DNA from: a virus
Taxonomy: Duplodnaviria; Caudoviricetes
DNA length: 64,000 nucleotides
Direction: 5' to 3' (one strand)
IMG/VR virus record: IMGVR_UViG_3300033463_000042
Coordinates: 50,309-114,308 of that record
Part shown: piece by piece, positions 1 to 64,000 of the stretch
How the letters are laid out: every line of letters begins with the position of its first letter
Position numbering within the stretch: position 1 is the stretch's first letter
Position numbers and translations under genes: made by a program
The notes under the pieces: model-generated
The model's database searches: none
What the model was told of the DNA's origin: nothing
Seen by the model: the letters and a program-made list of their open reading frames with translations, nothing else

Positions 1-302
1 ACATGGACAACAACATTTATGTTTCACATCTTATTCAACAGATGGAAGCTCATGATAATGTTGCATGGATGAAGTTCAAAGGATGGTATACAAATCAGAA
101 GGGTAAATCGTATTCTAACTACAAGGATGCTAATACCCAGGCAATCGAGCTTAAGTGGAATCAGCTTGAAGATATGGATAAGTATGTATTACTTCCAGAT
201 GATCCTGACAATCCGCTTAACTACAAATACTCTCGTCTCGAGAATTATACACCAGAAATGTTTATCCTTGAGGATGACAATATCAAAATCAATATTGTAT
301 AA
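1..302 (+). CDS. 3' end of a gene truncated by the window edge; hypothetical, possibly virion/baseplate protein
   Basis: Open frame from the window start to TAA at 302, followed by a bidirectional terminator; function is a guess from context only. Confidence 0.5.
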   Translation, partial: MDNNIYVSHLIQQMEAHDNVAWMKFKGWYTNQKGKSYSNYKDANTQAIELKWNQLEDMDKYVLLPDDPDNPLNYKYSRLENYTPEMFILEDDNIKINIV

Positions 303-303
303 A

Positions 304-330
304 TATATGGGGGCATTATGCCCCCATATA
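304..330. terminator. Bidirectional intrinsic terminator
   Basis: tatatgggggca-tta-tgcccccatata perfect stem between convergent genes. Confidence 0.85.
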
Positions 331-336
331 ATTTTA

Positions 337-3300
337 TTATTCTCCTACAGGCATATCTGATGGATCCCAAATATCAGCATTATTAATCAATTTGAATGTG
401 AAATTCTGGATTCCATAAATACGCTTTGGATTGTTGTATGACTGAATGGTATATGTCGTACCAGTCATCTTATGTGGTAACAGTCGCTTTGGATCGACGA
501 ATCTGTGATAGTTTCTGGTATACATATAATATTTCCATCCACCAACATTGGATTGGCTATACGTATTGTCATATTCAGAAATAAGTATACGTCCTTTATA
601 CATTCCAAAATATCTCCATCTATTGTCATAGCTATAACTTGATGCACGATTAATAAGTGCAGGGATTGATGTTGGATTTGAATTTATTCTACCCGGACCT
701 GAACGCATATCACGAATAAGATTTGCGTCAAATACCCATGTTTTGTACTGATAAAAATACGTGTTATTACCATCATACCATGAATAATCATTTATATGAC
801 ATACCAGGAGTCTATGTTTTCCATCGGGTGTTTTAAATACATCAAATGCAGATATATCATCAACGAGTAATGAACGGTTGAATTTTCCGGTTATTCCAAC
901 ATTATTGAATCCAAATGGTTCAAGAGGACGCTCACGGCTAATACTGTACATCAATACATTAGTATCATCATTGACATTATTTCTTCCGAAGAATATGGCT
1001 TCTTCATCACCTTGAAGTGTGCCCATATGCATTCTATGCCAACAATGTCTATTCCAGTTCCAATGATGAACACCTGGAACGAAACATCTACATACTTCAG
1101 AACTCCATTCAGGATCAATTATTCTATTACCTGCTGAACGCGTTCCATCATATATACGGCATTTCCATACGGTGTTGCTGTCCCATGATGAGTCATTTGC
1201 ACGACCAAACATATAGAAATAATCATACCATCCAGCACCCCAAACGAAAGTTCCACCCCATGCAGTTCTTTCAATTGTAAACGTATCAACAATCGTATTT
1301 GTTGACAGATCTATTATCATCCATCCGATTAATACATCGGTATCCTGACGAGGATCTCTACATACAACATTATTAGTATATTTCATTGCATAGCAGGTCG
1401 ACACAGGAACCTCTTCATCGGTATCAGGATACTTCAGAATGAATTTATATGGTTCGTAGTTCGAAGCAGCGTCACCTATTATGTTAACAATATGGACCCT
1501 GGTATCATTTGAATTACCAAATACAACATAACCTGTTTCAGTTGATGAGATAGGTATACATCCACCACTGTCATATGTATATGTATTAAGGAATGTATCA
1601 CCCATATTGATCACGTATTCATCTGGAGCAACCTTAGAAGGATCCTGAGCAACCTCTGTGGCAGAATGAATTTCAAATACAGAAACTTTCCGCAAACATA
1701 CTGATGGATATGCATTGATGGCATTTGATTGGAATATCTGTAAAATACGATGACCTGATGGTTCTTTGAAACGTAATGTTCCATATGGTGAACACATACC
1801 ACCAACAGGTTCAGACGTTTGAATGAGCCATGACTGTCCAGGAGAAGATAGATCTGAATCATCGGGATAATACAGATGATATCTCATCCATATATAACCC
1901 ATATTATCATCTGATAAAATTCGTGTATGTCCATATCCATAGTTGGAACATACATATGGGTATCCATTATACTCCGCATATCCATTTCTACCATTATTGA
2001 AAGTATCTATACTATCAACACGGATAGTTTCTTCGGATACAAGTGTTGGCTTTGTATAACCAGTTCTTGTTACGTCAACTGGTCTTGTATTTGTATTAGG
2101 TCCACCATTACCAGTTATTTCTCCACCAAATCCCATAAAGTACCTCTTGGCACCTTGAGACGCTGGAATATTATTTGGATCTTCAACACGTTCCCATGAA
2201 TATGGGTTCCAATACTGATCAGAACACCATATATTCGTGGATGAAATACTTGTTGTAGAGATTTTAGATATAGGAAAGCTTGTGTACATGTTTGGATATA
2301 CACGAACAAACTGTCTACCCCATCTAACAACATTGGTGTCAAGATACTGACAGTTCATATACATTCCACAGATAGGATATAACTGATTCATTGTCAGATT
2401 TGTTGTGTTTGTACCATTAAGAACAACTTCGTCAACATCCCATTCTTTTGTTAAACCATTATAAGATTTAACCGATGAAACGTTCATATTTGTTACCGGC
2501 AATAAACCGCGCGTGTCATATGCAGCATTTTGGTAATGGCCAAAGTTTGCAGAAAGATCGTCATTGTTTATTGTACCAGTGTAAGCATAGTTGGTCACAA
2601 TCTCTTCAGGTTCTGGCAACCTCATTTCCTTTATGACTCCTATCTGTGGAGCATATCTGCAATCAGATGAAGAAGGCGTACCATATGAGTTAAATCCTGT
2701 CATATAGAGAAGATCGTAAAAATAACCTTTATTCTCTATCAGTGAATTTGTACCGGAATGACTCCATGAACGAGTACCTATCTGGGTTTCAGAATCTGAA
2801 CTATCAACATCACCGATGTACGCATACGTACTACAAATTGAACCAGAGCGATATGAACTATTGCTTTCATAGTTCCGGTAATTAGTATCACGGTTCCAAC
2901 GAGGTGATGATATGATTCCGTGTGTGAAATAGTTAATATTACCATTATAATGGGAATTCCAGTTGTATGCAGAACCTTGATATCCAAATGCATAATATGC
3001 CCAAGGATTGTACACAAATCCAACACCCTGATTCCAAAGTTTGTCTTCAATGTAACCAGGTTTGTGATAGACTGTTATGTATGCATCAATGGTCAACTTT
3101 TCATTTACATGTTTAACGAAAGACGTGTATTGTCCTTCGCTGTCCATTACATATGCATGTGTCGCAAGTTCTGTATTGCTATTATATGACGAAAGACCTA
3201 CTTCGGTTACGGTTAAATCCGAACTAATACCAGATAAAACATAATCAAAATAACCAGTATAGACCCAAGACTGCCCTCTGAGCAGACCTGTATCTTGGTC

Positions 3301-3690
3301 ATAATAAAGCGTACCTCCCTCAATACGTGTCTGATCAGTAGAAGTGCCCGTTGCTGATGCAGTATATGTTTGATGGAACATCGATGAACGTGTGGTTGGG
3401 AAATCACCATATTCATCATGAGTACCATCACCAATGTAAAGATATCTTATGTAATAATCACTGTATGGTCTACCGCTACTTGGACCAAAGTAAGATCTAA
3501 AGTAACGCCATGTTGTTACATTCAAAGCAAAAGCTTCACCGGTAATATTTCCATCACGATCTTCGGTACGCAGTAAATATATACTATGACCATTCAGGAG
3601 ATCAGTATTGCCATGCTTTTCTTTCCAGTTATCAACAAAGGCATTTATCTTTGCCAATTTTTCGGCATGTTCTTTACTTAAATTATTCAT
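337..3690 (-). CDS. Tail fibre/receptor-binding-like virion protein (1117 aa), paralog of 4246-7035
   Basis: Shares N-terminal blocks (EDRDGN, YDY..S..D..VTE.G, TH) and C-terminal block (K.TG.T.TI..N..KRI.G) with the 4246-7035 protein; aromatic/Asn-rich beta-propeller-like middle; RBS AAGGAGGG. Confidence 0.65.
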   Translation of the reverse strand: MNNLSKEHAEKLAKINAFVDNWKEKHGNTDLLNGHSIYLLRTEDRDGNITGEAFALNVTTWRYFRSYFGPSSGRPYSDYYIRYLYIGDGTHDEYGDFPTTRSSMFHQTYTASATGTSTDQTRIEGGTLYYDQDTGLLRGQSWVYTGYFDYVLSGISSDLTVTEVGLSSYNSNTELATHAYVMDSEGQYTSFVKHVNEKLTIDAYITVYHKPGYIEDKLWNQGVGFVYNPWAYYAFGYQGSAYNWNSHYNGNINYFTHGIISSPRWNRDTNYRNYESNSSYRSGSICSTYAYIGDVDSSDSETQIGTRSWSHSGTNSLIENKGYFYDLLYMTGFNSYGTPSSSDCRYAPQIGVIKEMRLPEPEEIVTNYAYTGTINNDDLSANFGHYQNAAYDTRGLLPVTNMNVSSVKSYNGLTKEWDVDEVVLNGTNTTNLTMNQLYPICGMYMNCQYLDTNVVRWGRQFVRVYPNMYTSFPISKISTTSISSTNIWCSDQYWNPYSWERVEDPNNIPASQGAKRYFMGFGGEITGNGGPNTNTRPVDVTRTGYTKPTLVSEETIRVDSIDTFNNGRNGYAEYNGYPYVCSNYGYGHTRILSDDNMGYIWMRYHLYYPDDSDLSSPGQSWLIQTSEPVGGMCSPYGTLRFKEPSGHRILQIFQSNAINAYPSVCLRKVSVFEIHSATEVAQDPSKVAPDEYVINMGDTFLNTYTYDSGGCIPISSTETGYVVFGNSNDTRVHIVNIIGDAASNYEPYKFILKYPDTDEEVPVSTCYAMKYTNNVVCRDPRQDTDVLIGWMIIDLSTNTIVDTFTIERTAWGGTFVWGAGWYDYFYMFGRANDSSWDSNTVWKCRIYDGTRSAGNRIIDPEWSSEVCRCFVPGVHHWNWNRHCWHRMHMGTLQGDEEAIFFGRNNVNDDTNVLMYSISRERPLEPFGFNNVGITGKFNRSLLVDDISAFDVFKTPDGKHRLLVCHINDYSWYDGNNTYFYQYKTWVFDANLIRDMRSGPGRINSNPTSIPALINRASSYSYDNRWRYFGMYKGRILISEYDNTYSQSNVGGWKYYMYTRNYHRFVDPKRLLPHKMTGTTYTIQSYNNPKRIYGIQNFTFKLINNADIWDPSDMPVGE

Positions 3691-3704
3691 TATATCCCTC
3701 CTTA

Positions 3705-4241
3705 TTATGACTCATTCGTTATGGTTGGATGAGTTGAGCTCAACAATACCATGCGTATTATAGGTTCTGGTTGTGAGCTCTTTTCATCAGTTTTCTTTTC
3801 TACAATATTGATCGACGGATCAATACTAACATCCAACAGATGATGTGATGTTTTTGCACTGATACTTTTGTATGTAGTTGTATAATAATCAACTCTGAAT
3901 GATGGATCAATATCAACATCATACAGATGATGAGATGCTTTAGCGTAAGCATTAGGAGCTTTAGCTGTTGAGTAATAATCTATTCTGAATGTTGGATCAA
4001 GTGAAACATCATACAGATGATGAGATGCTTTAGAATTTGAGGTTCTCTTTGTTTCGATATAATCCTCAATTAACGGATGAGCAGTGGTTAATGATAATAA
4101 ATGTATGATGGGATTTGTATATAACGGAGGTTTATATTCACCTGTAACGTACATGCCACGAATGGGTACAACTTTCGCTGTACCCTGATCGTCTCTGAAT
4201 CTATAATAGACTTCTTTAGCGTAAGATATAACATCACTCAT
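3705..4241 (-). CDS. Small fibre-associated protein with three SHHLxDVxxDP repeats (start MSDVIS, 178 aa)
   Basis: Three ~30-aa repeats; N-terminus homologous to the 53-aa ORF at 13536-13697; GGAG upstream of ATG 4241. Confidence 0.7.
   Translation of the reverse strand: MSDVISYAKEVYYRFRDDQGTAKVVPIRGMYVTGEYKPPLYTNPIIHLLSLTTAHPLIEDYIETKRTSNSKASHHLYDVSLDPTFRIDYYSTAKAPNAYAKASHHLYDVDIDPSFRVDYYTTTYKSISAKTSHHLLDVSIDPSINIVEKKTDEKSSQPEPIIRMVLLSSTHPTITNES
3828..4033. repeat. Intragenic tandem repeat, ~87-90 bp period, 3 copies
   Basis: aacatcatacagatgatgagatgctttag is identical at 3915-3943 and 4005-4033; degenerate copy from 3828. Confidence 0.9.
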
Positions 4242-4245
4242 GTCA

Positions 4246-7035
4246 TCATCCCCACTCCAGTATTTTACCATCACCATCAGTCAATGTTGGTGCTGGAGAT
4301 CCTGGTGGTTTACCGGATCCATTTATTTCATAGCCCCACAATGGCATGTTGGTATATCCAAGTGTAAATGCTTTACCAGATATACGTTTAGTATGATTAA
4401 ATGCCGTTATGGTTCTGGTTTCACCAGTCACTTTCAATTGCAGCATATTTGTTACTGGGAACAAATAGTATGTGTCATACATTACAGATTGACCATACAG
4501 ATATGCACCATTGAAACCATTTGAAGGTGTGTACCATCTATTGTAGTAAACCCATACCTCACCTGCCGCAATGTATCTACCAAGATCACATATATGAAGT
4601 TTGGTACCACGTGATCTTAATGGTGACATGTTATCATCACCAATCTGTATGTCGGCAATAAGTGTATGCCCATTGACATACCTCAGTTGACATATGCAGT
4701 GATTGATTGTTGAACCGAACAAGCTATCCGAGTTACCAAATGCGGACATGTTTCGTATCACGGTAGGATTGTCATGTACGATGTAATATACATCTGACAG
4801 AGTCACATTTGATGTACGTGTGTCATATATCATAGTCACATCATCAACATACTCGAAGTTTAAACGATATGAATTTACACGTGATGCAAAATTGATATTG
4901 TTACATAATTCAGGAGTTCTTGTTGATGACGACAAATCGATGTGATATGTGTCTGTACCATCATACATCCATAAATGTGAGTTGTTGCCAAACATTGCAT
5001 TTGGAATATTTGCTAATGGTGACTGAATAACAGCCGTATCAGCAGACAATGCCAAATCAAATATGTGAATATATGTTGGGTCACTGACTGGAATATATGC
5101 AACAAGATTCGTTCCATGAATACAACAAGAACTCTTCCACTGATACAATGTTGATGTTATAGTGCTTCCTCTGAGATTGAGGATAATAGCTTCATCTGTT
5201 GATAATGCTTGAACACAAACATATCCTGTTCCAGTATCAGTTCTATAGACGCCAGAATATGTATTGACTGTTGATGTGAACTCTAAAGTTCTAACGCCAT
5301 TAACAGCAGATGTATCTGGTTCGGGATCATTCAATGTTGATACATCTATCGCATGTATTTGGTTACTACCAATATTGCGGAATGACAATAACCATCTTCC
5401 ATACCCCATATGATACATTTCATATGCTGAGTTTGTTCCTTCACTGGTTGTGAATGTGTAAGATCTCAAACGATTGATTGCACATATTCTACCACCGATG
5501 ACCAAACAGTTTTGATCCGACATATCAAGATATGGTTTACATCCTTCATGAAGTGCATTAAATGCGGACTGCTGGTAGTTGTGATATCCGTTTGTTCCAC
5601 CGACCGATTCTAACAATTCAAATGTTTGAATTTGTCTTGTTGGAACAATACCAAGTGAATTAGAATCTGATATCCAGTAGCGTGCTGTTCTGGCAGCCAC
5701 GGGAAGATTGTCAAAGTCGGTAATGTTAATCCATGATGACTGATCCCAATACTTATCACAAGCATACATCTGGTTGTGTCCATGGTTGATACTTAAGATA
5801 GGATTATTTGTATACAGATTCTGATACAGATAACCTGTCTGAATTCTACCATTACTGAAGTAATAGATTGGCAAACAGTAATTCGTCTCCAATCCAGGAT
5901 TCGAATATTGAGCATTATTGTCATTTACAAATGGGCATGGATTATCCCACTGACCAGTATGACGATTGAATGTATATACAGAAACATTCATCATTGTTGT
6001 AAATGGTGGGTACACATTTTTGTTATATGTATCATCAGTAATGTTTTTACCTATCTTATCTACAAATCCTGTGGGCTTTGTAAAATCACCAGAAGTGAAA
6101 CCTGTAAGATTGAATGTCTCAGGAGTCATGTACTCTGGTGATATGATAATGAGACCACTAGCCTTAGAAACGAATCCGTCTATATAGGCAGAGTCGGAAC
6201 CTTTCTGACTCCATAATGTGAATCCAGGAACAACGGTAGTATTACGAATGATAGAGTCTATTCCTGCAGACTCATCTTCAGGATGAATTGTATCATCCTG
6301 AGTCTGAGTTCTACCAGATGTTCTATCATACAGAACATTTCCCTTTTTATATGTATACAGATTAGATTCGAACATACGTTGGAACATAACTGCATTTGTT
6401 GTTATCGCCATATGAATATCATTAGCCCAATTGCCCATGATAACATGTTCATACAATGACAGACACATATAAATGTATATTGTCAGTTTATAGTTTGACT
6501 TCTTTGTTATACTAGCTTTCTCGCCTCTATCATTATAAATGTGAGAATGTGTCCATAATGCATTGTATGCTGTGCCTATACCGTATTCGGTAACGAGTGT
6601 ATCAGTATCATAGTTTGAAATATTATAATCATAATACACAATACCGAATCTGGATATAAGTGTGATTATACCTGTATCAGATTCCTGTCCTCTAGAAAAC
6701 ATTATCGGATAAGCATAATCTTTACCTGTGTTGGAGTTGGTGGCTGCGAGGCCACCAAACAACGGTGTTTCTATGAATGCTGTCGTTTTATCAAAATTAG
6801 AAACACCACTTCCAACATATAACTTTACTGAATCACTGAGAGCGAAACTGTTTGTATTCTTAAATACAGCATTGAATCCATTATTAGTCAACAGATTCAT
6901 TCCATACTTAACATCTACAACATTTCCGTCTCTGTCAGATAATTCAAATAAATAAACACTGGAGGTACCAGTTCTTTTGTCTTTCATATTATTGACAAAA
7001 TTTTGGATTAGTTCAAATTGTTTGTCCTTATCCAT
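4246..7035 (-). CDS. Tail fibre/receptor-binding-like virion protein (start MDKDKQ), paralog of 337-3690
   Basis: Conserved N- and C-terminal blocks shared with 337-3690; start overlaps the stop of the upstream gene. Confidence 0.65.
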   Translation of the reverse strand: MDKDKQFELIQNFVNNMKDKRTGTSSVYLFELSDRDGNVVDVKYGMNLLTNNGFNAVFKNTNSFALSDSVKLYVGSGVSNFDKTTAFIETPLFGGLAATNSNTGKDYAYPIMFSRGQESDTGIITLISRFGIVYYDYNISNYDTDTLVTEYGIGTAYNALWTHSHIYNDRGEKASITKKSNYKLTIYIYMCLSLYEHVIMGNWANDIHMAITTNAVMFQRMFESNLYTYKKGNVLYDRTSGRTQTQDDTIHPEDESAGIDSIIRNTTVVPGFTLWSQKGSDSAYIDGFVSKASGLIIISPEYMTPETFNLTGFTSGDFTKPTGFVDKIGKNITDDTYNKNVYPPFTTMMNVSVYTFNRHTGQWDNPCPFVNDNNAQYSNPGLETNYCLPIYYFSNGRIQTGYLYQNLYTNNPILSINHGHNQMYACDKYWDQSSWINITDFDNLPVAARTARYWISDSNSLGIVPTRQIQTFELLESVGGTNGYHNYQQSAFNALHEGCKPYLDMSDQNCLVIGGRICAINRLRSYTFTTSEGTNSAYEMYHMGYGRWLLSFRNIGSNQIHAIDVSTLNDPEPDTSAVNGVRTLEFTSTVNTYSGVYRTDTGTGYVCVQALSTDEAIILNLRGSTITSTLYQWKSSCCIHGTNLVAYIPVSDPTYIHIFDLALSADTAVIQSPLANIPNAMFGNNSHLWMYDGTDTYHIDLSSSTRTPELCNNINFASRVNSYRLNFEYVDDVTMIYDTRTSNVTLSDVYYIVHDNPTVIRNMSAFGNSDSLFGSTINHCICQLRYVNGHTLIADIQIGDDNMSPLRSRGTKLHICDLGRYIAAGEVWVYYNRWYTPSNGFNGAYLYGQSVMYDTYYLFPVTNMLQLKVTGETRTITAFNHTKRISGKAFTLGYTNMPLWGYEINGSGKPPGSPAPTLTDGDGKILEWG

Positions 7036-10000
7036 TTTCTTCTTCTCCCTCCTCTTCATTATTTTCTTCCTTTATGAAATTAAATTTGTCGACCGTTTTA
7101 TATTCATGATCATGAATAAATGATTCCGATTCATATATACGATTTGTTTCATCAATCATAGTCAATTGTTTGTCAATATAGCCCCTATGGAAATCCATAC
7201 CAACGTCATCGATTGTTATGAATCTATCATCATATGTATATTCGGTTCTATGATTGTCGTTTGTTCTGACAAGCAATGTTGTACTCTTTTCACCAATCTT
7301 ATACTTAGCATATTTTGCGAAGTTAACTGTTAACAATTTAAGATGCTCGACAAAGAAGTATGTATCAAAGCTAGCAGGACGATAGTACTTGGAACCAGTA
7401 TTACCTAAACCGGAATTGGTGAATGGCATAAACATTGAAGCCCACTGCTGATTCTTAATATGGTAAATATATAGTGTTGACGACGAAGCCATCATAACGT
7501 ATAATATTCCCTTTGAATATGTAATTGTCTTCGGAGTTAATGATGTGAATGGTGTAAGAATGTCTTCAACGAGTGCTGGTTCACATTCCGGATTATCTTC
7601 ATACACGTATATATGTCCTATCTGTGCAACATAGAACTTTCCATCTGCATAACAAGCACATTTTATACCGGCCGGCATAACCATAGCACTGCTGGTAACT
7701 CTATTACGAGTAGCAACGCTCCATCTTCTCGGTCCAGTACAAGATGTACTACACCAGAATGTCAACATCGTATACTTACCAACGGTGAAATCATTACGGA
7801 AATCGCCATCATCAACATCCGCATATCGTGTCCAGTTCAATGATTTAGTATTGAACACTAAGAGTGAATTCTTACTGATCAATGCAATCTCATTATTACT
7901 CAACCATGCAGCTTCACCATATGCATTAACAGTGAAATTGTAATCTTGTGTTGGTGCATGATATGTTATCGATGCCGATGGATCCATTGGTATTCTCATA
8001 CAATAATGAGACCAGTTATTTGTATCTTGTTTCGATCTGAATAAGTACAGATAATTGTCATCAGCTAACAATGAACCACATACATTACCACCACCACTGC
8101 TATCAAATGTTGATACTGCAATATTGTCTCTAATAACAACAGTCTTGTTTTCAATGATATTGAATTTGGTTATTCTGATTATAGAATTATTCAACAATGA
8201 AGCAGTGAATATGTTACGTTTATATTCACATGATGTTGAACACTGAACAGCTGTAATTGCAGTTGTACCATCAGGCATGAAACCACCAATAGATACTTTA
8301 TATCTATTAGGGATTGTATTACCTGCACCAACATACAACAGATCCAAATCATCAATTGTCTTCTCTGGTTTAGTTGGGTAATAGTGTGAATCTGGTTTCT
8401 GACGTGTTTGGAATTGTACACAGTAAACCGTTGTATTCGATGTAGGTTCATCATTCATATCAAAATCCAGAGTACATATAACCCTACGATTTTCAGCAAT
8501 ACCCTTGATCGAATATTTAAATTCTATTGAACAATTGTCATCAATATCACAATCGTATGTTGCATCAAGAATTTCCGCACCGGTGTGTTCATGGAATGTA
8601 ACGGTTTGTTTTAATGGAATGACATATGCTGATATTGCCGAAGGTTGTATGCCATATTTATCATATACAAAGAATCTATATGAGTTTGTCAGACCATTGT
8701 CAGATTTGATACTTGACGGATATGATCCATATATTGCAAAGTTTTCGGGAGTTAATTCTATATCGATAGGATACCATTCGTCATTGTCAGTATCGTATGC
8801 TTTATAAGAATAACTATCTTGAGCAATTATTAAGATTGCTGAAATATCTTCAACATCGAAAGTTATCTTTGTCATACCACGCACAGGATTTCCTCCGGCG
8901 GTTAATACTGTATCGGTCAACCAGTATCTTTCATCAGGAATATATCCAGATGGTTTGTAAGATGTTTCTGTCAGAACGTAGCCTGAACCACCGCATCCAC
9001 CTTTGTCGTCATCACCGCTACCATCTACAATTGTACCATTGCCTCCGAACCAACCATTTCCACCGGATCCACCGTAACCGCTGTTTTGTGCGTTACCTAC
9101 GCCGTTATAGCCAAAGCCACCGCCTCCTGGCGATTGCGCTGGAGTACTGTTTTGAGTACCAGGACCATTGTTGGTTCCGTAGCCACCATTGATATACCAT
9201 GCACCGGAAGAACCTCCTCCGTTACCACCCCAGCCATCATTATCACCTTGACCACCTCCGCCACCGGCAACAATGAATCGGGCCAATAATGAGTCTGGTG
9301 TATATACATCCTTTTCAACAACTTCGCCGTATGTGAAAGGATCTCCTACTGGGGAAGTTAATATCTCTTGATCAACAAGGTCATATAGTCCTATAGTTTG
9401 TTCTTCAGCATCTGGCTTGGATTTGATTGGTACATACCAATGAACCAATTTATTATTTTCATAAATCTTGAATGAAAATAATTTACCATGAAATTTTCTA
9501 TCCCAGTTACCGTTATCATTATAACCGAACATATATGTCGGTTGTGCCAGTGTATATGAATAGTTACCTATAGAAATTGATCCAAGTTGCGTGCCATTCA
9601 TGTCATACCAAGCAAACAAACTTTGTGCGGTTGCAACAAGACGGAATTTGGTATTGAAAGGCATTGCATTACCAGTAGGCCAATCAGAACCTACACCATA
9701 GCATGTTCTATTTACGCCACCCTGTCTGTATAAAGGTATCATATTATTTGAACCATCACGAGCACCAAAGATGACAGCATCAACCTGAATATCAGGTACT
9801 TCGGATGGATCTTTGATATTAAGAATAACTTCGTATTTTGACGTAGATGCTTTGAAATAATATTTGAGATTGATATACTGAGTACCATTAGATTCAATAT
9901 AATCAATCTGGTCATATTCATCAGGAATTGTGTGTGGTGTGGGAGCTATACGTACATCGGTTGCTCCACCACCGGCGGTAGCACCCAATTGATATTGGTC

Positions 10001-12748
10001 ATAGCTACCATGGTTTACATTGTAAAACAATCTGTTGTTGAATATTTGATCTTTGGTAGCCGCAGAAGTACCACAACCAATGAGATATGAGGATGATCCA
10101 ACATTGGCCATTAAGGTCATTGGTGCATCTATTCGCAATACTCCTTCGGCGTAGCCGCCTTTTGCGGCTTGAACGTTTCTGTATCTAACAGCACCATCTC
10201 CACCATAACATTTGATACGATATGTTCCTGGCAATAAGTTGAGATTTTGCCCTTCACCGGTATAAGGAACCCTGATTGATGAATCTAACGTTTTTGCATA
10301 ATCGGTTTCTTTGTATATTGTCAAAGAAGCACCGTCAAATGCTTGATATGGAAGTAACATGAAATCTCTGAAGTATAATGTTTCTATTACATCTTCCATG
10401 TCTCGCATGTAGTTTTCTGGCTTATATGATTCTGCAGTGAGAACATAGGATGTTCCACCGGATCCATTACATGCAGAATATGAGTATCCTATCGATGTAT
10501 AGTTAACGATGGCATATCCTCCATACCAACCTCCGCCTCCGCCGCCTTGGCCTTCTTGTCCCCAAGTTGCACCAGAAGCGTTGGTTCTATTTTGTGCATT
10601 ACCACCTTTACCAAAGGAAGCACCACGTTGTTGTGTTGCACACATCCATGCATAATTTGAACTCGATGCTCCATTACAAGAAATCCATCCACTATATGGA
10701 CCACCGCCAAATGATAAGAAATCCTGTACACTGTCATTATTAGTCTGATGACCTGTGCCACCGCCTCCAGCACCAACAATGATTCTTGAATATAATCCAC
10801 GATCAATGAGCAAATCATATTGTGATGGTATCGTTGAATTGGAAAAATCTGTTGAACGAGATGTTGTTATTGATGTTCTACGTATATCAAACTGACACCA
10901 ATGCGTATTATCTGGTGATATGAACAATTCCCATTCAAAAGGATCTCGTTCTTGGTAGTCATCACCAGTTCTTATGATATAACTGATAATATCCATTGAG
11001 TTAACAGTGTTTTCGAATTCATATGTTATTATGACATCCGTACCATTATCAGACCATCCTGATATACATACCTTTGAATTATCATAAATAATGATGTTCT
11101 CTATCGTTTGAGACGCTTTTGCATATGTTACAGCAGAACCGTCGCTGCGTATAGCAGAAACATTTGCAACAGGAATAAATTCATCATTCCTGTCTTTGAA
11201 TCCGAGGAATTCCATTTGAAGATATGAGTTATTTGAACGATTACGATGAACAACCATTTTCATATACTTGGTATTCTCGATTCTGGATTTCCAAACGGTC
11301 TTTTCAACAGCACCACCATGATACATTTTAACATTTGACAATGACGGATACATTCTGTCATTAATCAAATCATATAATCCTGTCTCATATCCATCTTCAT
11401 ATGTCAAATATGTCATGGTAAATTCTTCAATCAAGTCGTCGGATAAATTATCTGTTGCATGTACAATTGCAACCTTCAAATATGCTGCTTCAGGAAATGG
11501 TGGATATACGGTTATGTTATCACCGACAGATACGCCTTTATATGTGTTAGGCCATCCGCTGAAATCATAAAATGGCATCCATGTTATACCATAACCATCC
11601 GTACCCAATTGCTGATAGTTAGAATCATACCAATAGAAAGTAATGATAACACTGTTTTTGTCGGTGACTTTAAGTTTGAAACGTATTCCCTCTGCAGAAG
11701 CATCTACTGGTATATAGTCTTGTGTCCTAAGATATCTCAGATCACTACCGTTATAATTTTCCCATGTAGTGATTTGTGTCAGATCTATTGTTTCAACATC
11801 AGTTGCACACTTACAGTATGGAACCAACCAGTTTGTCAATTTACGATCTTCATATACTTTCATTTCCAGAACAGAGACTTTGGAGTAGTCTGCATAAACG
11901 TCTCTTGTTGGATCGTACAACGCAAATACTCCAAATCCAGTTGCATTTGCAGAAGGAGACATGCTATTATTACTGCTACGAGTTGAACACATTGATTCGT
12001 TTGAATAATGCATTTCAGAACAGTCTCCCCAACCGACAGAAACTCGCGTTATATTGTAATATGGATAATTTGTATCCATCGAGTAATGGGTAGATCCATA
12101 AAAATAATACATGTTTGTGCTGTTGACATCACCACGTTTACGTTGATAACCCATTCTATCAGATCCAGATATGCTATAACCGAAGAGTGTCTCCGCGGGT
12201 CCATCTGATTTAAGATCCGCATAATCTGGATTCGAGTATATCTTCGCTTCAATACGAGTGCTACTTGTAAATTTATGATCTACTGCAAGATACTGTTGTT
12301 TGTTGGCATGAATATACGAGACCTGTTCATATCCTTCCGGGATAGAATGTGTGATCATTTCAGGTATATACGCATCATCTATTGACAAACGTACGTCAGT
12401 AGCACCTCCACCAGCACATCCATTTGAATATGTAGCTATATTATATGCCAGACCGCCGTTACCACCACCATTATATCCACCCAGAGCCACCTGTGTTGTT
12501 CCGTTGTGTGGTTCTTCACCATTACCACCGACAACAGCGTACATCTTCTGAGTATGATCCAAATCAAGTATACCATATGCAGCAGCTCCCCATGATTTAA
12601 ATTGATTATGGGGAGAATTACCACCACGCGCTCCGTTTGCAACAAACAGATATGTGTCTGGTTGTAATGTGAATTCTTCTGGTTCACCAGTAAATTCAAA
12701 TGATTTATATGGTTCCCAGAGTTTATTTTTGTACAAGAGATATTCCAT
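7028..12748 (-). CDS. Giant glycine-rich adhesin/tail fibre (1906 aa): two ALK/LTK-type Gly-rich domains with inserted lectin-like domains, C-terminal propeller-like region
   Basis: Repeated GGGATDVR ... SRIIVGAGGGG/ARFIVAGGGGG, GGGGGGWYGG and GSGGTSY motifs; inserted YEQVSYI/YDQIDYIESNGTQY ConA-like domains and an F5/8-like domain (ERDPFEWELFISPDNTHW). Confidence 0.75.
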   Translation of the reverse strand: MEYLLYKNKLWEPYKSFEFTGEPEEFTLQPDTYLFVANGARGGNSPHNQFKSWGAAAYGILDLDHTQKMYAVVGGNGEEPHNGTTQVALGGYNGGGNGGLAYNIATYSNGCAGGGATDVRLSIDDAYIPEMITHSIPEGYEQVSYIHANKQQYLAVDHKFTSSTRIEAKIYSNPDYADLKSDGPAETLFGYSISGSDRMGYQRKRGDVNSTNMYYFYGSTHYSMDTNYPYYNITRVSVGWGDCSEMHYSNESMCSTRSSNNSMSPSANATGFGVFALYDPTRDVYADYSKVSVLEMKVYEDRKLTNWLVPYCKCATDVETIDLTQITTWENYNGSDLRYLRTQDYIPVDASAEGIRFKLKVTDKNSVIITFYWYDSNYQQLGTDGYGITWMPFYDFSGWPNTYKGVSVGDNITVYPPFPEAAYLKVAIVHATDNLSDDLIEEFTMTYLTYEDGYETGLYDLINDRMYPSLSNVKMYHGGAVEKTVWKSRIENTKYMKMVVHRNRSNNSYLQMEFLGFKDRNDEFIPVANVSAIRSDGSAVTYAKASQTIENIIIYDNSKVCISGWSDNGTDVIITYEFENTVNSMDIISYIIRTGDDYQERDPFEWELFISPDNTHWCQFDIRRTSITTSRSTDFSNSTIPSQYDLLIDRGLYSRIIVGAGGGGTGHQTNNDSVQDFLSFGGGPYSGWISCNGASSSNYAWMCATQQRGASFGKGGNAQNRTNASGATWGQEGQGGGGGGWYGGYAIVNYTSIGYSYSACNGSGGTSYVLTAESYKPENYMRDMEDVIETLYFRDFMLLPYQAFDGASLTIYKETDYAKTLDSSIRVPYTGEGQNLNLLPGTYRIKCYGGDGAVRYRNVQAAKGGYAEGVLRIDAPMTLMANVGSSSYLIGCGTSAATKDQIFNNRLFYNVNHGSYDQYQLGATAGGGATDVRIAPTPHTIPDEYDQIDYIESNGTQYINLKYYFKASTSKYEVILNIKDPSEVPDIQVDAVIFGARDGSNNMIPLYRQGGVNRTCYGVGSDWPTGNAMPFNTKFRLVATAQSLFAWYDMNGTQLGSISIGNYSYTLAQPTYMFGYNDNGNWDRKFHGKLFSFKIYENNKLVHWYVPIKSKPDAEEQTIGLYDLVDQEILTSPVGDPFTYGEVVEKDVYTPDSLLARFIVAGGGGGQGDNDGWGGNGGGSSGAWYINGGYGTNNGPGTQNSTPAQSPGGGGFGYNGVGNAQNSGYGGSGGNGWFGGNGTIVDGSGDDDKGGCGGSGYVLTETSYKPSGYIPDERYWLTDTVLTAGGNPVRGMTKITFDVEDISAILIIAQDSYSYKAYDTDNDEWYPIDIELTPENFAIYGSYPSSIKSDNGLTNSYRFFVYDKYGIQPSAISAYVIPLKQTVTFHEHTGAEILDATYDCDIDDNCSIEFKYSIKGIAENRRVICTLDFDMNDEPTSNTTVYCVQFQTRQKPDSHYYPTKPEKTIDDLDLLYVGAGNTIPNRYKVSIGGFMPDGTTAITAVQCSTSCEYKRNIFTASLLNNSIIRITKFNIIENKTVVIRDNIAVSTFDSSGGGNVCGSLLADDNYLYLFRSKQDTNNWSHYCMRIPMDPSASITYHAPTQDYNFTVNAYGEAAWLSNNEIALISKNSLLVFNTKSLNWTRYADVDDGDFRNDFTVGKYTMLTFWCSTSCTGPRRWSVATRNRVTSSAMVMPAGIKCACYADGKFYVAQIGHIYVYEDNPECEPALVEDILTPFTSLTPKTITYSKGILYVMMASSSTLYIYHIKNQQWASMFMPFTNSGLGNTGSKYYRPASFDTYFFVEHLKLLTVNFAKYAKYKIGEKSTTLLVRTNDNHRTEYTYDDRFITIDDVGMDFHRGYIDKQLTMIDETNRIYESESFIHDHEYKTVDKFNFIKEENNEEEGEEENG

Positions 12749-12780
12749 TATCTCACCACGCTTTCGAATGAAGATTTATA

Positions 12781-13227
12781 TTAACCATTATTGGGTTCAT
12801 CATTAGAGAGTATTCCTGTATAAGGAGTATCAGAAGGATTGTACTCGACAACAACAACATTCTCTGGAAGTTCGTCGACCTCTGCTTCTCTTGGTGGGTG
12901 ATCGAATGTAACAATCTGACCGTCGAATCCTAACAGTTTAAGATTACCATTCTGACAATCTATTTCTACTGATTCAGATATGTATGTATCACCATCATGA
13001 GGTACGGTCAAATATGCTATATCGGTATTGGGATCTATAAGAGCCTGGTAACGTTTGTATTCCTTACCAGATTCATATACTTCGAAACCGTTGCCACTTC
13101 CTCCACCACCACCGATAGATTTTATTTGTAACAACCACTCCGTTAGATCATGAATTATTTCACGTTGAGTGTGAATTATATCAACCAGGTCATTGAATAC
13201 CTGATCGAAATCTGTCGTGTTAGCCAT
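12781..13227 (-). CDS. Fibre-cassette adaptor, C-terminal half (homolog of the C part of 18916-19671)
   Basis: VFNDL, EY..YQ..ID and LPENVVVVEY.P.DTPY.G shared with 18916-19671; own RBS GAGGTG. Confidence 0.75.
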   Translation of the reverse strand: MANTTDFDQVFNDLVDIIHTQREIIHDLTEWLLQIKSIGGGGGSGNGFEVYESGKEYKRYQALIDPNTDIAYLTVPHDGDTYISESVEIDCQNGNLKLLGFDGQIVTFDHPPREAEVDELPENVVVVEYNPSDTPYTGILSNDEPNNG

Positions 13228-13239
13228 TTAGCTCACCTC

Positions 13240-13440
13240 TTAATCACTTTCTTCTGCCCATTCTCTGAGCTTATCTCTAATCTTAATAAGATCTTTATTT
13301 ATTTCACCTATGTCAGGTATAACATGTTCACCAAGGATATGGTCCATCTTATCAACGACATAGTCCCATGGTATGAGCGCTACGCTATCGTCATCTTCCA
13401 AGTCAATAACGACCGGTTGCTTTTTATCGCGTGTTGCCAT
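13240..13440 (-). CDS. Fibre-cassette adaptor, N-terminal half (homolog of the N part of 18916-19671)
   Basis: MATRDKKQPVVIDLEDDDSVALIPW versus MAARDPKQPVIIDLEDDDSVSLIPW; RBS AAAGGAG. Confidence 0.8.
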   Translation of the reverse strand: MATRDKKQPVVIDLEDDDSVALIPWDYVVDKMDHILGEHVIPDIGEINKDLIKIRDKLREWAEESD

Positions 13441-13468
13441 ATACATGCAACTCCTTTCTTTATTTAAG

Positions 13469-13481
13469 TTATGAAGGCGTT
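13469..13481 (-). promoter_or_regulatory. Putative late promoter AAC-N7-TAA
   Basis: AACGCCTTCATAA upstream of the RBS; nearly identical element at 19698-19710. Confidence 0.6.
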
Positions 13482-13501
13482 CAACTCTGTAAAATCAAAT
13501 A

Positions 13502-13524
13502 GTCGAGGGCTTTACGCCCTCGAC
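13502..13524 (-). terminator. Intrinsic terminator ending the first fibre cassette
   Basis: gtcgagggc-tttac-gccctcgac stem, T-rich tail on the minus strand. Confidence 0.8.
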
Positions 13525-13535
13525 GTTACTTTGAT

Positions 13536-13697
13536 TTATTTGGTTGGAATATTAGTAACAGGGTTCAATGTTCTGTTACCATCCTCTTTTGCCGCATTGG
13601 TAACATATACACCTTTAACGGATACAACTTTTCTGTTTCCATTTGCATCTTTGAATACAAACAGAACTTTCTTAGCCCTACTAATTTCGTGAATCAT
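13536..13697 (-). CDS. 53-aa protein not in the ORF track (MIHEISRAKKVLFVFKDANGNRKVVSVKGVYVT...), homolog of the N-terminus of 3705-4241
   Basis: TAATG stop/start overlap with the 1735-aa gene; aligns with MSDVISYAKEVYYRFRDDQGTAKVVPIRGMYVT. Confidence 0.75.
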   Translation of the reverse strand: MIHEISRAKKVLFVFKDANGNRKVVSVKGVYVTNAAKEDGNRTLNPVTNIPTK

Positions 13698-16600
13698 TAG
13701 ATGTATACCCCCTCATCGTTTGGTAATGTAAATGAATGATTAATGAGCTTTCTATAGTCAGTCTCAAGATAATCTTCCGTTGCAAATATACGATCATTCA
13801 GATTAAGTGTTGTAGTAAATTGTTTATAAAGATATCCTGGATGGATATGTAAACCCACGTCGTCAACTGTAATAAATCTTGGATTGTATGATGTTCCTAC
13901 AGGAAGGTTTTCTGCGTTTGTTCTGACATGAACATAGCTATTGGTTTCACCAACACGATACTTTGAATACATACTTGCATTTGTTACAAACAAATTCTTT
14001 GAAGCATGGAAAAAATAATCATCAAAACATACAGGACGATGCATGTCTGTTTGAGAACCAAGAGCACTTTCTGCTTCCGGTAATGTAAGAGACAGCCACC
14101 TGTTCTCTGTGATGTTGTATGTATACAATACATCTGAATCGGCAAATGTGAGATATATACAATTATCAGAACATATGATACTCTTTGGATACAATGTGCC
14201 AAGTTGGCTTCCGTCGGGTATCAATATATCAGATACACGTGTAGGTATATTATTAGAATTATCTTCATAAACATACACATGACCTGGCTCAGTTATATAG
14301 AATTTTCCATCATTGTATGTACAACAATGGTATTCTTCTGCAAATGTTATGCCATGATTTGCAACATACGCAAATGTCTCGCGATTATGTATACGACATG
14401 TTGTCGATAAGCTATCACTGAATGACATTATCGAATATTTTCCAACAGCAAATGAAGATACCTCAGGTACCTCAAGAGTAGCTCCAAGAGGTTTATACTC
14501 CCAAGTATGTTCATCAACATCAAACAGCATGAAACCATTCATAGAACAGAATATTCTCCTATTGTCATCATACCAGTATGACTGACCACATCCACTTGCA
14601 TAGTAATTTGGACTTGTACCAAGAGCATTGGAGCTGTATGCAATAGGAGCTACATATGAATCCATTGGAGCTTCAAGTATTTTTATGTATTGTGAAGTAG
14701 TGTATGAGTATGAATTTGACAAATAGACATTTTCATTCTTTATGAATATGCTACCTCCTACAGCACCATCAGCTGAAATACTAGCCGGAGTTATATCATC
14801 CCTAATTACCTCTGATTGATTTGTAAATAAATTGTATTTTTCAATACGTATTTTTGTTCCAAGCATCAATGTATAATAAATACATCTACCATATTCACAT
14901 GCAGATGAACATACAACTGTAGATATCTCGGTCTTACCATCAGGCATTGTATCAGACGCTAAAGGTTTATTATCGAATGGAATTGGTGATGATACTTCTG
15001 ATGTATACAGATCAACATCTTCGATAGTTTTCTTTGGAGGATTATATTCATATCCTTTACCAGATTTATATTTAACTCTATACTGAGCCATATATAAAAC
15101 TGAATCCTTTTCGGGAATATCTGTTAAATCGAAAGCCACATTAGCACTGATTGTTGAATTTGTAAATGTATGTGTTTCAGTTACAGATGCATTTTCATCA
15201 AGAGTTGCATCAAGAACGCATCTTTTAACCTCGGACACATGTTCGGCTGTTTTACTGAATGTGATGTGTTGAGTTGTTGGGATGACTTTTGTATACACTC
15301 CAGATATGCCTGTTGCAAATGAATCGCATACACAGAGTTTATATGGGAAACTCAAACCATCATCCGAGATTATTACATCTATAGGAACGCCATAATCCAT
15401 GAACTCTTGGATTGTTATTATCTCACCAGACAGAGTAATTGAATACCAGGAATCGGATGATTCATCGTATGCTTTATAACCATCTTTGTCCTTTGCAAGA
15501 ACTGATAAAACCTGTATCGGTGCAGGTCCTTCTTCAACAACTTCGAATTCAATCCATGTTTTGCCTTGCGTTGTATTACCACCGGTTGTAAGTACAGGAT
15601 CACGCATCCAGAATCTTTCATCAGGAATATATCCATCTGGTTTATATGAGCTTGAGGTCAATACATATCCAGATCCACCTGAACCACCTTTGTTGGTATC
15701 ACTATTAATGCCACCTGTTGTTGCATATCCGCCATACCATCCGTTGCCTCCAGCACCAAGATATTTACCAGTTGACATGTTGTATGAACCTATACCGCCT
15801 ATACCAAAACCAAATCCTGAATCTTGAGTACCAGGACCTTTATTTGTACCATCCGATGCACTACCTTTACATGCTTCACCAGAAAGGCCGCCACCATTTC
15901 CGCCTCGACCGTCCGGTCCACCTTGTGCTCCACCAGCTCCAGCTACCATGATACGTGAATTTCTTGATGCAAGTTCATTGCTATATGAATAAGTCTCAGA
16001 TGTCTTTGGTTCTACTACAGCACCTGCTATGAAATTATTTCCAGAATCTGCACGTATTGCATAAACTCTGTTCATCAAATCATAGAACTTCGGTCCTGTT
16101 TCATCTTCTGCATTTGAGCATGGTACAAAGTGTCTGAATAATGCGCCCGAAGAATGATTTATTAATTTATATGAGTATATTCTAGCTATAGTGTTTGCAC
16201 CCATTGGATCTGTACCGGATGATGCACCGGCAGGCCAACCTCTCGTACAATCAAACCATAATAACTCAGTTGATGTGCCACTAGGTCTCGAAGAACTTGA
16301 TGTAATTGAACCGAGTAAATTATCTTCCATATCATACCATGATAAAACTTTGCCAACAATGGTAATCTTAATCTTTTGATTATATGGCATTAATAATGAA
16401 CTCTTATCCAATTTAGATCCACATAAGAATGCTACACCAGGATTGCTAACATCCCATACAGGAAATACAGCTAAAGCATTACTATAACTTGATGCATTAG
16501 GAACTGTACCTCCCCATGTACCAAATATACATTCTCTGACTCCTGTTGGTTCGAGTAACTCACATACACATTCAATATCATATGTAGAAGATACTGTACC

Positions 16601-18904
16601 TTTTGTATCGAGGAAATAGTTTGTACCATCAGACTGAAGGTATTGAACTTCGTCCGTACCATCGGGAACAGTTATTGTTCTGGTAATAGTTCCGCCGGGT
16701 TCTGTTCTAATGGATGTTTCTCCTCCACCGCCGATAACTGCCGCCTGTGTTTCAGGATTCGGTGCATTAGGTAAACCTGTTATGGGTCCGGTAGCACCAA
16801 ATCTAGCTTCTCCTGCTGGTCCAAAGATATCTAACAACTCATCTCTCGCAGATACCGCAGTTGCCATTAGATAAGCACTACAACCAACATGGAAGTACAA
16901 AGGTGTGGTCTGTTGTAAATCAAGAATACCTTCCGCATATCCACCCTTTGACGCAATGACCTGTTTATATCGTGCTCCTCCGCCGCCACCATAACATTTA
17001 AACTTGTACGATGAAGGAATCATGGTATACGTTTGCGGTGTACCAGTAAATGGAACAATAACTGTATCACCCATTACAGGTCGTTGCCGAGCTCTCTTGT
17101 ATATCTTAAGAGATGGGCCATCAAATGCTTGATACGGTAACATCAAACCATTTCTGAAATACAATGTTGGAATGATATCTTCGAAACCATCCATATATCC
17201 TTCTGGTTTATATGAATCTTCAGTAAGAATGTATGAGGAACCACCCGTTCCGCCGTATGAGGTCCAGATTGATGAATAACGTTTATTGAATACGGAGTAT
17301 CCTCCATACCAACCTCCGCCACCTCCTCCTTGTCCAGAAGCAGTGCCTTGAGTTGAATTGGGATCCGGATCTCTATCTTCAGCACTTTGACCCTTGCCGT
17401 ATTCATAACCAGAGTCTTGGGTGGCTCGTAAACCACCATTGTTGTTTGATGTTATATCCGGACCTGCAATAGTACCACCGGTTTTACCACCACCCCATGA
17501 CATAAAGTCTTGTTTGACGTCACTGTTATAATCAAACGATGTACCACCGCCACCTCCAGCAACAAAGATTCTGGAGGATACACCACGAACAATTTGTTTC
17601 AATCGTTTATGATGTGATGCTAACTGATCAGGACCAACTTGAGGACCTCTAATAAACCAGAAGGGACTTTCTTCACTGGAATTAGATGGAAGCCAGTCAT
17701 CAGGATATGGATAATAGACTCTTGGTGCAGATGACGATGTATCATGACATATTTTTTTAGCTTGGTGAAATGTTTCTGTGACAAGGTCATACATACCTCG
17801 TCTGTATATATAATAATATGCACCTTTTGATGTGTTGTTTGTTGCAACAGGAACCATCCAATGAATAAGCTCATCATTTTCCCATATTTTTATTTCATAT
17901 AATCGCATACGTGCACTGCGGAGATTCAATGCTCCTACCTCTATATCTGGCAGATCACTTCCATATGCAGAATTACACACATGTCGATTAAAAACGAAGA
18001 ACGAATGGGTATCCGGAGAATCTGATCTAGTAGGATCGCCTTCAGTTAAAACTACCTCTTGATCATTGATAGTAAACCTATTGCCGGATATTCTAAAAGT
18101 TACAATCTGATTCTTTGGGAATCCCGTTGTAGGGAAATCTGCTAGATTGGAATCTCCACCATGACCACTAACACCGCAATGATAACTCATGACAAAATAT
18201 CCAGATGAACCTTCAGACTGAAACCACAACTTATCACTTTGGCTACTAGTTACACCAAAATAGTTTTGGAGTGCAGGTGTTGGTGTTTCAAGAGGACTAT
18301 CGTTTCTATCAATTCGAACTGTCATCTCAATAACACTATTTGATTTTATGGCATAACCAGTGTCTATGTACGCACCCGTTAAAATATGGCTTGGTTGTGG
18401 AGTCCTCGTTGGATCAAATATTATCCATGGGTCTTCTGTATCGGCCCATGAGGTTGAAATATATTCAACCTGAACAAGATCTTCTTCTGGAGGAACAGTT
18501 ACATCCTCTTCGATATATTCTGTAACTTGTGAACTTAAACGGACATCGGTGGCACCACCGCCACCACAACCATTCGCTTGGTTGCTGTCACGTGATGAAG
18601 ATAGACCTCCATCACCACCACCATTATATCCTCCTAATGCACGAGTCGTTCCAAAGGTAGAATCTCCACCATTGCCGCCGACATTTGCGTAGAATTGTTG
18701 TGTATGGTCAAGATCAAGTATACCGTATGCTCTACCACCATAAGAAACAAACTTATTCCCCGAACTGCGGAATCTACCACCAGTTGCACCATCGGCTATG
18801 AATAAATATGTATCAGGTTGAAGTGTGAATGGATCAAGGCTACCCTTATATTCAAAATTTAAATATGGCTCCCATAGCTCATTATTATAGAGCAAATATT
18901 TCAT
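13697..18904 (-). CDS. Giant glycine-rich adhesin/tail fibre (1735 aa), paralog of 7028-12748
   Basis: Near-identical N-terminus (MKYLLYNNELWEPY/MEYLLYKNKLWEPY), same two Gly-rich domains and LPYQAFDG linker, different ConA-like inserts. Confidence 0.75.
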   Translation of the reverse strand: MKYLLYNNELWEPYLNFEYKGSLDPFTLQPDTYLFIADGATGGRFRSSGNKFVSYGGRAYGILDLDHTQQFYANVGGNGGDSTFGTTRALGGYNGGGDGGLSSSRDSNQANGCGGGGATDVRLSSQVTEYIEEDVTVPPEEDLVQVEYISTSWADTEDPWIIFDPTRTPQPSHILTGAYIDTGYAIKSNSVIEMTVRIDRNDSPLETPTPALQNYFGVTSSQSDKLWFQSEGSSGYFVMSYHCGVSGHGGDSNLADFPTTGFPKNQIVTFRISGNRFTINDQEVVLTEGDPTRSDSPDTHSFFVFNRHVCNSAYGSDLPDIEVGALNLRSARMRLYEIKIWENDELIHWMVPVATNNTSKGAYYYIYRRGMYDLVTETFHQAKKICHDTSSSAPRVYYPYPDDWLPSNSSEESPFWFIRGPQVGPDQLASHHKRLKQIVRGVSSRIFVAGGGGGTSFDYNSDVKQDFMSWGGGKTGGTIAGPDITSNNNGGLRATQDSGYEYGKGQSAEDRDPDPNSTQGTASGQGGGGGGWYGGYSVFNKRYSSIWTSYGGTGGSSYILTEDSYKPEGYMDGFEDIIPTLYFRNGLMLPYQAFDGPSLKIYKRARQRPVMGDTVIVPFTGTPQTYTMIPSSYKFKCYGGGGGARYKQVIASKGGYAEGILDLQQTTPLYFHVGCSAYLMATAVSARDELLDIFGPAGEARFGATGPITGLPNAPNPETQAAVIGGGGETSIRTEPGGTITRTITVPDGTDEVQYLQSDGTNYFLDTKGTVSSTYDIECVCELLEPTGVRECIFGTWGGTVPNASSYSNALAVFPVWDVSNPGVAFLCGSKLDKSSLLMPYNQKIKITIVGKVLSWYDMEDNLLGSITSSSSRPSGTSTELLWFDCTRGWPAGASSGTDPMGANTIARIYSYKLINHSSGALFRHFVPCSNAEDETGPKFYDLMNRVYAIRADSGNNFIAGAVVEPKTSETYSYSNELASRNSRIMVAGAGGAQGGPDGRGGNGGGLSGEACKGSASDGTNKGPGTQDSGFGFGIGGIGSYNMSTGKYLGAGGNGWYGGYATTGGINSDTNKGGSGGSGYVLTSSSYKPDGYIPDERFWMRDPVLTTGGNTTQGKTWIEFEVVEEGPAPIQVLSVLAKDKDGYKAYDESSDSWYSITLSGEIITIQEFMDYGVPIDVIISDDGLSFPYKLCVCDSFATGISGVYTKVIPTTQHITFSKTAEHVSEVKRCVLDATLDENASVTETHTFTNSTISANVAFDLTDIPEKDSVLYMAQYRVKYKSGKGYEYNPPKKTIEDVDLYTSEVSSPIPFDNKPLASDTMPDGKTEISTVVCSSACEYGRCIYYTLMLGTKIRIEKYNLFTNQSEVIRDDITPASISADGAVGGSIFIKNENVYLSNSYSYTTSQYIKILEAPMDSYVAPIAYSSNALGTSPNYYASGCGQSYWYDDNRRIFCSMNGFMLFDVDEHTWEYKPLGATLEVPEVSSFAVGKYSIMSFSDSLSTTCRIHNRETFAYVANHGITFAEEYHCCTYNDGKFYITEPGHVYVYEDNSNNIPTRVSDILIPDGSQLGTLYPKSIICSDNCIYLTFADSDVLYTYNITENRWLSLTLPEAESALGSQTDMHRPVCFDDYFFHASKNLFVTNASMYSKYRVGETNSYVHVRTNAENLPVGTSYNPRFITVDDVGLHIHPGYLYKQFTTTLNLNDRIFATEDYLETDYRKLINHSFTLPNDEGVYI

Positions 18905-18915
18905 ATTTAATCACC

Positions 18916-19671
18916 TCATCTGTTATTGTCGTTTAATACCAAACCTGCATATGGGGTATCATTAGGATCATATTCTACAACAACAACGTTTTCAGGGAGA
19001 TCATTTATTTCAGCCTGCGTTGGTGGATGATCGAATACAACAAGACGACTATCCGAACCAAGAAGCTGAAGTTTCTCATGTTCAACATCAATCTCAATTG
19101 TCTCAGATGTATAGTTTTCTGTAACGACATATGATGTTAATGTCTCGGAATCAATAACGGTTTGATATTTTATGTATTCCATTCCTGGCTGATATTCAGT
19201 AATAGTACTAGGACTACCACCGCCTCCAGCGACATTAACAATGACGCGACTATATCCATCAGCCCCATCATCAGAAGCAAGATATGTGCCATTCTCAGTG
19301 ATAGTCTTTTCTGTTAGAACGGCACTGCCACCGCCGAGATTAAGTTGCTCCAATAGATTTGCCATTGTATGTATCAACTGTCTTTGTGCATATACGGCAT
19401 TCAATAAGTCATTGAAAACTGGTTCAAATTCTGTTGTTGTAAAATCGGAATTTTCTCCTGTACTACCACCACGTTGTTGTTCATCTATCCATTGTTGAAT
19501 TCTTGCATTGATTCGTGCAAGATCGATGTTTATATTTTCAAGATTAGGTGTCATATTTCCACCTATCATTGTATCACATTTATCAACAACGAATTCCCAA
19601 GGAATAAGAGATACACTATCGTCATCCTCAAGATCGATGATAACTGGCTGCTTAGGATCACGTGCTGCCAT
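18916..19671 (-). CDS. Fibre-cassette adaptor protein (251 aa), fused form
   Basis: Homologous to 13240-13440 plus 12781-13227; extra EKTITENGTY..GYSRVIVNV fibre-type repeat. Confidence 0.75.
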   Translation of the reverse strand: MAARDPKQPVIIDLEDDDSVSLIPWEFVVDKCDTMIGGNMTPNLENINIDLARINARIQQWIDEQQRGGSTGENSDFTTTEFEPVFNDLLNAVYAQRQLIHTMANLLEQLNLGGGSAVLTEKTITENGTYLASDDGADGYSRVIVNVAGGGGSPSTITEYQPGMEYIKYQTVIDSETLTSYVVTENYTSETIEIDVEHEKLQLLGSDSRLVVFDHPPTQAEINDLPENVVVVEYDPNDTPYAGLVLNDNNR

Positions 19672-19697
19672 ATTAACAGCTCCTTTCTTTTATTAGG

Positions 19698-19710
19698 TTA
19701 TGAAAGCGTT
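19698..19710 (-). promoter_or_regulatory. Putative late promoter AAC-N7-TAA
   Basis: AACGCTTTCATAA upstream of AAAGGAG RBS. Confidence 0.6.
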
Positions 19711-19745
19711 CAATGCCCCTAATAAAACAAAAAAAAGAATAATCG

Positions 19746-19768
19746 TTGAGGGCATGTACGCCCTCAAT
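19746..19768 (-). terminator. Intrinsic terminator
   Basis: ttgagggc-atgtac-gccctcaa with long T tract on the minus strand. Confidence 0.8.
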
Positions 19769-19886
19769 TATATTCTTTAAACCTTTTTCATCCACCTTGC
19801 CTACGGTGACCTTACCAACACTCAACAACTTGTGCGTTGCCTTATGTTGGCTTATTAATGTTTATATTTGATTGTAGATTTTGTGT

Positions 19887-20693
19887 TTAGAACACGCGTG
19901 TTGAGTAGTCCTCACATGAGTGCACATCATGCAAGATATATCTACTCTTCAGTATACTGCAGTCGTAAACGCGTCCCGAAGGATACATTGCATTTACTTC
20001 TTTAACAGTCAGATTTTCAGGTATAGGTCTAGCTTTCTTCAAGCATATATGATAACCTAACCTGTCTACAAAACAATGCTTGCAAGTAAAGCACTGCTTC
20101 TTTACAATTCCTCTGATGAGTGGTACGGACCCGAGCTCATCAGAGGAAATCTCGGATTCAATTTTATCTTTGTTTAATGTTTCCTCGGCTTTACGAACAC
20201 GACGGAATTCATCGGCCGTCTTCTCTATAACCTCGGTAAACAAGGATTGCACTCCGCGGTATCCACCGAAACACCTTACAAAGTGCTTTATAGATTCCTT
20301 GTCTAACTCCGTAATCGGAATTAAAGGAACCCTGTGATACTTCAATGTTGCCATTAAAGCATCTTGTGTATATCGTATGATTTGTTCTGGATTGTAACCA
20401 ACAACCCAGAAGTTATTTTTGATCTCATCAAGGTCCATGCTTGTCAGCTTTTTCACTGATTTAACTAGAGCCTTAACGACTCTTTTACCTGGAAGGCCCA
20501 GGGAGCTTATGAATGTGACAATGTGGTCGAGATCATCTTCTCCCATTGTGAAAGTAATGGGAGTTCTTATTTGGAACCCAGTGTTATTCACCAGGTTAAT
20601 CGTCATAAAGTTTCTCGGGATGTTATCTATTCTAACCCCGAGTTTCTCAATGAATCTTATATTCTGTTCTTTTGTTCTGCTTCTTTCTGACAT
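19887..20693 (-). CDS. Hypothetical early protein with C-terminal Cys-rich putative Zn-binding domain
   Basis: CFTCKHC...HIC...DC...SC; RBS AAGGAG; early promoter motif upstream. Confidence 0.65.
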   Translation of the reverse strand: MSERSRTKEQNIRFIEKLGVRIDNIPRNFMTINLVNNTGFQIRTPITFTMGEDDLDHIVTFISSLGLPGKRVVKALVKSVKKLTSMDLDEIKNNFWVVGYNPEQIIRYTQDALMATLKYHRVPLIPITELDKESIKHFVRCFGGYRGVQSLFTEVIEKTADEFRRVRKAEETLNKDKIESEISSDELGSVPLIRGIVKKQCFTCKHCFVDRLGYHICLKKARPIPENLTVKEVNAMYPSGRVYDCSILKSRYILHDVHSCEDYSTRVF

Positions 20694-20756
20694 ATTCTTT
20701 TACTCCTTGTATTTATTTTTAATACGGACAAATGTGTTTGTTTTTCTTGTCCGTAT

Positions 20757-20771
20757 TAATAATATATATTT
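20757..20771 (-). promoter_or_regulatory. Putative early promoter AAATATATATTATTA
   Basis: Motif recurs upstream of several accessory units. Confidence 0.7.
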
Positions 20772-20795
20772 GGAGATTAAATATATCAGTTAGAA

Positions 20796-21023
20796 TCAGT
20801 CGTTGTTAGAGATTGTATCTTCAGAAAAGTCCTGAACATCTTCAGGTGCATTGAGGTTTACATCGATATCTATATCGCCCTCGTCATTGCCGAAGAATTC
20901 ATCATAGTCATCGTCATCGTCGTCATCCTGATCAAGTATATCATTCTTGGTCTTGTTTGCTACGAGAGCAACAACTACTGCGATTGCAGCAACGATAAGG
21001 GATGCAATAAGGGTCTTTTTCAT
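20796..21023 (-). CDS. Small membrane-anchored, highly acidic protein (75 aa)
   Basis: N-terminal hydrophobic helix LIASLIVAAIAVVVALVA, then DQDDDDDDDYDEFF; RBS AGGAGG; ATGA-type overlap with the upstream ORF. Confidence 0.75.
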   Translation of the reverse strand: MKKTLIASLIVAAIAVVVALVANKTKNDILDQDDDDDDDYDEFFGNDEGDIDIDVNLNAPEDVQDFSEDTISNND

Positions 21024-21283
21024 AATAAATACCTCCTGATGTATTGACCGAGTTCTATACTCAGTCTGTCGTTGAATTTTTCTATATTTTCTCGTGTGTC
21101 ACTATTAAGCCAATAATACTCATCAACTGTGACATCTAACACGAGAGAAATATGCATTTGGGTGTTAGCTGTAAGATCGTACGTTCTATAGTATTCGATC
21201 ACATAGCTGTTTTTGTATTCTTTTATTAAATCATGGGTCTTCGGTGGTCGTTCGTTCAGTTCCACCATTTTCAATACTTTCAT
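21020..21283 (-). CDS. Hypothetical protein (87 aa)
   Basis: RBS GAGGGGG; overlaps both neighbours. Confidence 0.6.
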   Translation of the reverse strand: MKVLKMVELNERPPKTHDLIKEYKNSYVIEYYRTYDLTANTQMHISLVLDVTVDEYYWLNSDTRENIEKFNDRLSIELGQYIRRYLL

Positions 21284-22463
21284 CGTTTTCCCCCTCTAAT
21301 TTCTCGATGAGTTGTTCTATACTATATCCCCGCATAACATCCGTCTGTAATTCAGCGAATGTTATATTCTTGCGTATATTAACAGTTCTGGTAGGATATT
21401 CTTTATAATGAAACATACAGAAATCTCTGAATGTTTCGTTGCAAACACCCTTGATTTCTAACTGTATGTCACACCTACCCGGACGGATAAGTGCTGGGTC
21501 CAATGCATCTTTGTGATTTGTCGTCAAGACATAAATAATATTGTCAGATGCCCAGACACCATCCATGCAATTAAGAATGGAAGATAACTCACTCTTTCTC
21601 TTTTTATCATCCACTGTGAGGTTATCTATTATAATGCTATTTTTAAATGCGCAATCAACATCTTCAATTGCTAATACAGAGTAACATGAATCATCGGGTC
21701 TGGTACATAATTCATTTAATGAATCCTCAAGCCATCCGACATCTGCACCGTTGAGTACATTGTATCTAGCGTTAAGATGATCAGCTATTGCTTGAGTGAT
21801 GATACTCTTTCCTGTACCAGGTTCACCATACAGAAGTATGCCGAAATGGTATGGAATATTATTATCAATATACCATTGTCTTTTAGCAACAAAGTCATCC
21901 AATGATTTAATGAGTAATTCTTTATCAGCTTTTGGAATAAATATCTCATCGAATGATCTTCTCTTGCGGATTACGATATCTCTAAAACCACCACGACCTG
22001 GAGTGTTTGCTCTATTGGTTTTATTCCATAAAGTCTTCTGATGTTTATTATTATAAACAAACATTCTTTCGATGAAGTGATTCATATTATCAAGGAACTT
22101 CTTCTGATTAAAAGTCCTTAAGAAATAATTACCGGTTGATGCAGCATTTTTGTTATCAGCATTTGCATCGGGAATCATATCCAGCCATATCGGTAATCCA
22201 TGATACAATCTTAATACAGAACGTTTTCTGACCATTACAGAACCACATGATGGATTTTGTTTAATCTGTCGAATGTCTCCATCAATGTTTGAATAGTAAA
22301 CGGTATAACCAACTGATGGGAATATTTCTTCCAATGTTGTAAATCCCCACATCATCGATGTTATGTTTATTGAGAAAAACATATTATCGATAGAATCATT
22401 TATAAAGTTGGAAATAGTATCAATTCCTTTCTTTACAAATAACCCTTTAATCAAGTTCTTCAT
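21231..22463 (-). CDS. BCS1-like classical AAA+ ATPase
   Basis: GILLYGEPGTGKS Walker A, IEDVD Walker B, LNCMDG, TTNH..LDPALIRPGRCD second region of homology. Confidence 0.85.
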   Translation of the reverse strand: MKNLIKGLFVKKGIDTISNFINDSIDNMFFSINITSMMWGFTTLEEIFPSVGYTVYYSNIDGDIRQIKQNPSCGSVMVRKRSVLRLYHGLPIWLDMIPDANADNKNAASTGNYFLRTFNQKKFLDNMNHFIERMFVYNNKHQKTLWNKTNRANTPGRGGFRDIVIRKRRSFDEIFIPKADKELLIKSLDDFVAKRQWYIDNNIPYHFGILLYGEPGTGKSIITQAIADHLNARYNVLNGADVGWLEDSLNELCTRPDDSCYSVLAIEDVDCAFKNSIIIDNLTVDDKKRKSELSSILNCMDGVWASDNIIYVLTTNHKDALDPALIRPGRCDIQLEIKGVCNETFRDFCMFHYKEYPTRTVNIRKNITFAELQTDVMRGYSIEQLIEKLEGENDESIENGGTERTTTEDP

Positions 22464-22497
22464 TTCTTTTACCTCCGTTATAGTTTATTTATCCTAT

Positions 22498-22511
22498 TAA
22501 TAATATATATT
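22498..22511 (-). promoter_or_regulatory. Putative early promoter AATATATATTATTA
   Basis: Conserved motif just downstream of a terminator and upstream of the AAA gene. Confidence 0.7.
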
Positions 22512-22529
22512 AAAAAATAAAGAATAATA

Positions 22530-22550
22530 GATGGGGCGTAAAGCCCCATC
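22530..22550 (-). terminator. Intrinsic terminator
   Basis: gatggggc-gtaaa-gccccatc. Confidence 0.8.
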
Positions 22551-22558
22551 GTATATAT

Positions 22559-22930
22559 TCACATTAAGATTTTGATCTTTGCTTTGTACCTTTCAAACAG
22601 ATCATTCAGGCATCTGCACCCAGAGGGATAGAACCAGAATAATTTGACAACTGCATCACACTCGAATGGTGCTAAGTTGACAACTGTGTCTGCTCTTATT
22701 GGAATGACATCATCCAACTTAGATACTTCTCCATTCTTGATAAGATCGACGAATCTATCTTCAGTAACGATTCTATCAATGAACTTTATTGAGTCTCTGT
22801 AGATGAATGTTTCTTTTCCTGAGAAGTCGATATAACGTTCTGTCTTCTTAACACACAAGAGTGGATCATATCCTGATTCGCACATGTGTTTATAATAAGA
22901 TCTTAATTCTTCATCTGTCCATTCTTTCAT
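22559..22930 (-). CDS. Hypothetical protein (123 aa)
   Basis: TAATG coupling to the upstream gene. Confidence 0.65.
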   Translation of the reverse strand: MKEWTDEELRSYYKHMCESGYDPLLCVKKTERYIDFSGKETFIYRDSIKFIDRIVTEDRFVDLIKNGEVSKLDDVIPIRADTVVNLAPFECDAVVKLFWFYPSGCRCLNDLFERYKAKIKILM

Positions 22931-23976
22931 TATAACAACTCCATCAAGTTCAAATCTCCAACACGGAGTTTCATAAATGCATCAATGTCATACTTATCAA
23001 TCATACCAGATCTAATTCTTTCAATTGTCGATTGAGGAATCATATCAGTATGAGATTTAATGTCTATCAACTCAAATGCTTTTCTCAAATACTCATGATA
23101 GTTATGATCTATTATTGGTAATACTGAATCGATTGACTTTGGGTTGTTAGGAATGTCATTTCGCTCAACAGCTCTCAAAAGATCATTGGCGAATGATGAT
23201 ATACCGAGTTGAGTTATACCGATCAATCCTCTACCGAAGTCTCCTATGACTGCATTCAACAATGCATAGAATACTTTATTCTGAATGAATGTTGACATGA
23301 TATCATTATCGATACTTGATACTGATTGCACTATCATGAATGGATCTGCCAACTGATGATTGAACTTTGACAGAATGATCTTGGTGTTTGGTTCCAACAT
23401 ATACATCGTCATGATTGGTGAGCCAGATATAATCAATCTGGCTCTATCATTTACTGTATAATTATCAATGACATTTGGGATGATGTAATTGTCCAACATG
23501 TTACAACGTATGAGATATGAGTTTGGAACATAGTTAAGAACTACACCAACCTTGTTCATTGACTCTGTCCAATAATAATTCATCTGTGCATAACGCTCAG
23601 AATCATATTTGTTTGTGAATGGTGCAAGATAAGATTTGATTACTTCTCTTTCGGGAAGTTTACCCATCTCAAATTCATTCACCATCAAGAATATTCTGAC
23701 ATCCTGGAAATTCTTGGTTGCCCAATCCTTCCAATGTTTCAGAGTTGAAAGAGTGTTCTCAACAATATCTGCTTCAACATCATCACCATTTGCGAATGGT
23801 AATGCATTCAGAAACTTTGCTGAAGAACCCAATGCAGGGATGATCGTATTCAGATCAATGAAGATATCAATCTTTGTAAATTGATTCTTAAACTCTTCAC
23901 CGATGAATGCGTTAATAGCAGTATATCTCGTTTTGAGATATTTACCGAATATCGGTCCCACTGAGAATTTGTACAT
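22930..23976 (-). CDS. 5'-3' exonuclease/flap endonuclease-like protein, possibly catalytically degenerate
   Basis: N-terminal IFIDLN strand and H3TH-like AVIGDFGRGLIGITQLG; no clear EADD acidic cluster. Confidence 0.45.
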   Translation of the reverse strand: MYKFSVGPIFGKYLKTRYTAINAFIGEEFKNQFTKIDIFIDLNTIIPALGSSAKFLNALPFANGDDVEADIVENTLSTLKHWKDWATKNFQDVRIFLMVNEFEMGKLPEREVIKSYLAPFTNKYDSERYAQMNYYWTESMNKVGVVLNYVPNSYLIRCNMLDNYIIPNVIDNYTVNDRARLIISGSPIMTMYMLEPNTKIILSKFNHQLADPFMIVQSVSSIDNDIMSTFIQNKVFYALLNAVIGDFGRGLIGITQLGISSFANDLLRAVERNDIPNNPKSIDSVLPIIDHNYHEYLRKAFELIDIKSHTDMIPQSTIERIRSGMIDKYDIDAFMKLRVGDLNLMELL

Positions 23977-23990
23977 AATTCACCTTCTCT

Positions 23991-25985
23991 TTATAATCTT
24001 TCTACACCAAAGAGATAGTCTTCAAATGAACGTGGTCCAACACGGTTGATCTTGTTACGCTCATCAAATATCTGATGTAACAGATGATGACGTGTCTGTT
24101 CAAACGCAAGAGCAACTGTAACAGATTCATGATTTGCCAAAGCTGTCTTAAGTCTCATGATCTGATATGCTGGATCCGGTTGTGTCCAGTTAGGTCTTAA
24201 GAGTTTATTCTCTACCGAGCGTACAAGATGACCAATAATGATTTCACCATGTACTGAGAATATTGGTAAGATACCATGAATGAGATGGGTTAACTCATTT
24301 ACAGCTCCTTCAATTGTAGAGAACTTTGTGATGTCATTCTCTAACAACTTCATGATGTTCATGTAACGAGCAGTCATCATGATATTTACAGGAATGATTG
24401 AACATAACATTCCTACCTCAAGAACCTTGTGTGATGTGATCTTATAATAAGTCTCATCATTTATAAGGACCTCTTTGAATGAATCTGTGATTGCGTCTGG
24501 AATATGTATAGAAGCATACTTGGATACAACCACTGGGAATAATTCTTTACCGATGTAGATTGTGAGATTCTCTGAAATATTATCCAGATAATCTTCCTTG
24601 AAATAGATGTCAAACTTCTTGTCATCTGTAGGTATGAGTGTGGAGTTTTCCATGATGAAGTATTTATCATAACCATCTGTGAACTCAATCTTCTCCGAGT
24701 TAGTCTTGAGCAGATGTTTCGCAGACAGAATTTTCTGACCAACATCCTTGGTCAACAATTCTGTTGTATAGATAAATCCACCCTCAAGGTCTCCAACCTT
24801 AAGCGCCTTAGTACCATAGCATACATGACAGCAATCCTCATTGAGATTACATGTGCATGGACTTCTGAACCAAAGCTTCTTTCCGAGTAACGATGTATCT
24901 TTCTTATCAAAGATTTTATATGAACCAACGTTCTTCTTCTCTTGATAATAACGTCCATCCATCATCTCGAGCATACAGTCATCAATCTCAATCTCTATAG
25001 GATTAATAGAACCACAATCCCATACAGTCTTTGACAGAGTACCATATGTGAGGATCCACAAGTTACGTGCGAAGTATCCTGCTGATCCCATGTACTCTTC
25101 ATTCATGATATCTGGAACACGTGCCGCAATTGCTCCCGCATACATTACAGGGAGATCATGATAACCTGCACGGAATCCATTACCATTCATGATTACAGGA
25201 ACGATATTTTTTCCATCAGGAATCTGGGAGAAGTTGATATACAATTCTTCCATCTGTTTAGGTTTGAGAATCGATGTATACTTATCAGCCAAGAAGAATG
25301 GGTTTCCTCTTCTAATCATTTCAGCCTCAAGAAGTTTATACTTTTCCTTATTGGCTTCAACGATTTCACTAGTCTGCATAGTTGGAGGATATTCAGTGTT
25401 ATTGATATCACGAATGATTTCGGATTCTCTATAATGATCAAGGAATAAGTTTTCTGCAGTAAATACCTGCATGTCAGCTGCAGAGAATACCAAGAGTAAT
25501 TCCTTGAGATCAAGAGACATCCTTGACATTATAACCTGAATATCACGAATTGTTTTACCATATCCAGTAAGTGTTTCAACAATCTTATCCTGGATCTTAC
25601 CTCTGCCTTTCTTGGACAGATATCCCTGGAGAATGAAATCATTGATATCTATGTATTGTAAATGATCGATTACAGTTCTCAAGAATACCAAGCTCATCAT
25701 GAATCTATTCAGAGGAAGTTCATATGTAATAGGATCTTCCAAAGATTTCTTGAACTTGATAAATGTGAACTGAAGCTTCTTACCCTTGTCATCACGGTTG
25801 TTCCAACAAAGGGAAGCAACATCGACTACTCGGTCATACAAGTAGTCGAAGTTATGCACATATCTATCGAGTAATATTGGGTCACCTAACAGATCATGAA
25901 TCTGCTCAACGGTTGTAATTTCCTCGAGCTCTCTTAAATCTTCAAACTGAGATTCATTCACATCTGTGTCGATATTGTAATTCAT
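23991..25985 (-). CDS. Phage multisubunit RNA polymerase beta-prime subunit, C-terminal half (probably non-virion RNAP)
   Basis: Bridge helix SAGYFARNL, DCG, RSPCTC..CCHVCYG Zn site, trigger-loop-like VGQKILSAKH. Confidence 0.88.
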   Translation of the reverse strand: MNYNIDTDVNESQFEDLRELEEITTVEQIHDLLGDPILLDRYVHNFDYLYDRVVDVASLCWNNRDDKGKKLQFTFIKFKKSLEDPITYELPLNRFMMSLVFLRTVIDHLQYIDINDFILQGYLSKKGRGKIQDKIVETLTGYGKTIRDIQVIMSRMSLDLKELLLVFSAADMQVFTAENLFLDHYRESEIIRDINNTEYPPTMQTSEIVEANKEKYKLLEAEMIRRGNPFFLADKYTSILKPKQMEELYINFSQIPDGKNIVPVIMNGNGFRAGYHDLPVMYAGAIAARVPDIMNEEYMGSAGYFARNLWILTYGTLSKTVWDCGSINPIEIEIDDCMLEMMDGRYYQEKKNVGSYKIFDKKDTSLLGKKLWFRSPCTCNLNEDCCHVCYGTKALKVGDLEGGFIYTTELLTKDVGQKILSAKHLLKTNSEKIEFTDGYDKYFIMENSTLIPTDDKKFDIYFKEDYLDNISENLTIYIGKELFPVVVSKYASIHIPDAITDSFKEVLINDETYYKITSHKVLEVGMLCSIIPVNIMMTARYMNIMKLLENDITKFSTIEGAVNELTHLIHGILPIFSVHGEIIIGHLVRSVENKLLRPNWTQPDPAYQIMRLKTALANHESVTVALAFEQTRHHLLHQIFDERNKINRVGPRSFEDYLFGVERL

Positions 25986-26011
25986 GTGTAATACCTCCCG
26001 ATCAAGTATTA

Positions 26012-28405
26012 TTAGTTGTCGATCATGTCCTTTGTAACCTTAAAGTTCATAAGCATTTCCTTACGAGCCATTATGTTCTCCTTTCCACTACCAACAAGAT
26101 TTCCCATGATTGCATTAACATTGGGATTATCCATACTAACGCGAAGAAGTCTCCTTGTCTTTGGATCCATGATAACTTCACGGGATGCATATGCTGGTGA
26201 AGAACCGAGACCTTTATATCTGTCTTTAATTGTTGGATAGAATCTTTCTACCTCATCAAAGAATTTCGATAATGTGGTAGACTTTATCTTACCCGAACCC
26301 TTTTCTGGATACTGAATGATGAGACCATACTTCCTTAACACGTTAATATTGTATTGAAGTTGTTCTATTAAATCATCATCAATAATAACCAGATGGTCAT
26401 GTAAATCTATTACTGCTTTGAGCTGATGTATCTTGTGATCATATGTCATTTCAGGATATATCTTAAGAATGTTCTTCATCCATTTATCGATATTCTTTTC
26501 AAAGCCTTCTACAGTATTACCATACTTCATGAAACCTTCTGCAATGAATTCGAGTAACTGTGGTGAAGTAGAACGAGTGATACTTACATCAGTTAAGTTT
26601 GCGAGATAATCGAAAGCATCCGATACGAGTTCTCCGGCATACATATCCTTCTTGACATCAGGAAGTTTAACCTGAATCTTACCAATGGAATTAACACATG
26701 CATCGATATACTCTCTTTGAGATGCAACGAAGTATACATCCTTTCCAGATACGAGTCTGTAGAGTGGCGGTTCTGCGATATACAGCTTTCCAGCTCTAAC
26801 AATGTCTGGCATGAACTTGATGAAGAATCCAACGAAACCAACACGGATATGATATCCATCGATATCAGCATCAGTTGATATGATGATCTTATCGAATGCA
26901 AGTTTACGTATGTCGAAGGTTGGACCGATACCGCACTCAAGAACCTTAACAAGATTCAGCCATGGTTCACTTTTCAATGCTTCTTCAAGTGTACAATCCC
27001 ATATATTCTTTGACTTACCTCTGAAGGTTAATATAGCCTGATACTTTGCATTACGAGCTTGCTTCAAACCACCTCCTGCTGAGTTACCCTCAACAAGGAA
27101 TAACTCTTTTGGCTGATCTGTCTTGACGGATGAACATGGATAGAATGAATCGGGTTTCACCCATGTCTTAAATCCTTTAGCATCCTTGGCAACATTACGC
27201 ATCTTTTCACCTTCGATACGTGCACGATAGTTACCATGAATTACTTCAACGATTTCACCAAGTACACCGGATGTCGAATTAGATAATTTCTTGATTACTG
27301 CTTCCTCAATTGCCTTACCAAGTTCCTCGGAGACATTCGCTTGTTTAGCCTGAGCAGAGAACATATTAGCTGCATCGCAAGATACACGCAGAACCATGCT
27401 CATATGACTTTCGATATCTCTCTTGAGGTTTACGCCTTCGAGTTTCTTGTACTTGTTAATGAGCTTCTGTTTCATGACTTTATTATATGCTCTCATAACA
27501 CCATCAACATGTTCACCATTGTCCTTATTGTGCAACATGTTAGTCCAAGAATGAATAATATCTTCACCCTTGTACTTTTCAGGATCAGCATAAGTAATAA
27601 CACATTCCATTTTGAATGTTCTTTCCTTCATCTCAGTCTCGCCTTTATCATTGACGATCTCTTCAAGGAATTTACCTTCACATTCAAACTGAAGATCATT
27701 ACACATTCTTGCATCCTGAGGAATAACAACATCATGGGTTTCATCTGCAAAGAATTCCCATAACTCCTTATGCTTGACATGATCCTCAACACCATTGATT
27801 GTGTAGATCATATTGATTCCTCGAGGCAATGTATAATTGAAATCCTGTAACCATATCTTGATCTTTTCAACAGGAAACTTGTTTGTGTGAAGTATCTTCT
27901 TTGATGGACGGAAGGTTGTGCGTAAACCACCACGTTTCTCGTTATATGGTTCAACTATCTCATCCACCTTTTCTCCTTCCTTATAGATTAAAGTCATTAT
28001 CTTCTTTTCAGTAGGTCTGAAAGTAGTGACTTCCATATATGATGAAAGAGCAGTTATACAAGTAATACCTGAACCATTCTCACCAGCAGTGTATCCACCA
28101 GATCTTATCATATTAGATCCAGCCTGGTTAGTCTCCAGAAGTATTTGTAGCATGTTCGTTGGAATACCTCTACCATTATCTTCTGCAGTAACTTCTGTGT
28201 CAGTTATGGTAGCCTTGATCATGTTGCCAGGTGATTCTGCTTTAAGACATTCATCTCTGTTATTTGAGATCAACTCATTGACAAGATGAAATGCACCGGC
28301 TTCACCAATACCGCCAATGTACATTGTTGGACGACGTCTCATTGCGTCAATATCATTTTTCTTGACGTAGAAAACATCGTCTTTGATTTGATTAGCCATA
28401 GTCAT
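26012..28405 (-). CDS. gyrB: Type IIA topoisomerase/DNA gyrase subunit B
   Basis: AMRRRPTMYIG, ELISNNRDE, DNGRGIP (GHKL); VEGNSAGG, RGK, DADIDG, PPLY, RYKGLG (TOPRIM/tail). Confidence 0.93.
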   Translation of the reverse strand: MTMANQIKDDVFYVKKNDIDAMRRRPTMYIGGIGEAGAFHLVNELISNNRDECLKAESPGNMIKATITDTEVTAEDNGRGIPTNMLQILLETNQAGSNMIRSGGYTAGENGSGITCITALSSYMEVTTFRPTEKKIMTLIYKEGEKVDEIVEPYNEKRGGLRTTFRPSKKILHTNKFPVEKIKIWLQDFNYTLPRGINMIYTINGVEDHVKHKELWEFFADETHDVVIPQDARMCNDLQFECEGKFLEEIVNDKGETEMKERTFKMECVITYADPEKYKGEDIIHSWTNMLHNKDNGEHVDGVMRAYNKVMKQKLINKYKKLEGVNLKRDIESHMSMVLRVSCDAANMFSAQAKQANVSEELGKAIEEAVIKKLSNSTSGVLGEIVEVIHGNYRARIEGEKMRNVAKDAKGFKTWVKPDSFYPCSSVKTDQPKELFLVEGNSAGGGLKQARNAKYQAILTFRGKSKNIWDCTLEEALKSEPWLNLVKVLECGIGPTFDIRKLAFDKIIISTDADIDGYHIRVGFVGFFIKFMPDIVRAGKLYIAEPPLYRLVSGKDVYFVASQREYIDACVNSIGKIQVKLPDVKKDMYAGELVSDAFDYLANLTDVSITRSTSPQLLEFIAEGFMKYGNTVEGFEKNIDKWMKNILKIYPEMTYDHKIHQLKAVIDLHDHLVIIDDDLIEQLQYNINVLRKYGLIIQYPEKGSGKIKSTTLSKFFDEVERFYPTIKDRYKGLGSSPAYASREVIMDPKTRRLLRVSMDNPNVNAIMGNLVGSGKENIMARKEMLMNFKVTKDMIDN

Positions 28406-28456
28406 ATCTCCTCCTAAGATTAATCGTACGATACAGTTATCCCCGTATCACGCAAA

Positions 28457-28469
28457 AATAATATATGTC
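28457..28469 (-). promoter_or_regulatory. Putative early/middle promoter GACATATATTATT for the gyrB-RNAP operon
   Basis: Variant of the recurrent motif. Confidence 0.6.
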
Positions 28470-28511
28470 TTTCAAAAGACAAAAAAGTAAGTTCGTCTAT
28501 GAACATTAATC

Positions 28512-28633
28512 GTGTATACCTACTGGCATGGGCGTACACCTCCTAAAGTAGTAGACTCTGTGTAGGGTGATAATACACAGGGTCGGTGTTTATTTATATT
28601 TGTTTAGCGGGGCTTCGTGCCCCGCCCAATTTT
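28512..28633 (+). ncRNA. Candidate small structured RNA (two hairpins plus terminator)
   Basis: gtgtatacc/gggcgtacac, gactctgtgta/tacacagggtc (11 bp), gcggggc-ttcgt-gccccgc followed by T run; anti-SD-like CACCTCCT between hairpins. Confidence 0.4.
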
Positions 28634-28675
28634 TCTATGCTGCCCCTGATTTTGGCATAGGAGATTTGTTTATTA

Positions 28676-28699
28676 TAAATATATATTATTATTGTGAAA
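28676..28699 (+). promoter_or_regulatory. Putative early promoter; 24-bp exact repeat with 29471-29494
   Basis: taaatatatattattattgtgaaa. Confidence 0.75.
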
Positions 28700-28713
28700 G
28701 GAGGAGAAATCCT

Positions 28714-29061
28714 ATGAATGGTTATGTATACTCAGTCCTATCAAAAGTCAAATCCGCTGCTATTGCAGGAGCAGCAGAAGTATTTCTTCATTATATAAAT
28801 GCAATAATGATACCTAGAATGAAGAAAAATGCAATTGAAGAATATATTGTAGAAAAGGAGATGGCTGAAACTGTAGAAAAGATTTATGTGGCAATGCTCG
28901 ATCAGGGTAAATCGATTACCGTTGAAGAAGTATATGAGGCTGTAAAGAATGCTTACGATAACCCTATACCAAAAGACAAGGTAACCCCAGAAATGATTCA
29001 AAAGTACAAAGAAGTGTTTGGTGATCCAAACACAAATGAAGAAAATAAGGAGGGCTTATAA
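28714..29061 (+). CDS. Hypothetical early protein (start MNGYVY)
   Basis: RBS AAAGGAGG immediately after the promoter. Confidence 0.7.
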   Translation: MNGYVYSVLSKVKSAAIAGAAEVFLHYINAIMIPRMKKNAIEEYIVEKEMAETVEKIYVAMLDQGKSITVEEVYEAVKNAYDNPIPKDKVTPEMIQKYKEVFGDPNTNEENKEGL

Positions 29062-29465
29062 TGCCGATAATTAATTTAACCGCACACCCAATTAGAATAA
29101 TTGATAACTATCGATACTCGCCAGCTATAAGGAAAAACGTCATCCCCGATGGTCATAAGTTCCATACCAAGATGGTGATACCATCATATCAATTGGCAAA
29201 TGGAAAATATAAGACGGAGGTTCTTGAAGATTTCGAAGGATGTCCTGTGAGGAAAAAAGAAATCGTCGGATGTGACGGACTACCAAAAGTAGATGACCCA
29301 GAAAATACTATTTTTATCGTATCGACTGCGTATGCGAAAGCATATCAGAAGATGCATCCAAAAGCAGATATGAAAAACTTTTATATTATCGGGGAGGCGG
29401 TATATTCAGCAGATGGGTCTCACGTACTAGGATCCACATGTATTCTCCAATGGGACAAATTTTAA
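29061..29465 (+). CDS. Hypothetical phage protein with N-terminal NLTxH motif
   Basis: IINLTAHPIRI; TAATG coupling; RBS AGGAGG. Confidence 0.7.
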   Translation: MPIINLTAHPIRIIDNYRYSPAIRKNVIPDGHKFHTKMVIPSYQLANGKYKTEVLEDFEGCPVRKKEIVGCDGLPKVDDPENTIFIVSTAYAKAYQKMHPKADMKNFYIIGEAVYSADGSHVLGSTCILQWDKF

Positions 29466-29470
29466 GTTTG

Positions 29471-29494
29471 TAAATATATATTATTATTGTGAAA
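29471..29494 (+). promoter_or_regulatory. Putative early promoter driving a non-coding transcript
   Basis: Exact copy of 28676-28699 with no RBS/ORF downstream. Confidence 0.75.
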
Positions 29495-29766
29495 TAAGAA
29501 GCAAGCTAATCGAAACTTGCTCTCTTAAGCGCCGAGATTGATCTGCTATCTAGAGGACATGGCCCCGTTGGCATGTCTTAACTCTATTTAGTAGATCGAT
29601 CTCAAATATATGATATATCTGCCCATAGGCATAATCCGGGGCATTTATATATGGATGCCGCCTTGGTGGTTCCGAGTCCACCATGTGCGGAATCTAAAAA
29701 GCATGCAAAAAATTCATATCCAAGAAAAATAGCTGCGGTCTTTACTCCCCGTGGCTATTTTTTTTT
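29490..29766 (+). ncRNA. Candidate ~280-nt multi-hairpin non-coding RNA
   Basis: Promoter upstream, four hairpins including a 15-bp stem with G-U pairs, terminator atagctgcgg/ccgtggctat-T8; no ORF of note. Confidence 0.6.
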
Positions 29767-29787
29767 CATTTTAGGATTCAGATATTC

Positions 29788-29803
29788 TAAATATATATTA
29801 TTA
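29788..29803 (+). promoter_or_regulatory. Putative early promoter
   Basis: taaatatatattatta. Confidence 0.7.
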
Positions 29804-29960
29804 CTATGAGTAATATTAGTATAGCAGGGTTGGGTGGCGGCTCGCCTAAGAGTAGGGTGCAGATATGCATTTAAGCACTCGCGGCGCATTGATTTTGTTG
29901 TATAAAAAATAACCACGAGGTTTGTACACTTATAACGTGAATAAACTTTATTTTTTTTTC
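29804..29960 (+). ncRNA. Candidate ~150-nt structured RNA (or leaderless 22-aa ORF)
   Basis: Own promoter, GC-rich hairpins ttgggtg/cgcctaa and gggtgc/gcactc, ends in a T run. Confidence 0.4.
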
Positions 29961-30030
29961 TTTTTATTCTATATTATCTATTATCCCATCTTTTTAAGTA
30001 AATATATTTGTAAAATAAAAAATTCTAGAA

Positions 30031-30043
30031 AACGATTCTGTAA
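30031..30043 (+). promoter_or_regulatory. Putative late promoter AAC-N7-TAA
   Basis: AACGATTCTGTAA upstream of AAAGGA RBS. Confidence 0.55.
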
Positions 30044-30078
30044 TCTTTAATATACATTTAAAGAAAGGAAATGATATA

Positions 30079-31584
30079 ATGAAAATTCAAGAGTTATTTG
30101 ATATAGATCGTTATATATCAACTAATGATCTCAAGGAAGTTAAATCTCAGCATATATACAAAACACAGAATCAGTTCAATCCAGAAGGATTATTCTCAGA
30201 AGAAATATTTGGACAAACTGATCAGGAAAGAAAGTATCGATGCGGTTACATAAAACTTCCTGTACATGTATTCAATCCTAGTGTTGCTAAAACCATTATC
30301 AGTAGATCAGGTGGTATCATCAGAAAGATGGCATATGGTGAATCCAGATGTAACATTGAAAATGGTGTATTGGTAGCAGCAGCTGATGGACAATATTGTG
30401 GTCTTAAAGATCTATATGAAATATGGGATCAGATTGATATCAAGAAGACTATCAATACTCGTTCCAAGGATAACATCGATATCCTTACGAAATCACCAAA
30501 GAGACTTATATTCAATGACAAGGTTTTGGTATTACCACCTGGCTTTAGACAGATCGGTATGAGAAACGGTAAACATACAAAGAATGAGTTGAATTCTTTG
30601 TACTCACATCTCATAGGTCTTAAGAGTGTTACTTCACATACAACAACAAATGCTGTTCAGTTGTATGCAAAGTTCCAGGATGCTGTTGCTGATATCTATA
30701 CTTACATCCATGACTATGTTGGATCCAAGAATGGCTTCTTCCAGAAACACCTCCTTACTAAGACTACAACATACACTGCAAGAAACGTTATCTCTGCTCC
30801 ACGTTATAACACAGACAATCCACATATAGGTATCTTTAGAACTGGTTATCCATTGCATACATGTGTATCATTGTTCAAACCATTAATCATGTTCCAAATG
30901 AAACAGTTCTTCTCATATTCTAATATACAGGATATCCATCCTAACAAAGAAGAAGTTAGACCGGGTGTTCTTGATAATATGTATGATAACAAGATGATCG
31001 ATGATCTCTGTAATATCTACATGAATAACCCTGGATCACGTTTCAGAAAACTGTATCTTGATGAAGAGAATACTAAACCAATCATGATGGAGTATCTTGA
31101 CGTCAAGAAGAATGAAACTGTTACTCGTCCACTGACATTGACTGATGTAATCTATATATGTGCAAAGATAGTTATAGTTGATGGTGATCGCCATGTATAT
31201 ACTGTTCGATATCCTATCGGCGACTATCTTGGAGCTTTCTTCACAAAGGTTCATATTCTTTCTACAGTAGACACAATGGAAATTCAATTCCGTGGTGAAA
31301 CATATGATACTTATCCTATTATAAATCCTGAAGCATCCCACAAGATAGTATCAGTCTCGTTCGCAGATACCCTCACTCCATCCAATAGTAGACTTAAAGC
31401 AATCGGTGGTGACTATGATGGTGATACCGTTAAGTCAACTGGTCTTTGGAGTGACGAAGCAAACAAACAAGCTGAAGAACTTATGTACTCTAAGATCTAT
31501 AATATCAAAGCAGAGTGTGACTCTGTATATGTTATTGAGATTGAATGCTTGAATGGTTTATACGCATTGACAAAACGAGATTAA
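30079..31584 (+). CDS. Phage multisubunit RNA polymerase beta-prime subunit, N-terminal catalytic half (probably virion RNAP)
   Basis: GLFSEEIFG, GYIKLP, VLPPGFR, RYP and catalytic GGDYDGD. Confidence 0.92.
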   Translation: MKIQELFDIDRYISTNDLKEVKSQHIYKTQNQFNPEGLFSEEIFGQTDQERKYRCGYIKLPVHVFNPSVAKTIISRSGGIIRKMAYGESRCNIENGVLVAAADGQYCGLKDLYEIWDQIDIKKTINTRSKDNIDILTKSPKRLIFNDKVLVLPPGFRQIGMRNGKHTKNELNSLYSHLIGLKSVTSHTTTNAVQLYAKFQDAVADIYTYIHDYVGSKNGFFQKHLLTKTTTYTARNVISAPRYNTDNPHIGIFRTGYPLHTCVSLFKPLIMFQMKQFFSYSNIQDIHPNKEEVRPGVLDNMYDNKMIDDLCNIYMNNPGSRFRKLYLDEENTKPIMMEYLDVKKNETVTRPLTLTDVIYICAKIVIVDGDRHVYTVRYPIGDYLGAFFTKVHILSTVDTMEIQFRGETYDTYPIINPEASHKIVSVSFADTLTPSNSRLKAIGGDYDGDTVKSTGLWSDEANKQAEELMYSKIYNIKAECDSVYVIEIECLNGLYALTKRD

Positions 31585-31613
31585 TTTATTTTTTCTTTTA
31601 GGGGGTAATTACC

Positions 31614-32027
31614 ATGGCAAAGTTCTATGTAGATGATCACACGAATGTCTCAACTGATGAGATTCTTGATAAGCATCATGGTTTAATCGATCCAGGACGT
31701 ATCATTGGTCCACCATCATCTTTGCCTGATGAAGAGTTGACAAAGATTATTAATGATCTCAATAAAATAAGAGATATCCCTGGTCAAAAATTCCGTGTTC
31801 CTCATGGAGTTAAGAATTATGCTAGGTTAGGCAATGTGCACATCGGTGATTTATTTCATCATATTCAAAAAGGATTGAATACAAAGGACCTTTGTCTTTT
31901 GCAGTTAATTACGGGGGAACTGCATGAGTGTTTATACTTTGATCCCGATGATAAATATTATGAATGTGCTGAAAATAGAAACTGTGAAGAATGTATCTCT
32001 CGTTGGATGAACTCTGATAAATGGTAA
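31614..32027 (+). CDS. Hypothetical protein with C-terminal Cys cluster
   Basis: C...C...C....NCEEC; RBS AGGGGG. Confidence 0.65.
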   Translation: MAKFYVDDHTNVSTDEILDKHHGLIDPGRIIGPPSSLPDEELTKIINDLNKIRDIPGQKFRVPHGVKNYARLGNVHIGDLFHHIQKGLNTKDLCLLQLITGELHECLYFDPDDKYYECAENRNCEECISRWMNSDKW

Positions 32028-32088
32028 TATTCACAACCTTTTAGAAAAGCTCATAATAAGAGCGTATTCAGAAAGGAATGAAAACAAA

Positions 32089-33048
32089 ATGGGAATGAAC
32101 TATGCGGATATGTTTGGTATGTTTGATGCATCACCGAACTATCAACAGCAACAGCAGCAAGAGATAAATTCGAATGGTTTTGATGCATTCACTCAACCAC
32201 AGCAACCTATGTATCAAGAACAACCATCTATGTCTTGGGAGCAAGCATATGAAGGATTTAAAACTCATCCTGTGTTATATAACATGGATGGTTATATCTC
32301 ACCTTATGCTTCAAACAACTGGGGTGGTACAAATAGTATACTCCAGTACCTTGATGATTCATCTCGTCTTCCTGCTCTTGATAACAAACTCGATCCCAAT
32401 AAGATCTTCAGTGCTGAAATCAAAGGTCTTAGAGCTCTTGAAGCAGATCAACAGAAGTTGATCAAACTTGCTGAAAGAAAGCTTATGGAGAGTCTTGGTG
32501 AAAAGGGTAAGGTTGGTCTTACTGAAGAAGACATTGAGGCATTGTCTGCAATCACTTCTGGTAGAGCAGCTATTGCAAACATGACCAAGGAAAGAGTCAA
32601 CATCAAGAAGAACATTGCTGATATTCGTATCAAGCAGAATCAGCAGGCTCCTGGTACAGTATCTAATCCAAATGCTCCTCTTGGAACAGGTTCCAATTCA
32701 ATGGATATCGGTAGATCAATTCTTGATTCTATTTTCGATACTCCAACATCGACAGTTGTTCCAATGACTAACATTGATTACAATCCATCAAATGTTGGTC
32801 AGGCTGAAGCTGTACTCGATTCACTCGTCCCAAATGTAAATCAAAACTTAGGTTTTGAAAGTATGGAACCAACTACATTCGTTATGGTTGGTGATACTGA
32901 TGATGATGTTGATTTCGCAACATACAACAAGAACGGTGATCTATTGGCAGACTTCAAGAATCCTGATGCTGATATAGTATCAGTCGACAGAGATGCAGGT
33001 AAAGCATATGACCAATTCATGGTAGAATACCCTATCAAGTATAAATAA
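32089..33048 (+). CDS. Hypothetical protein, probably late/virion-associated, with Gln-rich N-terminus and coiled coil
   Basis: RBS AAAGGA; near-consensus late motif AAG-N7-TAA at 32047-32059. Confidence 0.65.
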   Translation: MGMNYADMFGMFDASPNYQQQQQQEINSNGFDAFTQPQQPMYQEQPSMSWEQAYEGFKTHPVLYNMDGYISPYASNNWGGTNSILQYLDDSSRLPALDNKLDPNKIFSAEIKGLRALEADQQKLIKLAERKLMESLGEKGKVGLTEEDIEALSAITSGRAAIANMTKERVNIKKNIADIRIKQNQQAPGTVSNPNAPLGTGSNSMDIGRSILDSIFDTPTSTVVPMTNIDYNPSNVGQAEAVLDSLVPNVNQNLGFESMEPTTFVMVGDTDDDVDFATYNKNGDLLADFKNPDADIVSVDRDAGKAYDQFMVEYPIKYK

Positions 33049-33056
33049 ATATGGAA

Positions 33057-33079
33057 TTCGGGGGCATATAGCCCCCGAA
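33057..33079 (+). terminator. Intrinsic terminator
   Basis: ttcgggggc-atata-gcccccgaa. Confidence 0.8.
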
Positions 33080-33093
33080 CTATATTTATTATA

Positions 33094-33106
33094 AACACAA
33101 TTGTAA
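33094..33106 (+). promoter_or_regulatory. Putative late promoter AAC-N7-TAA
   Basis: AACACAATTGTAA upstream of the sheath gene. Confidence 0.6.
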
Positions 33107-33195
33107 TTGTGGGTCTACATCTCATGAATCGCGATTCTTCATGTTTTGAATTCCCTTCAATTGCAAATATTTTTCAGAAAAGGAGAAGAAAAAAT

Positions 33196-36100
33196 ATGCT
33201 TGGATCAGAATATGCTTTAAAGTATTCAATGCCACATAGCGTTGTTCACATCATCGACAACTCGATGTATACTGGACAGCTTCCGACAGTGATTGCTGAC
33301 GATCCTTCGTTGTATGCAACACTGGTTGTTACAGGCGCTCCCATGGGTCCTGATAACGAGATCATCCCGATCAACAGAAGCGATGTGTTAAACGTTTCAT
33401 ATGGTATAAATAATATCAGTCCTTCCGACGTTAAAAAGTACGGTCAGACTATCACATATCCTGCATCACTTTTGAGCCAGAATGCTCCTATAAAGTTCAT
33501 GCGTGTTACTCCTGAAGATTCAACTTATGCTTTCTCTTGTCTGCTTATTCAGTGGAAGTGGGATGGCAACATGATGCACGTTCGCTTCAAGACAACTTCT
33601 GGCAACGGCAACAGTGGTCTTCCTGCAGGCGTTGTACACTCCAGCTTCAAGAATACCGAGAGACTCAACACAGCTCTTGTTAATGGCAATGCAATGTCAA
33701 TAAAGGACGAAGTTGACGGTACTATTTGGACACAGCGTACATTCATGACTGCAATTGCAGCTGGTAGAGGTAAGACTTACAATAACTTCAATTATTCAAT
33801 AAATCTTACAAACCAGTCAAGACGTCCTGCAAATGCAAGATATCTGTTCGCAACTCTTGATACTAAAACATCACAGGTTGTTGAGCAGTTCTTCGCTTCA
33901 CTCATCAACGAGAACAACAACCTCAGAGCTGATGCTATCGACTCTGTAAATGTTGCAGTTGGTCAGCGTGTAAAGGGTTCTTCTATCGTAGTTCCTACAG
34001 TAAATGAAGAGGCTATAAAGGAACTCTACGCAGAGTACATGCTCCATATGAAGGAAATGATCGATGAAGACATTCCTCCCGCATATGGTACAAAGGATAT
34101 GTCATTCGTTGAAGATGTATACAAGACAATGACTGTTAACATCTTCGATCCTATCTATGGTCGTTATATCTATAACGGCGATACAGATGTTAAGCTTCCA
34201 TACTTCCAGTCTGATATGGTTGATCTTGACATTCCTCAGCTTTCAACTTCTAATCGTATCAAGACATTCCTTGGTGATGATGAGACAGTTCCTGCTTACC
34301 TTGCTAATCCTACTGACCTTGAGAGTGTTCTCGATACAGCTACTTATGGTATCTCAAACGAAAGTGACCCATACCATGTAGGTGACGTATTCTGTAATGC
34401 TCCAACATCACTGTCACTTTCAATGATCACATCGATCAACCAGTACAGTGGTTCAGTAACATCTATACCGATCAATCGTGTAGTTACTAAGAAGGATAGC
34501 GAGGGTGCACCCGAAGAATATGACATATTCCGTGGCTATGCAATGATCAAGAAGACTGACGATACTGATGACGTTACTGCTGCCATCGCTGCTGTTCAGG
34601 ATCTTGTTGATAGAAAGAAGCTTGTACCTAGAGAGTACATCGATGAAGATAATAACAAGGCTTACAAGCCCGATTATATCATCATTGGTCTCAACGATAC
34701 AAACCCTGTTAACAAGCTTAACACATTCATGATCGTTAAGGCTACATATACATATTCCGCTGTAGACAAGAAGTTCGTTGTTGCTATCAACAGCGGTGAA
34801 GGACGTGAGGGCGGCGTATTCTCAACAAAGGCTTCACTCTATGAGCTGTTTGCTTATCCTACTGGAACAGTTACTGCTTTCTGTCAGGATGATGATGGTT
34901 CAGAATATCGCTATACTCCTGGTACTACAGTTGTCAATACTACTAACACAGTTGAGGCAACAGCTATAGACGCAACAACTCACGAAGCATTCAATCCCGC
35001 TCCTGCTGCTGGTGATGTATTTGTTAATGCATACAACACAGCTAAGCCTGCTGAAGCAACTGCAACCACTGAAGCAATTCACGAAGTTCTTTACAAGGTT
35101 GCTAGTGAGAAGCCTTTCGTAATAGGCGCTGTTCCTAGCAAGGTTGTTGCTTACTCTGATATGGTTGGTACTGCATTTGATAACCTTGTATTCAAGGATG
35201 ATGGAACCGGTTCAATTGAATGGAGAATTACTGGCGGTACTCCCGTTGGTACACCTCTCGGTTACGAGGTTGGTGATATCGTTACACTTAAGATCGGTGA
35301 CGGTGCTGCTGCTGTATCAACATACTTCCAGGTTAAGGCTGTTACAAACATCTATGATGGCGTAACAATCACAAAACAGACACTCGAGATCGTAAGATTC
35401 AAGAAGTCTGCTGCTTCAACCGACAAGGTTGTTCCTGGAACATATCCTACTGATGCTACTGAAGTATATGTTATATATACTCCTGACAATGAGTTCGATC
35501 CTACAGCTCACTACAAGTGGGATGATGCAGAGTGCAAGATCGTTGCAGGTGAATCTGGCGATACAGCTGATGGATATTCATGGTTCGATCTTAAGGATGA
35601 GCCTGGTACAGGTCTCTCAATTAAGGTTGATGCTACAAATATCAATGCTACAACATCTGATGATCCTGAGGCTATTCAGAGATACAACATCACTGGTACA
35701 CAGGGTTCGCTCTTCAGATATCAGCCTAACAACACAGAAATTCCTACAAACTACTACTCTGCTTCTTATGGTATCAATCCTAACTCGGAGCTTGGCGGTA
35801 TTCCGCTTGAGAATGGTTATGCTGGATTCTTCGATGATAACATTTCTGAGATCGAATTCAAGTGGCGCTATTCTAACCTCCTTGTTCAGGCATATCGTGG
35901 TCAGAAGGATCCTCGTATCACTTCTCCTACAAGATGCCCTGCAAAGTATCTGTTCGATGGTGGTACAAACACAATCGTTGGACAGACAATACTTCCATAC
36001 ATGAATTATGCTCCGATTGATATAATCAACGCTTCAACCATCTATACAGATGACGAGAAGGAAGCTATCCTCCTCAACAACAAGCTCATTGAGAATATCA

Positions 36101-36909
36101 CTGAATTCGTTGACGTTGACGTTAAGCAGGCTATGTATGATCTCATGATCACACGTGTCTTCCAGGGTATTCCTGAGGACAAGAGACCAATCGGACCTGG
36201 TTCTGGTTTGTCACTCCACCTCGACTCTGGTGTTACAGATGCTAACACAGCTATGCTCGTTAACCAGTCATTCACTAAGAGATTCAACAATCCTAATGCT
36301 TCTTGGGATATCGGTGGATTCGTTTCTGCAGCTGATGGTATAAGCTATACTTATACTAAGAGACTTGTAGACAACCTGTTCGCTCATATGAGAAGATATT
36401 CTGTAAACAAGCCATTCACTGGCAAGTACTCCAACATTGGACCTACAGAGTATTCAGCATTCTTCCCGGATGTTGACACAACAGATTGGGAACTCCGTGA
36501 GCTTCTCTATAATTCTGGCGGTAACGCTTGGATTATGGATATCAATGGAAATCTCCAGAGACAGTCACAGCGTACTCTTTACAGAGAGAACGGTACATCT
36601 GATCTTATCCAGGAAAGCAATATGCGTACGCTTTCACAGCTTTGCTATCTGCTCCAGAATAAGATTAACTCTTATCTCCTTGAGTACAACGACGACGGTG
36701 TTCTTGCAACACTTAAGGACGAGGTTGACAATATGTTCTCTAACTGGGTTGGTAACACAGTTCAGGATCTTGAAATCATCTTCAAGAGAGACATTAACCC
36801 AACTGATGGCGGCGAGATAGTTGTATGCTATGTCAACGTTACATTCCGTGGTCTCATCCTGAGAGTTCCGATCATCGTTAACGTTCAGAGACGTACAACC
36901 TCTGAATGA
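33196..36909 (+). CDS. Contractile tail sheath protein with large central insertion (start MLGSEY)
   Basis: Sheath-like C-terminus (QSQRTL, ESNMR, CYVNVTFRGLILRVPIIVNVQR), N-terminal PHSVVHIIDNS; strong codon bias; followed by a tube-sized gene. Confidence 0.8.
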   Translation: MLGSEYALKYSMPHSVVHIIDNSMYTGQLPTVIADDPSLYATLVVTGAPMGPDNEIIPINRSDVLNVSYGINNISPSDVKKYGQTITYPASLLSQNAPIKFMRVTPEDSTYAFSCLLIQWKWDGNMMHVRFKTTSGNGNSGLPAGVVHSSFKNTERLNTALVNGNAMSIKDEVDGTIWTQRTFMTAIAAGRGKTYNNFNYSINLTNQSRRPANARYLFATLDTKTSQVVEQFFASLINENNNLRADAIDSVNVAVGQRVKGSSIVVPTVNEEAIKELYAEYMLHMKEMIDEDIPPAYGTKDMSFVEDVYKTMTVNIFDPIYGRYIYNGDTDVKLPYFQSDMVDLDIPQLSTSNRIKTFLGDDETVPAYLANPTDLESVLDTATYGISNESDPYHVGDVFCNAPTSLSLSMITSINQYSGSVTSIPINRVVTKKDSEGAPEEYDIFRGYAMIKKTDDTDDVTAAIAAVQDLVDRKKLVPREYIDEDNNKAYKPDYIIIGLNDTNPVNKLNTFMIVKATYTYSAVDKKFVVAINSGEGREGGVFSTKASLYELFAYPTGTVTAFCQDDDGSEYRYTPGTTVVNTTNTVEATAIDATTHEAFNPAPAAGDVFVNAYNTAKPAEATATTEAIHEVLYKVASEKPFVIGAVPSKVVAYSDMVGTAFDNLVFKDDGTGSIEWRITGGTPVGTPLGYEVGDIVTLKIGDGAAAVSTYFQVKAVTNIYDGVTITKQTLEIVRFKKSAASTDKVVPGTYPTDATEVYVIYTPDNEFDPTAHYKWDDAECKIVAGESGDTADGYSWFDLKDEPGTGLSIKVDATNINATTSDDPEAIQRYNITGTQGSLFRYQPNNTEIPTNYYSASYGINPNSELGGIPLENGYAGFFDDNISEIEFKWRYSNLLVQAYRGQKDPRITSPTRCPAKYLFDGGTNTIVGQTILPYMNYAPIDIINASTIYTDDEKEAILLNNKLIENITEFVDVDVKQAMYDLMITRVFQGIPEDKRPIGPGSGLSLHLDSGVTDANTAMLVNQSFTKRFNNPNASWDIGGFVSAADGISYTYTKRLVDNLFAHMRRYSVNKPFTGKYSNIGPTEYSAFFPDVDTTDWELRELLYNSGGNAWIMDINGNLQRQSQRTLYRENGTSDLIQESNMRTLSQLCYLLQNKINSYLLEYNDDGVLATLKDEVDNMFSNWVGNTVQDLEIIFKRDINPTDGGEIVVCYVNVTFRGLILRVPIIVNVQRRTTSE

Positions 36910-36934
36910 TTTGGTAGAAAGGAGAAGATAACTT

Positions 36935-38065
36935 ATGGCTGTAAGTTTACAAACAGGCATTCGTGAATATCACGGTGACCTTTCACAGTATACTGGTATG
37001 CTTGGCGGTCTTACCCCCGACATCCATACTCTTAGAAGTCTTAATCCACTTACTACCAACCGCGTTATCTGCGTAATGTATCGTGGACCTTATTTCCTCA
37101 TGCATTATTTCGGTAGCGACACGAATAACGCTTATAATCCGAAGAACGAATTCGGACAGTATAAGAAGATTATTGAGGCTTACAACACCGGTATTACTTG
37201 TAATATCGGTGATGCTGGTCTTGCTCCTGCTACACTTCAGGGTGGTTTCGCAGGTAGATCGATCAACATCCCTACAACACAGAATCAGCAGTCACAGCAG
37301 TCTATCCAGATTCAGGTTCCTGAAATGGTAGGCCGCCCAGTGGCTAACTTCCACAATATGTGGGTTGATGGTATTGCAGATCCTGTTACAGGTCTTACTA
37401 CATACCATGGTCTCGTAGCTGGTTCAGTTGATGAGAATCTTGTACCTCAGAGAGTCTTTGCACCTAACACAGGAGCTAATGCATTGTCTTCGACAATCGC
37501 TCTTGAGCCTTCACCGGCATGGGAAGTTGCAGAGTTCCTCGTTATCGTACTCGACAGAAGTGGTGCACGTGTTGAAGCTGCTACAATGGCTCTCGGCTGT
37601 GTTCCTTCTGCTAAGGTTGGTAATCAGATCTTCAATTCGAACGCAACAGGACAGTCTCAGATTGCTTCACTCGATCTGAACTTCTCTTGTCAGTTCATCC
37701 AGAGTGCATACGTAAATGACCTTGCATCTAGATATGTTGAGCAGTTCGCTATCTTCGGCAACTCACTTAACCTCAATCCTGGTGCTGGTGATGCATTCTT
37801 CGATCCTAACGGACCTACTCCGTCTAACGGTGGTACAATCAATACACCTATATTCAATAATGGTGAGCGTCCTTACCTCGATGCAGTTCAGTCTGGTCTT
37901 GGTAATGCTCCTGTTATGACTGCTAGCAAGCGTCGCATCGATCGTACAGCTCCTGCTCCGAAGCAGCTTACTCCTGAGGATCACAGCAAGCTCTACATTA
38001 ACGAGAAATTTGATTCCAAGTCGATCGCTAATCCGTATGAGACTACTGCTACACCGAATTCATAA
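36935..38065 (+). CDS. Tail tube protein
   Basis: Directly after the sheath; E..G.P...H..W..GI.DP.TG motif; high-expression codon bias. Confidence 0.7.
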   Translation: MAVSLQTGIREYHGDLSQYTGMLGGLTPDIHTLRSLNPLTTNRVICVMYRGPYFLMHYFGSDTNNAYNPKNEFGQYKKIIEAYNTGITCNIGDAGLAPATLQGGFAGRSINIPTTQNQQSQQSIQIQVPEMVGRPVANFHNMWVDGIADPVTGLTTYHGLVAGSVDENLVPQRVFAPNTGANALSSTIALEPSPAWEVAEFLVIVLDRSGARVEAATMALGCVPSAKVGNQIFNSNATGQSQIASLDLNFSCQFIQSAYVNDLASRYVEQFAIFGNSLNLNPGAGDAFFDPNGPTPSNGGTINTPIFNNGERPYLDAVQSGLGNAPVMTASKRRIDRTAPAPKQLTPEDHSKLYINEKFDSKSIANPYETTATPNS

Positions 38066-38106
38066 GGTTGTCATTGTTTTTACCTCAAAAACAAAAAAGA
38101 ATACGG

Positions 38107-38128
38107 GGGTGGGGCGAAAGCCCCATCC
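38107..38128. terminator. Bidirectional terminator
   Basis: gggtggggc-gaaa-gccccatcc between convergent genes. Confidence 0.8.
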
Positions 38129-38136
38129 TCATATTC

Positions 38137-38547
38137 TTAAATTAAATTGAATACTTCAATTATTACGAATCTTTCATACTCAAACTTCACAGCTACATGC
38201 CGTGTGTCTTCGTATGTAAAGAATCCAATGTAAACTTTCAAGAGCTTCTTATCTGCTTTTGTGATTAGATGTTTGGATATAATTATTCCATCATCCAAGA
38301 ATGTTGGTTCTTTTGCTTTACCCACTATATCTCGCTCATATTCTTTAAATGATGCTTCTAATGCTGCATTGACCAATTCATCATTCATTATTGTATCTAG
38401 AGTTGTCATATCAAATCTCTCTTTTAATAACTCCTCCAACAATGTATCATCCTTAAAGATGTATTTGTACTTGACATATTTGGGTTTATGATCATCAACC
38501 AACTTGGATGGTGAAACTTCTTGCTTAGCCATTGTAATCCTCCTCAA
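38137..38547 (-). CDS. Hypothetical protein (probable start MAKQEV at 38532)
   Basis: RBS GAGGAGG overlapping the upstream stop. Confidence 0.65.
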   Translation of the reverse strand: MRRITMAKQEVSPSKLVDDHKPKYVKYKYIFKDDTLLEELLKERFDMTTLDTIMNDELVNAALEASFKEYERDIVGKAKEPTFLDDGIIISKHLITKADKKLLKVYIGFFTYEDTRHVAVKFEYERFVIIEVFNLI

Positions 38548-39191
38548 TTATAACAGTCAACCATTAGTTCCGTGAATGTAGATACATAAGCTTCGATGGT
38601 AATAGGATATATACACCCAGCATCTCTATCAGGAACTGCATCTTGCAATGATTGTAATACGGTTTGTGAACCTATATCTTCTGTTGGAGCACCAATCCGA
38701 TTTTTATATTCTGCTATCATATCCATTATCTGATTCTTATATTGATTTTCATTCTCTAATGTATTGAATAACATTGATTCATCTGCTAAATTGAAATCCA
38801 TTACGAAACCATGTTCAAGTTTACCTATGAGAGATCCAGTTATCTTGAGGAATTCTACATCGGTTCTCAATATAGCCTCACCAAATATAGAATGATCTGC
38901 AATATCATTAGCTGTATTCTCTATGGCTCTAGTTATGAGATCTTCTGATGTCATGACATGGAATGTTCCTGGCTTTTTATTTGATTTGAAGTTTACTATT
39001 CTCAACTCATGAGAATAATCCTTGGGTTTAAATTCTTCTTCTGGTATAACCATGATAGATTCTTTGGCATCATGAAATCCATGTTGCTTTAAGAATAGAT
39101 ACATATCCTCGATAGCACTGGACATCACATAATACTTCATTGAACTCCTACTGGATCCAGAAGTGAAGGTGAATTTAAAATATACACCCAT
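38544..39191 (-). CDS. Hypothetical protein (215 aa)
   Basis: TAATG coupling, RBS GGAGG. Confidence 0.7.
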   Translation of the reverse strand: MGVYFKFTFTSGSSRSSMKYYVMSSAIEDMYLFLKQHGFHDAKESIMVIPEEEFKPKDYSHELRIVNFKSNKKPGTFHVMTSEDLITRAIENTANDIADHSIFGEAILRTDVEFLKITGSLIGKLEHGFVMDFNLADESMLFNTLENENQYKNQIMDMIAEYKNRIGAPTEDIGSQTVLQSLQDAVPDRDAGCIYPITIEAYVSTFTELMVDCYN

Positions 39192-39886
39192 TACTTACCT
39201 CCCATTTCTCGCATAACCACATTTGCAATGAATGCAAATAATTCTAAGTTGGACATCTTATAGTCTCCTAAACGACCGAATGCCAGATAATAATAATCCG
39301 GCAATTTATCCTGAAGATAATTCTTTTGGAATTTAGTTATATAATCAATGATGGATTGATCATAATTCTCCAACTTGTTGAATACTTCACAAAGATATCT
39401 ATGGATGCCCATTGAATGTTGATTTAGCAATTCCTTCGCAACACCTTTGTATTCCAGTACCTCGCCATCATAGAACATTTCAATTCCTTTGAATCTCATA
39501 TATGATGACCAAGTGTTTGCATGCTTGAACTCAACACCTTCAATATTATTAATAATCTTCTTTCTTGAATTGAATATACAAGCATCTGAATGTAAACATA
39601 TCACATCACTCTCAGTAAGATTATTCATCTCCAAGAATTTTCTACGTGTTTCGAGTTCACATTGTATTAGACGCTCTGAGTATTCCTTGTTGTCTCTTTG
39701 CATTAAACCCACTGCCTTGGTTCTTTGATCCTTGGGCATTCTCTTTAATTTATCAATGATCGATTGCTCAAGTAAATGATATTTTTCAGATATGGAAACG
39801 GACATTGCTTTCATATCATATTCCACTATATTTGCATGAAACATGAATTGTATATTTGGATTAAACCACAATAACTTTTCATTCAT
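39191..39886 (-). CDS. Minimal family-B-like DNA polymerase palm-domain protein (231 aa)
   Basis: Motif-A-like IVEYDMKAMSVS, helical finger with K, motif-C-like VICLHSDACIF, downstream YKG. Confidence 0.5.
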   Translation of the reverse strand: MNEKLLWFNPNIQFMFHANIVEYDMKAMSVSISEKYHLLEQSIIDKLKRMPKDQRTKAVGLMQRDNKEYSERLIQCELETRRKFLEMNNLTESDVICLHSDACIFNSRKKIINNIEGVEFKHANTWSSYMRFKGIEMFYDGEVLEYKGVAKELLNQHSMGIHRYLCEVFNKLENYDQSIIDYITKFQKNYLQDKLPDYYYLAFGRLGDYKMSNLELFAFIANVVMREMGGK

Positions 39887-39922
39887 ATTTACACCAACCT
39901 TTTCAATAATTTAAGTATACAA

Positions 39923-39997
39923 TTGTCATATACAAATAAATGATATATGTATGAAATTATAAAATTACATGTATGATTTATTTGTATAATGATACAA
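39923..39997. repeat. Long imperfect inverted repeat in a divergent intergenic region (mirror-image promoters)
   Basis: tatacaaataaat (39929-39941) / atttatttgtata (39976-39988) perfect 13-bp arms plus atatatgta/tacatgtat. Confidence 0.75.
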
Positions 39998-40027
39998 ATA
40001 AAAATTTACATAAAGGAGCATACAAAA

Positions 40028-41836
40028 ATGGATGAAGTAAATAAGTCTAATGACCCGTTGATGGATTTAATCAACAAGCATAAGGCTGCTATGGGCGAAA
40101 CCGATACTCCATCTGAACCTGTTGTGACAAATTCTACACCCCAGATACCCGACGATGATATCTATGGTGAGAATGATCAGCAGAAGGAGATTGAAGCAGA
40201 GGATGCTGCTCGTGAAGCTGCACGTGCTGCTGCAGCTGCTGAACAGAAAGCTATAGCAGACGCTGCTAAGGAGAAGACAAATGTTTTCATGCCACCCGAT
40301 GAGAAGGACATGAAGTATCATGAAGAGGCTGTTGGCTTCCAGACTGAGAAGCTTTCGATAGTAACAACAATGATCAACAAGGTTGTTGCTAAGTACAGAC
40401 TCATCTCTGGTGGTATTCCAACAGAAATGGCTAAGGATAACACAGGTAGAGTTATTCTTGATCAGATAGCTGTTAAGGGAGAGCTCTGTGAATTGTATGA
40501 GCAGAATGGTGAGGTTATAACTCCTGAGTTCGAGAACATAATTCTTGAGAACTGGATTATGCCTGATGGTACACTTGCTGCTGATAACATTCAGAATGGT
40601 GTTGTAATTGATTCAACTCTTCAGCCTCAGGTTCCTGGTGTTGACAATGCGGGTATAAAGCCTACAAATGAACCTGATGAAGAAGAGAAGAAGGAAGAAC
40701 CTGTTCCTACAATCAATATCACTGTTGAGAAGAATACTCCTGTAACAGTAAATGTTGATGAATCAGTTACTGCAAACATGTCATCTTCACGTGTTGTTGA
40801 TATTCTTGTTAAGGAAGTTTCTGAGAAGGAACTCAAGATGGCTAACATCATTGAGAATAGTAACATCAAGGGCATCATATCTAAATATGATTCAGGTATC
40901 AATGATGTACCGTTAACGCTCCCTCTCTCAGGATATCGTTGTGTAATGAGATCTATCAACTGGTGGGATTTCATAAAGCTTACCGCTCCTTCTTCAAACA
41001 GCCCTGTTGATAATGAGCTGAAGAAGTGGTCTGTACTTTATGATCACATGAAGAATGTATCCATCGGTGAATTCGAAGATCTTGAGGACTTCATGAAGAA
41101 GACTAAGTACCAGGATCGTGAATTGCTCATGTGGGGTCTTCTCGTTGCTACTGCTGATGATGAAGAGCTTCTTGAATTCAAATGTCAGAATCCTAAGTGT
41201 GGTAAGAACATCCGCATCAAGTATCGTCCTCGTAACATTCAGCATGTTGAGGAAGATAAGATACCTAAGTGGTGGACAGCTGCACATAATGCTGCACCCG
41301 GCATAGATGCAGTTAAGGTATGGGAAGAAGCTTCTGGTCTCAGAAAGCGTTATCAGCTTCCTAACACTGGTATCATTGTTGAAATCAATGAACCATCTGC
41401 ATATGACTTCGTAACAAACAAGCTTCCTCTTATTGAGGAACTTCTCAAGAGATATCGTCCTGATGGTAATATGGCATCAATCGATCCTAATGATCCTACA
41501 ATGGCTGAATTCGATTATCTCTCAGCTAATGCACTCTTTGTATCTGCAATGACAATCGTTCGTGATGACAAGGAGTATAGATTCACAGACTGGAGTTCAA
41601 TTGAGGAGATTATCACAACCGGTCTTAATGCTGAAGATTCAGGTATTCTTCTCAAGATCATTGATAAGGCTAGAAACAATGTTTCACCTATTACATTCCG
41701 CGTTAACGATATCACTTGCTCTGCATGTAAACAGCACTACGATTACATGCCTATACCTGATATCGGAGGAACACTGCTTTTCCAAGTATCTCAAAGGCTC
41801 AGCAATACTCAGATAAACTTAACCGAGATGGATTAG
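40028..41836 (+). CDS. T4 gp26-like baseplate hub/tail assembly chaperone with long acidic N-terminal extension
   Basis: LPLSGY, D..LLMWGL, CQNPKC and CSAC Zn motifs; RBS AAGGAG. Confidence 0.55.
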   Translation: MDEVNKSNDPLMDLINKHKAAMGETDTPSEPVVTNSTPQIPDDDIYGENDQQKEIEAEDAAREAARAAAAAEQKAIADAAKEKTNVFMPPDEKDMKYHEEAVGFQTEKLSIVTTMINKVVAKYRLISGGIPTEMAKDNTGRVILDQIAVKGELCELYEQNGEVITPEFENIILENWIMPDGTLAADNIQNGVVIDSTLQPQVPGVDNAGIKPTNEPDEEEKKEEPVPTINITVEKNTPVTVNVDESVTANMSSSRVVDILVKEVSEKELKMANIIENSNIKGIISKYDSGINDVPLTLPLSGYRCVMRSINWWDFIKLTAPSSNSPVDNELKKWSVLYDHMKNVSIGEFEDLEDFMKKTKYQDRELLMWGLLVATADDEELLEFKCQNPKCGKNIRIKYRPRNIQHVEEDKIPKWWTAAHNAAPGIDAVKVWEEASGLRKRYQLPNTGIIVEINEPSAYDFVTNKLPLIEELLKRYRPDGNMASIDPNDPTMAEFDYLSANALFVSAMTIVRDDKEYRFTDWSSIEEIITTGLNAEDSGILLKIIDKARNNVSPITFRVNDITCSACKQHYDYMPIPDIGGTLLFQVSQRLSNTQINLTEMD

Positions 41837-41847
41837 AGCTTATCGAA

Positions 41848-42099
41848 ATGGGATTGATCTTCAACAAGATAATCCCCATGGATATGCTGGCACAACTGCC
41901 GCGTCCATTTGTGCATCGCCTGCGAGATATCCGAATCAAACAGCTCGAAGAGCAAAATAGAGAACAAGAGAGAATCATGAAGCAACAGGAACAGGCGCGT
42001 GTTACCCAACAGGCTAATGCGCGTCAATCGTTCCCACAGCCTCAACAATTTTCAGGTGCTGGCGCGTCGCTTGAAGACTTTATAGACGAACTTACCTAA
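41848..42099 (+). CDS. Small tail assembly chaperone-like protein (possible frameshift extension of the upstream gene)
   Basis: Position after the gp26-like gene; Gln-rich coiled coil; weak RBS. Confidence 0.45.
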   Translation: MGLIFNKIIPMDMLAQLPRPFVHRLRDIRIKQLEEQNREQERIMKQQEQARVTQQANARQSFPQPQQFSGAGASLEDFIDELT

Positions 42100-42122
42100 T
42101 ACAGAAAATGAGGTGAGTTTTT

Positions 42123-42263
42123 ATGGATCAACAGCCGAGTGTTTATTATGATCAATTAAATGACTATATTGCGTATAACATACAATCCTACGGTATGGAA
42201 TATACCGCTGACAATTACATTTCATTGCGAGAACAATACTACGGAATGAAATATCCATCTTAG
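42123..42263 (+). CDS. 46-aa Tyr-rich protein not in the ORF track (MDQQPSVYYDQLNDY...)
   Basis: RBS GAGGTG; exactly fills the gap; stop abuts the next RBS. Confidence 0.65.
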   Translation: MDQQPSVYYDQLNDYIAYNIQSYGMEYTADNYISLREQYYGMKYPS

Positions 42264-42276
42264 AGGAGGTTAAACA

Positions 42277-43125
42277 ATGATAACAATCCCTTCAGTAATA
42301 AAGACCAAAAGTACTGGTGAAGAGGGCTTAACCTTAAAAGAACTCGCTCAGCGTTTTAAAGTTCATGAAGCAAATATTGCTGCATGTAACATTTACTTTC
42401 AGACAATAAGAATGCTGAACAACACACATACAAATGTTGACAGAGACACTTTCCAGAACTGTTTCAGAGATGCATTGAGTGACATTGATCTGGAGACACC
42501 TCCAACAGATGCATTCATTCCTGATGCTGAAGATAAGGAACATCTCTTCAGAGTAAATCGTCTTGCTGCTGAATATATAAAGATAACTGAACGTTTACCT
42601 ATATCTTTACTCGAAGAAGCTTTTGGTCCTGCTAATGCATTGGTTATCCTGTGTAAGCATGATCCTAAGGAACTCGAGAAAACATACGACGACATCTTCA
42701 CATATTTCTGTCTGTTCAAGTATATTGACACAATCGAAATATTGAGACTCAACATGTTCTCCAATTTCACTCCAATGATAGAGTGGATTGTTGAGAATAT
42801 CACATTGAAAGATTGGCAGAGCTATCTAATAACAAACAAACCCAACCCAGAGAAATATGCTGCTAAATGTGAAGATATATTATTCAATCCTGATGTGGCT
42901 GCAACATTCAAGTTCTATTCAAACAATGAAGATCCTGATATTCCAAAATTCGATGTATGTAATCTTATGATGAGAATCGTAACCAACATGGTTAAGAAAG
43001 ATGACATATACCTTGTACTTGGAGTTTACCTGTTAATAGCTTTCGCTATGGGTGATTTCAATAACAAGAAGGCCGAGGATTCTCCTTGTGGAAAATACGT
43101 AAGAGAAGTTTTATCGAAATTATAA
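42277..43125 (+). CDS. Hypothetical protein (282 aa)
   Basis: RBS AGGAGGT. Confidence 0.7.
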   Translation: MITIPSVIKTKSTGEEGLTLKELAQRFKVHEANIAACNIYFQTIRMLNNTHTNVDRDTFQNCFRDALSDIDLETPPTDAFIPDAEDKEHLFRVNRLAAEYIKITERLPISLLEEAFGPANALVILCKHDPKELEKTYDDIFTYFCLFKYIDTIEILRLNMFSNFTPMIEWIVENITLKDWQSYLITNKPNPEKYAAKCEDILFNPDVAATFKFYSNNEDPDIPKFDVCNLMMRIVTNMVKKDDIYLVLGVYLLIAFAMGDFNNKKAEDSPCGKYVREVLSKL

Positions 43126-43137
43126 ACATATATAATT
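43126..43137 (+). promoter_or_regulatory. Putative early/middle promoter ACATATATAATT
   Basis: Same variant as 62479-62490. Confidence 0.55.
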
Positions 43138-43191
43138 CCAACGATAGGAGACATCTTATCAAAAATCTATGTCAGGAGTGTGAATTGTCGT

Positions 43192-45441
43192 ATGGAAAAG
43201 AAAGAGATTAAACCCAGAACACGTCATCGTGGTACTATGAACAATGCTTCAGAGATCGAAAAGCGTTGTAGAGAAATAGACCCGATGGCGTGCTTTGGTC
43301 CTTCAGCACTTGTATTTCCGGATAAAATATCGACTGTTCGTGGTGTAATGGGTACACGTCATACATCACAAAGAGTCGTACTGACTAACCCGGAATTCCC
43401 CAGGATATTTACTGGTGCGGAAAACGAGTTTGGTGAAAGATCTTCAGCTAACATAAAGGCTAAAGATGACTACGAGCTTGTTAGAACATTTAAGAAGTTC
43501 AAAGATTCTGATGTATCACCTATTGCTTACATCTTCAGGAATCTTAGAACCGGTAAATATATCTGCGAAGTCATAAGACCAGCACATCACCTTGTTGAGA
43601 AGTATGGATTCAGAATGAAGAACTCTGTCGTTGGTAAATACAGTGATGGAGATATACTTCCTAAAGGTACAACCATTGCACAGTCCTCATCATATGTAAA
43701 TGATAATTACTGTGCTGGCAGAAACTTGCGATTTGTCTACACAGTACTTCCTCAACTGACAGAGGATGCGCTTGTAATATCAGATAGAGCAGCAGAGATG
43801 CTGACATATGATATGGTAGACATTGTGACTGTAAACATCAAACAGTCATCATATCTCTTAAATAGATATGGCGATGAGAATCTGTATAAACCTTTCCCTA
43901 ACATAGGAGAAGAAATACAGAATGACATCATTTGTTCAATAAGAGAAAATTCTTATCTGTCGTCTGCTTCAGAATCGTTAATACCCCATATCAATGATAC
44001 TAACTACTGTTCACACGGTATAATAGTAGATATGGATATATATTCAAACGTCGATGTTGACAATCAGCAGTATAACTACTATCTGTCTCAGATAAGAGAT
44101 TGGTATTCTGATATATATGCATTCATATCGACAATCGTTTCTGATCCGTATCAAGATGATACATCGTTGCTTGATATATACCATCAAGCAGAAAAGTATT
44201 TGAATACTTCAAAATGGGTAACCAAGGAAGATATTGTGGATACTGTCATCAAGTTCACCGTCCTTCAGCCTAAAGACATTCATGTCGGCCAGAAGGTTGT
44301 TGGTCGTTATGGTAACAAGTCTGTTATCGCACAGATCGTACCATGGCAGCTTATGCCTAGAACTACTGATGGTAGACCACTCGATATGTTGGCAAATGCT
44401 TTTGCTGTTCCTAACAGAATCATTGCGTTTGCTACATACGAATCATCTATGACTTTCCAAATGGAAAGAATGTGGGAACATATCCTCAAACTTGATAGCG
44501 AAGGAACTTCTCATGATACTATCATGAATCTCGCAATTGAGTTCGTTACAACTTACAATCCTCAACAGGGTCAAGAGTTGGCACGAATCTACAATATGGA
44601 TCCTGACAGAACTTATAGAGACCTTATTAAGAATGGATTCTATATTCAGATTCAACCTCTGAATGAAAAGTGTGTTCGTGATTCTATCATTGAGGCGTAT
44701 GAGAAGTGGCCTGACATTATGAAGTACCATGAGCTTGAAGTAAAGCTGAGACATAGATGGGTTAAACTCGATAAACCCCAGCCTGTTGGATATCAGTATA
44801 CCTGGGTCTTAAAACAGGAACCCTCGAAGGCTATGTCGGCTGTTGCTACTGGACGTACAACACTTTATGATCAGCCTGTAAAGACAAGAAGGTATAATAA
44901 GAATCTTATTCCTCATTCTGATAACCCTATCAAATATGGAGAATATGATACTTACAACTTCCTTGCAGGTATGGGTGTAAAGATATTTGCGAAGATATCT
45001 ACATACTACAGAGGTTCTCAGTATGAGGACAACTCAGTTCTTATGAGTCAGCTCAATGGTATAGGAATCGATACTTCGAAATATAATCAATTCCCACAAT
45101 TAGATAATCTGAAAAACATTCTGAAATTAATGGGTACGCGTCTTAATTCAGACATACACTGGTTCAATACCATCGGTAATGTAGACGAATTGCATAGTGT
45201 CAAGATCGGTAATAACGATGTAGACATATCAATACCAGATCTGCATTACGTGCTCATCATGGAGTCGTATTTATTACAATACACATCATACATGAATGGC
45301 ACTGTAGATATGGGTGAGTTCTTCAATCAGATGGCACAAACAAACGTATTCAATGGTCTGAGTAAAGAGTACATCGATTATATCTTCAGAAAGTTTTCAT
45401 CACTGTTGCCGATTCTTCAGCAGCGTAAGCAGTATAATTAA
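43192..45441 (+). CDS. Phage multisubunit RNA polymerase beta subunit, C-terminal half (probably non-virion RNAP)
   Basis: RGVMGTRHTSQ, GRNL..EDALVIS, GQKVVGRYGNKSVI, DGRPLDMLAN..VPNR, VGYQY, KYGEYD match rpoB regions. Confidence 0.92.
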   Translation: MEKKEIKPRTRHRGTMNNASEIEKRCREIDPMACFGPSALVFPDKISTVRGVMGTRHTSQRVVLTNPEFPRIFTGAENEFGERSSANIKAKDDYELVRTFKKFKDSDVSPIAYIFRNLRTGKYICEVIRPAHHLVEKYGFRMKNSVVGKYSDGDILPKGTTIAQSSSYVNDNYCAGRNLRFVYTVLPQLTEDALVISDRAAEMLTYDMVDIVTVNIKQSSYLLNRYGDENLYKPFPNIGEEIQNDIICSIRENSYLSSASESLIPHINDTNYCSHGIIVDMDIYSNVDVDNQQYNYYLSQIRDWYSDIYAFISTIVSDPYQDDTSLLDIYHQAEKYLNTSKWVTKEDIVDTVIKFTVLQPKDIHVGQKVVGRYGNKSVIAQIVPWQLMPRTTDGRPLDMLANAFAVPNRIIAFATYESSMTFQMERMWEHILKLDSEGTSHDTIMNLAIEFVTTYNPQQGQELARIYNMDPDRTYRDLIKNGFYIQIQPLNEKCVRDSIIEAYEKWPDIMKYHELEVKLRHRWVKLDKPQPVGYQYTWVLKQEPSKAMSAVATGRTTLYDQPVKTRRYNKNLIPHSDNPIKYGEYDTYNFLAGMGVKIFAKISTYYRGSQYEDNSVLMSQLNGIGIDTSKYNQFPQLDNLKNILKLMGTRLNSDIHWFNTIGNVDELHSVKIGNNDVDISIPDLHYVLIMESYLLQYTSYMNGTVDMGEFFNQMAQTNVFNGLSKEYIDYIFRKFSSLLPILQQRKQYN

Positions 45442-45451
45442 TATACATGAA

Positions 45452-45484
45452 AATTATATGGGGGCTATATGCCCCCATATAATT
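45452..45484 (+). terminator. Intrinsic terminator
   Basis: aattatatgggggc-tatat-gcccccatataatt then T-rich. Confidence 0.85.
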
Positions 45485-45504
45485 ATTTCTTTTTTATTCT
45501 TTTA

Positions 45505-45517
45505 AACCCCCTGGTAA
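45505..45517 (+). promoter_or_regulatory. Putative late promoter AAC-N7-TAA
   Basis: AACCCCCTGGTAA upstream of terminase. Confidence 0.55.
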
Positions 45518-45545
45518 CCATAACACATTGAAAGGGGGATTTCAC

Positions 45546-47741
45546 ATGGATAATACTACCAGTACAGTTGCCCAGCCTCAGCAGCAATCAAAAGTTATCA
45601 TATTGAATGATGCTGACGGTAATCCAAAGTGGTATGACTTTGGAACTAAAAACGAATCTTTTTTGTTGACATGCAAAGAATTAAAAGAACTGGGAATAAA
45701 ATGTTGGTATTTTCCATTGGAGATAAAGTATCCTAATCTGGGTGTACAAAATATAGATCCATATGATCCTAATATTACACCAGAAGACATAGGAAAGGTT
45801 TTGGTTGAATGTAAGAATAATCCTTGGTACTTCTTCAGAGAAGTAACACGTGTGCCTGTACGTGGTGCTGGTCTGACTCAGTTATATTTACATAGAGCTG
45901 GATGCGCATCAATCTGGTCTTTTTTACATAATATAGACTTTGAATTGGTACAGCCTCGTCAGACATATAAGACTACAGTACTTACTGCGATAATGTCATA
46001 TATGATGTTATTCGAATACCGAAATTGTGATATACCTTATCTTCATAAAAAAGAAAGCCGATGTACAGATAACATCGGTATCCTACGTGATTATATCACA
46101 TCATTACCTAAGTATTTAAATCCTTGGGCAAACCAGAAACATCTTCCTGGTTTACAGTCATTGAAATACGAGGGTAAACATAACGTATCTATCAAACCTC
46201 TTGCAGCACCTAAATCTGAAAGTGTTGCTACTGACGTTACCCGTGGTTTCTCGCTGTTTACTTGGTTTGCTGATGAGTGTGAGTTCATACCATATATGAA
46301 AGCAATCATCGATGGTGCGAACCCGACAATCGTTCAGGCTAGAGAAACTGCAGAAAAGAATGGTATTCATCATTGTATGATGTATGCTTCTACTCCTGGT
46401 GACTTGGAAACAAATGAGGGTAAGGAATGGGAAAAGATTCTCAATAACTTACCACGTTTCAAGGAAGACATGTATGATCTATCAACAGCGGAACTTAATA
46501 GAATGAAACGTCCTCCTGCTGGATCAATGGAACCACCGCTCACTATGATCTATATTGAATTCAACCATGTTCAATTAAGAAAAGATGGTGAATGGTTACG
46601 TCAACAATACTTCGAAGCTGTTCAGAAAAGTACTCTCGGTGAGTATCGTCGAGGTGTTCTGCTCCAAAGATTCCGTGGCGGTGAAGGATCATTCTTCAAA
46701 CAGGAAGATTTGGATTACATCCAGAGCAAGATGCGTGAACCAGATTATGATGTATGCTTGATGAAGAAGTATCATCTGTATGTTTATAAACATAATATTC
46801 AGGTTCCTGATTTGAACTCTCAAGCACCTTACTTTGATATGATCATTCCATATCTGATAGGTATCGACTGTGCTACTGGTAAGGATGGAGATAATACTGC
46901 AATATGTATTGTTCATCCTTATACATTGGAAGTTGTTGCTGAACTTGTTTCACCATACATGGGTGGATTGGATCTGATGAGAATCGTTACTATCTTGGCG
47001 AAGATGTTACCAAAGGCATTGTTCTGTCTTGAGTCTAATATGACTGGTGTTGACATTATTGACTTCGTACAAGAGTCTCAATTGGAGAACAGATTCTATC
47101 ATGATCCTCGTGCTACTGAGATGACTAAGAATGTTACTGAACCTAACAATGCTGTTGCATCAATGAAAGCTCGTGCTCGTGCCAAGAGACATTTTGGTAC
47201 TTATGTATCACCTAAGGTTAGAAAGACGATGTTCAATGTTCTTCGTGATACATTACATGACTACAGACATCTCATCTATACTAAGTTCCTCGTTAAGGAT
47301 ATATGTAACTTGGTTGAACAAAAGAACGGTAACATGGCTGCTGCAGCTGGTGAACATGATGATATGGTAATGGCATATCTACATACGTTGTATGTACTGA
47401 AGTACGGTTATGAACTTGGTAGATTTGGTATTGATAAGAGCCGTTGTACATATGAGAAAGCAACAGAGATCATGCAACAGTACAATCAAGCATTGTTAGA
47501 AGATCTCGTTGATAATGCTCCTTCTGCAGAAATGATTGCTGCTGGATCTCATGAAGCACAAATGTACTATGACATGATGGGTGCATCATCTAGCTTTGTT
47601 GATGAAAATGGTTATGATGAATATGGTCATAAACATGATGAATATAAAGCATATGGAGATCTGCAAAACCGTCAAGAAGTTTTACAATCAACACCTCAGT
47701 CATTAGCATTCTTCCGTGAGATAAATAAATTCTCAATATAA
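45546..47741 (+). CDS. terL: Terminase large subunit (start MDNTTS)
   Basis: PRQTYKTT Walker A variant, WFADE Walker B, ASTPG motif III, IGIDCATG and HDDMVMA nuclease motifs. Confidence 0.9.
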   Translation: MDNTTSTVAQPQQQSKVIILNDADGNPKWYDFGTKNESFLLTCKELKELGIKCWYFPLEIKYPNLGVQNIDPYDPNITPEDIGKVLVECKNNPWYFFREVTRVPVRGAGLTQLYLHRAGCASIWSFLHNIDFELVQPRQTYKTTVLTAIMSYMMLFEYRNCDIPYLHKKESRCTDNIGILRDYITSLPKYLNPWANQKHLPGLQSLKYEGKHNVSIKPLAAPKSESVATDVTRGFSLFTWFADECEFIPYMKAIIDGANPTIVQARETAEKNGIHHCMMYASTPGDLETNEGKEWEKILNNLPRFKEDMYDLSTAELNRMKRPPAGSMEPPLTMIYIEFNHVQLRKDGEWLRQQYFEAVQKSTLGEYRRGVLLQRFRGGEGSFFKQEDLDYIQSKMREPDYDVCLMKKYHLYVYKHNIQVPDLNSQAPYFDMIIPYLIGIDCATGKDGDNTAICIVHPYTLEVVAELVSPYMGGLDLMRIVTILAKMLPKALFCLESNMTGVDIIDFVQESQLENRFYHDPRATEMTKNVTEPNNAVASMKARARAKRHFGTYVSPKVRKTMFNVLRDTLHDYRHLIYTKFLVKDICNLVEQKNGNMAAAAGEHDDMVMAYLHTLYVLKYGYELGRFGIDKSRCTYEKATEIMQQYNQALLEDLVDNAPSAEMIAAGSHEAQMYYDMMGASSSFVDENGYDEYGHKHDEYKAYGDLQNRQEVLQSTPQSLAFFREINKFSI

Positions 47742-47754
47742 GAAAAAAAAAATA

Positions 47755-47774
47755 AGCCCCCGGTTACGGGGGCT
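47755..47774. terminator. Bidirectional terminator
   Basis: agcccccg-gtta-cgggggct between convergent genes. Confidence 0.8.
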
Positions 47775-47784
47775 AGGGGGTGAG

Positions 47785-48009
47785 TTAGATCCTCTTGTCG
47801 GGATCAAACGATGTGGACGCCATTATCTTTCTATCAACGGCCTCGAAAGGCTCGTTTACATAGATGCATGACTGTGTTCCAAATCCGATGTAGGTGTATT
47901 CGTCTGATGGGTATGCCCTGTTTGCTGAGGGCTTGTACGCTGCGATTTTCTCTACGTCAATTTTAACTATTCCGTCGGGGCTTTCTTTAAACTCTACAAA
48001 CTTTGCCAT
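47785..48009 (-). CDS. Small FlbD/SwrD-like fold protein (start MAKFVE)
   Basis: F.E....G...I..EKI...TYI.FG....IYVNE.FE.V..KI pattern; RBS AAGGAG. Confidence 0.5.
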   Translation of the reverse strand: MAKFVEFKESPDGIVKIDVEKIAAYKPSANRAYPSDEYTYIGFGTQSCIYVNEPFEAVDRKIMASTSFDPDKRI

Positions 48010-48054
48010 ATTATGGCTCCTTTCTCCGGACATTGCCGGTGTCAATGGATGGGT

Positions 48055-48450
48055 TTATTTATTAACAACCTTTTTGGCAACAAGCAATGTTGACATTAAA
48101 GGTGATATGTCAATGCCTGCAGCCTTTAGGTCATCTACTGATATATTGGTCCCGTTGAAGAGACCGCGATTTGATCCTTCTGTAAGGATATTACTGATCT
48201 CATTTTCAAGTCGCTCAACCTGATTATAGCTATACAGCTTCGTCACATCAAAGATGATATGAAGCTCAAACACAGGGGCGAGACAACGAGCAGCATACAA
48301 ATTTGTGAGGTAATCCTCGCTTGATGCTGCCTTAATCTTGAGATCATTGGTTAGTACTTCCAACCTGTTTAGTATTTCTGTGTAGAAGTTTGACGGTGTT
48401 TCTTCAACATCAAACACTCTACAAAGAATATTTACTAACATTTTATTCAT
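48055..48450 (-). CDS. Hypothetical protein (start MNKML)
   Basis: RBS GGAGGAGGT. Confidence 0.7.
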   Translation of the reverse strand: MNKMLVNILCRVFDVEETPSNFYTEILNRLEVLTNDLKIKAASSEDYLTNLYAARCLAPVFELHIIFDVTKLYSYNQVERLENEISNILTEGSNRGLFNGTNISVDDLKAAGIDISPLMSTLLVAKKVVNK

Positions 48451-48471
48451 ATTTACCTCCTCCAAGGGAAA

Positions 48472-48491
48472 GCCGGGGTTTTATCCCCGGC
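48472..48491 (-). terminator. Hairpin/terminator between accessory genes
   Basis: gccgggg-ttttat-ccccggc. Confidence 0.6.
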
Positions 48492-48498
48492 ATATTGT

Positions 48499-49044
48499 TT
48501 ATTTGTATAATTCGAAAAGCTTATTGAGAACGTTTCTTATCTTCTCTTCTCTGGATCCAGGGACATCCTCTCCATCAGATTCGATAAGTTGGCCGGCAGA
48601 TATGCGAGCGTAATACGCCCAGCCATTGCCTTTCGTTCCTTCCAATACTGGCAAGCCATCTCTAATGTTGGCTGCCATTTTTAGCTTGCTTGATGCATAC
48701 TTGCAGAAGATCAAGTAAACCGAATCGTTGACGAGCTTAACGTCACGTTCAGTATCTGAATCATACTTGAACTCTTCTTGTATCAATGCCTGCACGTCAA
48801 GCAGTACCCTACCAGGTGCTGGAACGTTGGTGGATACAACTGTGTTAGCTTCAGCTTTGAACTCAACTTCGCCCAGAATAATCTGAGTGATTGTCGCCAG
48901 GTCTTCTCTGACATCAACAGACATACCTGATGTGAAATAGATGACTGTATCATCTATGTTGTCGACCATGTTAGTGACATTGTTGATATTAACCAATGTT
49001 GGTCTACCGCTTCTGCTTGTTAATTTAATGAACTGATTTGCCAT
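48499..49044 (-). CDS. Protein with N-terminal FlbD/SwrD-like domain and unknown C-terminal domain (start MANQFI)
   Basis: FIKLTSRSGRPTLVNINNV...DTVIYFTSG.SVDVREDL..I resembles the FlbD consensus; RBS AAGGAGG. Confidence 0.6.
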   Translation of the reverse strand: MANQFIKLTSRSGRPTLVNINNVTNMVDNIDDTVIYFTSGMSVDVREDLATITQIILGEVEFKAEANTVVSTNVPAPGRVLLDVQALIQEEFKYDSDTERDVKLVNDSVYLIFCKYASSKLKMAANIRDGLPVLEGTKGNGWAYYARISAGQLIESDGEDVPGSREEKIRNVLNKLFELYK

Positions 49045-49118
49045 AATTTCCTCCTTACCCATGAAAGGGCTGTCAAAAGATTGATTGTTTGTAGAGATAT
49101 CTTCTATCTCTTTCATAT

Positions 49119-49133
49119 TAATAATATATATGT
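49119..49133 (-). promoter_or_regulatory. Putative early promoter ACATATATATTATTA
   Basis: Recurrent motif. Confidence 0.7.
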
Positions 49134-49190
49134 AGAAAGTCAAAATAATAGCTCGTAGCATACAAAAAATAAGAAAAAAAGAAAGCGGGC

Positions 49191-49835
49191 TTACACCCGC
49201 TTATTATTAAGACATGTATATACCTGGTTTTGTATGAACTGACTCATACCAGGTTTCTCTTTTTTACTACTGTCGTACATAATGTTTCGTGTTGATTCGA
49301 TAACAAGATTGATATCCTGGATTGGTGTGAGATCATATTGACGACAACTTTTTGTACAAAGATTTATGTTGTGTTTGCAGTAGTGATAATATGGTATAAA
49401 GTTTGGATCAGTATTGGGTCGATGGATGTGTCCGTGGATATTATAATCCACGATATCTTCGTATCCTGTTAAATCCACTGATGTGTGTGATAACAGGATC
49501 TTTTTAGATCTTATATTGAGTATTGTTGCGAACTTTACTTTTTCAAATCCAAGGTCATTATAGAATTTATCTTGTACTGTGTCATTGTTTCCACGAATGA
49601 ATATGTTTCTACCGTTCTTTATTTTGTTTCGTATTATATTCCATATGAACATTTCGTAATAATCGTTATATGGATCAATCTCTTCATCCATGAGGTCTCC
49701 CAGATAGATGAGCTGGTCCTGATCTGTCAATTCAGGCCATTCATGAACTCTATCGAGAGCCTCCTGGTTGATGTATATGGTTCCGTCTTTGTATTTTATT
49801 AAATGTAAATCACTTGCTAAATAGATCATACTCAT
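49191..49835 (-). CDS. Calcineurin-like metallophosphoesterase
   Basis: SDLH, LGD, RGNND, LSH, HGHIH motifs. Confidence 0.88.
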   Translation of the reverse strand: MSMIYLASDLHLIKYKDGTIYINQEALDRVHEWPELTDQDQLIYLGDLMDEEIDPYNDYYEMFIWNIIRNKIKNGRNIFIRGNNDTVQDKFYNDLGFEKVKFATILNIRSKKILLSHTSVDLTGYEDIVDYNIHGHIHRPNTDPNFIPYYHYCKHNINLCTKSCRQYDLTPIQDINLVIESTRNIMYDSSKKEKPGMSQFIQNQVYTCLNNKRV

Positions 49836-50386
49836 TCCTCCTTTTTGGAATTGTATTTCATTTTTTCGAATTTCTCTTTAGTACTAATTTCTGGTGGTAC
49901 TTTATCATCAAGATCTAATGTGTTAAGTATATGATATAATTCTCGAGCCTTACCCCATCCGAAACCCCGTATACTACAGAATTTCTTCGGCTGTTGCAAA
50001 AGTTCAACAAGTTCACCCAACGTTTCTATACCATTATCAATTAAGCGATCTGTCGCAAATCCAGTGCAATCCAGATCATATAGCAATGTTTCCATTGGAA
50101 CATGCTTCTTGTGTCTATTGATCTCGATTATTAAATCTGGATATCTCGATTCGTCAATATCCGTATTGTCGAATATATACTGCCATGCCGCACCGGCAAC
50201 GGCGGATAATAATATTCGTGACGTTGTTGACAGACCACCCATTCTATCGATATCAACCGCTTTGGTATCGATAAGATGGATTTTGCTTAGTTTATTAAGC
50301 TCGGTGAAATCTTCATTAGCGGCCCATGTTATTTCACCAATACGCAATGGATGATATGCAAATCTGATTTCTATTTTTGTTTTCAT
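49832..50386 (-). CDS. Protein with C-terminal RNA polymerase alpha-CTD-like (HhH) domain
   Basis: LLYDLD..GFATDRLIDNGIETLGELV......SIRGFGWGKAREL parallels alpha-CTD I.DL.LS.R..NCL...GI.T.GDL.......RNLG.KS..E. Confidence 0.6.
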   Translation of the reverse strand: MKTKIEIRFAYHPLRIGEITWAANEDFTELNKLSKIHLIDTKAVDIDRMGGLSTTSRILLSAVAGAAWQYIFDNTDIDESRYPDLIIEINRHKKHVPMETLLYDLDCTGFATDRLIDNGIETLGELVELLQQPKKFCSIRGFGWGKARELYHILNTLDLDDKVPPEISTKEKFEKMKYNSKKEE

Positions 50387-50437
50387 ATGTACCTCCTACC
50401 CTAACGGGTTGTCAAAGATTGTTTATTCTTATCACAT

Positions 50438-50452
50438 TAATAATATATATTT
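50438..50452 (-). promoter_or_regulatory. Putative early promoter AAATATATATTATTA
   Basis: Recurrent motif. Confidence 0.7.
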
Positions 50453-50478
50453 GGAAGGTAAAAATAGTCCTTTAATTC

Positions 50479-50500
50479 GAGTGGGGCCGAAGCCCCACTC
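50479..50500 (-). terminator. Intrinsic terminator
   Basis: gagtggggc-cgaa-gccccactc (UUCG loop on the minus strand). Confidence 0.8.
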
Positions 50501-50533
50501 AAACCAAGGAAGATTTTCGAATGAAAGAAGTGC

Positions 50534-51985
50534 TCATGATTTGATGTCCGGTAACTGTTTTATGTCGTCATGTGATCCAGGGAAGTAAGGTATTAATGAT
50601 CTACGTTTATTACCCCAAGTTCTAAACATACGAGCCTGACGTACATAGTCTGTTATATCATAATACCATGTTTCCTTTCCTCTATCTCTGAGTCGACCGT
50701 AGATTTGTTCTACGATAATAGGAGATGAGAACTGATCAAAGTTAACAACAGCGCCAAGATTCTTTACATCAACACCTGTACCCATTGACAATGTCGTTGA
50801 CAATATGAAGTCACTTTCCATAGCTTGTCTTCTTGTTGCCAGAGACATCGAACCGTCTACACCAGCTACAGTGTATTGTGCAAAGAAAGGATCGTTTTGT
50901 ACAACTTCTAATACTTTATCGATTATTGATAATAATGGAACGAGTAACAATACCTTTGCATCATATGTCATATTCTTCTTAGCAACCTTCATCATGTATA
51001 TGAGGTTATTTAAGAATGGTATTCCATGATGATAATCCATGAGCATGTTGTAATAAGTAGCTTTAATTAAACCCTTACTACCATATTTGAAATGCTCCGC
51101 ACATAATCTGTTTGATGGATAATAGTAAATATCCTGGAAGTATACGTTAACGTATTGCTTCTGGTATTCTTCATACTTAGCATTACCAACGAATCTCTGT
51201 GCATCAGATAATGCTCTATTAAGAATATTATCTTCTAACACATCAGATCTACCAAGTGTTGCAGAAAGATACCAGTTGTATTTGATGTTACATATAGCAT
51301 CAAATTTGAGTATACCTTTCAAATGAAGATGTGCTTCATCGACAACCTTGATACCAAATCCCGATTTAGAAACGACATTCATCAGACCTTTCCAGTCTTT
51401 TCTCAATTCATTCTCAATAGAAGAAATTGTAACAACACATACTTTCCTATTGGGAGCATCGTATATGTCAGTCGCTATATCGCTTCGTGGTACACCAACA
51501 CCTTCAAACTCTTCACACCACTGATTTTTCAGTAATGATGTAGGTGCAACTATCAACGGTTTCAATTGTATCTTTGAAATCGCATATGTTGCGATAAAGG
51601 TCTTTCCTGTACCTGGCTTAAGTTCGACAGTAGTCTTACCACCTTTATTATTGGGATTTGTCAGCATCCTAATACAGTCTTCCTGTAAAGGAGAACGAGG
51701 TTGTCTGTTCATTTCCAGCGTTATTGGTTGAGGAGTCATTGGTTGTATAACACTGGGACGTGGTAATTGATTTATGAGTGGATCTCCTATGGTTAAGAAA
51801 CCTGATGAAATATAAATGACATCATGTTCCATTCCAAATATAGGAGGCTTACTTCTGTCATTGCCAGAATATATAAAGAATTCTCTCAAAGGATTAACAA
51901 GAGAAAAGTACTGGAGTACCTTTCTCTTGACAACATTATCAGGATTATGAATAATGAGACCCGTTGTTGTACGTTCAAGTTTCAT
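50534..51985 (-). CDS. Superfamily 2 (DEAH/UvsW-like) helicase
   Basis: PGTGKT, VDEAH, SAT, GTGVD, QIYGRLR. Confidence 0.9.
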   Translation of the reverse strand: MKLERTTTGLIIHNPDNVVKRKVLQYFSLVNPLREFFIYSGNDRSKPPIFGMEHDVIYISSGFLTIGDPLINQLPRPSVIQPMTPQPITLEMNRQPRSPLQEDCIRMLTNPNNKGGKTTVELKPGTGKTFIATYAISKIQLKPLIVAPTSLLKNQWCEEFEGVGVPRSDIATDIYDAPNRKVCVVTISSIENELRKDWKGLMNVVSKSGFGIKVVDEAHLHLKGILKFDAICNIKYNWYLSATLGRSDVLEDNILNRALSDAQRFVGNAKYEEYQKQYVNVYFQDIYYYPSNRLCAEHFKYGSKGLIKATYYNMLMDYHHGIPFLNNLIYMMKVAKKNMTYDAKVLLLVPLLSIIDKVLEVVQNDPFFAQYTVAGVDGSMSLATRRQAMESDFILSTTLSMGTGVDVKNLGAVVNFDQFSSPIIVEQIYGRLRDRGKETWYYDITDYVRQARMFRTWGNKRRSLIPYFPGSHDDIKQLPDIKS

Positions 51986-51999
51986 TTAAATCACCATCC

Positions 52000-54432
52000 T
52001 TAGAATGTTTCTTCAGTTGCTTCTTCTAATCCAGAATCGAGGATGTTTTCAGAAGTACTTGTTTCCTTCATTGCGAGCTTATTAGCTTCATCACGAGCCT
52101 GATCAACAAGATCATCGAAATGATCTATGTCTATCTGAGGTATGTATTCATGAAGTACCAGCTTCTTGAACTGACGTGCAACCTCTGTTGGCTTACCGTC
52201 CTTGTCTTCGACCTCATCTTGTCTCATGAATGTTTCCATAAGTACATCCAACAACGATTTGAAGTTGTTAACCATTTCAACAGTAACATCGAGTGTCTTA
52301 CGAGCAGGCATTCTGAGTACATACTTAAGATTCTTAAGTATAACAGGATCTATATCAGTTTCCCATCTCAGCATCTTACGATAAAGCTTCGTGATATCTC
52401 TGTTGAGATCGATCTTATATGAAGCAATCATAGAATTAAATCTTGTGTTAGCCAACTCAGTTTCCTTGGCAAATTCAATCTGAGATTCACCACCTGTCTG
52501 AACCATCAATGACGGCACAGGAGTTGAGTTGATAGATTCATTCTTAAGCTTCTCTAACAGATCATTGTTGATTGGTGCTTCTGATGCAGGAATTGTGTCA
52601 AATGTAACAGGAGGTTTATCTCCAGCACCCATAGGCATCATTAATTCAGAATATCCAGAGACCTTTGTAATAGAACTTCTATAGTTGAAGATATCATTTA
52701 CAGTAACACGACGGGAAGCGAACTTTCTGATTGCTTCATTTATAATATCCTGATAGTTCTTATCAAGACCACTCATGTTGATATTATAAACTCTGACAGT
52801 TGAGTTGTTGATCTGATAAAGGATTGAATAGAGTTTGAGAAACATGTACATTCTTGCCGTTACCAGTCCTGGCTCAAGCATTGAATGACCCTTACCGATG
52901 CCATCCTTGTTGATAGTACACTGGATGACATGTTCAGCAGGAATGAATATGAATCTCAACATGGAGTCATTGAACTTATGAGCTTCAAGTATGGATACTA
53001 TCTGCTGATGAAGTGCAATGTTATCTCTCATGAATTTGAGATTGAAGTTATTGATGATCTTGGAAGCAAGTTTCTCACAGAACATTCTGTCTGGAGAGAA
53101 TGTATCATATCCAACAGAAGGTGATCTGAGAGTATAACCAGTGAGTCCAGAGTTCTTTCTTTCACCTGCTTCTTCAGGACGAGTCATATCGGAAATGTAG
53201 TAATAACCGATAATGTTTCTATCAACACGAATAGGAATAAGTTTTGTAGCAGGAAGTATCTTAAGATAAACACCCTTGACATTTTCGAATTCCTTGCCAT
53301 ATGTAGTATTATCGTATTCATCATCTCTACTGTTATCATCATCAGCTTCCATGTACATCTTGTTGTGCATTACCTTTTCAAAGATATTGTCAACTTCCTG
53401 AACGTATCCTTCTGCATCATGATACTTGGTTCTGTAGACCATACGAAGATCATGTTCAGATTCCTCAATAACAGGAAGCGCTATATCTTTTTCGATGTAA
53501 TGGATGTTATCTGTGATATGATTGATGTTATTAACAATCTTCTGATCACTTTCCTGTGTCAGTTGATTATTAACTGAACCATCTTCATTGAATACTTTAG
53601 CATGGAACATTGGTTCAACTTCCATGATTTCAGATTCACTGAATACAGCACTCTCAGTATAGATACCTTGTTTCTTACCATTCTTCTTATATGGAGAATT
53701 GTTATTAGCATCATTCACAACAGTATCAGTCAATGATATTTCATATGCAGATTCACCATAACCGAAACCATGCATGATGGATGAGGTATCCATAGTAGAG
53801 AAGTTTAACGCAGAATTATTTCCATTGCTCTTGTCAGATGTCTTGTATTTATACAGATCTGAGAAGACTTTTGCATATGGAATACAGTAAACATATCCTT
53901 CACCATATTCCAGTGTGTTGAACACAACGTGGTTCTTTATGATAGAATGGAGATCAAGTCTGTCTTCAACTTCCTCAACCTTTGATATTACGTTATCGAT
54001 CTCATTGTCTTCCAATTGTGATCGATCAAATTTGATATCACGAGCCATCGTTCCATCAACAATATCAACTTCACAAATAGCATCTCGTGTTATTTGCAAT
54101 GCTGTAAACCATTCAGGTATCTGCGAGATTACAAGATCAAGGTCTTGTCTCAACGCTATATCTGCAATGGTATTTACAGGTAAGAATGCAGCATCACGTA
54201 ATTCAGAAGGGAGTTCATCCAGTTCGAATTTACCATCCTTCTTATCGGGTAACTTAAGCTTTGCCATCTTTTCAACAAAGCTCATATCAGTCTTAAGACC
54301 GTATTCATTCAATACATTTGCGATTGTCTCATTTATTTTATCCTTACTAACCGCAATGTTATCTTCAGGATCAAGTCCTGTGACATCTTTGAATAGAGGA
54401 TTAATTAACTGATCATCCAAAGTATTAGGCAT
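52000..54432 (-). CDS. Portal protein (jumbo-phage type)
   Basis: T4 gp20-like pattern (TLEYGEGY, G.SMLE...ARMY..L.L, VRVYNI); 810 aa; structural operon context. Confidence 0.65.
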   Translation of the reverse strand: MPNTLDDQLINPLFKDVTGLDPEDNIAVSKDKINETIANVLNEYGLKTDMSFVEKMAKLKLPDKKDGKFELDELPSELRDAAFLPVNTIADIALRQDLDLVISQIPEWFTALQITRDAICEVDIVDGTMARDIKFDRSQLEDNEIDNVISKVEEVEDRLDLHSIIKNHVVFNTLEYGEGYVYCIPYAKVFSDLYKYKTSDKSNGNNSALNFSTMDTSSIMHGFGYGESAYEISLTDTVVNDANNNSPYKKNGKKQGIYTESAVFSESEIMEVEPMFHAKVFNEDGSVNNQLTQESDQKIVNNINHITDNIHYIEKDIALPVIEESEHDLRMVYRTKYHDAEGYVQEVDNIFEKVMHNKMYMEADDDNSRDDEYDNTTYGKEFENVKGVYLKILPATKLIPIRVDRNIIGYYYISDMTRPEEAGERKNSGLTGYTLRSPSVGYDTFSPDRMFCEKLASKIINNFNLKFMRDNIALHQQIVSILEAHKFNDSMLRFIFIPAEHVIQCTINKDGIGKGHSMLEPGLVTARMYMFLKLYSILYQINNSTVRVYNINMSGLDKNYQDIINEAIRKFASRRVTVNDIFNYRSSITKVSGYSELMMPMGAGDKPPVTFDTIPASEAPINNDLLEKLKNESINSTPVPSLMVQTGGESQIEFAKETELANTRFNSMIASYKIDLNRDITKLYRKMLRWETDIDPVILKNLKYVLRMPARKTLDVTVEMVNNFKSLLDVLMETFMRQDEVEDKDGKPTEVARQFKKLVLHEYIPQIDIDHFDDLVDQARDEANKLAMKETSTSENILDSGLEEATEETF

Positions 54433-54453
54433 TCTTACTTCACACTCCTTTCA

Positions 54454-56517
54454 TTATAATGTGCTTCCGTATAATCTATCTGCCATGCTCTGTACTTCAT
54501 TAACAAGTTCTTTAGCGGCCTTTTCAAGCGATTCTTCCATATCCTTGACAAGATTATTGTAAGCAACGATGTTTGTCGATACGTTATCAATCTGAGTATT
54601 TGTGATACCCAAGTTGTATTTGTTATCAAGTTCAAGCTTAGGAATATTCATGAATCTCAGTTGAGGTGCCATTACCAGTTTAGACTTATCCAAAGGATCT
54701 GGTCTAGAGTTCTCCATTACAATGTAAGGTGAACCTGTAAACATTCCTGCAGCACCAAGATACTTAGGAAGTATAGCATCATTTCCACCCTGAGTCTTTC
54801 TGGGATCATCTCTAAGTAAGAAAGGTAAAGAACTTGTAATTTCATTAACAGCAATCTTTCCAAGGTCTGTGGTTAAACCAGCATCGTGATTGAATTCAAC
54901 AAGAGTCTTGTTGTTGTTTTCCAATCTATAATGATACTTAAATGATATGGTTGTGCTAACTTGAGTTATCGGTGCATTATTGGATGTGTCCAGTGTTGGT
55001 GATGCTGATATAGGATAGATTCCATAATACTTACACCAATACAATATCTTCGTACCAGTCTCATTAGTAATAATATCATACATCGAAGCACAGTACTCAA
55101 GAGCTCTATCGTATGGATGCATTCTAGTAAACTGTTTGTTTGTCAACGGTCCGGACAACTTTTCACCATTTACTTTGAAACTGTTATCTCGAGCATATCC
55201 ATTATAAGGAGGAAGGAATATACCCTTCTGACGTTTATACATATATAGCATCCATAAACGAGCCATCTCAAATATCTCAAGATTCTTTGTATCGGTGAAC
55301 TGTAGATCTATTGTTGAACCTTGACGGCTATCAACAAACTGTGCAGGTGTTACAGTGTATCCTTCGATACTCTTACCAACACTTTCTTGAACAGTCATGG
55401 TTGACGGAGCAACACCCAGACCCTGAACACGATTACTGAATAAGAAATTCCAGTTACTTCCATCGATATCATCTTCGTTTACCATGGCTTTGAATTGATT
55501 CTGCATTGTAGGATATGATCCAGTAACATACCATGGTGACAGAAGCTTTAATATATGAGGCATTCTAGTAAATGCAGATGAGAAATCTTCATCATAGAAT
55601 GCTTGATTACACAGACCAATGTTATTACCTTCACGGAATGTCAGATAACATTCGGGACGAGTGAAGAATATATAACGAAATCCCTTACGCCATTCCTGAT
55701 CAGCGATCGGAATACGTGTTCTGTTATAAGCATTGAATAAGGATGAGTCCGCAATAGGATCTTTGAAATCCTTATTCATTCTATATGCGTTATAGTCTGC
55801 GGATATAGGTGGTGCTAAGCCAGAGTTAGCAGCTTCTTTCTTAAGACGATTGTCTTCATATACACCATATGTACCAGCCTTGAGTATCTCATCAGCAATA
55901 GGTTTATTGCGGGCATTCACATATGTAGTAGCACCAGAGAATACACCAAATTCTTTCTTTTGATTAGTAAGACCAGAATAACCTGTCCTGGTTACACGTT
56001 GATCTTCATCAGCAAGAGGTTCTTTACCAGCACCCATGTCACCTATTCCCTGAGGAACATCTCTGGTGAAATGGTCTAATCTGTTTTTAATGAAGAACTC
56101 TGGTTCATTGTATATAACAGGATTACCATCTTTATCAACAGAATGAACACCTCTACGTATTTTCTGACCATAGATAGGGTTACCATTAGCATCATAACCA
56201 AAGAAATCATTCTTGCTTCTATGTTCACTACCAGCACCTAGACGATGGTCAACTGCAGCTTGGAATATCTGTTCTTCTTGGGTGTCGGCTCTACCAGTTA
56301 CCTTACCAATTTCTGTAACTGGTGCTGCTGTGTATCTTGGTCCTTTTGATATAGGATATTCCTGTCCAAAGGGTCTTTCGCCAAGATGTTGTTCATTGGG
56401 AAGATTGAATTGGTTTACGTCAGCATATCCTGTATTGGGTTCACCAATGTATTCTCTAGGAGAAAGAATCTTTTCCGTTTTACCAGCGACATACTGGTTG
56501 TCTTTATCTTCAGCCAT
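54454..56517 (-). CDS. Virion structural protein with tube-like domain (baseplate/tube initiator candidate)
   Basis: YIFFTRP, LQFTDT...W..Y, YWCKYYGIYP tube-fold-like pattern. Confidence 0.5.
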   Translation of the reverse strand: MAEDKDNQYVAGKTEKILSPREYIGEPNTGYADVNQFNLPNEQHLGERPFGQEYPISKGPRYTAAPVTEIGKVTGRADTQEEQIFQAAVDHRLGAGSEHRSKNDFFGYDANGNPIYGQKIRRGVHSVDKDGNPVIYNEPEFFIKNRLDHFTRDVPQGIGDMGAGKEPLADEDQRVTRTGYSGLTNQKKEFGVFSGATTYVNARNKPIADEILKAGTYGVYEDNRLKKEAANSGLAPPISADYNAYRMNKDFKDPIADSSLFNAYNRTRIPIADQEWRKGFRYIFFTRPECYLTFREGNNIGLCNQAFYDEDFSSAFTRMPHILKLLSPWYVTGSYPTMQNQFKAMVNEDDIDGSNWNFLFSNRVQGLGVAPSTMTVQESVGKSIEGYTVTPAQFVDSRQGSTIDLQFTDTKNLEIFEMARLWMLYMYKRQKGIFLPPYNGYARDNSFKVNGEKLSGPLTNKQFTRMHPYDRALEYCASMYDIITNETGTKILYWCKYYGIYPISASPTLDTSNNAPITQVSTTISFKYHYRLENNNKTLVEFNHDAGLTTDLGKIAVNEITSSLPFLLRDDPRKTQGGNDAILPKYLGAAGMFTGSPYIVMENSRPDPLDKSKLVMAPQLRFMNIPKLELDNKYNLGITNTQIDNVSTNIVAYNNLVKDMEESLEKAAKELVNEVQSMADRLYGSTL

Positions 56518-56537
56518 GTTATGTCACCTCCGTTCAT

Positions 56538-57488
56538 TTAGTCAATATTCATATTTGACAATATGGATATAGCCTTCTTACATGGCATAGCAACAGTCTT
56601 GTTGAGACTGTATGATGTAATTGCACTCTTGTAAGATGCTGAAGTAACCAATAAGAAGAGATATGCTATATTCTCCAACGCAAATATGAGTGATGCTCCA
56701 CATGTAGCAGTGAAGTATGTCATATACATTGAATCGATATTCTTATATCTTATTGGGTTAATCTTCTGAATCATCTTGAGCAATCCCATGAATGTTTTAT
56801 CTGGATTGGATATAACATCATCCATTACAGCATTTATCATTGCCGGATCAGGAGTATCCTGAAGTAATCTCTTAAAAGGTATAGAATCAATCGTAAGAGA
56901 CTGATCTGGTCTAAACATGTTATAGAAATGCACGATAACATATACCATAGCCTTTGTAAGATTATCACCTTTCATATACAGTCTCTGCTCCAATGGAGCT
57001 ATAGCCATAAGAGTATAGATGTTACACAAAGTTAACATTAACTGACTATTCATTACGAAGACTGTGGGTGCTTTTTGCATCTCCAGTGCAATATAAGCTG
57101 CCTCCAAGACCGTCATTATATTAACATACTCTGATGAAGCTGCTATGTTATTAACAACTTTATCGGCAAAAATGTATGCTACCGGACGTTCGTTTTGACG
57201 TACTATAATGAAGGGTAATGTTGGAGGTATTTTAGATGTAGCTTTATTGAAGATGATCTTTATGTCACCTTTAATAGCAGCATCTACGGCTTTCCTTGCA
57301 ATGGTATCACCGTTAAGTTTTATCAATGCAAAGATTTCTTTTAGTGTGTCTGGAGACACGAGTGTTTCTTTGGAGCCTTTTATTTCAGCTTTGATATTGT
57401 TTGAGAGTCCTGTTGTTTCATCGAACTTTTGGAACAACGAGGTCTCTGTAAGCTTTGGAATAGCTGCTTCCATTACAGGACTAAACAT
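56538..57488 (-). CDS. Hypothetical protein, probably structural (316 aa)
   Basis: First gene of the portal operon. Confidence 0.65.
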   Translation of the reverse strand: MFSPVMEAAIPKLTETSLFQKFDETTGLSNNIKAEIKGSKETLVSPDTLKEIFALIKLNGDTIARKAVDAAIKGDIKIIFNKATSKIPPTLPFIIVRQNERPVAYIFADKVVNNIAASSEYVNIMTVLEAAYIALEMQKAPTVFVMNSQLMLTLCNIYTLMAIAPLEQRLYMKGDNLTKAMVYVIVHFYNMFRPDQSLTIDSIPFKRLLQDTPDPAMINAVMDDVISNPDKTFMGLLKMIQKINPIRYKNIDSMYMTYFTATCGASLIFALENIAYLFLLVTSASYKSAITSYSLNKTVAMPCKKAISILSNMNID

Positions 57489-57528
57489 AGAATCACTTGC
57501 CTTTCTTTGTTAATGAATATATGAATTG

Positions 57529-57554
57529 TTTTAACTATAATATTACAGTTAAAA
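57529..57554. promoter_or_regulatory. 26-bp near-perfect palindrome between divergent structural operons
   Basis: ttttaact-a-taatatta-c-agttaaaa. Confidence 0.6.
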
Positions 57555-57581
57555 GATTATCAAGCTGTGTTAGGAGGTTGA

Positions 57582-58889
57582 ATGAATATGGCAGAAGCTT
57601 ATTCTACGTTGTATAAACCACGTTTTGCTCTTGGCTTTCCACATACGGACATAGACGAATTCATTGAGGTGTCAAATTCTGATATAGTATCAATATCATT
57701 TATTCATAATTATGATGTGACATTATATCCAATAATTCGCGTTCGTTTATATACAGACATATCCACTTTAGAAACAATTACGACATATCCTGATGATTTA
57801 TGGATGCTTCTTAATTTGAACGGAAATGTTTATAATATGAACAAAAATGAAGATAGTGATGGAAATGGTTCACTGCAAATTGTTGACGGTAGTAAGAATT
57901 ATGATGTAGCACTTAAAGCATATATCGAAAACAAAAACACACTTACATCAAAGATGGATCAGTATGACCACGGCATTAAGAAAACCTCGGCTTTAAATGA
58001 AAATGTTAAAGTACCAATTACATTATACGGATATGATCAGCAAATGATAAATTCAATGAAATACCAAGCACAGGGTATCTATAAGAATATGGATATAACA
58101 TCCATAATTGAAGCTGTTACTGATATTTGTCCTTGTAGTTTGGATATGGATCCCGTACAAAACCAGACTAAATATGATCAAATTCTTTTGCCGAATGTAA
58201 GTGTTAGAGACACACTGATGTTCTTTGATATGAAATATGGTTTGTATCCTAAAGGCGGTAACATGTATTGTGACTATCATAAATTGTATGTGGTTGATAC
58301 AGATGTAAATGCTGGTGATACACCTATTCCAATATATGTTGAAAGTTATAAGAGTGCATCAGATTCATCCGGTTTGAGAAAGTATGCTAATACAAATCCA
58401 AAGTATATGTTTAATACAAAAGCAAACAATGTATCCGTACTTACTGAAACAGATGTCGAAAAGACATTAAACTCATGGGTCATTCAGGATATTAACGTGA
58501 ATACAACTGAAGCGCATAATGCACTACTATCAAAGATTTATACAGAATCTGAAATAGATTCATTTAAACGTATAGACGAAAACAAAAACATTGAGTTGAG
58601 TGTAAATACGCATACACCAGATACACTTCATAAGTTCGTTAGTCCTTATGTGTCATCAACTAATGCTGCACGTATAACAGAAAGAGTTACACGTGTTGAT
58701 GTATCGGGTGTTGGATTTGATGTATTTAGAATCACTCCTCGTTCAAGATTTAATCTTATATTTGAATCACCTATTCGAGGAATGAGTATCAACCAGCTCT
58801 ACAGAGCATCATCAATAGTTCATACTTTTAGTAATCTCAGTTCAGATTTGTTTGTTGCTCAAACTACAATGCATTTGTGTACAAACTAA
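57582..58889 (+). CDS. Putative baseplate hub-like virion protein (435 aa)
   Basis: RBS AGGAGG; YDQILLP...YGLY and C-terminal YR....HTF pattern reminiscent of hub proteins. Confidence 0.45.
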   Translation: MNMAEAYSTLYKPRFALGFPHTDIDEFIEVSNSDIVSISFIHNYDVTLYPIIRVRLYTDISTLETITTYPDDLWMLLNLNGNVYNMNKNEDSDGNGSLQIVDGSKNYDVALKAYIENKNTLTSKMDQYDHGIKKTSALNENVKVPITLYGYDQQMINSMKYQAQGIYKNMDITSIIEAVTDICPCSLDMDPVQNQTKYDQILLPNVSVRDTLMFFDMKYGLYPKGGNMYCDYHKLYVVDTDVNAGDTPIPIYVESYKSASDSSGLRKYANTNPKYMFNTKANNVSVLTETDVEKTLNSWVIQDINVNTTEAHNALLSKIYTESEIDSFKRIDENKNIELSVNTHTPDTLHKFVSPYVSSTNAARITERVTRVDVSGVGFDVFRITPRSRFNLIFESPIRGMSINQLYRASSIVHTFSNLSSDLFVAQTTMHLCTN

Positions 58890-58900
58890 AAAAAAAAATA

Positions 58901-58924
58901 ACAGCGGGGCAAACGCCCCGCTGC
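58901..58924. terminator. Bidirectional terminator
   Basis: cagcggggc-aaac-gccccgctg between convergent genes. Confidence 0.8.
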
Positions 58925-58968
58925 TTTATATAGATTATATGTGCTTACGCGTAATCACACATATTTGA

Positions 58969-59490
58969 TCATGTGAGGTTGGTGATTCCTCTGAGCTGAC
59001 TAGGAATAGCATACTCTGCACCGATGTTGTTAGCAGCATCACTATTCTGGTTAACATTCTTAACGAAGTTATTCAGCTCTGAGAGAAGCTTAGCTGCTGC
59101 GGGAAGCTGTCCCTTGATTGAGATAAGAGCATCCATTGGTTCTGCTCTCAGACCATTGAGAAGTCCGAAGAATACGAGCTGATTGATTACTTCAATACAC
59201 TCTGTGATCTTCTTAACAGAAGCCTCATCAAACTTTGTATTGATCTTTCTACCACATACGCGGCAGTAAAGTTCACCCTGCTCATTTCTATAAACAGACG
59301 GACGATACTCTCCGTTATCATATATGATATGAACACAACGCTTCTTGATCTCCTTGATATAATCAGGCTCGTTCTGCTTGCCGATTATAGGATTAGTCTT
59401 CTGTGTGATATCGATCTTGGTCATCTCATAGATGATTGGCTTTACGATAGCATCCACACTGGGATTGATCTCAAGTCTATTCTGTGCCAT
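58969..59490 (-). CDS. Hypothetical protein with Zn-ribbon-like CVH..CRVC, tubulin operon gene 4
   Basis: RBS AGGAGGT; high-expression codon bias. Confidence 0.75.
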   Translation of the reverse strand: MAQNRLEINPSVDAIVKPIIYEMTKIDITQKTNPIIGKQNEPDYIKEIKKRCVHIIYDNGEYRPSVYRNEQGELYCRVCGRKINTKFDEASVKKITECIEVINQLVFFGLLNGLRAEPMDALISIKGQLPAAAKLLSELNNFVKNVNQNSDAANNIGAEYAIPSQLRGITNLT

Positions 59491-59508
59491 TGTTAGTACC
59501 TCCTAAAG

Positions 59509-60456
59509 TTAGTTAATAACCTGCTTAGCTACTGCTAAGAGATTTGAATATGTGTTACCACAGCTCTTAGGATTGATGAACTTTGTATCAATCTTAGGAG
59601 AGTTGGTACGATAAGTAGATATAAGGAAGCTATAGATTGCCTGAGCAGGAATACTATTGAGCCTCTTATAAACCCATCTTGTGAGTGAATCAAGGAATGC
59701 CTGCTGGTTTGTTGTGGGCTTTCCAGGAATATCACTCTGCTCAAGAAGCAGTGATTCTCTAATGAGATTGGAAGGATCTGGAACAAGTTCAGGAACATCG
59801 AAGAGATCTGCTGTAACAGGGAAGTCGCTTGCGAGAATCTCTGTAAGTGTATCCTTGTTATTCTGAACGATGCTAGCTGCGATTGCGATGTTCTGATTCT
59901 CTGTGAGAGCGTTGTTACATCTTACTGCAACATATGCACCAAGTCCGCCGAGGAGTGCTCTGATAGCATTCATGATGTGAAGGATTGGCTCAAGAGGATC
60001 CTTGTTAACAGTTGGAGCTGCAGGAACTTCTGTAACCTTCTCACCCTTCTTATCAACAGCTGTCTTAGCAGGCTTCTCAACCTTGATGTTCTCTTCCATC
60101 CATTCACTAGTTATCTTACACAGATAAGCTCCAGTGATACAGCATTCCTCACGGTTGTTAGTCTTACCGAGATACTGCATAAGAATGTTGATGAAGATTG
60201 GATCCATTGCATGCTTCTTAAGAGATGCATGTAATCCCTGAGCATGGCTATCGGTCTCCATATCCGCAGCGAGAATGTAAGCTGAGAGTCTGGGAACTCT
60301 TCTTACTATGTCAGAATAGAGCATGTCTCTCGCATTCTGCATAATGATAATCTTCTCCTGTGGAGAATTCGTGATTGGAGCACCGATGCTCTGCAGATAT
60401 GACTGTACTGAGTGAAGTACGATCATATCTGAGTCGGTGATTCTGTTTGGAATCAT
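59509..60456 (-). CDS. Hypothetical helical protein, tubulin operon gene 3 (start MIPNR)
   Basis: RBS AAGGAGG; high-expression codon bias. Confidence 0.75.
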   Translation of the reverse strand: MIPNRITDSDMIVLHSVQSYLQSIGAPITNSPQEKIIIMQNARDMLYSDIVRRVPRLSAYILAADMETDSHAQGLHASLKKHAMDPIFINILMQYLGKTNNREECCITGAYLCKITSEWMEENIKVEKPAKTAVDKKGEKVTEVPAAPTVNKDPLEPILHIMNAIRALLGGLGAYVAVRCNNALTENQNIAIAASIVQNNKDTLTEILASDFPVTADLFDVPELVPDPSNLIRESLLLEQSDIPGKPTTNQQAFLDSLTRWVYKRLNSIPAQAIYSFLISTYRTNSPKIDTKFINPKSCGNTYSNLLAVAKQVIN

Positions 60457-60550
60457 TTGTATTTCCTCCTTAGATTTATTTGATATTCCTCTGTTGAGTA
60501 TATCGCATAAATTATGTATATACCTTTCCAAAGAAAATCATAAACTTATG

Positions 60551-61645
60551 TTACTTTGTCCACTTGAACTTCTTGATTGCTGAAGTACCATCTCCACCTT
60601 TAACGGTTTCAACAGATGCTCTCTTCTGCTTCATGAATGTAGGACGTACACCACGCTTTACTCCGTCACCAAGACCAGCAGTTTCTTTGTAGTCACCATT
60701 GATCTCTTTGATCTCTGAACGTGGTAAGCCAGCTATGATAACTGAAGCTGACATCATGCCATCGTTATCATCCTTAACGATATTACGATAATTATCGAAT
60801 ACCTTTTCAGGATCTATACGACGATCTATTTCACCGAATACATTCTTGAAATCAACATCAGCAAACATTGACTTCAAACCAAATGCAGTTACAAGTGTAT
60901 TATCGTTAACCTCTTCAGGCTTCCACATTGGCTGGGAACCAACGAAGAGTTTACGTGTAATCTCTTTCTGGAGAATCTGTAAAGATGAAGCTTCTGCTTG
61001 TACAGCCATGATTCTACCAGGCATCTCAAGTAATTTGTCAAGATCTGAATCGTCAATAGAATCGAGATCAGTAGCGTCATATCTCTTACCGAACAGAAGT
61101 TCTATCATTTCAACAACCTCTGTATTTATAGGAGTATAATCTGCATCACCCTTTCTATTCTCAAAGATAGCATATGTCTTGATACCTATCTCAGAGAGAT
61201 CAACGAAGAGATCATTTGTGTTGAGATGGAATGCAGCTGGGTCTTTCTTATTTGGACAGATTATTATTGGTATAACGTCAATGCCCTTTTTAATGAGTGC
61301 ATCACAGAATGGAACTGTGGAACCTGAACCTGTACCACCTGCAGCTGATGTAATAACTATTACAGGAGTCTTACATTCAGAAGCAGCTTTGTACATTTCA
61401 TCAAAAGCATGATTCTCTTCATGGAATAAGTACATTGCTTTACCACGTTCACGGTCTCTACCTGAACCACTCTTCTCATCAGAGATGATCGGTATGAACG
61501 TTACATCATTGATTGAGTCAAGATCCATATTAGTCATCACACTATCGATAGCATAATATGTAATGTTATCGAGCTTTGATGATAATGCAGCCATCTTAAC
61601 TACATTAGTGCCTGTGTTACCTAAGCCTACGACCATATTCTTCAT
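60551..61645 (-). CDS. Tubulin/FtsZ-family GTPase (PhuZ/TubZ-like)
   Basis: VVGLGNTG (T1), SGSGRDRERGK (T3), SAAGGTGSG (T4 signature), SIDDSDL (T7); basic C-terminal tail. Confidence 0.9.
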   Translation of the reverse strand: MKNMVVGLGNTGTNVVKMAALSSKLDNITYYAIDSVMTNMDLDSINDVTFIPIISDEKSGSGRDRERGKAMYLFHEENHAFDEMYKAASECKTPVIVITSAAGGTGSGSTVPFCDALIKKGIDVIPIIICPNKKDPAAFHLNTNDLFVDLSEIGIKTYAIFENRKGDADYTPINTEVVEMIELLFGKRYDATDLDSIDDSDLDKLLEMPGRIMAVQAEASSLQILQKEITRKLFVGSQPMWKPEEVNDNTLVTAFGLKSMFADVDFKNVFGEIDRRIDPEKVFDNYRNIVKDDNDGMMSASVIIAGLPRSEIKEINGDYKETAGLGDGVKRGVRPTFMKQKRASVETVKGGDGTSAIKKFKWTK

Positions 61646-61678
61646 TTTAAATGCCTCCTTAGAGATTTAATATGAAAA

Positions 61679-61722
61679 CCCGTCGTCAACAGATTTCTGA
61701 AGTCTTTGTTTATGACAACGGG
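61679..61722 (-). promoter_or_regulatory. Long intergenic stem-loop upstream of the tubulin gene
   Basis: cccgtcgtca...aacagattt-ctg-aagtctttgtt...tgacaacggg; no U tract. Confidence 0.55.
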
Positions 61723-61732
61723 CAATCATCAA

Positions 61733-62416
61733 TTAAAACTTTTTGGAATCATCTTTCAGATACTGCTTAACAAATGCCAGAGGTGACAGTACAATCTTAT
61801 CTTCGATAACATCTATCTCGAAGATATTATACATGTTGATTGTCTCCTTCAGTTCTCTAGCGAGTGTGATACCTGCAGCATAAGTTGCACCAAGTATCGG
61901 ATAGATTGCAGCTGAGATCATCATATTGATTCCATAGTGATTAAGCACTTCATCAAATACTTTGTTCTCTATACCTGTAAGAGCTTCCATTGCGTATACG
62001 GATCTCCAAGAGTTATATGACTCAAGGAGTTTATCATGATAGGAAACACCCAGTGTCATCTGCTGGGTATCATGATCTTGGAATAAAGGTGTCTTCGAAT
62101 GATACATCTGAGGTACGATATTGGTACACTTATCAGACTCAGTATGTTCAGTGATATACTCAATGCTCACACCACATACATCAGCTCTACATTCCTCAAG
62201 ATTCTCCGAACCCATCTGCTTGAGAATCTCTTTCCAACCCGTTGTGAAGATGATCGGAATATGAGAATGGTCATATATGTTTACACCAAACTCTTTCTTC
62301 ATGAGACCTGCGGCTATCTCAGGAATCCTGTGCATAAGGATCTCATTATCCTTAAATGGCTTCATGAAGATTTCTCTTCGCTGATTGTAGTCAACTGTGG
62401 TTTTTGTGTTTTCCAT
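61733..62416 (-). CDS. Hypothetical protein, tubulin operon gene 1 (possible HU-like DNA-binding fold)
   Basis: RBS AAGGAAAGG; fold call is only a weak visual resemblance. Confidence 0.7.
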   Translation of the reverse strand: MENTKTTVDYNQRREIFMKPFKDNEILMHRIPEIAAGLMKKEFGVNIYDHSHIPIIFTTGWKEILKQMGSENLEECRADVCGVSIEYITEHTESDKCTNIVPQMYHSKTPLFQDHDTQQMTLGVSYHDKLLESYNSWRSVYAMEALTGIENKVFDEVLNHYGINMMISAAIYPILGATYAAGITLARELKETINMYNIFEIDVIEDKIVLSPLAFVKQYLKDDSKKF

Positions 62417-62478
62417 ACTTTGATCAACCTTTCCTTATTTATTATTTGATACATCACACTGTGATATAGTATCATCAG

Positions 62479-62522
62479 AATTATATATGTCTTTAAATCA
62501 TTTATTTTAAAGATATATTATT
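62479..62522. promoter_or_regulatory. Back-to-back early/middle promoters for the tubulin operon (-) and sbcC (+)
   Basis: aattatatatgtctttaaa ... tttaaagatatattatt inverted pair. Confidence 0.65.
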
Positions 62523-62573
62523 CCCCTGATATACATAGAAAGTATATACGTATTTAAAAGGAGAAAAATAGAA

Positions 62574-64000
62574 ATGAAAATAGTATATATAAAACTGACT
62601 AACTTCATTGGTGTTAATGCAGCAATGGGTGTAAGAGAAGTCGAGTTTTCTTTCGATAAGATTGATAAACCAATCATCCAGATATACGGAAAGAATCGGT
62701 GTGGTAAGACTGTACTGATTCAACAACTTCATCCATTCAGTAGTATTAACTTGAATGGTGATGAACGTAGCGACTTACCACTGATTCTTCCAAAGGAGAC
62801 TGGTATAAAAAATATTGTATACGAAGTAGACGGAGATGTATATAACATCACGCATACTTACACACCGACTAAAACAGGACATTCAATTGCATCATCCATA
62901 TTAAAGAATGGAGAAGAATTGAATCCTAGTGGTGGTGTAACAATATTCAACACCCTTATTGAAAAGATACTCGGTATCAATAAGTATGTATTCCAATTTA
63001 TATTAAATGGAACTCAGTTATGTTCCTTTGGTAACATGTCCACTGTACAAAGAAAGAACCTATTGAACAAGGCTCTTGGTATTGATATCTATGATAAGAT
63101 TCATAAGTTATCGACAGAGGATTATCGTTATACAAATAAGCTCATAACTTCGTTAAACAATACAAAGGAATATATCTTGTCACAATATGGTTCATATGAG
63201 AATCTATCTGCAATGTTGAATCAGAAACAACTCCAACACACATCTCTCTCAACCGACATTCTGAATACAAAAGAAAAAATAGATACCATTAAAGGATTTA
63301 TGGCTTCTATAAATAATCAGAATCCTGCCCAGGAGTTGATGGGTGTTAATAACCAGATCAACACCTACAATAGTGTCGTATCTGAGTTGGGTTCATACGA
63401 TCCAAATATGTATGACAAGCTTGTTGATGAACAGATGGAACTCAATGCTAGACTGAATTCATTAAAAAGTGAACGTACAATAATCAAGAAAGATATCGAT
63501 GTATTATATGATAAAAGAAATGATATCAATAATACAATGCTCGCTAGCAAGAGAGCTTCTGATGATTTACATAATATGATTAGAATGAAAGAAGACTTGG
63601 TTGAAAAGATTAAGAATATCAATATTGAATTATCAACACAAGGTTCATCTTCATATTATAAGAGCATGATTCAATTGGCACAAGCAATCAACGATATGTG
63701 TACTGAGATACAATCATGTTTAAATGAAAAACATCTGAAATTATTCACTGAGATGGTTTGTGATGGTGTAGATGTATCAGCATTCTTGATGCAAGAGGGT
63801 TCTGTATTATTGGACTCCGAGAAAGAAATGTCTGCAGTTGCACGTGTCAAGAGTATGATTGAAACTGTACGTGGTGAATGGGTCGATGGTAAATGTCCTT
63901 ATGAGGAATGCATATATCGTAAAACTCATAACATGCTGGAGACTTACTTCAAATCATATCAGAGTACAACTGAATCACAATATACTCAGTATGATTTAGA
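62574..64000 (+). CDS. sbcC: SbcC/Rad50-like SMC ATPase, 5' part (runs off the window; absent from the ORF track)
   Basis: MKIVYIKLTNF, Walker A YGKNRCGKT, long coiled coil, Zn-hook-like CPYEEC near 63895; RBS AAAGGAG. Confidence 0.85.
   Translation, partial: MKIVYIKLTNFIGVNAAMGVREVEFSFDKIDKPIIQIYGKNRCGKTVLIQQLHPFSSINLNGDERSDLPLILPKETGIKNIVYEVDGDVYNITHTYTPTKTGHSIASSILKNGEELNPSGGVTIFNTLIEKILGINKYVFQFILNGTQLCSFGNMSTVQRKNLLNKALGIDIYDKIHKLSTEDYRYTNKLITSLNNTKEYILSQYGSYENLSAMLNQKQLQHTSLSTDILNTKEKIDTIKGFMASINNQNPAQELMGVNNQINTYNSVVSELGSYDPNMYDKLVDEQMELNARLNSLKSERTIIKKDIDVLYDKRNDINNTMLASKRASDDLHNMIRMKEDLVEKIKNINIELSTQGSSSYYKSMIQLAQAINDMCTEIQSCLNEKHLKLFTEMVCDGVDVSAFLMQEGSVLLDSEKEMSAVARVKSMIETVRGEWVDGKCPYEECIYRKTHNMLETYFKSYQSTTESQYTQYDL

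Follow-up and report, generated by a model that had tools for sequence, protein, structure and literature searches.

A transcription unit in an AR9-like jumbo phage, located immediately downstream of a gene for a Crn4-like protein, probably produces an early noncoding RNA of ~275 nt. A preliminary description of this DNA had proposed an early phage noncoding RNA without a recognizable family, and that proposal is supported by a perfect promoter, the lack of a ribosome binding site (RBS) or open reading frame (ORF), a strand-biased fold, a terminator, and the absence of matches to Rfam models or from ARAGORN. Taken as a whole, our best reading, which we hold with somewhat more conviction than doubt, is that this is a real early noncoding RNA unit that doubles as the 3′ untranslated region (UTR) of the upstream operon, and that is built on a conserved module composed of its first hairpin (P1) and a long rod (P2). 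On present evidence, and judging from sequence, the unit is a predicted orphan RNA.

The DNA analyzed is a 64-kb stretch (hereafter the window) that forms part of a 114-kb IMG/VR virus contig, a record that is ~42% complete. The phage is AR9-like and carries split multisubunit RNA polymerase (RNAP) genes. One of these, the non-virion RNAP gene listed in Table 1, encodes a protein that is ~30% identical to the beta′-type subunits of PBS1/AR9-like Bacillus phages, Listeria LPJP1, and S6-like Staphylococcus phages. The comparison set consisted of 11 IMG/VR contigs with 59-92% identity in this RNAP protein. The region upstream of the RNAP gene is shared with the related contigs L003 and L004, and the conserved block 5′ of the gene contains AACG-N6-TA at 30031-30042, which differs by one base from the AR9 late consensus AACA-N6-TA. 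This motif may be the RNAP gene's own, non-early promoter. The preliminary description had overlooked that this downstream gene appears to have a conserved promoter region of its own.

Table 1. Predicted features of the locus and related leaders (positions refer to the window unless another record is named)
Feature	Position	Strand	Remarks
Early promoter, upstream operon	28677-28696	+	AR9 consensus; predicted start G28696; RBS 9 nt past motif
ORF115, first gene of the operon, no assigned function	28714-29061	+	RBS and ATG; no family at useful E-value
ORF134, Crn4-like ring-nuclease fold	29061-29465	+	Last gene of upstream operon
AR9-type virion-RNAP early promoter of the ORF-less unit	29472-29491	+	Consensus match at every position; predicted start G29491
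P1, 5′-proximal hairpin	29495-29527	+	11 bp, one bulge, 10-nt loop; z -2.1
P2, long rod	29534-29603	+	15 bp, 2x2 loop, 5 bp, 4-nt bulge, 6+2 bp; z -8.1
P3, weak hairpin	29613-29650	+	AU stem and 5-bp GC stem, 14-nt loop; z -1.3
P4, extended GC-rich hairpin	29652-29696	+	8-nt loop; z -4.4
Intrinsic terminator	29722-29766	+	17-bp stem, 5′-side A-tract, then T9; z -5.9; inverted repeat I9
Second ORF-less early unit (context only)	29789-29960	+	Promoter 29789-29808; predicted start G29808; weak fold, z -1.5
Non-virion RNAP beta′-like subunit gene	30079-31584	+	phrog_2986 'RNA polymerase beta subunit', E 8e-65
AAACAAT..TTTGACA leaders	window 49119(-), 50438(-); G000:3401(+); L004 215-295; G001:29816(+)

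A Perfect Early Promoter Is Followed by No Gene

The early promoters used by the virion RNAP of phage AR9 have the consensus AAATATATATTAT-N6-G, in which the G is +1 as established by dRNA-seq and primer extension, and the enzyme tolerates hardly any deviation from this sequence (PMC5312081). All eight promoter copies in the 114-kb record fit AAATATATATTAT-N6-G(+1), and thus G29491 is the predicted start of the transcript whose production we infer here. As had been noticed earlier, positions 29471-29494 are an exact 24-bp copy of positions 28676-28699, which lie 795 nt upstream. The 15-mer core of this promoter occurs seven times in the window compared to an expected 0.06, and the early motif is found 8-11 times per record in three relatives compared to 0 times for a reversed control.

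Strong Shine-Dalgarno sequences and start codons are located within 6-64 nt of six of the eight promoter copies, where they open ORFs of 115-410 codons. The earlier claim that neither an RBS nor an ORF stands behind the promoter at 29472 is borne out, and there are likewise none behind the next copy, at 29789. Specifically, the only plus-strand ORFs inside the unit are 40 and 52 codons long and both are without an RBS, and one of them crosses the terminator. The 3′ border of the unit has the stable, GC-containing stem followed by a U run that defines an intrinsic terminator. This terminator had been reported to end in T8; the terminator itself stands, but the run is T9 (29758-29766). The predicted RNA spans ~29491-29766.

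The Predicted RNA Forms Four Hairpins on One Strand

Minimum free energy (MFE) folding of the predicted RNA recovers all four hairpins that had been described previously. The RNA from 29491 to 29768 has an MFE of -101.6 kcal/mol (z -7.9) compared to -88.4 kcal/mol (z -4.9) for the minus strand. P2 and P4 contain G·U pairs (two of those in P2 pair on the plus strand only), and for this reason the complement is 13 kcal/mol less stable. This agrees with the previous remark that mismatches in the stems are compatible with G-U pairing on this strand. When excess stability is adjusted for GC content, the unit ranks first among 1,386 segments of 276 nt drawn from both strands of the 64 kb. The runner-up structured segments, at 20057-20500 (-) and 45449-45724 (+), have GC-adjusted z values of -3.3 to -3.6, and the former falls within a 268-codon early ORF downstream of a promoter at 20757. 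The GC content of the unit (0.41-0.45) is above that of coding DNA and far above that of true spacer (0.16-0.30 overall and 0.16-0.23 at 29900-30080).

The four hairpins differ considerably in their individual stabilities (Table 1). P1 begins 4 nt past the predicted 5′ end. A small hairpin is found within a few nucleotides of +1 in at least four of the phage's eight early transcripts; P1 is thus a common 5′ feature. P3 on its own is not significant compared to shuffled sequence. In P4, the outer stem is set apart by a 3x4 internal loop. The terminal loop of this hairpin had been called T-loop-like, but it contains 8 nt instead of 7, and P4 is better described as a plain extended hairpin.

The RNA Matches No Known Family

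Searches with Rfam models yielded no match in the whole window at the gathering score. When the region 28500-31000 was searched at E≤10, only chance matches were returned, and there was no match to any 6S, tRNA, tmRNA, Y-RNA, T-box, riboswitch, or CRISPR-repeat model. ARAGORN predicted 0 tRNA or tmRNA genes in the window. Both kinds of search had been suggested as checks in the preliminary description.

Two identities offered previously, a 6S-like RNAP decoy and a tRNA-like mimic, are not supported because there is no model match for either and because the fold does not fit. The unit does resemble RNAs of the 6S, tmRNA, and Y-RNA type in that it is also a stable structured RNA of 200-300 nt and has a hairpin loop starting with UUC. 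However, it has neither the closing stem nor the central bubble of a 6S RNA; both the MFE and the centroid folds consist of four independent hairpins in which the biggest internal loop is 2x2. Similarly, a tRNA-like reading is inconsistent with the 8-nt loop of P4 and with the absence of a T arm on an acceptor stem, and the unit is without any acceptor, D, or anticodon arm.

The Unit Lies at the 3′ End of an Operon Ending in a Crn4-like Gene

The stop codon of ORF134 is at 29465, and the promoter of the unit begins 7 nt later. There is no plus-strand terminator between position 28625 and the T9 terminator, and therefore transcripts of the upstream operon must continue across the unit and stop at that terminator. 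By this logic, the unit would serve the upstream operon as its 3′ UTR and, in addition, would yield an RNA from a promoter of its own. The preliminary description had missed the 3′-UTR role.

The AF2 model of ORF134 has a pLDDT of 94.5, and the best seven Foldseek matches in the PDB are all Crn4 structures (including 9r7b, 9sma, and 9qs9), of which the top match is 9r7b (E 2.3e-5, TM 0.58/0.66). An N-terminal T-x-H motif (T7, H9), which resembles that of Crn4, is invariant across the ORF134 family. The conserved residues of Crn4a are T13, H15, and the C-terminal R112; T13/H15 are among the catalytic residues of the Crn4 ring nuclease, and phage orthologues have been proposed to be anti-CRISPRs (PMC12830947). 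As judged by sequence alignment, more distant ORF134 homologs have an Arg near residue 126, and this residue is missing from the allele in the window and from its two closest relatives. On the strength of the structural model, ORF134 is a candidate anti-type III CRISPR or anti-CBASS early gene. An anti-defense island is favored as the context of the unit because the adjacent ORF134 has this ring-nuclease fold.

Proteins that are 98% and 86% identical to ORF134 are encoded on Logan/ENA contigs of up to 285-288 kb. The 98% identical protein (P0002) is found on 12 contigs of up to 285 kb, the 86% identical proteins are P0015 and P0016 (287 kb), and three further proteins (P0004-P0006) share 60-66% identity. 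With ORF134 as a single-protein bait, no match was found in IMG/VR, and an alignment search of the same database returned seven loci, none of which (0/7) carries the RNA. No ORF134 relatives are present in the genome collection.

A P1-Rod Module Is Conserved in Sister Phages

The unit is absent upstream of the RNAP gene in the two closest phages, whose RNAP proteins are 92% identical. In L003 and L014, the same promoter, P1 hairpin, and rod form a ~150-nt 5′ leader of an ORF134 homolog, which is 46% identical to ORF134. The preliminary description had missed this homology between the 5′ third of the unit and the leader of the sister phages.

Base pairing in the module has been retained while its sequence has changed. 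Compared to the L003/L014 leader, 9 of the 10 loop bases of P1 are kept and three consecutive stem pairs are changed on both sides. At the base of the P2 rod, the 5′ strand retains an identical 8-mer, two changes in the 3′ strand swap U·G and U-A pairs, and there are two double compensatory changes and one broken pair. Altogether, P1 and the rod base exhibit five double compensatory changes, two wobble-preserving swaps, and one broken pair. In addition, the outer rod stem of L014 has a C-G pair in place of a U·G pair in L003, where the rod consists of 6+13+5 bp. This covariation evidence derives from two lineages and pertains to the 5′ 40% of the RNA only. The pairing survives these changes only in the plus-strand RNA, and we therefore conclude that the first 40% of the unit constitutes an RNA module that has been conserved in association with the Crn4-like gene. 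Both lineages show this association, with the module preceding the gene (5′) in the sister phages and following it (3′) in the window.

For L003, the 3′ strand of P1 and a pyrimidine run can alternatively pair with the RBS and start codon. The P1-rod module may therefore also gate translation in this phage.

Relatives of the remaining portion of the RNA were not found. No homolog of the unit was identified in INPHARED by blastn, and BLAST comparisons with 12 related IMG/VR records revealed chance words only. Single-sequence covariance models for P3-P4 (R1) and P1-P2 (R2) recovered only themselves among 13 records; this route is of limited sensitivity because R2 missed even the L003 leader. IMG/VR pattern scans combining the promoter with the P1 loop recovered L003 and L014 only, and those combining the promoter with the rod base recovered the same two contigs plus three chance matches. 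Scans of IMG/VR with a 21-mer from P4 and a 20-mer from P3 yielded no match, and a gapped P3/P4 pattern produced one chance match, in a coding region, in the genome collection. Thus, the rod apex, P3, and P4 have no homolog detectable by BLAST, single-sequence covariance models, or pattern scans.

An 18-mer from P4 occurs in 16 contigs of a metagenome scan, with flanks unrelated to the unit. In one of these contigs, the 18-mer lies within an ARAGORN-called tRNA that is not confirmed by the Rfam tRNA model. Five soil-type contigs (L026, L031, L033, L038, and L039) are identical over ~140 nt around the 18-mer, a region without an Rfam family or tRNA call. This ~140-nt element is unrelated to the phage RNA.

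The Locus Is a Cassette Hot Spot

The stretch from the topoisomerase gene to the RNAP gene contains zero to two small genes that differ across the 11 relatives, and on this basis the locus is a hypervariable cassette hot spot. Junctions composed of a terminator and an early promoter are found at the cassette borders (28607-28696 and 29722-29808), and direct repeats of the promoter lie on either side of the unit.

This setting bears on the strongest of the competing explanations, namely that the unit is an orphaned leader or recombination scar, wherein a shuffled promoter-leader block that once headed a gene, as in L003, yields a functionless RNA that runs up to the next terminator. We regard this as unlikely. 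In its favor, the 5′ module does serve as a gene leader in sister phages, gene content at the locus is hypervariable, promoter repeats flank the unit, and none of the collections searched contained a second copy of the unit. However, the promoter still is a perfect match to the consensus despite the stringency of the AR9 virion RNAP, and P1 and P2 have diverged from their L003 counterparts yet have kept their pairing, which implies long-term selection in the lineage of the window as well. Furthermore, P4 and the terminator are much more stable than shuffled sequences, and the GC content is coding-like or higher, unlike that of decaying spacer.

The ORF-less unit that follows the T9 terminator (29789-29960) includes an 18-nt G-rich core and a second block that are identical in L003, L004, and L014, wherein the whole unit is inverted. 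A scan of IMG/VR with the core recovered the L003 group plus two chance matches. A leaderless ORF of 22 codons in this neighboring unit was ruled out because the predicted start is the G of its ATG, which places the ORF off the transcript.

Other Structured Early Units and Leaders Occur in the Clade

A complete 277-kb relative carries a unit of the same build and unrelated sequence (L085 1501-1752, corresponding to G009:179383-179634). In this case, the stop codon of a 479-aa ORF is followed 15 nt on by an early promoter, a 235-nt ORF-less RNA, and a T10 terminator (z -4.8). This relative also carries a GC-rich ORF-less early unit of ~700 nt with two terminators (L076 1519-2215, corresponding to G009:85726-86422; z -6.3). 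Its promoter directly follows a tRNA cluster, and there are six Rfam tRNA matches upstream in the locus. The ~700-nt unit has no Rfam match at E≤0.1 and no BLAST homolog in 12 related records, and it is a candidate for a large structured RNA beside tRNAs.

Structured elements are also observed upstream of early genes. Several early leaders carry an AAACAAT..TTTGACA block and a short hairpin just 5′ of the RBS, with a stem whose sequence varies (Table 1). This block is possibly a conserved translational operator of early genes. In the early leader of an uncharacterized gene at L006 5897-6010, the two ends pair to form a 15-bp closing stem around two inner hairpins (z -4.2). Near-identical early leaders of ~235 nt are found upstream of different genes at G005:125053 and G005:162899 (L077 and L086); each forms a long-range stem around a 20-codon mini-ORF, and together they represent a duplicated leader cassette. 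Large structured 5′ leaders seem to be common in the AR9-like clade.

Possible Functions and Alternative Explanations

If the unit is indeed a real early noncoding RNA that doubles as a 3′ UTR, the injected virion RNAP would transcribe it from G29491 to the T9 run at ~29766. P1 would serve as a protector of the 5′ end. The P2 rod would be a processing or stability site of the RNase III type, specific for double strands, and could function at either end of the Crn4-like message. P2 (15+5+6+2 bp) is long enough for an RNase III site, for which a duplex of at least roughly two helical turns is expected. P1 and P2 would constitute the conserved part of the RNA, and P3, P4, and the terminator would be the lineage-specific part. 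The separately transcribed copy would carry P3-P4 as cargo, or else would titrate the same factor. We propose this mechanism by analogy and with low confidence.

Less probable than an orphaned leader, in our estimation, is a trans-acting anti-defense RNA that would work as a sponge or decoy, sequestering an RNA-binding defense protein or an RNA-decay protein of the host, and would be co-expressed with the Crn4-like nuclease. An anti-defense decoy was among the roles raised in the preliminary description. This explanation would account for an early unit driven by a virion-RNAP promoter, for its physical and transcriptional linkage, within a hot spot for accessory early genes, to a gene of Crn4 fold, and for hairpins that are stable and protein-sized. 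However, the RNA has no similarity to CRISPR repeats, tRNA, 6S RNA, or any Rfam family, and it contains no repeated binding motif; what favors this reading comes from context alone. We are still more doubtful of a specific version in which the RNA is a counter-defense factor that partners with the co-transcribed Crn4-like nuclease, with P1-P2 as a recognition module present on both the message and the free RNA. Such an RNA might, for example, be a decoy that, in the opening minutes of infection, ties up a host RNA-sensing immune protein (type III CRISPR/CBASS-type) or an enzyme of RNA decay.

We consider it very improbable that the unit is a conditional terminator leader that meters early read-through into the RNAP beta′ gene located 310 nt downstream. 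Non-virion RNAP genes need early expression, and the two early promoters that most closely precede the RNAP gene belong to this unit and its neighbor. Against this possibility, a second full promoter and a second terminator intervene, and the RNAP gene is preceded by a region of its own that is conserved in L003/L004 and contains the late-type AACG-N6-TA motif. Moreover, relatives lack the unit or carry the neighboring unit inverted, and neither riboswitch nor T-box models gave a match.

We find it just as improbable that the unit is a small protein gene that escaped annotation or an element acting at the level of DNA (an origin, a cruciform, or a palindrome bound by protein). In favor of such readings, the rod forms an extended imperfect palindrome, the minus strand likewise beats its shuffles (z -4.9), and ORFs of 40 and 52 codons are present. 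However, the wobble pairs and the two U·G/U-A swaps relative to L003 pair only in the plus-strand RNA, the promoter and terminator frame the unit exactly, and the ORFs lack an RBS in a strong-RBS phage, with one of them crossing the terminator.

Relation to Known Systems and Implications

Known systems offer partial parallels for a real early noncoding RNA that is also a 3′ UTR. Bacterial small RNAs (sRNAs) of the DapZ/MicL type are embedded in 3′ UTRs and have their own internal promoter. The unit resembles these RNAs in that it resides between the stop codon of ORF134 and the terminator of the operon and has an internal promoter of its own; in contrast, it is phage-encoded, ~275 nt long, and almost fully paired. 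No seed region or target of the RNA was found above chance in the 114-kb record, where complementarity to candidate antisense targets is at chance level only, and sequences complementary to the P1 loop show no enrichment.

In the early region of phage T7, RNase III hairpins are located between early genes. RNase III processing hairpins are also described for SP82 early mRNAs (Panganiban and Whiteley 1983, as cited in PMC4838370). The unit similarly places an imperfect duplex of ~25-30 bp in an early transcript beside a gene, but its rod has no sequence similarity to the SP82 and T7 sites.

In T4-type phages, genes are shuffled by promoter-early stem-loop (PeSL) cassettes (Arbiol et al. 2010, PMC2839356), and the arrangement of the locus is reminiscent of these. 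Here too, terminator and early-promoter junctions edge small variable genes in a hyperplastic region, gene content varies between relatives that are 92% identical, and one unit is inverted. However, the promoters at this locus are of the virion-RNAP type whereas those of PeSL are of the sigma-70 type, and the cargo here is an RNA whereas that of PeSL is an ORF.

Among jumbo phages, sRNAs have been found by transcript mapping in the phiKZ-like phages 201phi2-1 and phiKZ (PMC11512511). Like the unit, these are short promoter-to-terminator units without a coding sequence, some derived from 5′ UTRs and some intergenic. They differ in belonging to another clade with other promoters and in having no sequence relation to the unit, which is at this point predicted only. 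Another parallel is provided by AR9 itself, with whose early transcripts the unit shares an identical promoter consensus; the split multisubunit RNAP genes of the phage are ~30% identical to those of PBS1/AR9-like phages. In AR9, early start sites were placed upstream of annotated genes (Lavysh et al. 2017, PMC5312081), whereas here the promoter heads an ORF-less, terminator-bounded RNA.

If the unit is transcribed as predicted, it would strengthen the mounting evidence that AR9-like jumbo phages devote virion-RNAP early promoters to structured RNAs that lack ORFs. Two more such candidate units are present in the 277-kb relative. In addition, the link between the P1-rod module and a candidate anti-CRISPR gene in two phages presents a testable case for RNA-level control or stabilization of an anti-defense gene.
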